From positions 1 to 34,841 of the forward strand of contig CAZWDO010000031.1 in NCBI GenBank assembly GCA_964632485.1: DNA of 34,841 nucleotides, in the 5' to 3' direction. The notes under the pieces were generated by a model, which did no database searches, was not told where the DNA came from, and saw only the letters and a list, made by a program, of their open reading frames with translations. Positions within the stretch are counted from its first letter, which is position 1; each line of letters opens with the position of its first letter. Made by a program: the position numbers and the translations under genes. This stretch comes from an uncultured bacterium (GTDB lineage: Bacteria; JAGOEH01). Shown in pieces: positions 1 through 34,841 of the stretch.

Positions 1-71
1 CTTAGTACTTTGCAATAAACCAAGTTTACTCCATTTCGAGCTTGGAAGATCCGTTTTAAATTCATTGCCAA

Positions 72-908
72 CTAGAGTTCAGTAACCAGCCCAACGTATC
101 CAGGTACAACTTCGGCAGTCAACCTATTTGAAAATAGTTCGATCACCGCATTCCCCGTACAATGGCAGGGAATCAAGCGACTGATCTTTTCCCTGTTCAA
201 ATAATCTATTGTTTGCTCAAGCCGTTCGACACCAGCGGAATGGAGATGGAGTCCGCCAATGATGGTATGAATCTTTTCGCGGCCGCTGATTTTTTTAATC
301 GTTTCGCATGTATTGATTAATCCGGCATGGCAGCATCCGGTGATAATCGTCAGCCCCTCTTCCGTCTCGATCCAGAGGGAAGTTTCATCCATAATCAGAT
401 CAGGTTCCCGACCCGCGGAATCAAAGTAAAATGGACCGCCGGCATCCTCGCCGGCAAAAGACCGGGGAATAGGGCCCGTCAATCCTATGAGATTTTTTTT
501 TAAATAGACAGAACTCTCCAGCCAGATCAACCGATCCGTCGGCAGCGCCAGCAATGCCTCCCGTTCAGCGTTTGGAATGGAAATATCACGTGATGGCAGT
601 TCCTTTTTCAGACTGTAGCGTGTCGACAGAACTCCCCGTTGCGCATATACAATCAGTTTTGTATTGAGAGACAATAAATCGGCTAACGCCCCGGTATGGT
701 CATAATGCCCATGACTAATAACCAGGATATCAATTTCTTCCAATGGGCAACCTAAGCAGTCGGCATTATGGAGCAGAGAGTTTCCCTGCCCCACATCAAA
801 TAGTATCGGACTACCATCAGGAGTCTGAATCAGAACGCTGAAGCCATGTTCGGTCAAGCAGGGCGCCAACCCCTGATTGTCTGCCAAAATTGTTAACTGA
901 TAGCCCAT
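72..908 (-). CDS. MBL-fold metallo-hydrolase
   Basis: HxHxDH motif (SHGHYDH), N-terminal EHGFS and LFDVG motifs, GCCHAG, GGLH and PCHCTG motifs. Confidence 0.9.
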   Translation of the reverse strand: MGYQLTILADNQGLAPCLTEHGFSVLIQTPDGSPILFDVGQGNSLLHNADCLGCPLEEIDILVISHGHYDHTGALADLLSLNTKLIVYAQRGVLSTRYSLKKELPSRDISIPNAEREALLALPTDRLIWLESSVYLKKNLIGLTGPIPRSFAGEDAGGPFYFDSAGREPDLIMDETSLWIETEEGLTIITGCCHAGLINTCETIKKISGREKIHTIIGGLHLHSAGVERLEQTIDYLNREKISRLIPCHCTGNAVIELFSNRLTAEVVPGYVGLVTEL

Positions 909-936
909 TGTTAAAAATTTAACCTGTGTTCCCGGG

Positions 937-1275
937 TTAATGATCGCATGCGTTGGCGCCGGATTGCAGGGTTCCCGCTAAATAGGAATTTACAAGTGTT
1001 TCCGGAGTTTCGCAGGACGCGCCGACGATCACTTCAATTCCTTGTTGAATAAAAAGCGACTGCGCCCGTTGGCCCATGCCACCAGCGATGATCATATTGA
1101 CATCTCTTTCACCCAGCCAACGGGGCAATAAGCCCGGTTCGTGCGCCGGCGCTTTGATTTCGCTTTGAGCGACAATTTTCTTCTGTTCGGTATCCACATC
1201 CAGTATCGCAAACGCTTCACAATGTCCAAAATGCAGGTTTAAAAGCCCATTGGCTACGGGTACGGCGATTTTCAT
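937..1275 (-). CDS. NifB/NifX-family Mo-Fe cluster-binding protein (Orange protein-like)
   Basis: MKIAVP start, HFGHC, IAGGMG, C-terminal CDH; GGAGA RBS upstream. Confidence 0.88.
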   Translation of the reverse strand: MKIAVPVANGLLNLHFGHCEAFAILDVDTEQKKIVAQSEIKAPAHEPGLLPRWLGERDVNMIIAGGMGQRAQSLFIQQGIEVIVGASCETPETLVNSYLAGTLQSGANACDH

Positions 1276-1446
1276 CAGGTTCTCCTTTTTTTTACATAGA
1301 TTTAATGATCACACTCAGTTACTACAATACTCATCAAATAGAGCCGATTAGAACATATCCCCCAGCGTACGCCATCACTTAACTGCGTTGGCAGATTAAA
1401 ATTGCCGGGCTGGCTAAACCAATTCACAAGCTACCAGCTTATTGGC

Positions 1447-2337
1447 TCACCTCCCCAATTCATTCTGGATAGTTTCCCAAATTTGTCTGATTTCCCCCTC
1501 CGCCTGACTTGCGCCATATTCTACCACACTTTTTCCATTAACCTGGGCATGAGTTACTGCCGGGTCATAGCTGATTTTGCCGCAAAAATAAGCATGGTTA
1601 TCAATGGCATACTGTTCAATATCCGCCGTAATCGCTGGATTCAAATCCCATTTATTAACGCAAATCAACAAGGGGATTTTGAAATGGCTGACCAGACGCG
1701 CGACCCGGTCTAAATCATGTTTACCGGAAAGCGTGGGTTCAGTCACGGCCAGGACAGCATCAGCGCCGGTAACTGAAGCAATGACCGGACACCCGATTCC
1801 CGGCGGGCCGTCCACGATTAGCCACGATGCTTTTTTCTCTTCAGCTATTTCCCGGGCTTTACTTCGGACGACGGAAACCAGTTTACCAGAATTTTCAGCG
1901 GCCACTCCCAAACGCGCATGAACCATCGGACCACAACGGGTCTCCGCCACCATCCATTTACCGCATAATTGAACGGGGAAATCGATCGCTTGCAGAGGGC
2001 AAAACCGAACGCATACCCCGCAACCTTCGCATGCCACGGGATCGATACGAAATATTGGACGGCCATCGATAAATCCGCCCGGTCGGATAGCATCAAACCG
2101 ACATTGCATTTTACACGCGCCGCATCCCATACAGGATTGCTCGCGAATAACCGCCCGATTACCGCTATAGAATTCATGCGTTTCCGTATTGCGAGGCGCA
2201 AGTATTAAGTGCAAGTCAGCCGCATCCACATCGCAATCAGCCATAACAGCATCACCAGCCATCACAGCCAGTGAGGCCGTAACGCTCGTTTTTCCGGTAC
2301 CTCCTTTACCGCTAATCACAACTATTTCTTTCACCAA
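1447..2337 (-). CDS. MinD/ParA-family P-loop ATPase with inserted ferredoxin domain (Orp3/Orp4-like)
   Basis: Deviant Walker A SGKGGTGKT, DCDVDAADLHL, two CxxCxxCxxxC motifs, DGPPGIGCP. Confidence 0.92.
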   Translation of the reverse strand: MVKEIVVISGKGGTGKTSVTASLAVMAGDAVMADCDVDAADLHLILAPRNTETHEFYSGNRAVIREQSCMGCGACKMQCRFDAIRPGGFIDGRPIFRIDPVACEGCGVCVRFCPLQAIDFPVQLCGKWMVAETRCGPMVHARLGVAAENSGKLVSVVRSKAREIAEEKKASWLIVDGPPGIGCPVIASVTGADAVLAVTEPTLSGKHDLDRVARLVSHFKIPLLICVNKWDLNPAITADIEQYAIDNHAYFCGKISYDPAVTHAQVNGKSVVEYGASQAEGEIRQIWETIQNELGR

Positions 2338-2499
2338 TCACTTCCTTTTTTAATGTATGAAAATTTTAACCATTTTTTTAGTGACATCAGTCATCTCCGA
2401 TGGTGTAAGTTTTCCAGATATTTTATCGCAATCATTAAATGGATCATCAACCCGGTAGAACAGGCCCATAAATATAGTTGCAAGGATGGACTGCCACTA

Positions 2500-2772
2500 T
2501 TATTCTCCACATCCCGGAGAATCACATCGCGCCGTTCGTCCGCAACAGGTTCTGCCGGTTTGTTCCAATGAACAACTACTATTTTCTCGTTCACCGTGTC
2601 CATCTGAATGATGCATTCCGCCCCCCTTCAGTAAAAATCCACTTCCCCCGGAAATTAACCGTTTCAGATTTCCTTTGCAGGTCGGGCATTCCTTTAACGG
2701 CGCATCGGTCATGTTTTGGCGCTGTTCAAAGCGATAGCCACAATCGTTACATTGATACTCATAGACGGGCAT
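2500..2772 (-). CDS. FmdB-family zinc-ribbon protein with Cys-rich tail
   Basis: MPVYEYQCNDCG and CPTCKG motifs; overlaps the end of the upstream ATPase gene. Confidence 0.88.
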   Translation of the reverse strand: MPVYEYQCNDCGYRFEQRQNMTDAPLKECPTCKGNLKRLISGGSGFLLKGGGMHHSDGHGERENSSCSLEQTGRTCCGRTARCDSPGCGE

Positions 2773-3622
2773 ACATTTTCTCCTGTGATTGGGTTACTCC
2801 GGTCAAAAAATCGATAAGGCCGGCAATTATTTTTTGATATTCAGGCAGGGCATCGACTGCCAACACACCCCGGGAGTAAGCTTCCGCCACCCGACGATCG
2901 TCAGCGATTTCTAAAAGTATTGGAATTTTTTCATCTCGGCAATAGCATTGAACCCGATCATCACCCACTCCCATCCGGTTTACAATCACTCCAAACGGGA
3001 CATTAAGTTCCCGCGTCATCTCAACTGCCAGTTTCAAATCATGCAAACCAAACGGTGTCGGCTCTGTTACCAGCAAGACAAAATCAGCCTCACGAAGAGT
3101 AGTAACCACGGGACAGGAGGTACCCGGAGGCGCATCGAGAATGACAATATCCCGTTGTTTGATATGCGATTTCAATGCCCGGATCAAGGGCGGAGCCATA
3201 GCGACTCCAATATCAAGTTTTCCATGCGTTAAGGTGATTTTACCCGATTTATAAGATTCAATTACACCAATGCGCCTCTTTTTTTCCCGAATCGCCCGTT
3301 TGGTACAAACCCGCATACAACCACCGCAACTATGGCACAACTCTTCAAAAATTAAGGGTTTTGTTCCAAATGAGACAATCGCATGATAGCGACAAAACCG
3401 GCCGCACTCCCCACAGGCATCACAACGTTCTTCATTCACTTCAGGAACCAACGCATAAACTTCTTCCATACTCAGCGCCTCCCCTTTTATAAAGAGATGG
3501 GCGTTCGGCTCTTCCACATCACAATCGAAGAGTTGCGTCGGAGTTCCCCAGGATTTCGCTAAATTGCACGCTACCGTGGTTTTTCCAGTTCCTCCCTTGC
3601 CGGAAGCTACTGCTATGATCAT
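2759..3622 (-). CDS. MinD/ParA-family P-loop ATPase with inserted ferredoxin domain (Orp3/Orp4-like)
   Basis: ASGKGGTGKTT, DCDVEEPNAHLF, two CxxCxxCxxxC motifs, DAPPGTSCP. Confidence 0.92.
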   Translation of the reverse strand: MIIAVASGKGGTGKTTVACNLAKSWGTPTQLFDCDVEEPNAHLFIKGEALSMEEVYALVPEVNEERCDACGECGRFCRYHAIVSFGTKPLIFEELCHSCGGCMRVCTKRAIREKKRRIGVIESYKSGKITLTHGKLDIGVAMAPPLIRALKSHIKQRDIVILDAPPGTSCPVVTTLREADFVLLVTEPTPFGLHDLKLAVEMTRELNVPFGVIVNRMGVGDDRVQCYCRDEKIPILLEIADDRRVAEAYSRGVLAVDALPEYQKIIAGLIDFLTGVTQSQEKMYARL

Positions 3623-3803
3623 AAAATTCTCCTCTTAAGCTTTACCGTTTGTACTTTTAATAACAATAACATTCTCTGAGCGCTCAATATCCGGTTAACC
3701 CATTAGAATCCGGGAAAAAGTTAACTGGCCGGACAGCTTGATTATCAACCGCTTGCAAAAACATTTATGAACTGATAAGGGCAGCATTTTTTATATTTCA
3801 AAA

Positions 3804-4328
3804 CTATGCCACATCTAAAGAAAATTGCGCAGCCCGATCGATCGTTCCGCTCAAACGAAACAAGCCACTCGAAGAAACTACCCTAAGTATTGATTCAAAA
3901 GGCAAATGGTGATCAGTTATAGATAGAATTCCATCCCCTTTCAGAGTCGCCGCGATTTTTTTTAAAAGCCCTTCAGAATCAGATAAATGATGAAGAAGAT
4001 CGTACAACAGGACGATATCGACAGACTTGCTATCGATTTGCGAAAAATTCGAACCATCAATGACGTTAATCTGATCCAAGCCTCGCCCGGCAGCGCGTCG
4101 CCGCGTCGATTCCAAAGCCTGAGGATGAATATCAAGCGCCCACACCTTCCCTTCATTGCCGACCAACTGTCCCGCCGCTATTGAAAAGCCGCCCGGTCCG
4201 CAACCAAAATCCAGTACCGTCATTCCTTCCCTGATTCCGATTTTACGCAGCAGATTAATCGGCGGATGAAATAAATCCCGAATTCGAAATTCCAACGCCA
4301 TCAACCGAAACGAAAAAGCATTCTGCAT
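3804..4328 (-). CDS. Class I SAM-dependent methyltransferase
   Basis: Motif I VLDFGCGPG, acidic WALDI motif, VDIVLL. Confidence 0.85.
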   Translation of the reverse strand: MQNAFSFRLMALEFRIRDLFHPPINLLRKIGIREGMTVLDFGCGPGGFSIAAGQLVGNEGKVWALDIHPQALESTRRRAAGRGLDQINVIDGSNFSQIDSKSVDIVLLYDLLHHLSDSEGLLKKIAATLKGDGILSITDHHLPFESILRVVSSSGLFRLSGTIDRAAQFSLDVA

Positions 4329-4377
4329 ACATTTTCCTTTACAAAAAAATTCAACAACTTTACTAAAATCAAAGAAT

Positions 4378-5241
4378 TTAGTGATTCAGACTGATACTAT
4401 CAGCCACAATAAAACTTCCGATAGGCTGGTTAATATGAGTCGCGATTACCGGACATTTTACCTTGAATAGAAAAAAGAGCGGGGCGGAAACATCGCTGAG
4501 TGTTTCAAAATTCCCCTGGCCTTTGGCAATAATCAAATCAGCTTGATTAAATTTGGCAAGAAACTCAGCCGAGCAATCGCTCAATACCGTACCCGGAGCA
4601 TCAGAACCATTATCGATCACGGAAACCAGACCAAACAAACCAGCATCCCGCGCATCCTGCAACGTCGCGTCATTAATAACCGGCTGTCCTCGTACAACAA
4701 CCGTAACTGATTTTGAAGCCATTCGTTCAATGAGTAACCTGTCCAAAACAATCTCACCAGCATTGTCCGCCAGATAGAGAATGCTACTTGCCCGATCCAA
4801 CGCGGAACGGAACGCATCCATATCTCCACGTACCGGTTGCGTAACCGTCTCCAAAATGGAGCGTCGTAAGATGGGTTCAGAAACATCACCGGCAACACCC
4901 ATATCGATGACATTACCGGCGATGGCAATCCTTACCGCAGAAAGCAGGGGATCCTCTGATATGTTTATTGTTTCGCGTAATTGTGGCAATAAATCGTATG
5001 CCATACGGTTGAATATTTTTTTTTCCGTGGAATACGGATCATTAACACCGGTTAATTCCCGTATTCGGCGGTGAATACGCTGTCCGATCAAAGGAGCGGG
5101 CAATTCTAAATCTACATCGCACGCCCAAGTGAGAGTTTCCCGTAAAATCTGTTCGTGAATTTTTGGGTCCGAGGATACCAACCGGGCAGATTCCAGCGCC
5201 TGGCGGATAAAACATGGAATACAATCCAGTTCCATTTTCAT
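4378..5241 (-). CDS. DUF89/ARMT1-like damage-control phosphatase
   Basis: N-terminal CxxC, AIAGNVID, YLADNAGE, INDAT, IIAKGQGNFETL. Confidence 0.9.
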   Translation of the reverse strand: MKMELDCIPCFIRQALESARLVSSDPKIHEQILRETLTWACDVDLELPAPLIGQRIHRRIRELTGVNDPYSTEKKIFNRMAYDLLPQLRETINISEDPLLSAVRIAIAGNVIDMGVAGDVSEPILRRSILETVTQPVRGDMDAFRSALDRASSILYLADNAGEIVLDRLLIERMASKSVTVVVRGQPVINDATLQDARDAGLFGLVSVIDNGSDAPGTVLSDCSAEFLAKFNQADLIIAKGQGNFETLSDVSAPLFFLFKVKCPVIATHINQPIGSFIVADSISLNH

Positions 5242-5366
5242 AATTTTATATATTTTTCCTTAAATTATTATTTTTACTGCAGGTCATGGGAAAGCCACCC
5301 ACTGCCTGTTACCGTTTCCAATAGGATAAGAACCTGTATGGGATACGCAGGGATAAGGGGGAATTT

Positions 5367-5729
5367 TCACGCCCAATGACCTTCCACATCGGCGTTGGTC
5401 GATTCCTCCAACTTACCTTCCCGATACAGAGCGAGCGCTTCCGCGATTGTGACAGGATTGCAATTGAAAATCTTAATACCTGCAGCCGACAGAACCCGAA
5501 AGGCTTTTGGCCCGCAATGACCGGTAATCAATACTTTAGCGCCGCTGCGGGCAACGGTTTCAGCCGATTGGATACCCGCTCCTTGAGCCGCATTCAAATT
5601 CTGTGTATTATCAACCAGTTCAAACGAATCACTCTCTAAATGATAAATTAAAAATCGAGGGGCCCGACCAAAACGGGAGTCCAACTGCCCATTCAAATCA
5701 GTACCGGAAGTCGAAAACGCAATTTTCAT
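5367..5729 (-). CDS. NifB/NifX-family protein (Orange protein-like)
   Basis: RFGRAPRF, QGAGIQSA, TGHCGPKAF and GHW motifs; start moved to ATG 5729 (MKIAF), which has a GGAGT RBS. Confidence 0.88.
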   Translation of the reverse strand: MKIAFSTSGTDLNGQLDSRFGRAPRFLIYHLESDSFELVDNTQNLNAAQGAGIQSAETVARSGAKVLITGHCGPKAFRVLSAAGIKIFNCNPVTIAEALALYREGKLEESTNADVEGHWA

Positions 5730-5747
5730 ACAGCATACTCCTTTTTC

Positions 5748-5785
5748 AAAAAATAGGCGGCCGCTATCTTTTTTTACGACCGCCT
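5748..5785 (-). terminator. Terminator-like hairpin inside the orp-like cluster
   Basis: AGGCGGCCG (5755-5763) pairs with CGACCGCCT (5777-5785) with one mismatch; followed by ATTTTTT on the minus strand. Confidence 0.4.
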
Positions 5786-5943
5786 TTTCCAAGACTCTAT
5801 AGACGCTCTATCATAAACCTGCTACGCGCTTATTTTGGACAGCATCAGCAATCCAGAAGCACTCGCTGAATTGGATGGCGCTATCCGGCCACCCAACCCC
5901 GCCGATTGTTAAACCAATCATGAAAAAAAAACAACACCCGGTA

Positions 5944-6294
5944 TCAGGCTTTTCCCGCCTTGGATTCGAGCTGATCAAGACGACTATGAATCCGTTCTAA
6001 TTCGGTCTGCATAACCTGAGCCTGGTTGACAAGCAGCGCTTTTTCATTTTCCAAATCAGTAGAAGACATTTTATCCGTTGCATTGGGAAAATTTCCGTTA
6101 AACCATTGATTAGGCTGAAACCAACGCCAAAAACCGCGGCCCCCGCCTCCAGCTCGATTGAATCCACGACCCATTCCTCCTCTACGCATCGTCGGCATTG
6201 CAAATCCGGTCATCGACTTTTCGACGCAGTATCCAGCGCCGCGTCCCGTCATGGGACCTTGTCCATTCGGACCTGTTCGATCTCCTCTGGGCAT
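5944..6294 (-). CDS. DUF5320-family Gly/Arg-rich protein
   Basis: MPRGDRTGPNGQGPMTGRGAGYC N-terminus, GRG-rich middle, C-terminal coiled coil. Confidence 0.88.
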   Translation of the reverse strand: MPRGDRTGPNGQGPMTGRGAGYCVEKSMTGFAMPTMRRGGMGRGFNRAGGGGRGFWRWFQPNQWFNGNFPNATDKMSSTDLENEKALLVNQAQVMQTELERIHSRLDQLESKAGKA

Positions 6295-6318
6295 ATTAAA
6301 ACTCCTTTCAACAAAAAA

Positions 6319-6723
6319 TTAATCACCTTTGATGCGATATTCCGATTTTCCATGTCGCCAGCCATGATTCCGGCAATTCCGGCGCGGACATCTGCAACCA
6401 GGCATAGTATAGCGCTTAAACTCTGTTTCACCGGCATGCAACGCCCGTATAACTTCGCGTATTTCACCGGCAACATACGAAAAAACTTTTATTCCCCGCG
6501 CCGACAATTTTTCCAACGCTTCCTTTGAGGCCGCTCCACAAATCAATAACTCCATTCCAGCGCTCATCAAGGCTTCCGCTTTTTCAATCGCGTTTAATTG
6601 CGGCATACTCAGCGATGCTTCACTGACAATCTGAGCTTGCTCCACTTCAAGTAATAAAAAGTTTCCGGCAGAATCAAAAACCGGGGCAATTCTGCCATTC
6701 CAAATCGGTATCGCTATCTTCAT
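6319..6723 (-). CDS. NifB/NifX-family protein
   Basis: MKIAIP...RIAPVFD, LICGA, MPGC followed by a basic tail; start moved to ATG 6723 because GTG 6741 lies inside the sigma54 promoter. Confidence 0.85.
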   Translation of the reverse strand: MKIAIPIWNGRIAPVFDSAGNFLLLEVEQAQIVSEASLSMPQLNAIEKAEALMSAGMELLICGAASKEALEKLSARGIKVFSYVAGEIREVIRALHAGETEFKRYTMPGCRCPRRNCRNHGWRHGKSEYRIKGD

Positions 6724-6736
6724 ACTTTCATAATAC

Positions 6737-6752
6737 TGCACGAACTATGCCA
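6737..6752 (-). promoter_or_regulatory. sigma54 (-24/-12) promoter of the orp-like operon
   Basis: Minus strand TGGCATAGTTCGTGCA has exact GG-N10-GC spacing and closely matches TGGCAC-N5-TTGCA; adjacent to a sigma54 activator gene. Confidence 0.85.
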
Positions 6753-6797
6753 CTTTTCATACTTTCACTCCAAGGGGTATAGTAATGCGATTCTAAA

Positions 6798-6810
6798 GAT
6801 CAATTGCTTG
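6798..6810 (+). promoter_or_regulatory. Putative IHF site
   Basis: GATCAATTGCTTG differs from WATCAA-N4-TTR at one position; lies between the promoter and the candidate enhancer. Confidence 0.4.
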
Positions 6811-6987
6811 GGCTTTTCCATTGCGCTTAATTGGCAAACACAATGGAAATTTTATTGAATCAGCTTAGATATAACACGTTAAGTTTCCTTTACCTACGCG
6901 GTGAGCATACAACTAATAATTACAGCAAAGTAAAAAATTACCAGAAAAATCAATTCCAACATGATGGGTCATGTAAAAAGCATCTAA

Positions 6988-7040
6988 TGTTGCAGAAGTG
7001 CGACACTACTACAACGGTATATCGTCTCATTTCTGCAAAT
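6988..7040. promoter_or_regulatory. Putative upstream activator sites for the sigma54 activator
   Basis: Palindrome TGTTGCA-GAAG-TGCGACA (6988-7005) and a weaker inverted copy CGTCTCA-TTTC-TGCAAAT (7023-7040, 13/18 match), about 240-290 bp upstream of the -24 element. Confidence 0.5.
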
Positions 7041-7075
7041 AAAAAAGGCGGACACACTGTGTGAACCCGCCTTTT
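7041..7075. terminator. Intrinsic terminator downstream of the sigma54 activator gene
   Basis: AAAAGGCGG...CCGCCTTTT inverted repeat with A/T tracts on both sides. Confidence 0.7.
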
Positions 7076-7154
7076 GAAGTGATCCATTAGATTTATCGAA
7101 GATCTGTTTTTTAACCTTACAATAATTTTTTAGGACGGAATGCAAGGTTTATCA

Positions 7155-8534
7155 TCAGCTTCTACCGTCCTGTTCAGGTAGTTTGATATGGTACTTATGA
7201 ATTTTCCGATATAGGGTGGACTTATCAATTTTTAAATCTCTGGCCGCGGCCGCCCGATTAAAATGATTTCGCGCCAGCGTATCTTCAATCATTTGCTGCT
7301 CTGTATTCCATTTTGCATGCTGAAAGCTTAACCCCAAGTCCGGATGGTTGTTTTTCAGGGGTTCCGGTTTTTTGCTCAAGTCAGTGGGTAAAGAATCAAT
7401 ACTAATTATTTTTTTCGGGCTCAGTACGACCGCCCGTTCAACAATATTTTCCAATTCCCGGATATTTCCCGGCCAATCATAATCCAAAAATAGCGCAAAA
7501 ACTTCAGAAGAGAATCCGGCAATCGATTTATGAAGAGTTTGATTATATTTTTCGAGAAAATGCTGGGCGAGCAGAGGAATATCTTCTTTTCTTTGGCGTA
7601 AGGGCGGGATTTCCAGAGAAATGATGTTGATCCGATAAAACAAGTCCTGACGAAACGTTCCATTTTGAACCATCTCCTTTAAATTTTTATTTGTAGCGCA
7701 GATAATTCGAGCATTTGTTTTTTCTGAACGGACAGCCCCTAAGGGATCGTACTCATGCTCCTGCAGCACCCGCAGCAATCGAACTTGTAGAGCGGGAGAA
7801 ATTTCACCGATTTCATCCAGAAATAACGTACCGTTTTCAGCCAGCGCAAAACGTCCCGGTTTATTTTTATCCGCGCCGGTAAACGCTCCTTTTTTATACC
7901 CGAAAAGCTCAGATTCCAGTAATGTATCCGGCAATGCTCCGCAATTAATTGCTACAAACGGACCATCCCCGCGCGAACTCTGTCGGTGTAACGCGCGGGC
8001 TAGCAATTCTTTTCCCGTCCCCGTCTCTCCCTGAATCAATACAACGCTAATACTGGCGGCTATAACTGGAATCACCTCGCTAAGCTTAGCCATGGAAGGA
8101 CTATGGCTCAGCAATTCACCACCGCCAACTCGCGCAACTATTTCTTTGCGCAGGCTCTCAATTTCAGTCAAATCACGAAACGTCTCGGCTCCACCCATAA
8201 TGTCGCCATCCTGATCACGCATGACAGCAGTTGAAACACTAACAGGAAGACGATTCCCTTTAAGATCGATTATATAGCCATGCTGATTGATCAAGGGTTT
8301 GCCATTTTTAAATGTCTTACGAAGAGGACAATCTTGTTCACACATATTTGATTTGAACACTTCGCAACAAAATTTGCCTAACGCGTCTCCCCGCTTGATA
8401 CCTGTAATTATCTCTGCTGCCCGATTAAAATAGGTTATTTTCCAATCTGGATCAACAGTAAACACCCCGTCCGAAATACTTTCTAAAATTATTTCAGTAA
8501 TCAACGTTTTATTGGACATATCATTAAAATCCAT
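7155..8534 (-). CDS. PAS-domain sigma54-dependent activator (OrpR-like)
   Basis: PAS with Cys cluster (FCCEVFKSNMCEQDCP), GETGTGKE, GAFTGA, LFLDEIGE, C-terminal Fis-type HTH; start could be 8519. Confidence 0.93.
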   Translation of the reverse strand: MDFNDMSNKTLITEIILESISDGVFTVDPDWKITYFNRAAEIITGIKRGDALGKFCCEVFKSNMCEQDCPLRKTFKNGKPLINQHGYIIDLKGNRLPVSVSTAVMRDQDGDIMGGAETFRDLTEIESLRKEIVARVGGGELLSHSPSMAKLSEVIPVIAASISVVLIQGETGTGKELLARALHRQSSRGDGPFVAINCGALPDTLLESELFGYKKGAFTGADKNKPGRFALAENGTLFLDEIGEISPALQVRLLRVLQEHEYDPLGAVRSEKTNARIICATNKNLKEMVQNGTFRQDLFYRINIISLEIPPLRQRKEDIPLLAQHFLEKYNQTLHKSIAGFSSEVFALFLDYDWPGNIRELENIVERAVVLSPKKIISIDSLPTDLSKKPEPLKNNHPDLGLSFQHAKWNTEQQMIEDTLARNHFNRAAAARDLKIDKSTLYRKIHKYHIKLPEQDGRS

Positions 8535-8585
8535 TCAGTTGTGATTTCAAAAACTCTAAAATCTGAATAAACATTAAAAAATCAC

Positions 8586-8614
8586 TTGACTTATTTAATA
8601 ATGTTCATTATATT
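8586..8614 (+). promoter_or_regulatory. sigma70-type promoter of the tetR-family gene
   Basis: TTGACT-N17-TATATT about 50 bp before ATG 8666. Confidence 0.6.
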
Positions 8615-8665
8615 AATAGTGTTAAAAATTTTAATGGTTGTTAATATTTTAAACTGGGGTTTAAC

Positions 8666-9262
8666 ATGGACAAAAAAACGATTCAGGAAGACCGTATCCG
8701 AAATTATTTTATCGATGCGGCGAGAGATATCATCCGCGGCGAAGGAATCAACGCGATCAGCGCGCGCAATGTAGCGGACCGGGCCGGCTATTCATACGGT
8801 ACGCTATATAACTATTTCAAAGATATCCGGGATCTGATTTTCCAATGCGCGCAGGAATTTATGTCGGAATGTCGTGAATTTGTCATAGAGCAAAGCGCCG
8901 GAGCCGCCCCGGGAAGGGAGCGATGCCGTATCATCTGCCGGGAATATGCAAAATTTTTTATTCAATACCCAGGCATTTTTGAGTTGCTTTTCACGCAAAA
9001 ATTGACGGATATGGCAACTTCTGATTCGGAAGTAACAAAGATCGATACTCTTTTCGATTCGCTTATTGCTGAAGAGATCAACACCCTAGCGGCTGAAGAT
9101 CTCCGATCGGCAGGGAATGGGGGTTCAGCCGGTAATTCGCTAAAAAACCTGAAATTTTCCTTGCATGGATTGCTGATGCTCACTATATTCCGCCGCCATC
9201 CCCTTCCCTTTCCGGAGTTAATGGCGGAAATCGATCAATTAGTCGAGATTTGTCTAAGTTAG
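8666..9262 (+). CDS. TetR/AcrR-family regulator
   Basis: N-terminal HTH SARNVADRAGYSYGTLYNYF; 198 aa. Confidence 0.92.
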   Translation: MDKKTIQEDRIRNYFIDAARDIIRGEGINAISARNVADRAGYSYGTLYNYFKDIRDLIFQCAQEFMSECREFVIEQSAGAAPGRERCRIICREYAKFFIQYPGIFELLFTQKLTDMATSDSEVTKIDTLFDSLIAEEINTLAAEDLRSAGNGGSAGNSLKNLKFSLHGLLMLTIFRRHPLPFPELMAEIDQLVEICLS

Positions 9263-9319
9263 CAGAATTATGTTCCGAATCCGAAAAAAGTGATAAGCGC
9301 CTATGATGCTCAGTGATTT

Positions 9320-10177
9320 TTAAATGCCATTGCACATATAACCTAAGGATTGCATCATATCTCCATGGACCGAAACAATTCGCCTGGCTAGATCGGGGGG
9401 CAATTCATCGCGCCAACTATTCGCCTGACCGCGACGAAAGAACACTCCCTTCGATGTCGGGGGGCGTTCCCGAAATCCGTTGGCTTGTTCCTGGCGTTTC
9501 AACTCAGAAATATCTGAAAAAGCGATCGCCTGGCTCAATTTTTCAGGATCAAACGGCAATCCACAGAATTTAACCACGGATTCAAATGTCGATTGCGGAT
9601 CGGCAAGCAGGTCTTCATAACGCGTTACTGATACGGGCGTTGTAGATTGACTCAGCCAGCTCCGAACATGATCGCTCCAGGACCCCAGCCTCTGAGTCAA
9701 TTGGTCGGCCAATGCATAACCGCCCCGCGCCAACACAAAACTGGAATCGCACAGATTATCAGTGGCCTTCTCCAGGCTGATCCCCCAATGATGGGCGCAG
9801 GAAGCGACCAGATCGAGGGGATTGCGAACGATGTACAGAACGCCGGCTGTTATTTCCGGAGGAAACAAGGGTTCGCGACTATCGGTCAGATTCCAGGCAT
9901 CATGGGCTTTTAAAAAAAGAATCCCCTCATTCTCCCGCGCGATACAGCGATAAACCTCCGGACGCAAGCGTTCAATGATGTTTTCCGGCAGAGAGGATGC
10001 CTCTACGCCTGCCCATTCGTCGAACCATACCCGCGAACTGGCAATCGGCCCTCCTTCCATACTACTGTTGATATCGGCCGGGGCATCCCTGTCTCTCATA
10101 TAGTTCGTAAGGAAAATCCGCATCCAGGTATTGCCGGATTTAGGATAAGACGCCAGCCAAATAATCTTAGCCGGCAT
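9320..10177 (-). CDS. PAPS-dependent sulfotransferase (lasso cluster tailoring enzyme)
   Basis: 5'-PSB loop LASYPKSGNTW, KAH, 3'-PB motif YIVRNPLDLVAS, RYEDL, FFRRG; ATG 10177 overlaps the end of the upstream kinase gene. Confidence 0.92.
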   Translation of the reverse strand: MPAKIIWLASYPKSGNTWMRIFLTNYMRDRDAPADINSSMEGGPIASSRVWFDEWAGVEASSLPENIIERLRPEVYRCIARENEGILFLKAHDAWNLTDSREPLFPPEITAGVLYIVRNPLDLVASCAHHWGISLEKATDNLCDSSFVLARGGYALADQLTQRLGSWSDHVRSWLSQSTTPVSVTRYEDLLADPQSTFESVVKFCGLPFDPEKLSQAIAFSDISELKRQEQANGFRERPPTSKGVFFRRGQANSWRDELPPDLARRIVSVHGDMMQSLGYMCNGI

Positions 10178-11093
10178 TAATAATCTCCGCAATTTCCTGA
10201 GCAGTCCATTTATCCGCCGGGCGTTCGACATAATAGACGTCAGCTTGAACGGCGGTAGCTGTCATCAGTGGGAAAATCCTCTGCTGATCCTCTGGCGTGA
10301 GTGGACCATAAATCCCTTCAAGCAGCATTTTGAATCGTGAATTGCCACTCAGGTAAATTATACGCAGCTTCCCGCACCGTTCATGGCTCAGATAATAGAT
10401 CGCCTGCAAAGGGGGTAGGGGTTCATTACTGAAGCCGATAGGTTCACCCGGAAACATTTTCAGAAACATTTTATCATGTCGCAGTGGATTCCGCGTCAGA
10501 TTCCGTGTATCGAAGCCCAGCCGTTCAGCGGCATGAGGAAAAAGCGCGATACGGGGAATGCCCGGGAGAACTTCCACAACGTTTCCCGTTCCCTGACGAA
10601 GAGCCGTGATATCGTCGGTCAACGGCATTCCTCCAAGGTTGACAAGAGCTGCTTGAGTGGTAGATTTTCCGGATCCGGATTGCCCGATCAGCGCCACCAC
10701 GCCACGCGGAACTGACACGGCGTTTCCATGAAGCACCAGTAATCCACGTTGGTTTAAAATCGCAGCCATCACATTATGTAAAAAATAATGAACCACCCGC
10801 TCCATATCCGCTTGCGGATTAAGTTCGAGGTCAACCTGTGCGCCATTCTTTACTAAAAATCTCCCGGCGCGTCGGCCGCAGCACAGCAGAAACCCTTCCC
10901 CTGAAATCTGCCAGGCAAATCCATATTTCCAGGAAAAATCGGATGCAATCGGTTCTAAAAGCTCCCGGGGAACGGAAGCGAAACTCACAACCACATCCGC
11001 CTTTGAGTTCCCGGGTGCAACAACAAGTTCAGGGCACGGAAACGGCACACTCATAATTAAGCCGTAAAGAGTATATAAATATTCAGAATTCAT
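10167..11093 (-). CDS. HPr-kinase-like lasso peptide kinase (PadeK-like), copy 2
   Basis: YTLYGL...CPEL N-terminus, LHGNAV, Walker A GQSGSGKST, LTDD. Confidence 0.85.
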   Translation of the reverse strand: MNSEYLYTLYGLIMSVPFPCPELVVAPGNSKADVVVSFASVPRELLEPIASDFSWKYGFAWQISGEGFLLCCGRRAGRFLVKNGAQVDLELNPQADMERVVHYFLHNVMAAILNQRGLLVLHGNAVSVPRGVVALIGQSGSGKSTTQAALVNLGGMPLTDDITALRQGTGNVVEVLPGIPRIALFPHAAERLGFDTRNLTRNPLRHDKMFLKMFPGEPIGFSNEPLPPLQAIYYLSHERCGKLRIIYLSGNSRFKMLLEGIYGPLTPEDQQRIFPLMTATAVQADVYYVERPADKWTAQEIAEIINAG

Positions 11094-11944
11094 TATATAT
11101 TGCCAATCACCCTATCTACTAATTCCTCCACGCACCAGCGGCCCTTTGGACGGCGTAACCGATAGATCGGTACCGCTTGGGCCAACCGGGTTATCATACT
11201 AAAATAGGCCAACCGGTCAAACAATTCTTCAGCGATATGGCTGTTGTAAGTCAATCGTCCTAAGGATGGTACCCGCTCCAGCGCAGCCACTTCACTGAAT
11301 TCGATTTGATCCCGAGTGGAGACAGAAAGGTGGTAGATTGATTTTAATGTAAGCGGCCCAGCAGCCATTTGGCTGGCATAGTCAACTGTTCGCGGACCTT
11401 TTTCTCCGGGAAAGGGAAATCCGGATTTTTTAGCGCCATCCGGCCATAAGATTACCTCAGGGAAGGTCGGGATCACCGTCAACCTGCCAGATACATCTTC
11501 GTGAACAATGGACAACTCATCCGCAAGCAAACGGGCGCCGCGCTTTAGCAAGCCGGTTAGCAAAACCGATTTTCCTGCTCCCGAATCACCCGCCAGCAAG
11601 ACACACTCATCTTGATCTGCAATCGAAATAGCGGCGGCGTGAAATGCGGGAATTCCACGCTGGAAACAAAGGGCCGCCAACGGGGTCATACGCAGAAACC
11701 GGCGAATATCCTCGACTGCAGACTCTGGCGCCGCATCAATGGTAATCCGACTGCCACCCTCCACCATAAAGCGAGCTACTTCGGGCACTTCCAGAAGAAA
11801 ACGGTTCCGGGCGGCCTGCCACAACACTCCCCGCCCATCGATTTTATCCAGCGCAGTCGGCGCTGGCGCTACCTCTATCCGCGCATCAGGAAACAAATCG
11901 GCTAAAATTTTTTTTTCAAAATTCCAATCCAGTTGAGAATTCAT
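11093..11944 (-). CDS. HPr-kinase-like lasso peptide kinase, copy 1
   Basis: FHAAAI, Walker A GDSGAGKS, LLADE; start overlaps the cyclase stop codon (ATGA). Confidence 0.85.
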   Translation of the reverse strand: MNSQLDWNFEKKILADLFPDARIEVAPAPTALDKIDGRGVLWQAARNRFLLEVPEVARFMVEGGSRITIDAAPESAVEDIRRFLRMTPLAALCFQRGIPAFHAAAISIADQDECVLLAGDSGAGKSVLLTGLLKRGARLLADELSIVHEDVSGRLTVIPTFPEVILWPDGAKKSGFPFPGEKGPRTVDYASQMAAGPLTLKSIYHLSVSTRDQIEFSEVAALERVPSLGRLTYNSHIAEELFDRLAYFSMITRLAQAVPIYRLRRPKGRWCVEELVDRVIGNI

Positions 11945-13815
11945 TTATCATCCACCGATTCAAAAAAATTATTGATAAAAATTCCGGCCATAATTCCGCG
12001 GGTAAGAACCGTTACCGCCAGACGATAAGATTCAGGACTATTCTGAACTCGAATTATATCCCAAACCCGACGCATATAGGGCACATCCAGATAAGTGGAC
12101 GCAGGGCCTCCCGCAAGTTCCCCCAAAGCCTCATCCACTTCTCCGGCGCATATTCGCAGCCGGGGGACCAGATCAGCAGATTGCCTCCCGCGATTGCGAT
12201 TTAACCGGACTTCATCCGGCAACTGGCCCCGCATCGCTTCCCGAATCAACCATCGGTCGCAACCGGTTTCCGGATCGATAAAGATTCGGTCCGGCACTGA
12301 AAAAGTAAAGGCCAACACCCGGGCATCAGCGGTCGGATCACGGGTATCCACTCCATAAACTGCGTTTTTTTCAGCGGCGAGAGCGCCAATAAAATTCCTC
12401 CCCGGCTTAAGTATCGCAAACCGTTTTTCCATGGCTGTATATGTTAATCGATCCGTTGCCGCCATCATAAGCTCCCGCAATTGAAGTCGATTGGCGAACT
12501 CAGGATGAATTGAAGAGAATTTCCAATATGAAGTGGTCGGATAGCGTAACGTATGGTATATCTTCAGAATAGACTCGGGAGCATGATGTTTCATCATCTC
12601 CTTCATCCAATTGCGAAGTTTCAACAATCGTAATTGCAAGACCAGCGACTGCGAAAAAACATCCCCCGACCATGATATGCCCGCGTTGCCCGCTTGGCCA
12701 GTCAACAACACTCGGCATCCTTGCTCATGGACTTTTATCATAATATCTTGAATCCAAAAAAAATTGGCGGCTGCATGGCCAGGTTCGCCGTTAATCTCCA
12801 GTTGTCGGCGAATCGCCTGAATTGGACTGACATTGGCGGCAGCTATCGGAAAAAGGTCGATAGTTCCAGCCGCTTGGGCCGTTGCCTGAGCTAAGGAGAA
12901 TTCATCTCCAAAATTGCGTTTATTGAGATAATCCCTGCTATCAGCCATTGGCACTGAAGTAAAAGCGTAAAGGCGTTTATTTTCAGCTCTCAACAATCGA
13001 GCGGCTGTAATGGCTACCGAACCGGAATCCAATCCACCGCTCAACGATACGGCAATTCCCCCGGTATCACCTGCGCCACTCATATCCGGCAAGCGCAACC
13101 GCGCTACAACAGCCTGTTCAAATATCTCCCTGAATGCTTCGGCATAATCTCTACGGCGAGGCAAATTCAACTCAGCCGTATCCTCCAGTCGCCAATAACA
13201 ACGGGTTTCAAGCCGTTCCGGCGTCACCGTTAGGAAATGAGCGGGAGGTAGCCGCTTGATTGGAAAATGGATAGTGCGCTCGCCATGATAGGCCGACCAG
13301 GAGACCAATAGCTGCGCTAAATAGAGTTCGTCGATTTCTACCGGGGCAAGATTGAGAGATAGAATCGCCCGTCGCGAAGAGGCAAAGACGAATATCCGGG
13401 GATCGGCATAATAATAAAGAGCGGTATTTCCGAAATGGTCCCGAGCCAATACTAAACGGCGTTCAGTCGGATGCCAGGCAGCAAAGGACCAATCACCATA
13501 GATTTGATTGACAACTGTCTCTCCCAATTTATAATAACAACGGCACAACAATTCACTGTCCGGCATTGAAATGGATTCATTCTTACTGACGCGGCATACT
13601 TCCAGTAGTTCCTTACGGTTGTCAATCCTCCCGGCTCCTGCAAACATCGCTCCGTTTTCCAGCGCGATATACCCCCCACCCAACGCGGTGGAACCTTCTA
13701 CCCTGGCTTTGCCGCCACTAATTTCCCAGGGTTTCATCAGGCGACACAATTGGTGGACAAACGAAAAATTCGCCGGGCTTCCATCACGTTGATAAACGCC
13801 GCAAATACCCATCAT
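11941..13815 (-). CDS. Lasso peptide cyclase (asparagine synthetase-like C protein)
   Basis: PP-loop SLSGGLDS, LARDHFG, LLTGQAGN, RDPTAD; begins MMGICG and so lacks the Cys2 glutaminase nucleophile of AsnB; next to precursors and B2. Confidence 0.9.
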   Translation of the reverse strand: MMGICGVYQRDGSPANFSFVHQLCRLMKPWEISGGKARVEGSTALGGGYIALENGAMFAGAGRIDNRKELLEVCRVSKNESISMPDSELLCRCYYKLGETVVNQIYGDWSFAAWHPTERRLVLARDHFGNTALYYYADPRIFVFASSRRAILSLNLAPVEIDELYLAQLLVSWSAYHGERTIHFPIKRLPPAHFLTVTPERLETRCYWRLEDTAELNLPRRRDYAEAFREIFEQAVVARLRLPDMSGAGDTGGIAVSLSGGLDSGSVAITAARLLRAENKRLYAFTSVPMADSRDYLNKRNFGDEFSLAQATAQAAGTIDLFPIAAANVSPIQAIRRQLEINGEPGHAAANFFWIQDIMIKVHEQGCRVLLTGQAGNAGISWSGDVFSQSLVLQLRLLKLRNWMKEMMKHHAPESILKIYHTLRYPTTSYWKFSSIHPEFANRLQLRELMMAATDRLTYTAMEKRFAILKPGRNFIGALAAEKNAVYGVDTRDPTADARVLAFTFSVPDRIFIDPETGCDRWLIREAMRGQLPDEVRLNRNRGRQSADLVPRLRICAGEVDEALGELAGGPASTYLDVPYMRRVWDIIRVQNSPESYRLAVTVLTRGIMAGIFINNFFESVDDK

Positions 13816-14053
13816 CGAGGGATTTTCCGCTCTTTATTAAAAGTAAAATTCCAATTTGAATTTATAATCCACCTCATAATTATTCTTAAAAAATGATTGT
13901 GTTTCAGAGTATTAAAAACAAAAAAATGGAGCGCGTTAAATACAAATTTTATAGTAAATTACTAATTAACCAAGGGGAAGTCTTTGTTTTAATAACTATA
14001 AAAATATTCACTGTCAAACCGCGAATAGCTCATATACTGTGCTTTTCAATACA

Positions 14054-14242
14054 TTAATTTGGCGCCTGTGAGCCCGTATTTCCATCATTAATCGAACCAT
14101 TCAGAAACAACGTTCGTTTCAGGCTGATCAGAGTTAGGACAGGTCGATTCCAAGGCAAACGTGCCAATTGCACGGAAAGGAGGAGCTGATTCTCCCTGGG
14201 GCTCTCAATCAGCGTTTCAGATCGGCAGAGTTCATCATTCAT
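14054..14242 (-). CDS. Lasso peptide precursor A1 (predicted core FLNGSINDGNTGSQAPN)
   Basis: AGAGG RBS; leader motif WNRPVL; Thr at -2; only acidic core residue is Asp8. Confidence 0.85.
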   Translation of the reverse strand: MNDELCRSETLIESPRENQLLLSVQLARLPWNRPVLTLISLKRTLFLNGSINDGNTGSQAPN

Positions 14243-14612
14243 ATTTTTCCTCTTTAAACAGTTGTATAGTTAAAAAGGGAACTCCGTTTCACATTATTAA
14301 ATTTTTTTTAAAAAAACTTTGCTCATAAACACAACAAACAAAACCCGATTCATTTCCAAACCGTTCTTATATTAAAATTACGTGCCCTGAGGTACCGTGG
14401 TGCTAAAACTTCCATCACCGAAACCTCCTGAGCCATTCATAGTACGTTTCAGGCTGATCAGGGTCAGGACAGGGCAATTCCAAGGCAGGCGCGCCGATTG
14501 CCCGGCAGTGGGGAGCTGAATCTCACTGTGGCTCTCAACCAGCGTTTCAGATCGGCATAGTTCATCATTCATATCTTTCCTCCATAGAAAGTTGTATAGT
14601 CAAAAAAAGTAA
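14108..14612. repeat. Tandem duplication (330-bp offset) of precursor leader and upstream region
   Basis: About 14108-14282 aligns with 14438-14612, including GTTGTATAGT at 14261 and 14591. Confidence 0.85.
14378..14572 (-). CDS. Lasso peptide precursor A2 (predicted core NGSGGFGDGSFSTTVPQGT)
   Basis: GGAGG RBS; leader motif WNCPVL; Thr at -2; only acidic core residue is Asp8; leader 34/45 identical to A1. Confidence 0.85.
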   Translation of the reverse strand: MNDELCRSETLVESHSEIQLPTAGQSARLPWNCPVLTLISLKRTMNGSGGFGDGSFSTTVPQGT

Positions 14613-14624
14613 CAGCAATACCTT

Positions 14625-15161
14625 TTATTCAAATTTTTTAACGCATTTTGAAGAAAACGTAGAGAGTACCGTAAAGCGTTCATGACCAGAATAACCGGTA
14701 AGGATCATATCCCCACAACGCAACCAGGCATGAGCCGCAAAATTTTCCGGTTTCGTGTTATCCTTTGCCAGACCGAGATAAAGCGTACCTGCAATATCGT
14801 ATCGTTTTAACATCCATTGGGCAGCAATTGCCCTCGGCAGGCAGACCGTTTTCCAAGGAGTGCGGCTTGCGGCAGTCCCAATCGCTCGGCTGATCATCCG
14901 TGCGCGAATCCGGGCGTCAACACCCAGGTAAGAATCCGATTCAGTCATGGATTCACCGATAGTGGACGCTAACCACTTAAATGGAAAAAACAGCAGACAT
15001 ACCCGCGCAACACATACAAATATCCAGGCTTCCACTAACAATTTACGCTCAAACCGCGAACAATAGCGCCATTTGACATAATCACCATAGATATTCGCCA
15101 TCCGTTTACTCATATTCATGGCTAAAAAACGTCTGTTTAATTCTATTGACAGTTCATACAC
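14625..15161 (-). CDS. Lasso peptide leader peptidase (B2, transglutaminase-like)
   Basis: CLPRAIA (catalytic Cys), LYLG, AHAWL (catalytic His); true start may be ATG 15119, 15113 or 15101. Confidence 0.92.
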   Translation of the reverse strand: MYELSIELNRRFLAMNMSKRMANIYGDYVKWRYCSRFERKLLVEAWIFVCVARVCLLFFPFKWLASTIGESMTESDSYLGVDARIRARMISRAIGTAASRTPWKTVCLPRAIAAQWMLKRYDIAGTLYLGLAKDNTKPENFAAHAWLRCGDMILTGYSGHERFTVLSTFSSKCVKKFE

Positions 15162-15269
15162 GATAATCGAAAAGTCATTGCCCCAGCTTCACGGATAACG
15201 ACTTAACCTGTGATTCAAAGTCGGTACAATTGAAATTCTACATTTTTAACACACAAATTATTTAAAACA

Positions 15270-15297
15270 AATATAATAAAAAATTCCTGAATGTCAA
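15270..15297 (-). promoter_or_regulatory. Putative sigma70 promoter of the lasso cluster
   Basis: Minus strand TTGACA-N16-TATATT upstream of B2. Confidence 0.5.
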
Positions 15298-15537
15298 GTA
15301 GATTATCTTTAAAAAGCAGTTTTTCCGGCTAAAATTTATAGTGTTGAAACGAAAAATTCTATATCTTCCGAGAAGCTCATAAATACGGAAACCGGTTCAA
15401 CTGCAACAAATTTCCACATGTCATTTTCAATTTTTATATTCACCTGGAGTTAAATTCAGAATGAGGATGAAATTGATTTCTTCGTTTGTCATCCATTGGA
15501 ATAGCTTAGGGTGGTTACGGCGCATTAACAGATTGCG

Positions 15538-17571
15538 CTATGCACCCCCACCAAAGTCTTCATCTTCCGCTGACGTTTCCAAACCGGGTCTAACATTTTT
15601 TACAAAGTACATTTTCAAAACGCCTTTACCCTTAACTTCAATCATATTTCGTTCTTCAAAATCAAAACGTCCATCCAGTAGCCGGTAGGTAGTCTCGGAA
15701 ACATTGATTTTCATAGGCAGGGAGTAAGTCTCCATACGGGCAGCCGTGTTAATCGTATCGCCAAACAGGTCATAAATATATTTTTTAATACCCACAACCC
15801 CACCTACTACTGGGCCCGTGTGAACACCCACCCGGATTTTCCACTCAATTTTTGATATCTTGTTGCGATTTTTTAAATATTCGATGATCTCCCATGCGGC
15901 CATCATGATGCTTTCCGCATGGGCCGATGCATTCTCATCTCCGTCCATCCCGCAAACCGCCATATACGCATCTCCGATGGTCTTAATTCGCTCACCGCGA
16001 TGTTTTTCAATAATCGTGTCAAATGCTGTAAAAATATCATTCAACTCATCAATCAGATATGCCGGGTCCAGTTGGGAAGAAATCTTTGTGAAACCGACAA
16101 TATCGGAGAAATAAACAGTAATATTTTCAAATTTTTTGGGGATGGTTTTCCCTTTTTCTTTCAAATCGTTGACAATGCTTATTGGCAGAATATTCAATAG
16201 CAGTTTTTCAGATTTGGCCTTTTCAATCTGAATGATCTCATGAGCAGCGGCCAGTTTCTCCATTGATTGTTTTTTTAGACGGTACCGATTATAGATTAAA
16301 ACTGAAACCAGAATACCCACAAGCATGCCCGCATAACTGAAATTACGCAGTACGCGGGACCGCGAAAGTTGCAGATGCTGGATTTCATTCTCCTGTTTAA
16401 GAATTACGTTTTCTTTTTCCTTTTCCTTCATTTCGTATTCCGCTAATTTTTCAGTTAAAGAGGAATTGTACATAGAATCCAGTGAATAAAATTCCCGGAA
16501 ATGCTCCAAGGCATCCTTGTAATTTTTTTTTATGAAATAGTACTCAAAATAATTTTTGGCAATAATGCTTTTCACCTCATCCAAGCCAATCTCATCCGCC
16601 AGCTTCCCAGCTTGTTCAAGATATTTCCAAACACTGTCCTGCTGCCCGATAGCGAGATAGGAATTCACGATCGATAACCAAGTATAGACACAACCGTATT
16701 TATCATTCTCTTTCAAACGGTAATCTATAACCGACAGGCTGTATTCCAACGCTTTATGATACTCCCCCAGCGAATTATAGAGTAAAGATAGATTGTTGTA
16801 GGTGGAATAGACCCCTTTTTCATCGTGGATTTCTTCTTTCAGTCGAAGAGAACGCAGATAATAAACTTCGGCATTTTTAAGACTATCCATATCTTTATAG
16901 AGTACACCAATATTGTTCAGGGTTCCGGCAGCATTGCGCTTATCATCTTTCGATTCATACAATAGCAGCGCCCGATGATAATACTCAAGGGCCTTGTCAC
17001 AATTTTTAGCTTTTCGATACAGAATTGCCAAATTATTACTAAGCTTAGCGACCAGTAGGGTATCCTCAGCCGTTTCAGCGATTGCCAGGGCGCTGAGATA
17101 AAAATCAAGAGCCCGGGCGTTCTGCCCTCTGCGAGTCGCAATCAATCCCAAACGGTTCAGAATATCCCCTTTCAACCAACCTAACCTGTTTTTTCCCAAG
17201 AGATTTAAAGCCTCTTGCAGCGCTTCTTCGGCCTGCTGATACTGATCGATATTAATATACGCCAGTCCGAGACTGCTTAGAATCAAAACATACAGCGAAT
17301 CATCCGATAAATTCCGGGCGAATGATTTTGCTTGCAGGAGATACTCGATCGATTTATTCGGCTTACTCAAAGAAAAAATACGGGACATTTCAAGGTAAAC
17401 CGCGGGAATTTCATTTCTATTAGTAATCTTAGTTAATTCCGCTTTTAAACTGTCTTCTTTTTTTTGGTCCGCCGGGGATTGACCATGGACATGAATCCAT
17501 CCGCTCAGAAAAAAAACAATCGGCACTAAAAGGGAGTAGCGCCGAAGAGTGAAAAAAGAGAGTAAGCCCAT
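15538..17571 (-). CDS. Membrane-anchored class III adenylate cyclase with extracytoplasmic TPR domain
   Basis: Signal-like N-terminus, TPR repeats (NNLAILY, NNIGVLY), one TM helix, SEKLLLNILP, FSDIVGFT, IKTIGDAY, YDLFGDTINTAARME (Lys/Asp pair typical of ATP specificity). Confidence 0.92.
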   Translation of the reverse strand: MGLLSFFTLRRYSLLVPIVFFLSGWIHVHGQSPADQKKEDSLKAELTKITNRNEIPAVYLEMSRIFSLSKPNKSIEYLLQAKSFARNLSDDSLYVLILSSLGLAYINIDQYQQAEEALQEALNLLGKNRLGWLKGDILNRLGLIATRRGQNARALDFYLSALAIAETAEDTLLVAKLSNNLAILYRKAKNCDKALEYYHRALLLYESKDDKRNAAGTLNNIGVLYKDMDSLKNAEVYYLRSLRLKEEIHDEKGVYSTYNNLSLLYNSLGEYHKALEYSLSVIDYRLKENDKYGCVYTWLSIVNSYLAIGQQDSVWKYLEQAGKLADEIGLDEVKSIIAKNYFEYYFIKKNYKDALEHFREFYSLDSMYNSSLTEKLAEYEMKEKEKENVILKQENEIQHLQLSRSRVLRNFSYAGMLVGILVSVLIYNRYRLKKQSMEKLAAAHEIIQIEKAKSEKLLLNILPISIVNDLKEKGKTIPKKFENITVYFSDIVGFTKISSQLDPAYLIDELNDIFTAFDTIIEKHRGERIKTIGDAYMAVCGMDGDENASAHAESIMMAAWEIIEYLKNRNKISKIEWKIRVGVHTGPVVGGVVGIKKYIYDLFGDTINTAARMETYSLPMKINVSETTYRLLDGRFDFEERNMIEVKGKGVLKMYFVKNVRPGLETSAEDEDFGGGA

Positions 17572-17752
17572 GTTCCGATTTCTTTCTGTTTTAGTTTAAT
17601 AGCCAATTCCATCCAAATTTTTTCCGGGATCACGCCCCGATCATCCTGCTCCCTCCGCCGGAATCAATCTACAGTTTCCGATTTTTTAGTTAGTTTCACT
17701 CACGGCTTTCTTGTATCTGCTGGAAGCTTATTCTATTCATTATCCAGTTTTT

Positions 17753-18724
17753 TTAAGGTTTAATTAAAATTACAGCGATATATGCCAGATAGAAAATATT
17801 AAAAAGAATTCCTTCCCAACGTTCAATTTTTCTACCCTTCCCCGTAAAGATAAACATGAATAACAATAAGCTGGCAACTATATTCACCCCCAAATCAAAA
17901 TTTACATTAGCCGGTACTTCCACCGGATAAATTGTGGATGAAACGCCTAGAATAAGAAAGACATTAAATATATTTGACCCCACAATATTGCCGATGGCAA
18001 TATCCACATTGCGTTTCATTGCGGCAATAATCGAAGTAACCATTTCCGGCAATGAAGTACCAAGAGAAACAATCGTCAACGCAATCACTCGTTCTGAAAA
18101 ACCCAATTGAAACGCTAGTTTTGTTGCAAATTGAACAATAATTTTACCTCCCAGCATCAATAAGGCTAACCCCAAACCCATAAACAGGATGGATTTTAAA
18201 GTGGTATAATTTTTTGTTGGAATCTCTTGAGAAAATTCACCACTTTTGATCAATTGGAAATTGTATGAAATGAAAATTAAAAAAAACGAAAGGAGAATAA
18301 TACCATCAATTCTGGAAATCGAAGAGATTGACGCATGGTCAATGATCACATCATTCGCAGTTACAAATAGTATCAAGACAGACATAAGGCAAAGAGGGAC
18401 TTCAATCCATGTCGTATTGGATTTTACCGTAAGCGGGTAGATAATAGCGGATACACCCAAAATTCCCAGTATATTCACTATATTGCTACCCAATACATTA
18501 CCAAGAACGATAGAAGAATTGTGATTGATGGCAGCAAAAATATTCACAACTAGTTCGGGAGCCGACGTACCGAATGACACAATCGTCAAACCGATCACAA
18601 TATTGGGAATGTTGAATCTTTTTGCCAAAGCGGTAGCTGCGTCTACCAGCAAATTACCTCCATAGATTAAGGGAACAAATCCGGACAACAAAAAAATGAG
18701 ACTTAGCATATACACTCCTGACAT
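17753..18724 (-). CDS. Calcium/sodium antiporter (CaCA family, YrbG-like)
   Basis: Two alpha repeats GTSAPE...GNVLGSN and GTSLPE...GNIVGSN; highly hydrophobic. Confidence 0.93.
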   Translation of the reverse strand: MSGVYMLSLIFLLSGFVPLIYGGNLLVDAATALAKRFNIPNIVIGLTIVSFGTSAPELVVNIFAAINHNSSIVLGNVLGSNIVNILGILGVSAIIYPLTVKSNTTWIEVPLCLMSVLILFVTANDVIIDHASISSISRIDGIILLSFFLIFISYNFQLIKSGEFSQEIPTKNYTTLKSILFMGLGLALLMLGGKIIVQFATKLAFQLGFSERVIALTIVSLGTSLPEMVTSIIAAMKRNVDIAIGNIVGSNIFNVFLILGVSSTIYPVEVPANVNFDLGVNIVASLLLFMFIFTGKGRKIERWEGILFNIFYLAYIAVILIKP

Positions 18725-18974
18725 TATGATAGATAATTTTTATTAGTAAATTTTATAGTACAGTTCCATCAATCAATTACTTTAACATAGGACTCAATTT
18801 TTTACATACATTAAAACATCTTCAGCAGTCGCCATTTTTCAAATCGGATGCGATGACTGGCAAATTCAGTTTTAAAGGAGAGGAGAGTGAAAACTTTGCG
18901 CCCTACCGCCGGACAAATTGCGCGATTCTCACGCTTCCAATGAAATGGCAATAGAAAGAAAAGTAGCATCTATT

Positions 18975-20270
18975 CTATTGATAATCTTTTTTAATCTCGG
19001 CAGTCGGAAAATAATGATTTAAAATTTCCATAAACATTTTACCGTGTTGAGCCATACCGACCGCTCCGGACTGGCACATGCCGACACCATGGCCCCAACC
19101 GGCGCCTTTAAGGATATATTTACTCCCCTGATCCGGATTTTCACTTGTATCAAAATAGAAACAAGAGCTTTTTAGGGGTGGTTTCCAGATCATACGAGTA
19201 CTTAATTCCGATGTAGTAAGGAGGGTATCATGTTCACCGATAAACGCCATGCGGATAATCCGTCCGGATGGCCCGCGTTTGAGCGCTTTCAACGTGATTA
19301 GCTTCCCAACATTTTTCTCCCGATTGACCCAGGCAGTTAACGAATCAGCCGAAGTTTCAACGGTCCAGCGGAAATTGCGTTGGCTCCAGGCAGGCAGGCT
19401 GTCATTGAAATGATAGTTGCACCAAGTATGAGGATTGCCGTCAACCCATTTTCTGACATTTTCTTCCGTAGAAAGATCGATTTTCGAGGTGGTATCGGCA
19501 TCTATGTGGGAGCTCCAATAAGGTACCGGACCCGAACGGTCAGGCCAGACATTTTCGACATTTTCCGAAACGCCCCCGCAATTGGAAGCGAAAAAAGCAT
19601 TGATTGGGCGGCCATTAGCAAACAGGCCCATTCCCCGAGTCGCATCGACTGCCATGTCGGATCGGGCAGTACGATGCGAATTGCCACTGAAAACCTGGCA
19701 ATCCACATCGGCGCAGATATCAAAGTAATCGCCACGATACATGCCGTTATAAAGAGCGACAAAGGTCTCGGACCGTGCAGCCACTGCCTGCGCCTTTAAG
19801 GCTTCCAGCGGTTGTTCCCCTCCCATTTCCGAAGGCAGCACACCATAAAGATACTTCTCCACCGGAAGGCAGACGATGACGTCTATTTTCTGTTCGCTGT
19901 TAATACGAAATTCGATCTCACCGGAATAGGTTCGGTTTTCTATGCCAGCCCACCACCAGCCGATTCCATAAGGAACATCCCGAATCATCAACTTGCCGTC
20001 GCTTTTAGCGCTAACCGCTTGAAACAAGGTATCCTGTAACGGCGTTCCTTGTTGAGAGCCCTTTAATATAAGTTTTCCTTCGGCGCATTTCATGGTGTAA
20101 TATGCCGTATCGGTTATATCTATCCGTTGATTCAGCGTCCAGGGAGCTTTAAACTGAAGCTGAATTTCATCCAGTGTGTAAATCACCCGAACCCGAATAA
20201 CGGGCTCATCCTTAGCCTGACCTACAACAGCAAAAAACATGCACCATATCCAAAAGACTAATTTCCTCAT
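18975..20270 (-). CDS. SpoIID/LytB-domain protein (putative lytic transglycosylase)
   Basis: Signal peptide, YLYGVLPSEM, EALKAQAVAARS, GWGHGVGMCQSGA. Confidence 0.92.
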   Translation of the reverse strand: MRKLVFWIWCMFFAVVGQAKDEPVIRVRVIYTLDEIQLQFKAPWTLNQRIDITDTAYYTMKCAEGKLILKGSQQGTPLQDTLFQAVSAKSDGKLMIRDVPYGIGWWWAGIENRTYSGEIEFRINSEQKIDVIVCLPVEKYLYGVLPSEMGGEQPLEALKAQAVAARSETFVALYNGMYRGDYFDICADVDCQVFSGNSHRTARSDMAVDATRGMGLFANGRPINAFFASNCGGVSENVENVWPDRSGPVPYWSSHIDADTTSKIDLSTEENVRKWVDGNPHTWCNYHFNDSLPAWSQRNFRWTVETSADSLTAWVNREKNVGKLITLKALKRGPSGRIIRMAFIGEHDTLLTTSELSTRMIWKPPLKSSCFYFDTSENPDQGSKYILKGAGWGHGVGMCQSGAVGMAQHGKMFMEILNHYFPTAEIKKDYQ

Positions 20271-20417
20271 GAGTTTTCTCCTTGTTTAAACATCATTTTC
20301 TGACTTATTGCCGATTTTAAAATTCCACTTTATAAATATCCGATAGAGATGCCGCACTCCCCCACGAATCAAGATACAAGAGTGTACGGTTCTAATTTTA
20401 TTTGCAAATCTTTTCGT

Positions 20418-23198
20418 TTAATCAGAAATCGAAAACACAATCGACACCGATATTCCACTCACGCTCGACATATTCAGTTTCCCATGAATCTGCTCAGCCA
20501 TCATGTTCACCAATCGCAATCCCATACTCGGCGAATTCATCGGATCTAAGTCCGAAGAAAACCCCACGCCATTATCGGTCACGTTAAATTCAATTGTCTG
20601 CTCACGGGTTAACAGCTCAACTTGAATGATTCCCTCCCTATCAGAAGAGAATGCATATTTTAATGAATTGCTGATTAGCTCATTCAGAATCAAGCCCAAC
20701 GGAACTGCGTATTTGGAAGGCAGATTAATTTTATCAAGCCGGGTAACGAGCCGAATATGCTTTTGATTGATATGATAGGTTTCAAAAATTGAATGGCCTA
20801 ATTCTGCAATATAAACAGACATATCAATACGCGCCAGATCAGGGGACAAATACAATTTATTATAGATTTTTGCCATCGATTGAATTCTGTTGATGGCATT
20901 TTCAAAAATTTCCCTTGACTGAGTTTCATGTAAGCGCTCCATCTCGAGAGCGAGCAAGCTGGAAATGACATTCAGATTATTCTTGACCCGATGTTGGAGT
21001 TCCTTCATCAGAAATTCCTTATGAAGAACCAAAGACTGGAGAGCTTTCTCAGACTGTTGGCGTTCCAGCTCCCCGGCGGACCGGACCGAAACCAATTTCA
21101 ATACATTTTCGATCAAGTGGGGATTGTCAATTGGCAATCGGCTGATCAGGGCGATCAAACCCACAGGCGCTCCCTCGGAATTAATCAGCGTTATTCCCGC
21201 GTAGCCTTCCGCATTCATCTCCTGAAGAACGATGTCCTTAGGGAAAAGATAGCGAACCCGGTTTCGATAACAACATACCGATTTATCGATCACTTTCCCG
21301 CAGGGAGTATCTTTCAATGTATAGGACACATTATCTTCAAATTTACCGTCAAAATAGACGGCTACAGTTTGGGCTACGAAATTTCCCTCCTCCAGACGAT
21401 CGATACAGACATAATCCATTTTCAGCTTTTCAGCCAGGAAACGGGCCAAAGAATTGAAGAAACTTTCCCCCGTTTTCATCCAGCCTCGTTGGGCTAAAAA
21501 CAGATTCGTCTCTTCGATCTCTTTGCGTTCGGAAATATCCGACAATGTTCCGACCATTCGCAATGCCTTCCCATCCGCGTCCCAATCAACCACCCGGCCA
21601 CGGATCGTAACCCACAGCCAACCCCCCGGTTTCGTTTTCAACCGGAGATCAATAACAAAACCCTCGCCATTTTCAACTTTTCGGGCCAGCTCAGTATCCA
21701 CTCGCTCAATATCATCGGGATGCACAAACTGACGCCAGGTAGAGAAATTCTGTGGAAATCCATTGTCTTCATAGCCCAGAATGTTAAAGTATCGGGTATT
21801 TAAAAAAGCTTGGCCAGACTGGATATGCCACTCCCAGAGGCCATCATTAACAGCTTCAAGGGTTAAAGCATAACGCTGCTCCCTATCCTTCATGGCCTGT
21901 TGCGTTAGTTTCAGATCGGTGATATCCCGTGAGATGCCGATGACACTGTTTACCTCACCATTTTCGTCAAATTCCGGACACAATCTAAGTTGAAGATACT
22001 TATCACCACCTATCAACTCAACATCAAATTCAATTATACAGGATTTACCGGTCAGAAACACTTTTTCAATATTTTCGTGCCAGAGTTGGCAGAGATGCTC
22101 CGGGAAACCCAAATCATGATGAGTTTTTCCAACAAATTGTTCAATTGCAACTCCGGTTGCCGTCAATGCGGCCGGATTTCCATATAAATGGCGTCCGGCG
22201 CGATCATAGCGCATAATAAAGTCCGATGTATTTTCGACAATAGCGCGAAATTTTTCCTCGCTTTCCCGCGCCAATTTTTCCAAATTTTTCCGTTCCGTGA
22301 TATCGGTAAACACGACGGCGAATTGATTAGTATCGGGAGTGAACACCCAGGTATTGTAATACTTGTCTAATTCCTTTGAAAAATTTTGATAGGAGAGCGG
22401 TTCTCCCGTACGAACCACTCGATCATACGTATCAATCCAGTATTGCTCCGTTTCTGGCATCACCTCACGGACAGTTTTACCCATTAGATCAGCTACTTTA
22501 ATCCCGGTCAATGCTTCGAAAGCCGGGTTGACTTCCAAAAAACGGTAATCGATGGCGCGTCCCTGCCCATCGTAGATCATCTCATGCAAAGCCACTCCTG
22601 CGATCATATTTTCAAAAAGTAGCCGATAACGGTGTTCATTGATCAATAATGCGTTTCTTGACTCGCGTAATTCAGCATTCACCGCTTCAAATTTATTGTT
22701 GATGGCTTGTAATTCTTCAATTGACGCCTTCAATTCAGCATTCACTTCTTCAATGAGCAATTTCCGGTTCATAATATCCTGTTGGGCATCAAAAAGCTTA
22801 AACGCCATTTTGATTGAAGCGTCAAGCACCGTGATACCAGAATTCTTGACTACATACCCATAGTTGGTAATTTTCTCGGTTTTCTCCACAATCTCCGGTT
22901 CGATATGAGAGGAGAGAAACACGACGGGTAGATTAAACGTTTGCAGGATAATTTGAGCCGCTTTTGTACCGTCCATTCCTTGGCCTAAATCAATATCCAT
23001 TAAAATTAGATCAATTTCATAAAGCGGGGAATTCATGGCATCTATCGCCTTTTCTCCGCTTAATTCATGAATAACACGATACCCCCGGCTGGTGAGCTCC
23101 CGTATTTCCATCATAGCAATAAGCGCTTCATCCTCCACTAAAAGAATTTTTTTCATGGGAATTTTTTCCAAGATTTTCTCCTTTTCAAAATCAAACAT
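20418..23198 (-). CDS. Soluble REC-PASx3-GAF histidine kinase (HisKA_2 type)
   Basis: REC (ILLVEDE, LMDIDL), three PAS/PAC units ending DITE/DITD/DISE, GAF-like segment, ELQHRVKNNL, NELISNSLKYAF, DNGVG; start may be 23156. Confidence 0.9.
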   Translation of the reverse strand: MFDFEKEKILEKIPMKKILLVEDEALIAMMEIRELTSRGYRVIHELSGEKAIDAMNSPLYEIDLILMDIDLGQGMDGTKAAQIILQTFNLPVVFLSSHIEPEIVEKTEKITNYGYVVKNSGITVLDASIKMAFKLFDAQQDIMNRKLLIEEVNAELKASIEELQAINNKFEAVNAELRESRNALLINEHRYRLLFENMIAGVALHEMIYDGQGRAIDYRFLEVNPAFEALTGIKVADLMGKTVREVMPETEQYWIDTYDRVVRTGEPLSYQNFSKELDKYYNTWVFTPDTNQFAVVFTDITERKNLEKLARESEEKFRAIVENTSDFIMRYDRAGRHLYGNPAALTATGVAIEQFVGKTHHDLGFPEHLCQLWHENIEKVFLTGKSCIIEFDVELIGGDKYLQLRLCPEFDENGEVNSVIGISRDITDLKLTQQAMKDREQRYALTLEAVNDGLWEWHIQSGQAFLNTRYFNILGYEDNGFPQNFSTWRQFVHPDDIERVDTELARKVENGEGFVIDLRLKTKPGGWLWVTIRGRVVDWDADGKALRMVGTLSDISERKEIEETNLFLAQRGWMKTGESFFNSLARFLAEKLKMDYVCIDRLEEGNFVAQTVAVYFDGKFEDNVSYTLKDTPCGKVIDKSVCCYRNRVRYLFPKDIVLQEMNAEGYAGITLINSEGAPVGLIALISRLPIDNPHLIENVLKLVSVRSAGELERQQSEKALQSLVLHKEFLMKELQHRVKNNLNVISSLLALEMERLHETQSREIFENAINRIQSMAKIYNKLYLSPDLARIDMSVYIAELGHSIFETYHINQKHIRLVTRLDKINLPSKYAVPLGLILNELISNSLKYAFSSDREGIIQVELLTREQTIEFNVTDNGVGFSSDLDPMNSPSMGLRLVNMMAEQIHGKLNMSSVSGISVSIVFSISD

Positions 23199-23352
23199 CT
23201 ATATCTTTCATCAATTGCTATGAAACAATTATAAAAAATTTGCCTGGTCCAGTTTAGCAAAATCCAAGCAGGCCGAATAGCTCCTTAACGATTTTAGTCC
23301 CATATTTAATAAGAATATAATGAATTTCATTTTAGTACGATTCAGAGGATAA

Positions 23353-24312
23353 TCATCGGCCCACAACAACGCAATTTTTCCCTCCGGCCTTCCCTTCATA
23401 CAATGCGGTATCGGCGATTTTTAAAGTTTTATCAAATAAAAAAAGTTTATTGTGCCCGGCAACGCCAAAAGTCGCTGTCACCCACAACTGGTAAGTATTA
23501 TATTCTAAATTTAATTTTTCCAGTTCTACTCGGATTCTTTCGGCATGTATTTGAGCGCCTGCGCTATCGGTATCCGGAAGTAGTATTAAAAATTCTTCTC
23601 CGCCCCATCGCGAGGGGGTGTCATGCGCCCTCGACAAGCTTTTCAGGATATCAGCGATTCGCCGGAGCACGAAATCACCGCAATCATGGCCATATCGATC
23701 GTTTATAAATTTAAAATTATCAATATCCATTATAATGATAGAAAAGCTGTTTTTCGTTCTTTTTCCTCTGGATGTTTCATCATCAATTTTTTCTAAGATA
23801 TCCCGACGGTTTGAAAGTCCTGTCAACATATCTGTACGTGATAAATAACTAACCTGCTCAAGGGTTTTTTCTAAATCATCTCTTTGCTCTTCAATTTTTT
23901 TATTGGCCGCCTTAAGATCACGAATCGTCTGCTGCAATTTCAGATGATTTTTGACCCGCGCATTTACAATAGAAGGACTTACGGGTTTTACAATATAATC
24001 GACAGCTCCAAGATTTAATCCTTTGGTTTCATCTTCAACCTCATGCATAGCGGAGATAAAAATAATTGGGATTTCCGAAGTAACTGGATTGCCTTTTAGT
24101 TCAGCGCAAACCTCATATCCGTTCAGTTCAGGCATCATGACGTCCAACAAAATCAGGTCTGGTTTTTGTGAAATGGCTAAATCCAGCGCCTTCTTTCCGG
24201 TCATAGCAAAAATGACCATGTAGTCGCTTTTCAGTATCTCATTTAAAATCCTGATATTTTCAGCCATATCATCAACAATTAGTATTTTATGGTTTTTGCT
24301 TTCAGCAGCCAT
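23353..24312 (-). CDS. Response regulator diguanylate cyclase (REC-GGDEF)
   Basis: ILIVDD, LLDVMMP, DIDNFKFIND, GGEEF active site with RxxD I-site (RAHD); start overlaps the upstream kinase. Confidence 0.93.
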   Translation of the reverse strand: MAAESKNHKILIVDDMAENIRILNEILKSDYMVIFAMTGKKALDLAISQKPDLILLDVMMPELNGYEVCAELKGNPVTSEIPIIFISAMHEVEDETKGLNLGAVDYIVKPVSPSIVNARVKNHLKLQQTIRDLKAANKKIEEQRDDLEKTLEQVSYLSRTDMLTGLSNRRDILEKIDDETSRGKRTKNSFSIIIMDIDNFKFINDRYGHDCGDFVLRRIADILKSLSRAHDTPSRWGGEEFLILLPDTDSAGAQIHAERIRVELEKLNLEYNTYQLWVTATFGVAGHNKLFLFDKTLKIADTALYEGKAGGKNCVVVGR

Positions 24313-27300
24313 CGGATTTCACTTTATTTATCACGCCCATTAACTCCTTTGTTTTCAGTAAGGCCATATCAAATTCAAAATCATGGGTAAGTTTTTTTAT
24401 AGCAGCAAGCTTTTCGATAATGGTATGATCGGTAATGGAATTTAATTCATCTATGATATCAATGGCTTTTAAGTTATTTTCACTCAGATAATTGGCCAAT
24501 AGAGCCGCAAGAATCCCAATTTTTTTTATATCGGCTGGGTTTTGTCTTATGGCGCCAGACATATTTTGGTTTTCATAAAGCCATTGATTAATCGCTTTTA
24601 CAATTTTGCCGGTATCATCCTTCAATCGCTGGATTATGTTTTTACATTGAAACAAATCGCTTTCGTTTTTGGCCATCATCTCAAGTTCTTGTAAAATTCC
24701 GACTAATAGATTCGCTCCAATGTTTCCGACGATTCCTTTCATTGAATGAGCATAAAACAATAACTCACGCGCATTATCGTTTTCCATGCTGGTTTGCAGC
24801 TCTTGAAGCAATAGTTGATGTTTAGAAACGAATCCTTCCAGCAATTGGATATACAGTTTTTTATTCCCACTCATACGTCCCAATGCCGAAGCAGCATCTA
24901 TCCCGGTTATTTCGCTATTTAAAGGAGTATCGCCCCGTTCACTATTCATATTCCTTTGATTTTTAGTTAACTTTAGCGTCGTCCATTTTTCCAATATATA
25001 GATCAATTGTTTTTCCACGATGGGTTTGGTTAAAAAGTCATCCATCCCGGCAACAAAACATTTTTCTCTTTCATTATTGATCATTCCGGCCGTCAACGCC
25101 ACAATTGGCACGTGTCTGTTTGAAGTCAATTCCATTTTCCTGATTTCTTTAGTCGCTTCAACTCCATCCATTTCAGGCATTTGAATATCCATCAACACTA
25201 AATCAGGCGAATTTTCCATCGCCAGTTTAACCGCTTTCCGACCGTTTTCAGCTTCCAAAAATTCCGTTTCAGAAAAGTAACGTTTAATCATGGTGGATAC
25301 CAGCATTCTATTCAAATCATTATCTTCCGCTATTAAAAAGACCGGAATCTTATCCAATGGCAGTCCGCTATCTTCACTGCTGATATTATAAGTATCATCC
25401 TCATTTACCCATATCGGCTGGATATCGCTTAAATGGTCAATATCAAGCGTATTATCGGATTCAAATTGGGTTATCAGACTAAAAAAGAAAATTGAACCTA
25501 TTCCCGGACTACTTTTTAATTCAATTTTGCCACCCATCTTTTCTACCAGTAAATTTGATATTACCAGCCCGAGACCGGTGCCGCCGAATTCGCGGGTTGT
25601 TGATGAATCTCCCTGTGAAAACGCTTTGAATAGTTTTGTTTTTTGCTCCTCTGTAATTCCTATACCGGTATCTCTGATGGAGAATGTGAATTCTCCAGTC
25701 GTATCATTTATTTTTAAAAAGCTCATTTTGAGTTCAACTTCACCTTTTTCAGTGAATTTAACGGCATTACTGAGTAGATTTACCAGTATCTGTTTTAATC
25801 TATTCGAGTCCACCCAGGCAAATTGTGGCATTGCCGGTGAAATATTCAGCAGTAATTCCAGTTTTTTTTTGGATGCCTGGTATTTAAGGATGTCTGATAC
25901 CTGCTTCATCATTTCAATTATATCTGTTTTTAATAATTCAATCTCCAGTTTTCCAGCCTCAATTTTTGCGAAATCGAGGATATCATTGATAATTCCAAGC
26001 AACGAGTTAGCAGAAATATTGGCATTATGCGCATATTGTTGTTGAATTGGTGTTAGCTGTGTGGTTTTCAATAAATCTGTAAACCCGATTACACTATTTA
26101 AAGGAGTGCGAATCTCGTGGCTCATATTCGCTAAAAATTCGGATTTAGCCTTATTGGCCTTCTCCGCTTCTTCTTTGGCGTTGATAATAACCGCTTCAAA
26201 CAACTTGCGCTCGGTGATATCCTGATGGGTCCCAAACATCCAAAGCGGTTTTCCATCTTCAGTCCAGCTTTTCACTTTCCCTCGGTCAAAAACCCATACC
26301 CAATGCCCTGCTTTATGTTTCATCCGGCATTCAACTTGATAAAACTCCTGCTCGCCCCTGAAATGGCGCTCCAATAATTCGGCGCTGAGCTTAATATCAT
26401 CCGGATGAGCGAATTTTATCCAGGTTTCAATGGAAACTGGCGCGAGTTCATCCAGTGTATAACCGATAATTTTAGCCCAATTTTCATTAAAAATCGCTTC
26501 TCCGGTTTGAATATTCCATTCCCAGGTTCCGACATTCGTTCCCTCCACGATGCCCTTAAGCCTTTCATTTTGAGATTCAATCTCCTGTTCGGCGGTTTTT
26601 AAATTGGTCTGATCGAACAAATAACCCCGGATTGAAATAATCTTCCCATTATCGTCCCGTTCGAATTTAGTAAAATCATATACCCACAGATAGCTGTCAT
26701 CTCGATGCTTAAGACGATATGATTGCTCGAACATATTAATGCCAGTGTCCATATTAAATACCGTTTCATCTGAAATACGTTTGAAATCATCCGGATGAAT
26801 AAGTGAAGCATACCGGAAATCTGGCATCATTAATTCCTCTGGGGTGTATCCGAGAATCTCGGAGATGTTCCTAGAAATATAACGGATAGGCCAATTCTCA
26901 GCGGTATCCCAGACAACCGTAAAAACAGGACCATCGGAAAAAAGATCACGTTCGGCTTTCAAGGAAGCCTCCGCCTGTTTCTGCCGGGTGATGTCACGCA
27001 GAAATGTAAAAAATCGTTCCTGGGCGGGGTGCCATACCGTACTCGCTTCAACATTGATGATTTCCCCATCTTTCCGGCGATGCTCCGTTTCAAAGCGATC
27101 CGAACCATTCTGGATGATTTTATCAATATGCCGGTCAATTTCTTTCCGGGTTTCCATCGTTTCTATATCCGGAACCGACAATAACATCATCTCTTCTCTT
27201 GAATACCCCGCCATTTGACATGCCGCATCATTCACATCCAGAAACTTTCCCAAAGCATCCACTTTCCAGAAACCAACTAAAGCAGTTTGAAGAATAAGAT

Positions 27301-28417
27301 TTTTTTCCGCTTCATTTTCCCGCAGGGCTTTTTCAGCCTGTTTGCGATCAGTAATATCACGGCCGATGCCGACCAGACCCTGCACATTAGAGGATTGATC
27401 AAAAATCGGAGAAAGAGAGGTTTCATAATACTTTGTTCCAGTTTCTCCGTGGAGCTCCCATTCATACGTAAGAAACTCACCCTGTAACGCCCGAGTATTG
27501 GCAGCCGTATGAACCGCCGCATTCTTTTCACCAAAAATTTCCCTCACTGTTTTACCAATAAAGAAAGCGGAAGTTAAACCGCATTTTTCCACCCATGGGC
27601 CAAATACCCCCGTGTGACGTTGCTCAAGATCAAGCGTGAAAACAATATCCTGCATTGAGGCCATTATATTTTTAAAACGTTCCTCACTCAATTTCAAAGC
27701 AATTTCAAACCGTTTACGTTCGGTGATATCCCGCGCTGCGGCATAAATCAAATTCCCTTTTAAATAGGCCCGCCATTCGATGAATCGGTATGCGCCGCCT
27801 TTACAACGATACCTGTTAACAAAATCCAAGGCATGTTCCAATTGCCCCAATTTTAGCATCACATTATGGGTGGAGTGTCTATCATCCGGATGTACGAAAT
27901 CCAGAAACTTTTTGTGAGTCAGTTCTTCAGTCGAATACCTTAAAACCTCAGACAAAGTGCGATTAGTTTTTACAAAATTTCCTTCAAGATCAACAATAGA
28001 TAAAAGGTCAAGATTTACCGAAAAAAATCCTTCAAGCTCGGCTGTCTGCTCCTTCTCTTTTGTAATATCAATAAAAATAGTTGCAAAATAAAATTTTTCA
28101 GGAGAATAAAGGTGAACTTTATACCACCTTTTCAGAGATTCCGAATACTGTTCGAATTGCTTTTCCCCGCCATTCAATGCGATGTCTCCGTAAAAATCAA
28201 TCCAATCAAATCCATCGTTTTCAATTCCAGGAATGACTTCAGTTACTCTTCGATTGATAATATTTGCGGATTTAAGTCCGGTTAACATTTCAAAAGCGGA
28301 ATTTACTTCCAAAAATTTATAGTTGACTGCTTTCCCTGAATCATTGATAATAATTTTATGATACGCATACCCAAAAGGAGAGTTGATAATCATGTATTTA
28401 TAGTTTTCAATTCGCAT
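24302..28417 (-). CDS. Soluble hybrid histidine kinase (PASx6-HisKA-HATPase-REC-Hpt)
   Basis: About six PAS/PAC units, FLANMSHEIRTPL, NLLSNAVKFT, DTGIG, GGTGLGL, REC LMDIQMP, Hpt AHSMKG; no TM segment seen. Confidence 0.93.
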   Translation of the reverse strand: MRIENYKYMIINSPFGYAYHKIIINDSGKAVNYKFLEVNSAFEMLTGLKSANIINRRVTEVIPGIENDGFDWIDFYGDIALNGGEKQFEQYSESLKRWYKVHLYSPEKFYFATIFIDITKEKEQTAELEGFFSVNLDLLSIVDLEGNFVKTNRTLSEVLRYSTEELTHKKFLDFVHPDDRHSTHNVMLKLGQLEHALDFVNRYRCKGGAYRFIEWRAYLKGNLIYAAARDITERKRFEIALKLSEERFKNIMASMQDIVFTLDLEQRHTGVFGPWVEKCGLTSAFFIGKTVREIFGEKNAAVHTAANTRALQGEFLTYEWELHGETGTKYYETSLSPIFDQSSNVQGLVGIGRDITDRKQAEKALRENEAEKNLILQTALVGFWKVDALGKFLDVNDAACQMAGYSREEMMLLSVPDIETMETRKEIDRHIDKIIQNGSDRFETEHRRKDGEIINVEASTVWHPAQERFFTFLRDITRQKQAEASLKAERDLFSDGPVFTVVWDTAENWPIRYISRNISEILGYTPEELMMPDFRYASLIHPDDFKRISDETVFNMDTGINMFEQSYRLKHRDDSYLWVYDFTKFERDDNGKIISIRGYLFDQTNLKTAEQEIESQNERLKGIVEGTNVGTWEWNIQTGEAIFNENWAKIIGYTLDELAPVSIETWIKFAHPDDIKLSAELLERHFRGEQEFYQVECRMKHKAGHWVWVFDRGKVKSWTEDGKPLWMFGTHQDITERKLFEAVIINAKEEAEKANKAKSEFLANMSHEIRTPLNSVIGFTDLLKTTQLTPIQQQYAHNANISANSLLGIINDILDFAKIEAGKLEIELLKTDIIEMMKQVSDILKYQASKKKLELLLNISPAMPQFAWVDSNRLKQILVNLLSNAVKFTEKGEVELKMSFLKINDTTGEFTFSIRDTGIGITEEQKTKLFKAFSQGDSSTTREFGGTGLGLVISNLLVEKMGGKIELKSSPGIGSIFFFSLITQFESDNTLDIDHLSDIQPIWVNEDDTYNISSEDSGLPLDKIPVFLIAEDNDLNRMLVSTMIKRYFSETEFLEAENGRKAVKLAMENSPDLVLMDIQMPEMDGVEATKEIRKMELTSNRHVPIVALTAGMINNEREKCFVAGMDDFLTKPIVEKQLIYILEKWTTLKLTKNQRNMNSERGDTPLNSEITGIDAASALGRMSGNKKLYIQLLEGFVSKHQLLLQELQTSMENDNARELLFYAHSMKGIVGNIGANLLVGILQELEMMAKNESDLFQCKNIIQRLKDDTGKIVKAINQWLYENQNMSGAIRQNPADIKKIGILAALLANYLSENNLKAIDIIDELNSITDHTIIEKLAAIKKLTHDFEFDMALLKTKELMGVINKVKSDGC

Positions 28418-28576
28418 TATGGATTTACCTGATACTGAATTTGAAAATTAGTGATCGAGTCCATTGGTTTTTCTTTTAACATTATTAGCAAAATTGACCT
28501 TTATTAAAAAAATAAACTGTAGCTATCGCATGGTCAATGTAAAAAAGCATCTAACTTAATCTATGTAGTTACACTT

Positions 28577-28605
28577 AAAATACACTTGATACTGCGACTT
28601 GTCAA
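28577..28605 (-). promoter_or_regulatory. Putative sigma70 promoter of the hybrid kinase operon
   Basis: Minus strand TTGACA-N17-TATTTT. Confidence 0.45.
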
Positions 28606-28767
28606 GTAAATTTTTCACAAAAAAATGGGAAAACCTTATTAAATTGGCTGATTATAATATTTGTACAAGCTTAATGTAGGATTTTCAATTGTATCCATAC
28701 GCGAAAAATAGCGAAAAACCGCTTTGATCAGACGGCAGAATATAGGGTATCCTTTCCGTGGTAATCT

Positions 28768-29172
28768 TCAATTAATATATTTTTCACTACGTGCTGATTC
28801 GCGAAGAATTATATAAGCCCAGCCAAAAAAAATTAAGAAAATAAGATCGAACACGGCGAAAGGTTTCCACATATCCGGGATTCCCGTCGTGAACCAATAG
28901 AAAAATACAATACCGCAGTACGAAGCTTTGAACAACATACCAAAAGGGATCAGATTTCGATTGGTTGATGGGTTGATTGCAATGGTCAGAAACATAAGGG
29001 TAAAAACGATCAGAAGGGCGGCGGGGAATTGGACATACCCGAAATGGTTGGGCGGTGTAACGTTAGTCCATTGAAACACAGAAGGGCCGGCAAACAGAAA
29101 AAGCGCGCCCAACAATCCATCATAGAGAGCAGCGAAGACAAACAGCAATGAAACTTTCGACTTTTTTTTCAT
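28768..29172 (-). CDS. Small four-TM membrane protein, function unknown
   Basis: Four hydrophobic segments; ATGA overlap with the radical SAM stop codon; GGAG RBS. Confidence 0.8.
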   Translation of the reverse strand: MKKKSKVSLLFVFAALYDGLLGALFLFAGPSVFQWTNVTPPNHFGYVQFPAALLIVFTLMFLTIAINPSTNRNLIPFGMLFKASYCGIVFFYWFTTGIPDMWKPFAVFDLIFLIFFGWAYIILRESARSEKYIN

Positions 29173-30494
29173 ATCGATACTCCTCTTTGTTTCTGTTTGC
29201 GAAGATTTTCTTTGAAAGTATGCCGCCGCCAGTGAGTGAATTCCTCGCTGTACAATTCGACGGCCAGTTTTTTAAAACCGTCATGGAGTTCTCGCGCCGA
29301 CATTTTCGCGGGAATAAAGTTGATATCAAACAGAGTGCATTTCTTCCAGTTCTGAGGTTCCAGTAATCGGCGCTCCCCTTCCAGCCGCGAATATAATGGA
29401 GTACCGGGGAAAGGAGTCATGAGGGTAATCTGAACCTCGTACAACTCAGCCTCTCTAATAAATGTAAAGACCTGATCGAAGATATCGGAAGTGTGTCCGT
29501 CGAGACCGATCACAAAACACCCGTTCACAGTGATACCGCGGGATTGGATAGTGCGGATGGCTTCCTTATAATGAGAGAACTTCTTAAATTTCCAATCACT
29601 GCGCAGCTCAAGTCCTTGCAGACCCTCTTCCACCGGGCTCTCCAACCCGATCAACACCTGCGCGCATCCGGTCTCCCGCATGATATCCAGCAGTTCCCCA
29701 TCAGCGGCAACCGAGATATCGCTTTCCGCGAACCACCTAAGGCCCTTTCCTTTAAGTTTTTTTAAAAGCTCCTTCCAGTATGCATGATTCACAAAACTGT
29801 TGTCGTCGGCAAACTCGAGAAAGGGGTGTTTCCAGATTGAGAGGATTCGCTCGATTTCTTCCAGCACTTTGGCAATGGGTTTCTGTTTGTATTTTTGTGT
29901 AAGCATCACCGAGCTGGCGCAGAACTCACAAAGATGCGGGCAGCCGCGGCTGGTTTGAACTGTCAAACGATTGTATTGCGAGATATCGAGGAGTTCAAAT
30001 GCAGGGATGGGCGCATCAGCCAGATCATACTCATCCGCTCCCGACCGATAGAACCGCTGCAATCGGCCATGTTGGGTATCTTCCAGTATCTGCGGCCACA
30101 ACGGTTCGCCTTCTCCGATGGCAACTGCATCGCAGTAGCGGGCTGCTTCCTCGGGAAGAGCCGTAACGTGCGGCCCTCCAATGATCGTCGGAACCCCAAC
30201 CGCTTTAAACCGCTGGGCTAACGCGTAGGCCTCGTCAATCTGCGCGCTATAGGAAGAGATGGCCGCCAGATCAAGCCCTTCCGGCAACGAAACCAGAAGA
30301 TTCACATCAGGCACTTCAAAATACTGCACACAATGGCAACTGGGAGTCATTCCTGCCAATGTGAGCAAACCGAGGCTGGGTAATGATGCAATGGTCTTGC
30401 TTCTTTCTACGAACCCCGGCAGTGTGAGGCCCAGCCGGAGTAGTTCTGTATCGCAAACTCGTATGCCGCTCATGGCAAATAAACCGATATTCAT
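29169..30494 (-). CDS. B12-binding radical SAM protein
   Basis: SLGLLTLA, IIGGPHVT and GEGE in the cobalamin-binding region; TSRGCPHLCEFC (CxxxCxxC); FADDN; TPFPGT. Confidence 0.92.
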   Translation of the reverse strand: MNIGLFAMSGIRVCDTELLRLGLTLPGFVERSKTIASLPSLGLLTLAGMTPSCHCVQYFEVPDVNLLVSLPEGLDLAAISSYSAQIDEAYALAQRFKAVGVPTIIGGPHVTALPEEAARYCDAVAIGEGEPLWPQILEDTQHGRLQRFYRSGADEYDLADAPIPAFELLDISQYNRLTVQTSRGCPHLCEFCASSVMLTQKYKQKPIAKVLEEIERILSIWKHPFLEFADDNSFVNHAYWKELLKKLKGKGLRWFAESDISVAADGELLDIMRETGCAQVLIGLESPVEEGLQGLELRSDWKFKKFSHYKEAIRTIQSRGITVNGCFVIGLDGHTSDIFDQVFTFIREAELYEVQITLMTPFPGTPLYSRLEGERRLLEPQNWKKCTLFDINFIPAKMSARELHDGFKKLAVELYSEEFTHWRRHTFKENLRKQKQRGVSI

Positions 30495-30862
30495 AACAGC
30501 CTCCAGGTAAAGAGGAGAATCCCGGTCGTAACGGAAAGCGCCGGGATAAAAAATAGATTGCGGAACCCGCTTCTCCAGGCGGAGAGATAGCAGACCGCGG
30601 GCATGGCAACGGCTCCCACGATGAAAAGGATGGAAATGAACCGCAAACCGCTAACCATACCCAAGCTTTTAACGGTCAAAGCGAAAGCGAGATTGATGAG
30701 GCCGATCCCGAAAAACGAAATATGCGCCAGCCGGATCATGCGTCTCGGCCATGATGGATAGCCTCCCAGCCAATCCTGGCGATGAAAAAAGAGGCCGGGA
30801 ATCGCGCCTGCCATACAACCCAACAGAAACCCGATCCAGGCCGACTGCAAATTGATCATCAT
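30491..30862 (-). CDS. Small membrane protein, function unknown
   Basis: About four hydrophobic segments, RLAH motif; ATGA overlap with the radical SAM start. Confidence 0.8.
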   Translation of the reverse strand: MMINLQSAWIGFLLGCMAGAIPGLFFHRQDWLGGYPSWPRRMIRLAHISFFGIGLINLAFALTVKSLGMVSGLRFISILFIVGAVAMPAVCYLSAWRSGFRNLFFIPALSVTTGILLFTWRLL

Positions 30863-30943
30863 GGATGCCGCCTTTGTATCAGATTAATTTTATGCTAAAA
30901 GAACAACTTCATGTGATGCAAAAAATGTATTTCTTTCATTAAT

Positions 30944-30972
30944 ATGTTATGAAAACAACTGTCTTTTGTCAA
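30944..30972 (-). promoter_or_regulatory. Putative sigma70 promoter of the radical SAM operon
   Basis: Minus strand TTGACA-N17-TAACAT; imperfect palindrome TTCAT-N9-ATGAA overlaps the -10 element. Confidence 0.5.
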
Positions 30973-31039
30973 GTTATTAATTTTTTCAAATTTCACGAGT
31001 CGAATATCAAATTCACTCAATCTAAATCGCAATTTTTCC

Positions 31040-31192
31040 TCAATGCAGCAGCAAAATTTTTCTGACCTGGCTCGATTCATTCGCGCTGGCCCTGCTCAAA
31101 TACACCCCGGAACCCAGGCGCCGGCCCCGCTGATCCGTTCCGTCCCAGACAAGGGAATGGAAGCCCGCGCGAATTTCATTGTCCAACAGCGT
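31040..31192 (-). pseudogene. Orphan 3' remnant encoding a FlgD-Ig/T9SS-like C-terminal domain
   Basis: Manual translation TLLDNEIRAGFHSLVWDGTDQRGRRLGSGVYLSRASANESSQVRKILLLH*; in-frame stop at 31214-31216 and no ATG. Confidence 0.75.
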
Positions 31193-31270
31193 TGAAGATA
31201 GCTGTGGTGACGTTTATATTCAGCCAGTTATCCAATATCCAAATTTTCAGAATCCATGGGTAGTCACTTT

Positions 31271-31382
31271 CGTCATTTCGGGCTCCAGTTTGGAATCCAC
31301 GGGTAATCACACAGCATCATCCCGCACCTGATGCGGCTCCATGGGCAACAAGAAACTGGATTTCCGCCTGCGAGGCATTGAC
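31271..31382. repeat. Three degenerate CGTC-type REP-like palindromes
   Basis: CGTCATTTCGG...GGAATCCA, CATCATCCCGCA-CCTGA-TGCGGCTCCA and inverted CTGGATTTCCGCCTGCGAGGCATTGAC share the GTCAT...TCCA frame of the repeats at 34629 onward. Confidence 0.55.
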
Positions 31383-31636
31383 ATAGGGGGCAGAGAAGTT
31401 CTGTTCCCTGTAGCCGCAACCTTTTCCCGTGCATTTTTTTTCCAAAAGAAAGGCTAATGACTTCCGCTAAAAAGAGTAAAGCAATCCGAAGACAGTTCCT
31501 CTGGCCATTCAGAATCTCCTGTGAGTACCCTTGCATCCAGATGCGGCGTCCGAACAGGACATTCTGAATACCAAACGGCGAATGCCGACAGCGGCAGTCG
31601 CAGGATGCCGTACGCGAACCCGGAATGGCATCCGCT

Positions 31637-34576
31637 TTATTTCATCAGCAGCATCTTGCAGGAGCGGGAGAAAACGCGCCCGTCGATGAAGGTCGCCCGC
31701 AGGCGGCAGAAATAGACCCCGCCCGCGTGATGGCCCGCCTCCCACTCCAAGGCATGGCGGCCCGCCGTGTAGCGGCCAACCGCCAGAATCGCCACCCGGC
31801 GTCCCAGCAGATCATGCACGCTCGCTTCGACCTGCGCCGCCTCGCTCAGGCTGAACACGATCTCCGTGCGCAGATTGAACGGGTTGGGATGGTTCGCCTC
31901 CAGCGTCAGCCGGAACTTCAGAACGGCAACTGTCGACTCGTCCAGTCCCGTCGCCTCCGCGCTCCACAGCGTATCCCCCACATTGCCCGCCAGATCGAGG
32001 GCGGCCACGCCCCAGCGTCGCGTCTCGCCGTTGGCCACGTTGTCATCCCAAAACGACGTCTGCTCATAGCCGTCCAAAAGCAACTCTACGCTGTCGCCGA
32101 GCTGCCGCACCAGGCGATAGCCCGCCCAGTCGGCCGCGGCGCAGGTGCTCCACGCCACGCGCACGCCCGCATCCTCCAGCGCCAGCGAGACGCTGTCTGC
32201 CATTGGCGGGGCGACCGTGTCCCGATCGCCTTCGTCCCGCGTGTGCGCGTGAAGCATCGCCGTCAGTTCCCCGCCGTCGATGCCCACAGCGCAGATCGAC
32301 ACCTCGTACTCCGTGCCCGGACACAGGGGGCGCAGGATCAGCCGATGGCGTTTCCCCAGGGTCTCCCCGCCTACGGTGACCGGGTCCTCGTCGCTGCCTG
32401 CGGGACGGTAATCCGCCCACGCCCGCGTCGGGATCGCGCTCTCCCACGTCATAATCACCAGCGAATCCGCCGTGTAGCTCGTGTCGGGATGCGACACCCA
32501 TGCGAGGGAATCGGAACTCCCGGCGGTCGTATCCAGGGTATCCACCCCGCCACTCCATACCTCGTTGTCGTCCGGATCGCAGCTTCGAGCCCGGTAGAAG
32601 TAGCGGCGTCCCGATTGCAGGTTGTTTAGTACGATCAGATGTTCCTCTTCGAAGGCGGGATCGGCATAGAGAAACGGCGCAGGCAATGACGTATAGTTGT
32701 CCAGGCTCACCCGCGAATCGCACGGCAGGTCAGTGCTCCACCACACCAGGGCATAGCCCTCCCCGCTAAAGCTTCGCGGCGCTTCGGTCACCGTCGCCGC
32801 CACCGGCGCGTGATCGCGGCGCGTGGTGAATTCCACCGCGCGTTCGTATTCCGTTTCATTGCCCGCCAGGTCCGATATGCGCACTGTCACCCGATACGCC
32901 GTTCCCGGCTGCAGGCGCGTCAGCCACGCCGAGGCGCGATAGGCGTAGCTCTCGCTTTCCGAGAGAAACACCAGCGAGCCGTCGGCGGCGCGGCCTTCGA
33001 TGCGGGCGCGCGTCGGCTCGCCGCTCTCCCAGCGCAGCAGCGCCGTGGAATCATACACCAGGGCCACCCGCGGCGGACGCGTGAACAGCGGCGGTTGCGC
33101 ATCGGCCTGGGTATTGGTGGTGAAGCTGTTGTTCGAGCCGGCCGGGGATTTCAGCAGGCCCGCGCGCGCCAGCAGCGACGGTTCCCCGCCCCACTCGGCC
33201 GCGTTGCCCGAGGGGTCTTCCAACAGCAGACGGAAATCGTAGCTCGTTCCCGCCCGCAGAGGGGAGAGGATGAAGGCATGGGCGCGCTGAAAATCCTCGT
33301 TGACAAGGGTATCGCGCTCCGCCGAGCCGCTTTCTCCGTAGATCAGCGTCGCCCGGCACGCCTCGTCCGTCTCTAAGGCGATATAGGCCCGGGTGTCCGT
33401 CAGCTCCGCGTTCGGACCCTTGACGATCAGCGGCGGCTGCTCATCCGCGGCCTCGCGCGCGCGGAACGGATACGCGGCGGGCATCTCGGCCAATGTTGCC
33501 GAAAGTTCGGCAACCAGTCCCAGGCGCGCGAAGTAGGATTCCCCGGCAAGCAGGTCGTCGAAGGCGAAGGCATGGTCCAGCGCGGCCACGCTGTCGATCA
33601 GGATTGTCAGCGGTTGGGAACTGTCGGCCGCGGTGTAGAGGGCCGCGCCCGCGCGCAGGGCGACGTCGGTCGCGAAGGTGATCGTGGCCGCCTTAGAGCC
33701 GATATAGCTGAAGGCGGGTTTGCCCCTCAGCGGAAAAACCTTGGGGATGCGCGGCGCCACGGTCTCGAAGGCGAAGTCGTATGCGCTGTCCATGCAGGTC
33801 GTATCGTCGAGACAGAGGATCAGCCGACCTTCGTATGGCGTTTGAGGCATCAACCCGGAGAGGGTCTGCTCCGCGCGGAAGCGGGGTTTGCCCGCGACGC
33901 GCAGGGACTGCCACTCCCCGCCGGAGAGGGGCCGCCATTGGAGCGAGCAGACGGCCGGGAGTTCCGCGCGCCAGCCGAGGGTGACGGCGCTGTCTGAGGA
34001 CGAACGTGTCAACACCGGCTGGGTCAGCGCGATGTCCAACGCCTCTGTCTCGAACCGGCGCGCTTCCGACCATGTTCCGTCGGTGGCGAAATTGTCCCCG
34101 CGCGCCCGCCAGTAATACTCCTTGCGATAGCCGAGGCCATGAGCTTGCCAGAGCGTATCGGTCAGGGCCGTATCGCCGGTGATGATCGTTTCGAAGGCGC
34201 TGTCCGCGCCGATTTGGATGCGGTAGCTCGCGCAGGAATCCACCCCATGCCAGCGGAAAACAAAATCCGCGGCCAAATCGAGGGCGCCGTCTGCGGGTTC
34301 GGCCAGCAGCGGCGCGGCGGGCGTCGGACGGTGGTAGGTCGTGCGGGCGAGCGAATCCATGCGTGTGATAATCGTCGCGCCGGAATAGCCGTATATGTAG
34401 AGCGTATCGCCGCGCTGCGCCAGTTTGCGGACACTGTCGATCAAGATACGTCGTTCACTTCCCGCGAGGTAGCGATCCACCTGGTAATAGTTATCAGCGA
34501 GCAAAAATCCCGCCATGACCAGGATCAGGAAGAGAACCTGTTTCGCATAGCGGGTGTACGGCGCATTCAACTTCAT
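31637..34576 (-). CDS. Secreted multi-FN3-repeat protein with C-terminal T9SS/FlgD-like sorting domain
   Basis: GGAGA RBS, signal peptide, repeated FN3-like units (A-x-I-x-W-x-T-D ... L-x-P-G-T-x-Y), C-terminal NHPNPFN...DLLGRRV...GVYFCRL...KMLLMK. Confidence 0.88.
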   Translation of the reverse strand: MKLNAPYTRYAKQVLFLILVMAGFLLADNYYQVDRYLAGSERRILIDSVRKLAQRGDTLYIYGYSGATIITRMDSLARTTYHRPTPAAPLLAEPADGALDLAADFVFRWHGVDSCASYRIQIGADSAFETIITGDTALTDTLWQAHGLGYRKEYYWRARGDNFATDGTWSEARRFETEALDIALTQPVLTRSSSDSAVTLGWRAELPAVCSLQWRPLSGGEWQSLRVAGKPRFRAEQTLSGLMPQTPYEGRLILCLDDTTCMDSAYDFAFETVAPRIPKVFPLRGKPAFSYIGSKAATITFATDVALRAGAALYTAADSSQPLTILIDSVAALDHAFAFDDLLAGESYFARLGLVAELSATLAEMPAAYPFRAREAADEQPPLIVKGPNAELTDTRAYIALETDEACRATLIYGESGSAERDTLVNEDFQRAHAFILSPLRAGTSYDFRLLLEDPSGNAAEWGGEPSLLARAGLLKSPAGSNNSFTTNTQADAQPPLFTRPPRVALVYDSTALLRWESGEPTRARIEGRAADGSLVFLSESESYAYRASAWLTRLQPGTAYRVTVRISDLAGNETEYERAVEFTTRRDHAPVAATVTEAPRSFSGEGYALVWWSTDLPCDSRVSLDNYTSLPAPFLYADPAFEEEHLIVLNNLQSGRRYFYRARSCDPDDNEVWSGGVDTLDTTAGSSDSLAWVSHPDTSYTADSLVIMTWESAIPTRAWADYRPAGSDEDPVTVGGETLGKRHRLILRPLCPGTEYEVSICAVGIDGGELTAMLHAHTRDEGDRDTVAPPMADSVSLALEDAGVRVAWSTCAAADWAGYRLVRQLGDSVELLLDGYEQTSFWDDNVANGETRRWGVAALDLAGNVGDTLWSAEATGLDESTVAVLKFRLTLEANHPNPFNLRTEIVFSLSEAAQVEASVHDLLGRRVAILAVGRYTAGRHALEWEAGHHAGGVYFCRLRATFIDGRVFSRSCKMLLMK

Positions 34577-34628
34577 TTTCAGTCTCCTTGTCGGTTGATA
34601 TAAATTAAAGCATATTCATTGAAAACGG

Positions 34629-34841
34629 GTCATGCCGGGCTTCGACCCGGCATCCATGAATCACCTTCCATCGTCATGCCGGGCTTCGACCCGGCATCCA
34701 TGAATCACCTTCCATCGTCATGCCGGGNNNNNNNNNNNNNNNNNNNNNNNNNNNNNNNNNNNNNNNNNNNNNNNNNNNNNNNNNNNNNNNNNNNNNNNNN
34801 NNNNNNNNNNNNNNNNNNNNNNNNNNNCTCCGACCCGGCAT
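34629..34841. repeat. 44-bp tandem repeat of a CGTC-type REP-like palindrome, interrupted by an assembly gap
   Basis: Unit GTCATGCCGGGCTTCGACCCGGCATCCATGAATCACCTTCCATC starts at 34629, 34673 and 34717; stem ATGCCGGG/CCCGGCAT; a variant partial copy follows the gap. Confidence 0.9.
34728..34827. other. Assembly gap (100 N)
   Basis: Run of N characters. Confidence 1.

Follow-up and report, generated by a model that had tools for sequence, protein, structure and literature searches.

Known lasso kinases, namely PadeK, ThcoK and SyanK, phosphorylate a C-terminal Ser according to a 2021 review (PMC8498205), which also, after Zhu et al. 2016, assigns PadeK and ThcoK to the paeninodin-type phosphorylated lasso peptides and SyanK to the proteobacterial polyphosphorylated type. 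A nearly invariant leader WxxP is given for paeninodin-like precursors in Popov et al. 2026 (PMC13381572), where the linear polyphosphorylated peptides (LPP) of Bacillota are described as made by an RRE, an HprK-like kinase and a nucleotidyltransferase. Moreover, genome mining placed an HPr kinase and a sulfotransferase in lasso clusters of anaerobes (Letzel 2014, PMC4289311), with Geobacter uraniireducens Rf4 Gura_1351 in its table, and a "putative sulfotransferase" in lasso clusters was noted by Zhu 2016c, as related in PMC8498205. The pairing of kinase and sulfotransferase is thus already in print, and the supplements of Zhu 2016b/c and Tietz 2017 may already list a subtype with two kinases and a sulfotransferase. 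In line with the initial annotation of the DNA studied here, no characterised sulfated lasso peptide was found in the literature searched.

We analyzed a stretch of 34,841 nucleotides (contig CAZWDO010000031.1, assembly GCA_964632485.1; hereafter the window) from an uncultured bacterium. The features relevant to this work are listed below.

8666..9262, plus strand: convergent TetR-family regulator, at most a candidate cluster member, occupying the spot where relatives have B1
9320..10231, minus strand: PAPS-type sulfotransferase ST, 303 aa (285 aa from the ATG at 10177); Sulfotransfer_1 PF00685, 97 bits
10167..11093, minus strand: K2, paralogous HprK/PEPCK-fold P-loop kinase, 308 aa; weak Hpr_kinase_C match, Walker A intact
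11093..11944, minus strand: K1, HprK/PEPCK-fold P-loop kinase, 283 aa; weak Hpr_kinase_C match, Walker A intact
11941..13815, minus strand: lasso cyclase C, Asn-synthetase-like, 624 aa, SGGLDS PP-loop; from profile matches
14054..14242, minus strand: precursor A2, 62 aa, leader 1-45; profile E 4.5e-17
14378..14572, minus strand: precursor A1, 64 aa, leader 1-45 (LPWNCPVL ... T44-M45); profile E 1.9e-18
14625..15161, minus strand: B2 leader peptidase, transglutaminase-like Cys protease, 178 aa (longest ORF, GTG start); NF033537, PF13471
15270..15297, minus strand: sigma-70-like promoter candidate upstream of B2, TTGACA-16-TATATT; 11/12 matches, by consensus match only

The minus strand of 9320-15161 carries seven co-oriented genes, in the order B2, two precursors, cyclase, K1, K2 and ST. 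The final four overlap, by 4 nt (C/K1), 1 nt (K1/K2) and 65 nt (K2/ST, taking the longest ORF), the last overlap shrinking to 11 nt if ST begins at the database gene call of 285 aa (P0001); translational coupling of the cluster genes is supported. The genes, their orientation and the overlap of the last four are all as first annotated, and the reading as a lasso cluster was upheld, including its paired precursors, its pair of HprK-like kinases and its sulfotransferase. The flanking genes encode the TetR regulator, a sigma-54 activator, an adenylate cyclase and a Na/Ca exchanger; no TetR regulator was seen beside the related clusters that were scanned.

The cyclase scored best, among NCBIfam models, with lass_lactam_cya (241.6 bits, below its cut-off of 525) versus 126.7 bits with asn_synth_AEB, so the grouping with true AsnB enzymes, which the initial annotation had named as evidence against a lasso cluster, was not borne out; its separation from AsnB is also backed by lasso-cluster synteny in 48 loci. 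It is the sole lasso-type cyclase of the genome (1010 bits, the two other Asn-synthase-like ORFs scoring 129 and 116), and is 57% identical to that of locus L008, the nearest relative. Likewise, only one B2 was found across the genome; it matched lasso_biosyn_B2 (NF033537) with 90.1 bits (cut-off 33) and Transglut_core3 (PF13471) with 88.5 bits, its Cys107 and His144 being conserved in 29/29 and 28/29 family members, respectively. An in-frame ATG 14 codons downstream of the GTG is a possible alternative start.

The two precursors share 34 of their 45 leader positions, and both have GGAGGAAA 6-7 nt 5' of the ATG as well as a common upstream box. The predicted cores are NGSGGFGDGSFSTTVPQGT for A1 and FLNGSINDGNTGSQAPN for A2, each with a predicted ring from residue 1 to Asp8. 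A profile built from A1 and A2 retrieved 40 relatives adjoining cyclases in 31 genome loci, thus A1 and A2 are no chance ORFs; in 20 aligned precursors W31, P34 and D53 (Asp8 of the core) are invariant and T44, at position -2, nearly so. Both sequences thereby have the [Y/W]xxPx[L/V/I] leader, the Thr at -2 and the Asp/Glu at core position 7-9 of lasso precursors, and these results show that they are genuine precursors belonging to a large family. The last core residue is Thr in A1 and Asn in A2; most two-kinase loci have cores that likewise lack a terminal Ser, one core ending in Ser being found in L034, while the cores of Smithella-type single-kinase loci end in Ser.

Both kinases retain the P-loop, His and Asp of HprK-type kinases: G119, S121, G124, K125, H102 and D142 of K1 are invariant across 24 sequences, as are G137, S139, G142, K143, H122 and D160 of K2 in its alignment. 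Structure predictions reached a pLDDT of 92.6 (K1) and 92.4 (K2); the top Foldseek matches were PEPCK for both, with HprK/P at rank 37 for K2, and the top profile-to-PDB matches were HprK for both. We rejected an assignment to HPr kinase/phosphorylase proper, since matches stayed below cut-off (18-24 bits on Hpr_kinase_C, cut-off 33.3; 20-22 on TIGR00679, cut-off 240), and only the fold and the P-loop are common. K1 and K2 fell into separate clades in a quick tree whose branch supports are SH-aLRT only (100 and 99).

ST scored 486 bits on its profile and has thousands of close homologues. Its loop W25-W36 (PKSGNTW), K108/H110, R136/S144 and FFR266-G268-W273 are invariant in 18 sequences, motifs that we take to be the 5'-phosphosulfate loop, the 3'-phosphate contacts and the catalytic site; the alignment thus shows that all predicted PAPS-binding residues and the predicted catalytic residue are retained. 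With an APS kinase encoded in the genome (212.9 bits), the host is able to make PAPS. By sequence, the solved enzymes closest to ST are Teg12, Teg14 and StaL (E 5.8e-19 to 1.2e-12), which sulfate phenolic hydroxyls of non-ribosomal aglycones.

That the nearest solved relatives act on glycopeptide aglycones, that the cores contain no Tyr and that no core residue could be linked to the presence of ST (Gly4-Ser5, a candidate, is also found in the clusters L020 and L025, which lack ST) would fit an enzyme acting on another metabolite and being a mere neighbour of the lasso genes. We consider this very improbable, as the operon includes ST, whose gene overlaps that of K2, and its place beside lasso kinases is kept in 30 of the 48 related loci, in several phyla. 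Moreover, among the matches listed, 117 of 120 longer homologues are fusions of ST with an HprK-like kinase, the GxxxxGK[ST] motif being present in 115 of these 117 kinase domains, and in P0127 ST is fused to a lasso-type cyclase. ST adjoins the K1-type gene in 23/24 related loci, the exception (L061) being a contig of 1,720 bases cut inside K2; K2-type kinases occur alone, without ST, in L011, L017 and L020. The fused kinases were not accepted as K1 orthologues: profiles favoured K1 for 115/117, but in the quick tree they formed their own clade outside K1, hence the kinase partner of ST is inferred from co-occurrence alone. No sulfotransferase relatives were found in 60 other genomes, nearly all of them related only at domain level.

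The related loci compared (n=48) came from Desulfobacterota, Actinomycetota and metagenomes. K1, K2 and ST occur together in 18 of them, so the gene set is not unusual, and the lasso subtype with two kinases and a sulfotransferase is widespread and conserved across phyla. The window belongs to it, its K1 and K2 falling into the respective clades and ST being also present. Gene order is A-C-K1-K2-ST-B1-B2-ABC in L013 and C-K1-K2-ST-B1 in L009, an uncultured Geobacter locus. The host belongs to a phylum represented by 3 species in the genome set, the other two lacking B2 and this ST, which agrees with its initial description as lying outside the usual lasso producers; it is a bacterium of a tiny candidate phylum, with type IX secretion. 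The cluster was probably acquired by horizontal transfer, judging from its best relatives (Desulfobacteraceae 57%, Geobacter 54%, Brocadiaceae 53%), from B2 in 0/2 further genomes of the phylum and from a raised GC content (48.4% in the cluster vs 43.8% in the genome; within the top 7.8% of 6-kb windows, only a moderate rise).

The cognate RRE (B1/PqqD) is kept by 16/16 related two-kinase loci in which the flank is intact (about 13 once near-duplicates are merged), whereas here neither the B1 profile nor PF05402 gave a match in the window or the contig; an RRE hidden inside the cluster was likewise rejected, as there is no PqqD match in the window. Misassembly does not account for this absence, because independent Logan contigs bridge the junction between the TetR gene and ST (9262-9320), one without differences (X1) and the other with 34 (X2). 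The latter, from a second sample, is ~94% identical and has the same junction, thus the B1-less form has persisted through some divergence. X2 and X3 left parts of the stretch uncovered, a gap to which no weight is given.

The loss of a gene that every uncut relative keeps raises the question of whether we are dealing with an inactive remnant. In that case B1 and any exporter would have been lost after transfer, B2 would not receive the leader and lasso peptide formation would stop, the intact reading frames reflecting a recent loss. The absence of an ABC exporter among the flanking genes is in line with this, as is the degenerate look of L008, which has three precursor-like ORFs with cores of just 6-7 residues and without Asp8. 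Nevertheless, none of the seven genes is truncated and the catalytic residues are retained, both precursors keep the W, P and D, the nearly invariant T(-2) and strong ribosome-binding sites, the B1-less junction recurs in the ~94% identical contig, and the genome has a lasso-type RRE paralogue; we therefore regard a dead cluster as possible but on the whole unlikely.

Alternatively, the pathway could be RRE-free, with B2, or a kinase through its N-terminal beta-rich domain, recognising the WxxP leader directly. About 100 N-terminal residues, modelled with high confidence, precede the P-loop domain in each kinase, and among other loci L017 lacks B1 within its flanks and L018 has B1 without B2. 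However, these kinase domains match PEPCK-type folds and not the winged helix of an RRE, for which reason they were discarded as RRE candidates, and B1 is still kept in relatives with orthologous K1, K2 and B2, indicating that those proteins are no substitute for it. Direct recognition thus seems improbable.

The RREs encoded elsewhere in the genome are paralogues only. One of them, a PqqD of 95 aa on contig C4, reached 74.8 bits on lasso_PqqD_Bac (model cut-off 80), more than the 60-61 bits of the in-cluster B1s from L008 and L013; however, it is only 29-36% identical to the B1s of the cluster family, which show 50-59% identity among themselves, so it was rejected as a relocated cognate B1 and is considered a paralogue. 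It is part of a separate cassette that also encodes a nucleotidyltransferase and a GT-C-like glycosyltransferase, and no convincing [YW]xxP small ORF was found as a precursor gene beside this cassette or the RRE cassette on C5. Complex prediction for this PqqD and the A1 leader lent weak support to binding (score 0.54, best control 0.02), the three runs agreeing in 100% of contacts with a partner pLDDT of at least 53. The score mark was passed by 116/157 solved complexes and 2/215 mismatched pairs, counts that are only rough as our own alignments were supplied; passing scores of 0.60 or less were obtained for only 18/157 solved complexes, plus both mismatches that passed. As RRE-leader complexes have already been solved, the pass may be memory. 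In addition, Popov 2026 (PMC13381572) shows that, where several systems share a host, their RREs have evolved so as not to cross-talk.

Taking these results together, our preferred reading, held with moderate confidence, is that of a kinase-class (paeninodin-like, WxxP-leader) lasso operon of the subtype with two kinases and a sulfotransferase, probably transferred, which has lost B1 and whose maturation needs an RRE in trans or fails. By analogy with known pathways B2 would cut after Thr(-2)-x, and the cyclase would close a ring of 8 residues between Asp8 and the freed N-terminus, leaving a tail of 11 residues in A1 and of 9 in A2. The kinases would phosphorylate Ser/Thr hydroxyls on the linear precursor; cores ending in Thr and Asn exclude the C-terminal Ser targeted by PadeK, ThcoK and SyanK, hence the target must be an internal Ser/Thr, of which A1 has six and A2 three. 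ST, as a unit with an HprK-like kinase, an idea based on their fusion in >100 homologues, would sulfate the peptide. In this host, maturation would require a paralogous RRE in trans, most plausibly the C4 PqqD, and would otherwise not occur. The function of the cluster in this host is uncertain, and the missing cognate RRE and the cores without a terminal Ser cast doubt on the initial proposal that two phosphorylated and/or sulfated lasso peptides are produced by this copy.

As a more speculative suggestion, which we rate as rather doubtful, the HprK-like kinase and ST could form a coupled unit that sulfates an aliphatic Ser/Thr hydroxyl of the lasso peptide or the phosphate added by the kinase; as the cores contain no Tyr, the acceptor would be such a hydroxyl or an earlier-added group. 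We know of no ribosomal peptide with such sulfation. If true, the charged group could also serve as the plug that maintains threading in A2-like cores, where bulky residues are missing from the tail.

A very large family of lasso clusters contains sulfotransferases, as separate genes or as fusions, yet the literature searched demonstrates sulfation for no lasso peptide. Working out one member would reveal a new tailoring chemistry and the reason why kinase and sulfotransferase are so often joined. The copy described here extends the family to a candidate phylum that has hardly been sampled, probably reached by transfer. Being naturally RRE-less, it offers a test of whether a paralogous RRE is able to act in trans, and its precursors cannot use the known kinase site at a C-terminal Ser.

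The cluster type is known in print yet chemically uncharacterised, and the copy here is a further member. The clusters of Letzel 2014 and Zhu 2016c have the same enzyme combination, their genes being named with no product described; in this regard, a 60% identical ST homologue among the matches listed, P0034, is named Geotalea uraniireducens. With the paeninodin type our locus shares the Asn-synthetase-like cyclase, the HprK-like tailoring kinase and the WxxP leader, as well as, in its relatives, the split B1/B2; it differs in carrying a sulfotransferase and not a single kinase but two diverged ones, in lacking B1, an ABC exporter and a nucleotidyltransferase, and in cores without a terminal Ser. 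Teg12, Teg14 and StaL (PDB 3mg9, 3nib, 4eec) resemble ST in being PAPS-type enzymes acting on a constrained peptide natural product, although the cores here have no Tyr. Finally, the host genome holds two cyclase-less cassettes of the LPP toolkit, on C4 and C5; LPP systems have neither cyclase nor B2 and use a signal-peptidase-like protease, whereas the cluster in the window has both a cyclase and B2.

Seven genes run in one orientation on the minus strand of the window, between positions 9320 and 15161. Their ORFs and profile matches bear out the lasso gene string described in the initial annotation, namely a B2 leader peptidase, two precursors, a cyclase, two kinases and a sulfotransferase (ST).

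Features of the lasso cluster
Upstream of B2: candidate sigma-70-like site, 11/12 consensus matches
14625-15161, minus strand: B2 lasso leader peptidase; lasso_biosyn_B2 (NCBIfam) 90.1 bits, Transglut_core3 (Pfam) 88.5 bits
14378-14572, minus strand: precursor A1, 64 aa
14054-14242, minus strand: precursor A2, 62 aa
11941-13815, minus strand: cyclase C; lasso cyclase model best, 241.6 bits
11093-11944, minus strand: HprK-like kinase K1; weak HprK match
10167-11093, minus strand: HprK-like kinase K2; weak HprK match
9320-10231, minus strand: ST; Sulfotransfer_1, 97 bits

The NCBIfam cut-off for lasso_biosyn_B2 is 33 bits, and among B2 family members Cys107 is conserved in 29/29 and His144 in 28/29. 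When the grouping of the cyclase was checked, the lasso cyclase model (241.6 bits, below its strict cut-off of 525 bits) outscored true asparagine synthase (126.7 bits). Consecutive genes overlap by 4 nt (C/K1), 1 nt (K1/K2) and 65 nt (K2/ST), the last figure falling to 11 nt if ST starts at the ATG of the 285-aa database call (P0001). An AT-rich spacer of 238 nt (13816-14053) separates A2 from the cyclase; it could tune the precursor:enzyme ratio, for instance via partial termination, and a terminator scan flagged none within it.

Both precursor genes carry GGAGGAAA 6-7 nt 5' of the ATG and a common upstream box, and are thus a tandem duplicate; their 45-residue leaders are identical at 34 positions, while the cores are unlike. 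A precursor profile whose starting sequences were A1, A2 and a single relative found 40 small ORFs adjoining cyclases across 31 genome loci, and in an alignment of 20 precursors W31, P34 and D53 were invariant and T44 nearly so, corresponding to the W-x-x-P leader motif, the Thr at -2 and an Asp at core position 8. By this conservation A1 and A2 are evidently real precursors, with predicted cores NGSGGFGDGSFSTTVPQGT and FLNGSINDGNTGSQAPN, respectively, and a predicted ring of 8 residues in each. For these cores after dehydration, monoisotopic masses were calculated as 1753.754 (A1) and 1686.760 (A2). Gly4 is almost constant in the family, with a neighboring Ser at core position 3 or 5; this Ser is not assignable to ST, since it is present also in the ST-less clusters L020 and L025. 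According to a 2021 review (PMC8498205), the kinases PadeK, ThcoK and SyanK act on linear precursors, whose C-terminal Ser they phosphorylate. In our two-kinase loci the C-terminal core residues are assorted, one core (L034) ending in Ser, and a C-terminal Ser is consistent only in Smithella-type single-kinase loci; in this cluster the kinases must accordingly modify an internal residue. In the related locus L008, three precursor-like ORFs (7074-7214, 7450-7584 and 7779-7865) keep the family leader and have cores of 6-7 residues without Asp8; none of the other reading frames checked lengthens them, and they are either degenerate or the source of a different, very short product.

To place the cluster, we annotated 48 related loci, 31 obtained by a cyclase search (one genome per species) and 17 by a metagenome scan based on K1 alignment, using profiles built from clear members. 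K1, K2 and ST were all present in 18 of the 48, drawn from Desulfobacteraceae, Geobacter, Desulfuromonadaceae, an unplaced 'delta proteobacterium' MAG, three Solirubrobacterales MAGs and metagenome contigs (near-duplicate pairs L015/L055, L009/L056, L065/L066 and L068/L069). The gene set was found complete as initially annotated, and by these counts it is not unusual. ST adjoins a K1-type gene in 23/24 related loci, the sole exception being a 1,720-base contig that ends inside K2; a K2-type gene alone, without ST, occurs in L011, L017 and L020. Of 8000 candidates scored in a database search with ST, 7262 reached E <= 0.001, and the matches listed include 119 besides the window's own that are 57-64% identical, one of them named Geotalea uraniireducens.

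Residues of the three tailoring enzymes are well kept: G119, S121, G124, K125, H102 and D142 in K1 orthologues (24 sequences), G137, S139, G142, K143, H122 and D160 in K2 orthologues, and the PKSGNTW loop, K108/H110, R136/S144 and the FFR-G-W motif in 18/18 aligned ST sequences. HprK/P and PEP carboxykinases have a common fold; AlphaFold models of K1 and K2 (pLDDT 92.6 and 92.4) retrieved PEP carboxykinases on top and HprK/P lower in the Foldseek list, and PDB-sequence profile searches ranked HprK first. In these models the N-terminal domains are predicted to be beta-rich and unlike an RRE. Among proteins of solved structure, ST is closest to the glycopeptide sulfotransferases Teg12, Teg14 and StaL, and the host genome encodes an APS kinase (212.9 bits), so PAPS should be available. 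Judged from their sequences, K1, K2 and ST look active.

A quick tree recovered a K1 clade (SH-aLRT 100) and a K2 clade (99) as sister groups (90), which suggests a duplication within the lasso kinase family. Among longer proteins, 170 ST homologues match at E <= 1e-20, and 117 of the 120 listed (P0121-P0240) are fused to an HprK-like domain, mostly in the order kinase-ST and sometimes ST-kinase; the other three are an ST joined to a lasso-type cyclase (P0127, 897 aa), a double ST and ST alone. GxxxxGK[ST] is kept in 115/117 fused kinase domains. Taken with the K1-ST co-occurrence, these many fusions argue that kinase and ST have evolved as a coupled unit; in the quick tree the fused kinase domains group in a separate clade, so the tree does not tell whether K1 or K2 is the partner of ST.

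A PqqD-type RRE (B1) lies beside ST or B2 in 16/16 two-kinase related loci with an uncut flank (~13 distinct loci once near-duplicates are merged), and in the B1-less L056 and L070 the sequence stops exactly where B1 would be. In L008, the closest relative (57% cyclase identity), the order is B2< A> A> C> K1> K2> ST> B1>, while in the window a convergent TetR gene directly follows ST, and no ORF of the entire 34.8-kb contig matches the B1 profile or Pfam PqqD. Misassembly was ruled out as the reason, as Logan contigs span the ST-TetR junction: one from run X1 covers 9013-9469 with zero differences, and one from a second sample, X2, covers 9066-9686 with 34 differences in 621 bases. No exporter adjoins the cluster in the window. 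With cognate RRE and nearby exporter missing, product formation by this copy is uncertain; of the expectation of two phosphorylated and/or sulfated lasso peptides, the two precursors held and the product remains in doubt.

The host genome (completeness 97.95%) encodes a single B2 and a single lasso cyclase. Outside the window, four ORFs match the B1 profile (a PqqD search gave five matches); two of the settings are given below.

RRE paralogues elsewhere in the host genome
G000:C4:200673-200960 (L046:8674-8961), minus strand: best RRE paralogue, 95 aa; lasso_PqqD_Bac 74.8 bits
L046:9028-10749 and 10931-12139: ORFs neighboring the C4 PqqD
G000:C5:133123-135861 (L047:5124-7862), minus strand: cassette of PqqD (157 aa), HprK-like protein (350 aa), NTP_transf_5, GT2 and GT2

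On lasso_PqqD_Bac (NCBIfam cut-off 80 bits) the C4 PqqD scores 74.8 bits versus 60-61 for the true B1s of L008 and L013; its identity to family B1s is 29-36%, versus 50-59% among these. Its neighbors are a nucleotidyltransferase (NTP_transf_5) and a 573-aa membrane protein akin to GT-C/PMT_2 glycosyltransferases, its surroundings hold no precursor, cyclase or B2, and no [YW]xxP small ORF was found near the C5 cassette. Complex prediction with self-made alignments gave C4 PqqD and the A1 leader a score of 0.54 (best control 0.02), passing a mark also passed by 116/157 solved complexes and 2/215 mismatches, where passes at <=0.60 comprise 18 of the 157 and both mismatches; 100% of contacts agreed between runs, with partner pLDDT of at least 53. 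This hints that the C4 PqqD might bind the A1 leader, and the pass may reflect memory, since RRE-leader complexes are already solved. Both cassettes resemble the cyclase-less linear polyphosphorylated peptide systems of Bacillota described by Popov et al. (2026, PMC13381572), who show that co-resident RREs discriminate against one another's leaders.

The host phylum comprises three species in the genome set searched, and B2 and this ST are absent from 2/2 others, in keeping with a host outside the usual producers. Besides the cluster, the window encodes Fe-S MinD-like proteins, PAS/GGDEF signaling proteins and a B12-radical SAM enzyme, and across the genome the type IX secretion tail domain is hit 124 times, a combination that fits an anaerobe of Bacteroidota-related groups. 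The raised GC of the cluster (48.4% vs 43.8% for the genome; top 7.8% of 6-kb windows) and its Desulfobacterota-like nearest relatives point to horizontal acquisition. At the contig end, GC rises to ~66% (genome 43.8%) around a 979-aa ORF (31637-34576, minus strand) with matches to fn3 and purple-acid-phosphatase-N and, below threshold, to a type IX secretion tail.

The window copy is a fresh member of its subtype in an unusual host, and complete relatives such as L013 are stronger experimental starting points; at family level, the interest lies in the action of a coupled kinase and sulfotransferase on a lasso peptide. As initially stated, no characterized sulfated lasso peptide was found in the literature searched; Zhu 2016 and Tietz 2017, outside that set, and their supplements could hold more. 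We consider this a true lasso cluster, and its subtype is widespread, noted earlier but never characterized: Letzel et al. (2014, PMC4289311) report that some anaerobe lasso clusters contain an HPr kinase and a sulfotransferase of unclear roles, a table of that paper includes G. uraniireducens Rf4, and the 2021 review (PMC8498205) mentions, with reference to Zhu 2016c, kinase-type clusters that contain a gene for a putative sulfotransferase.
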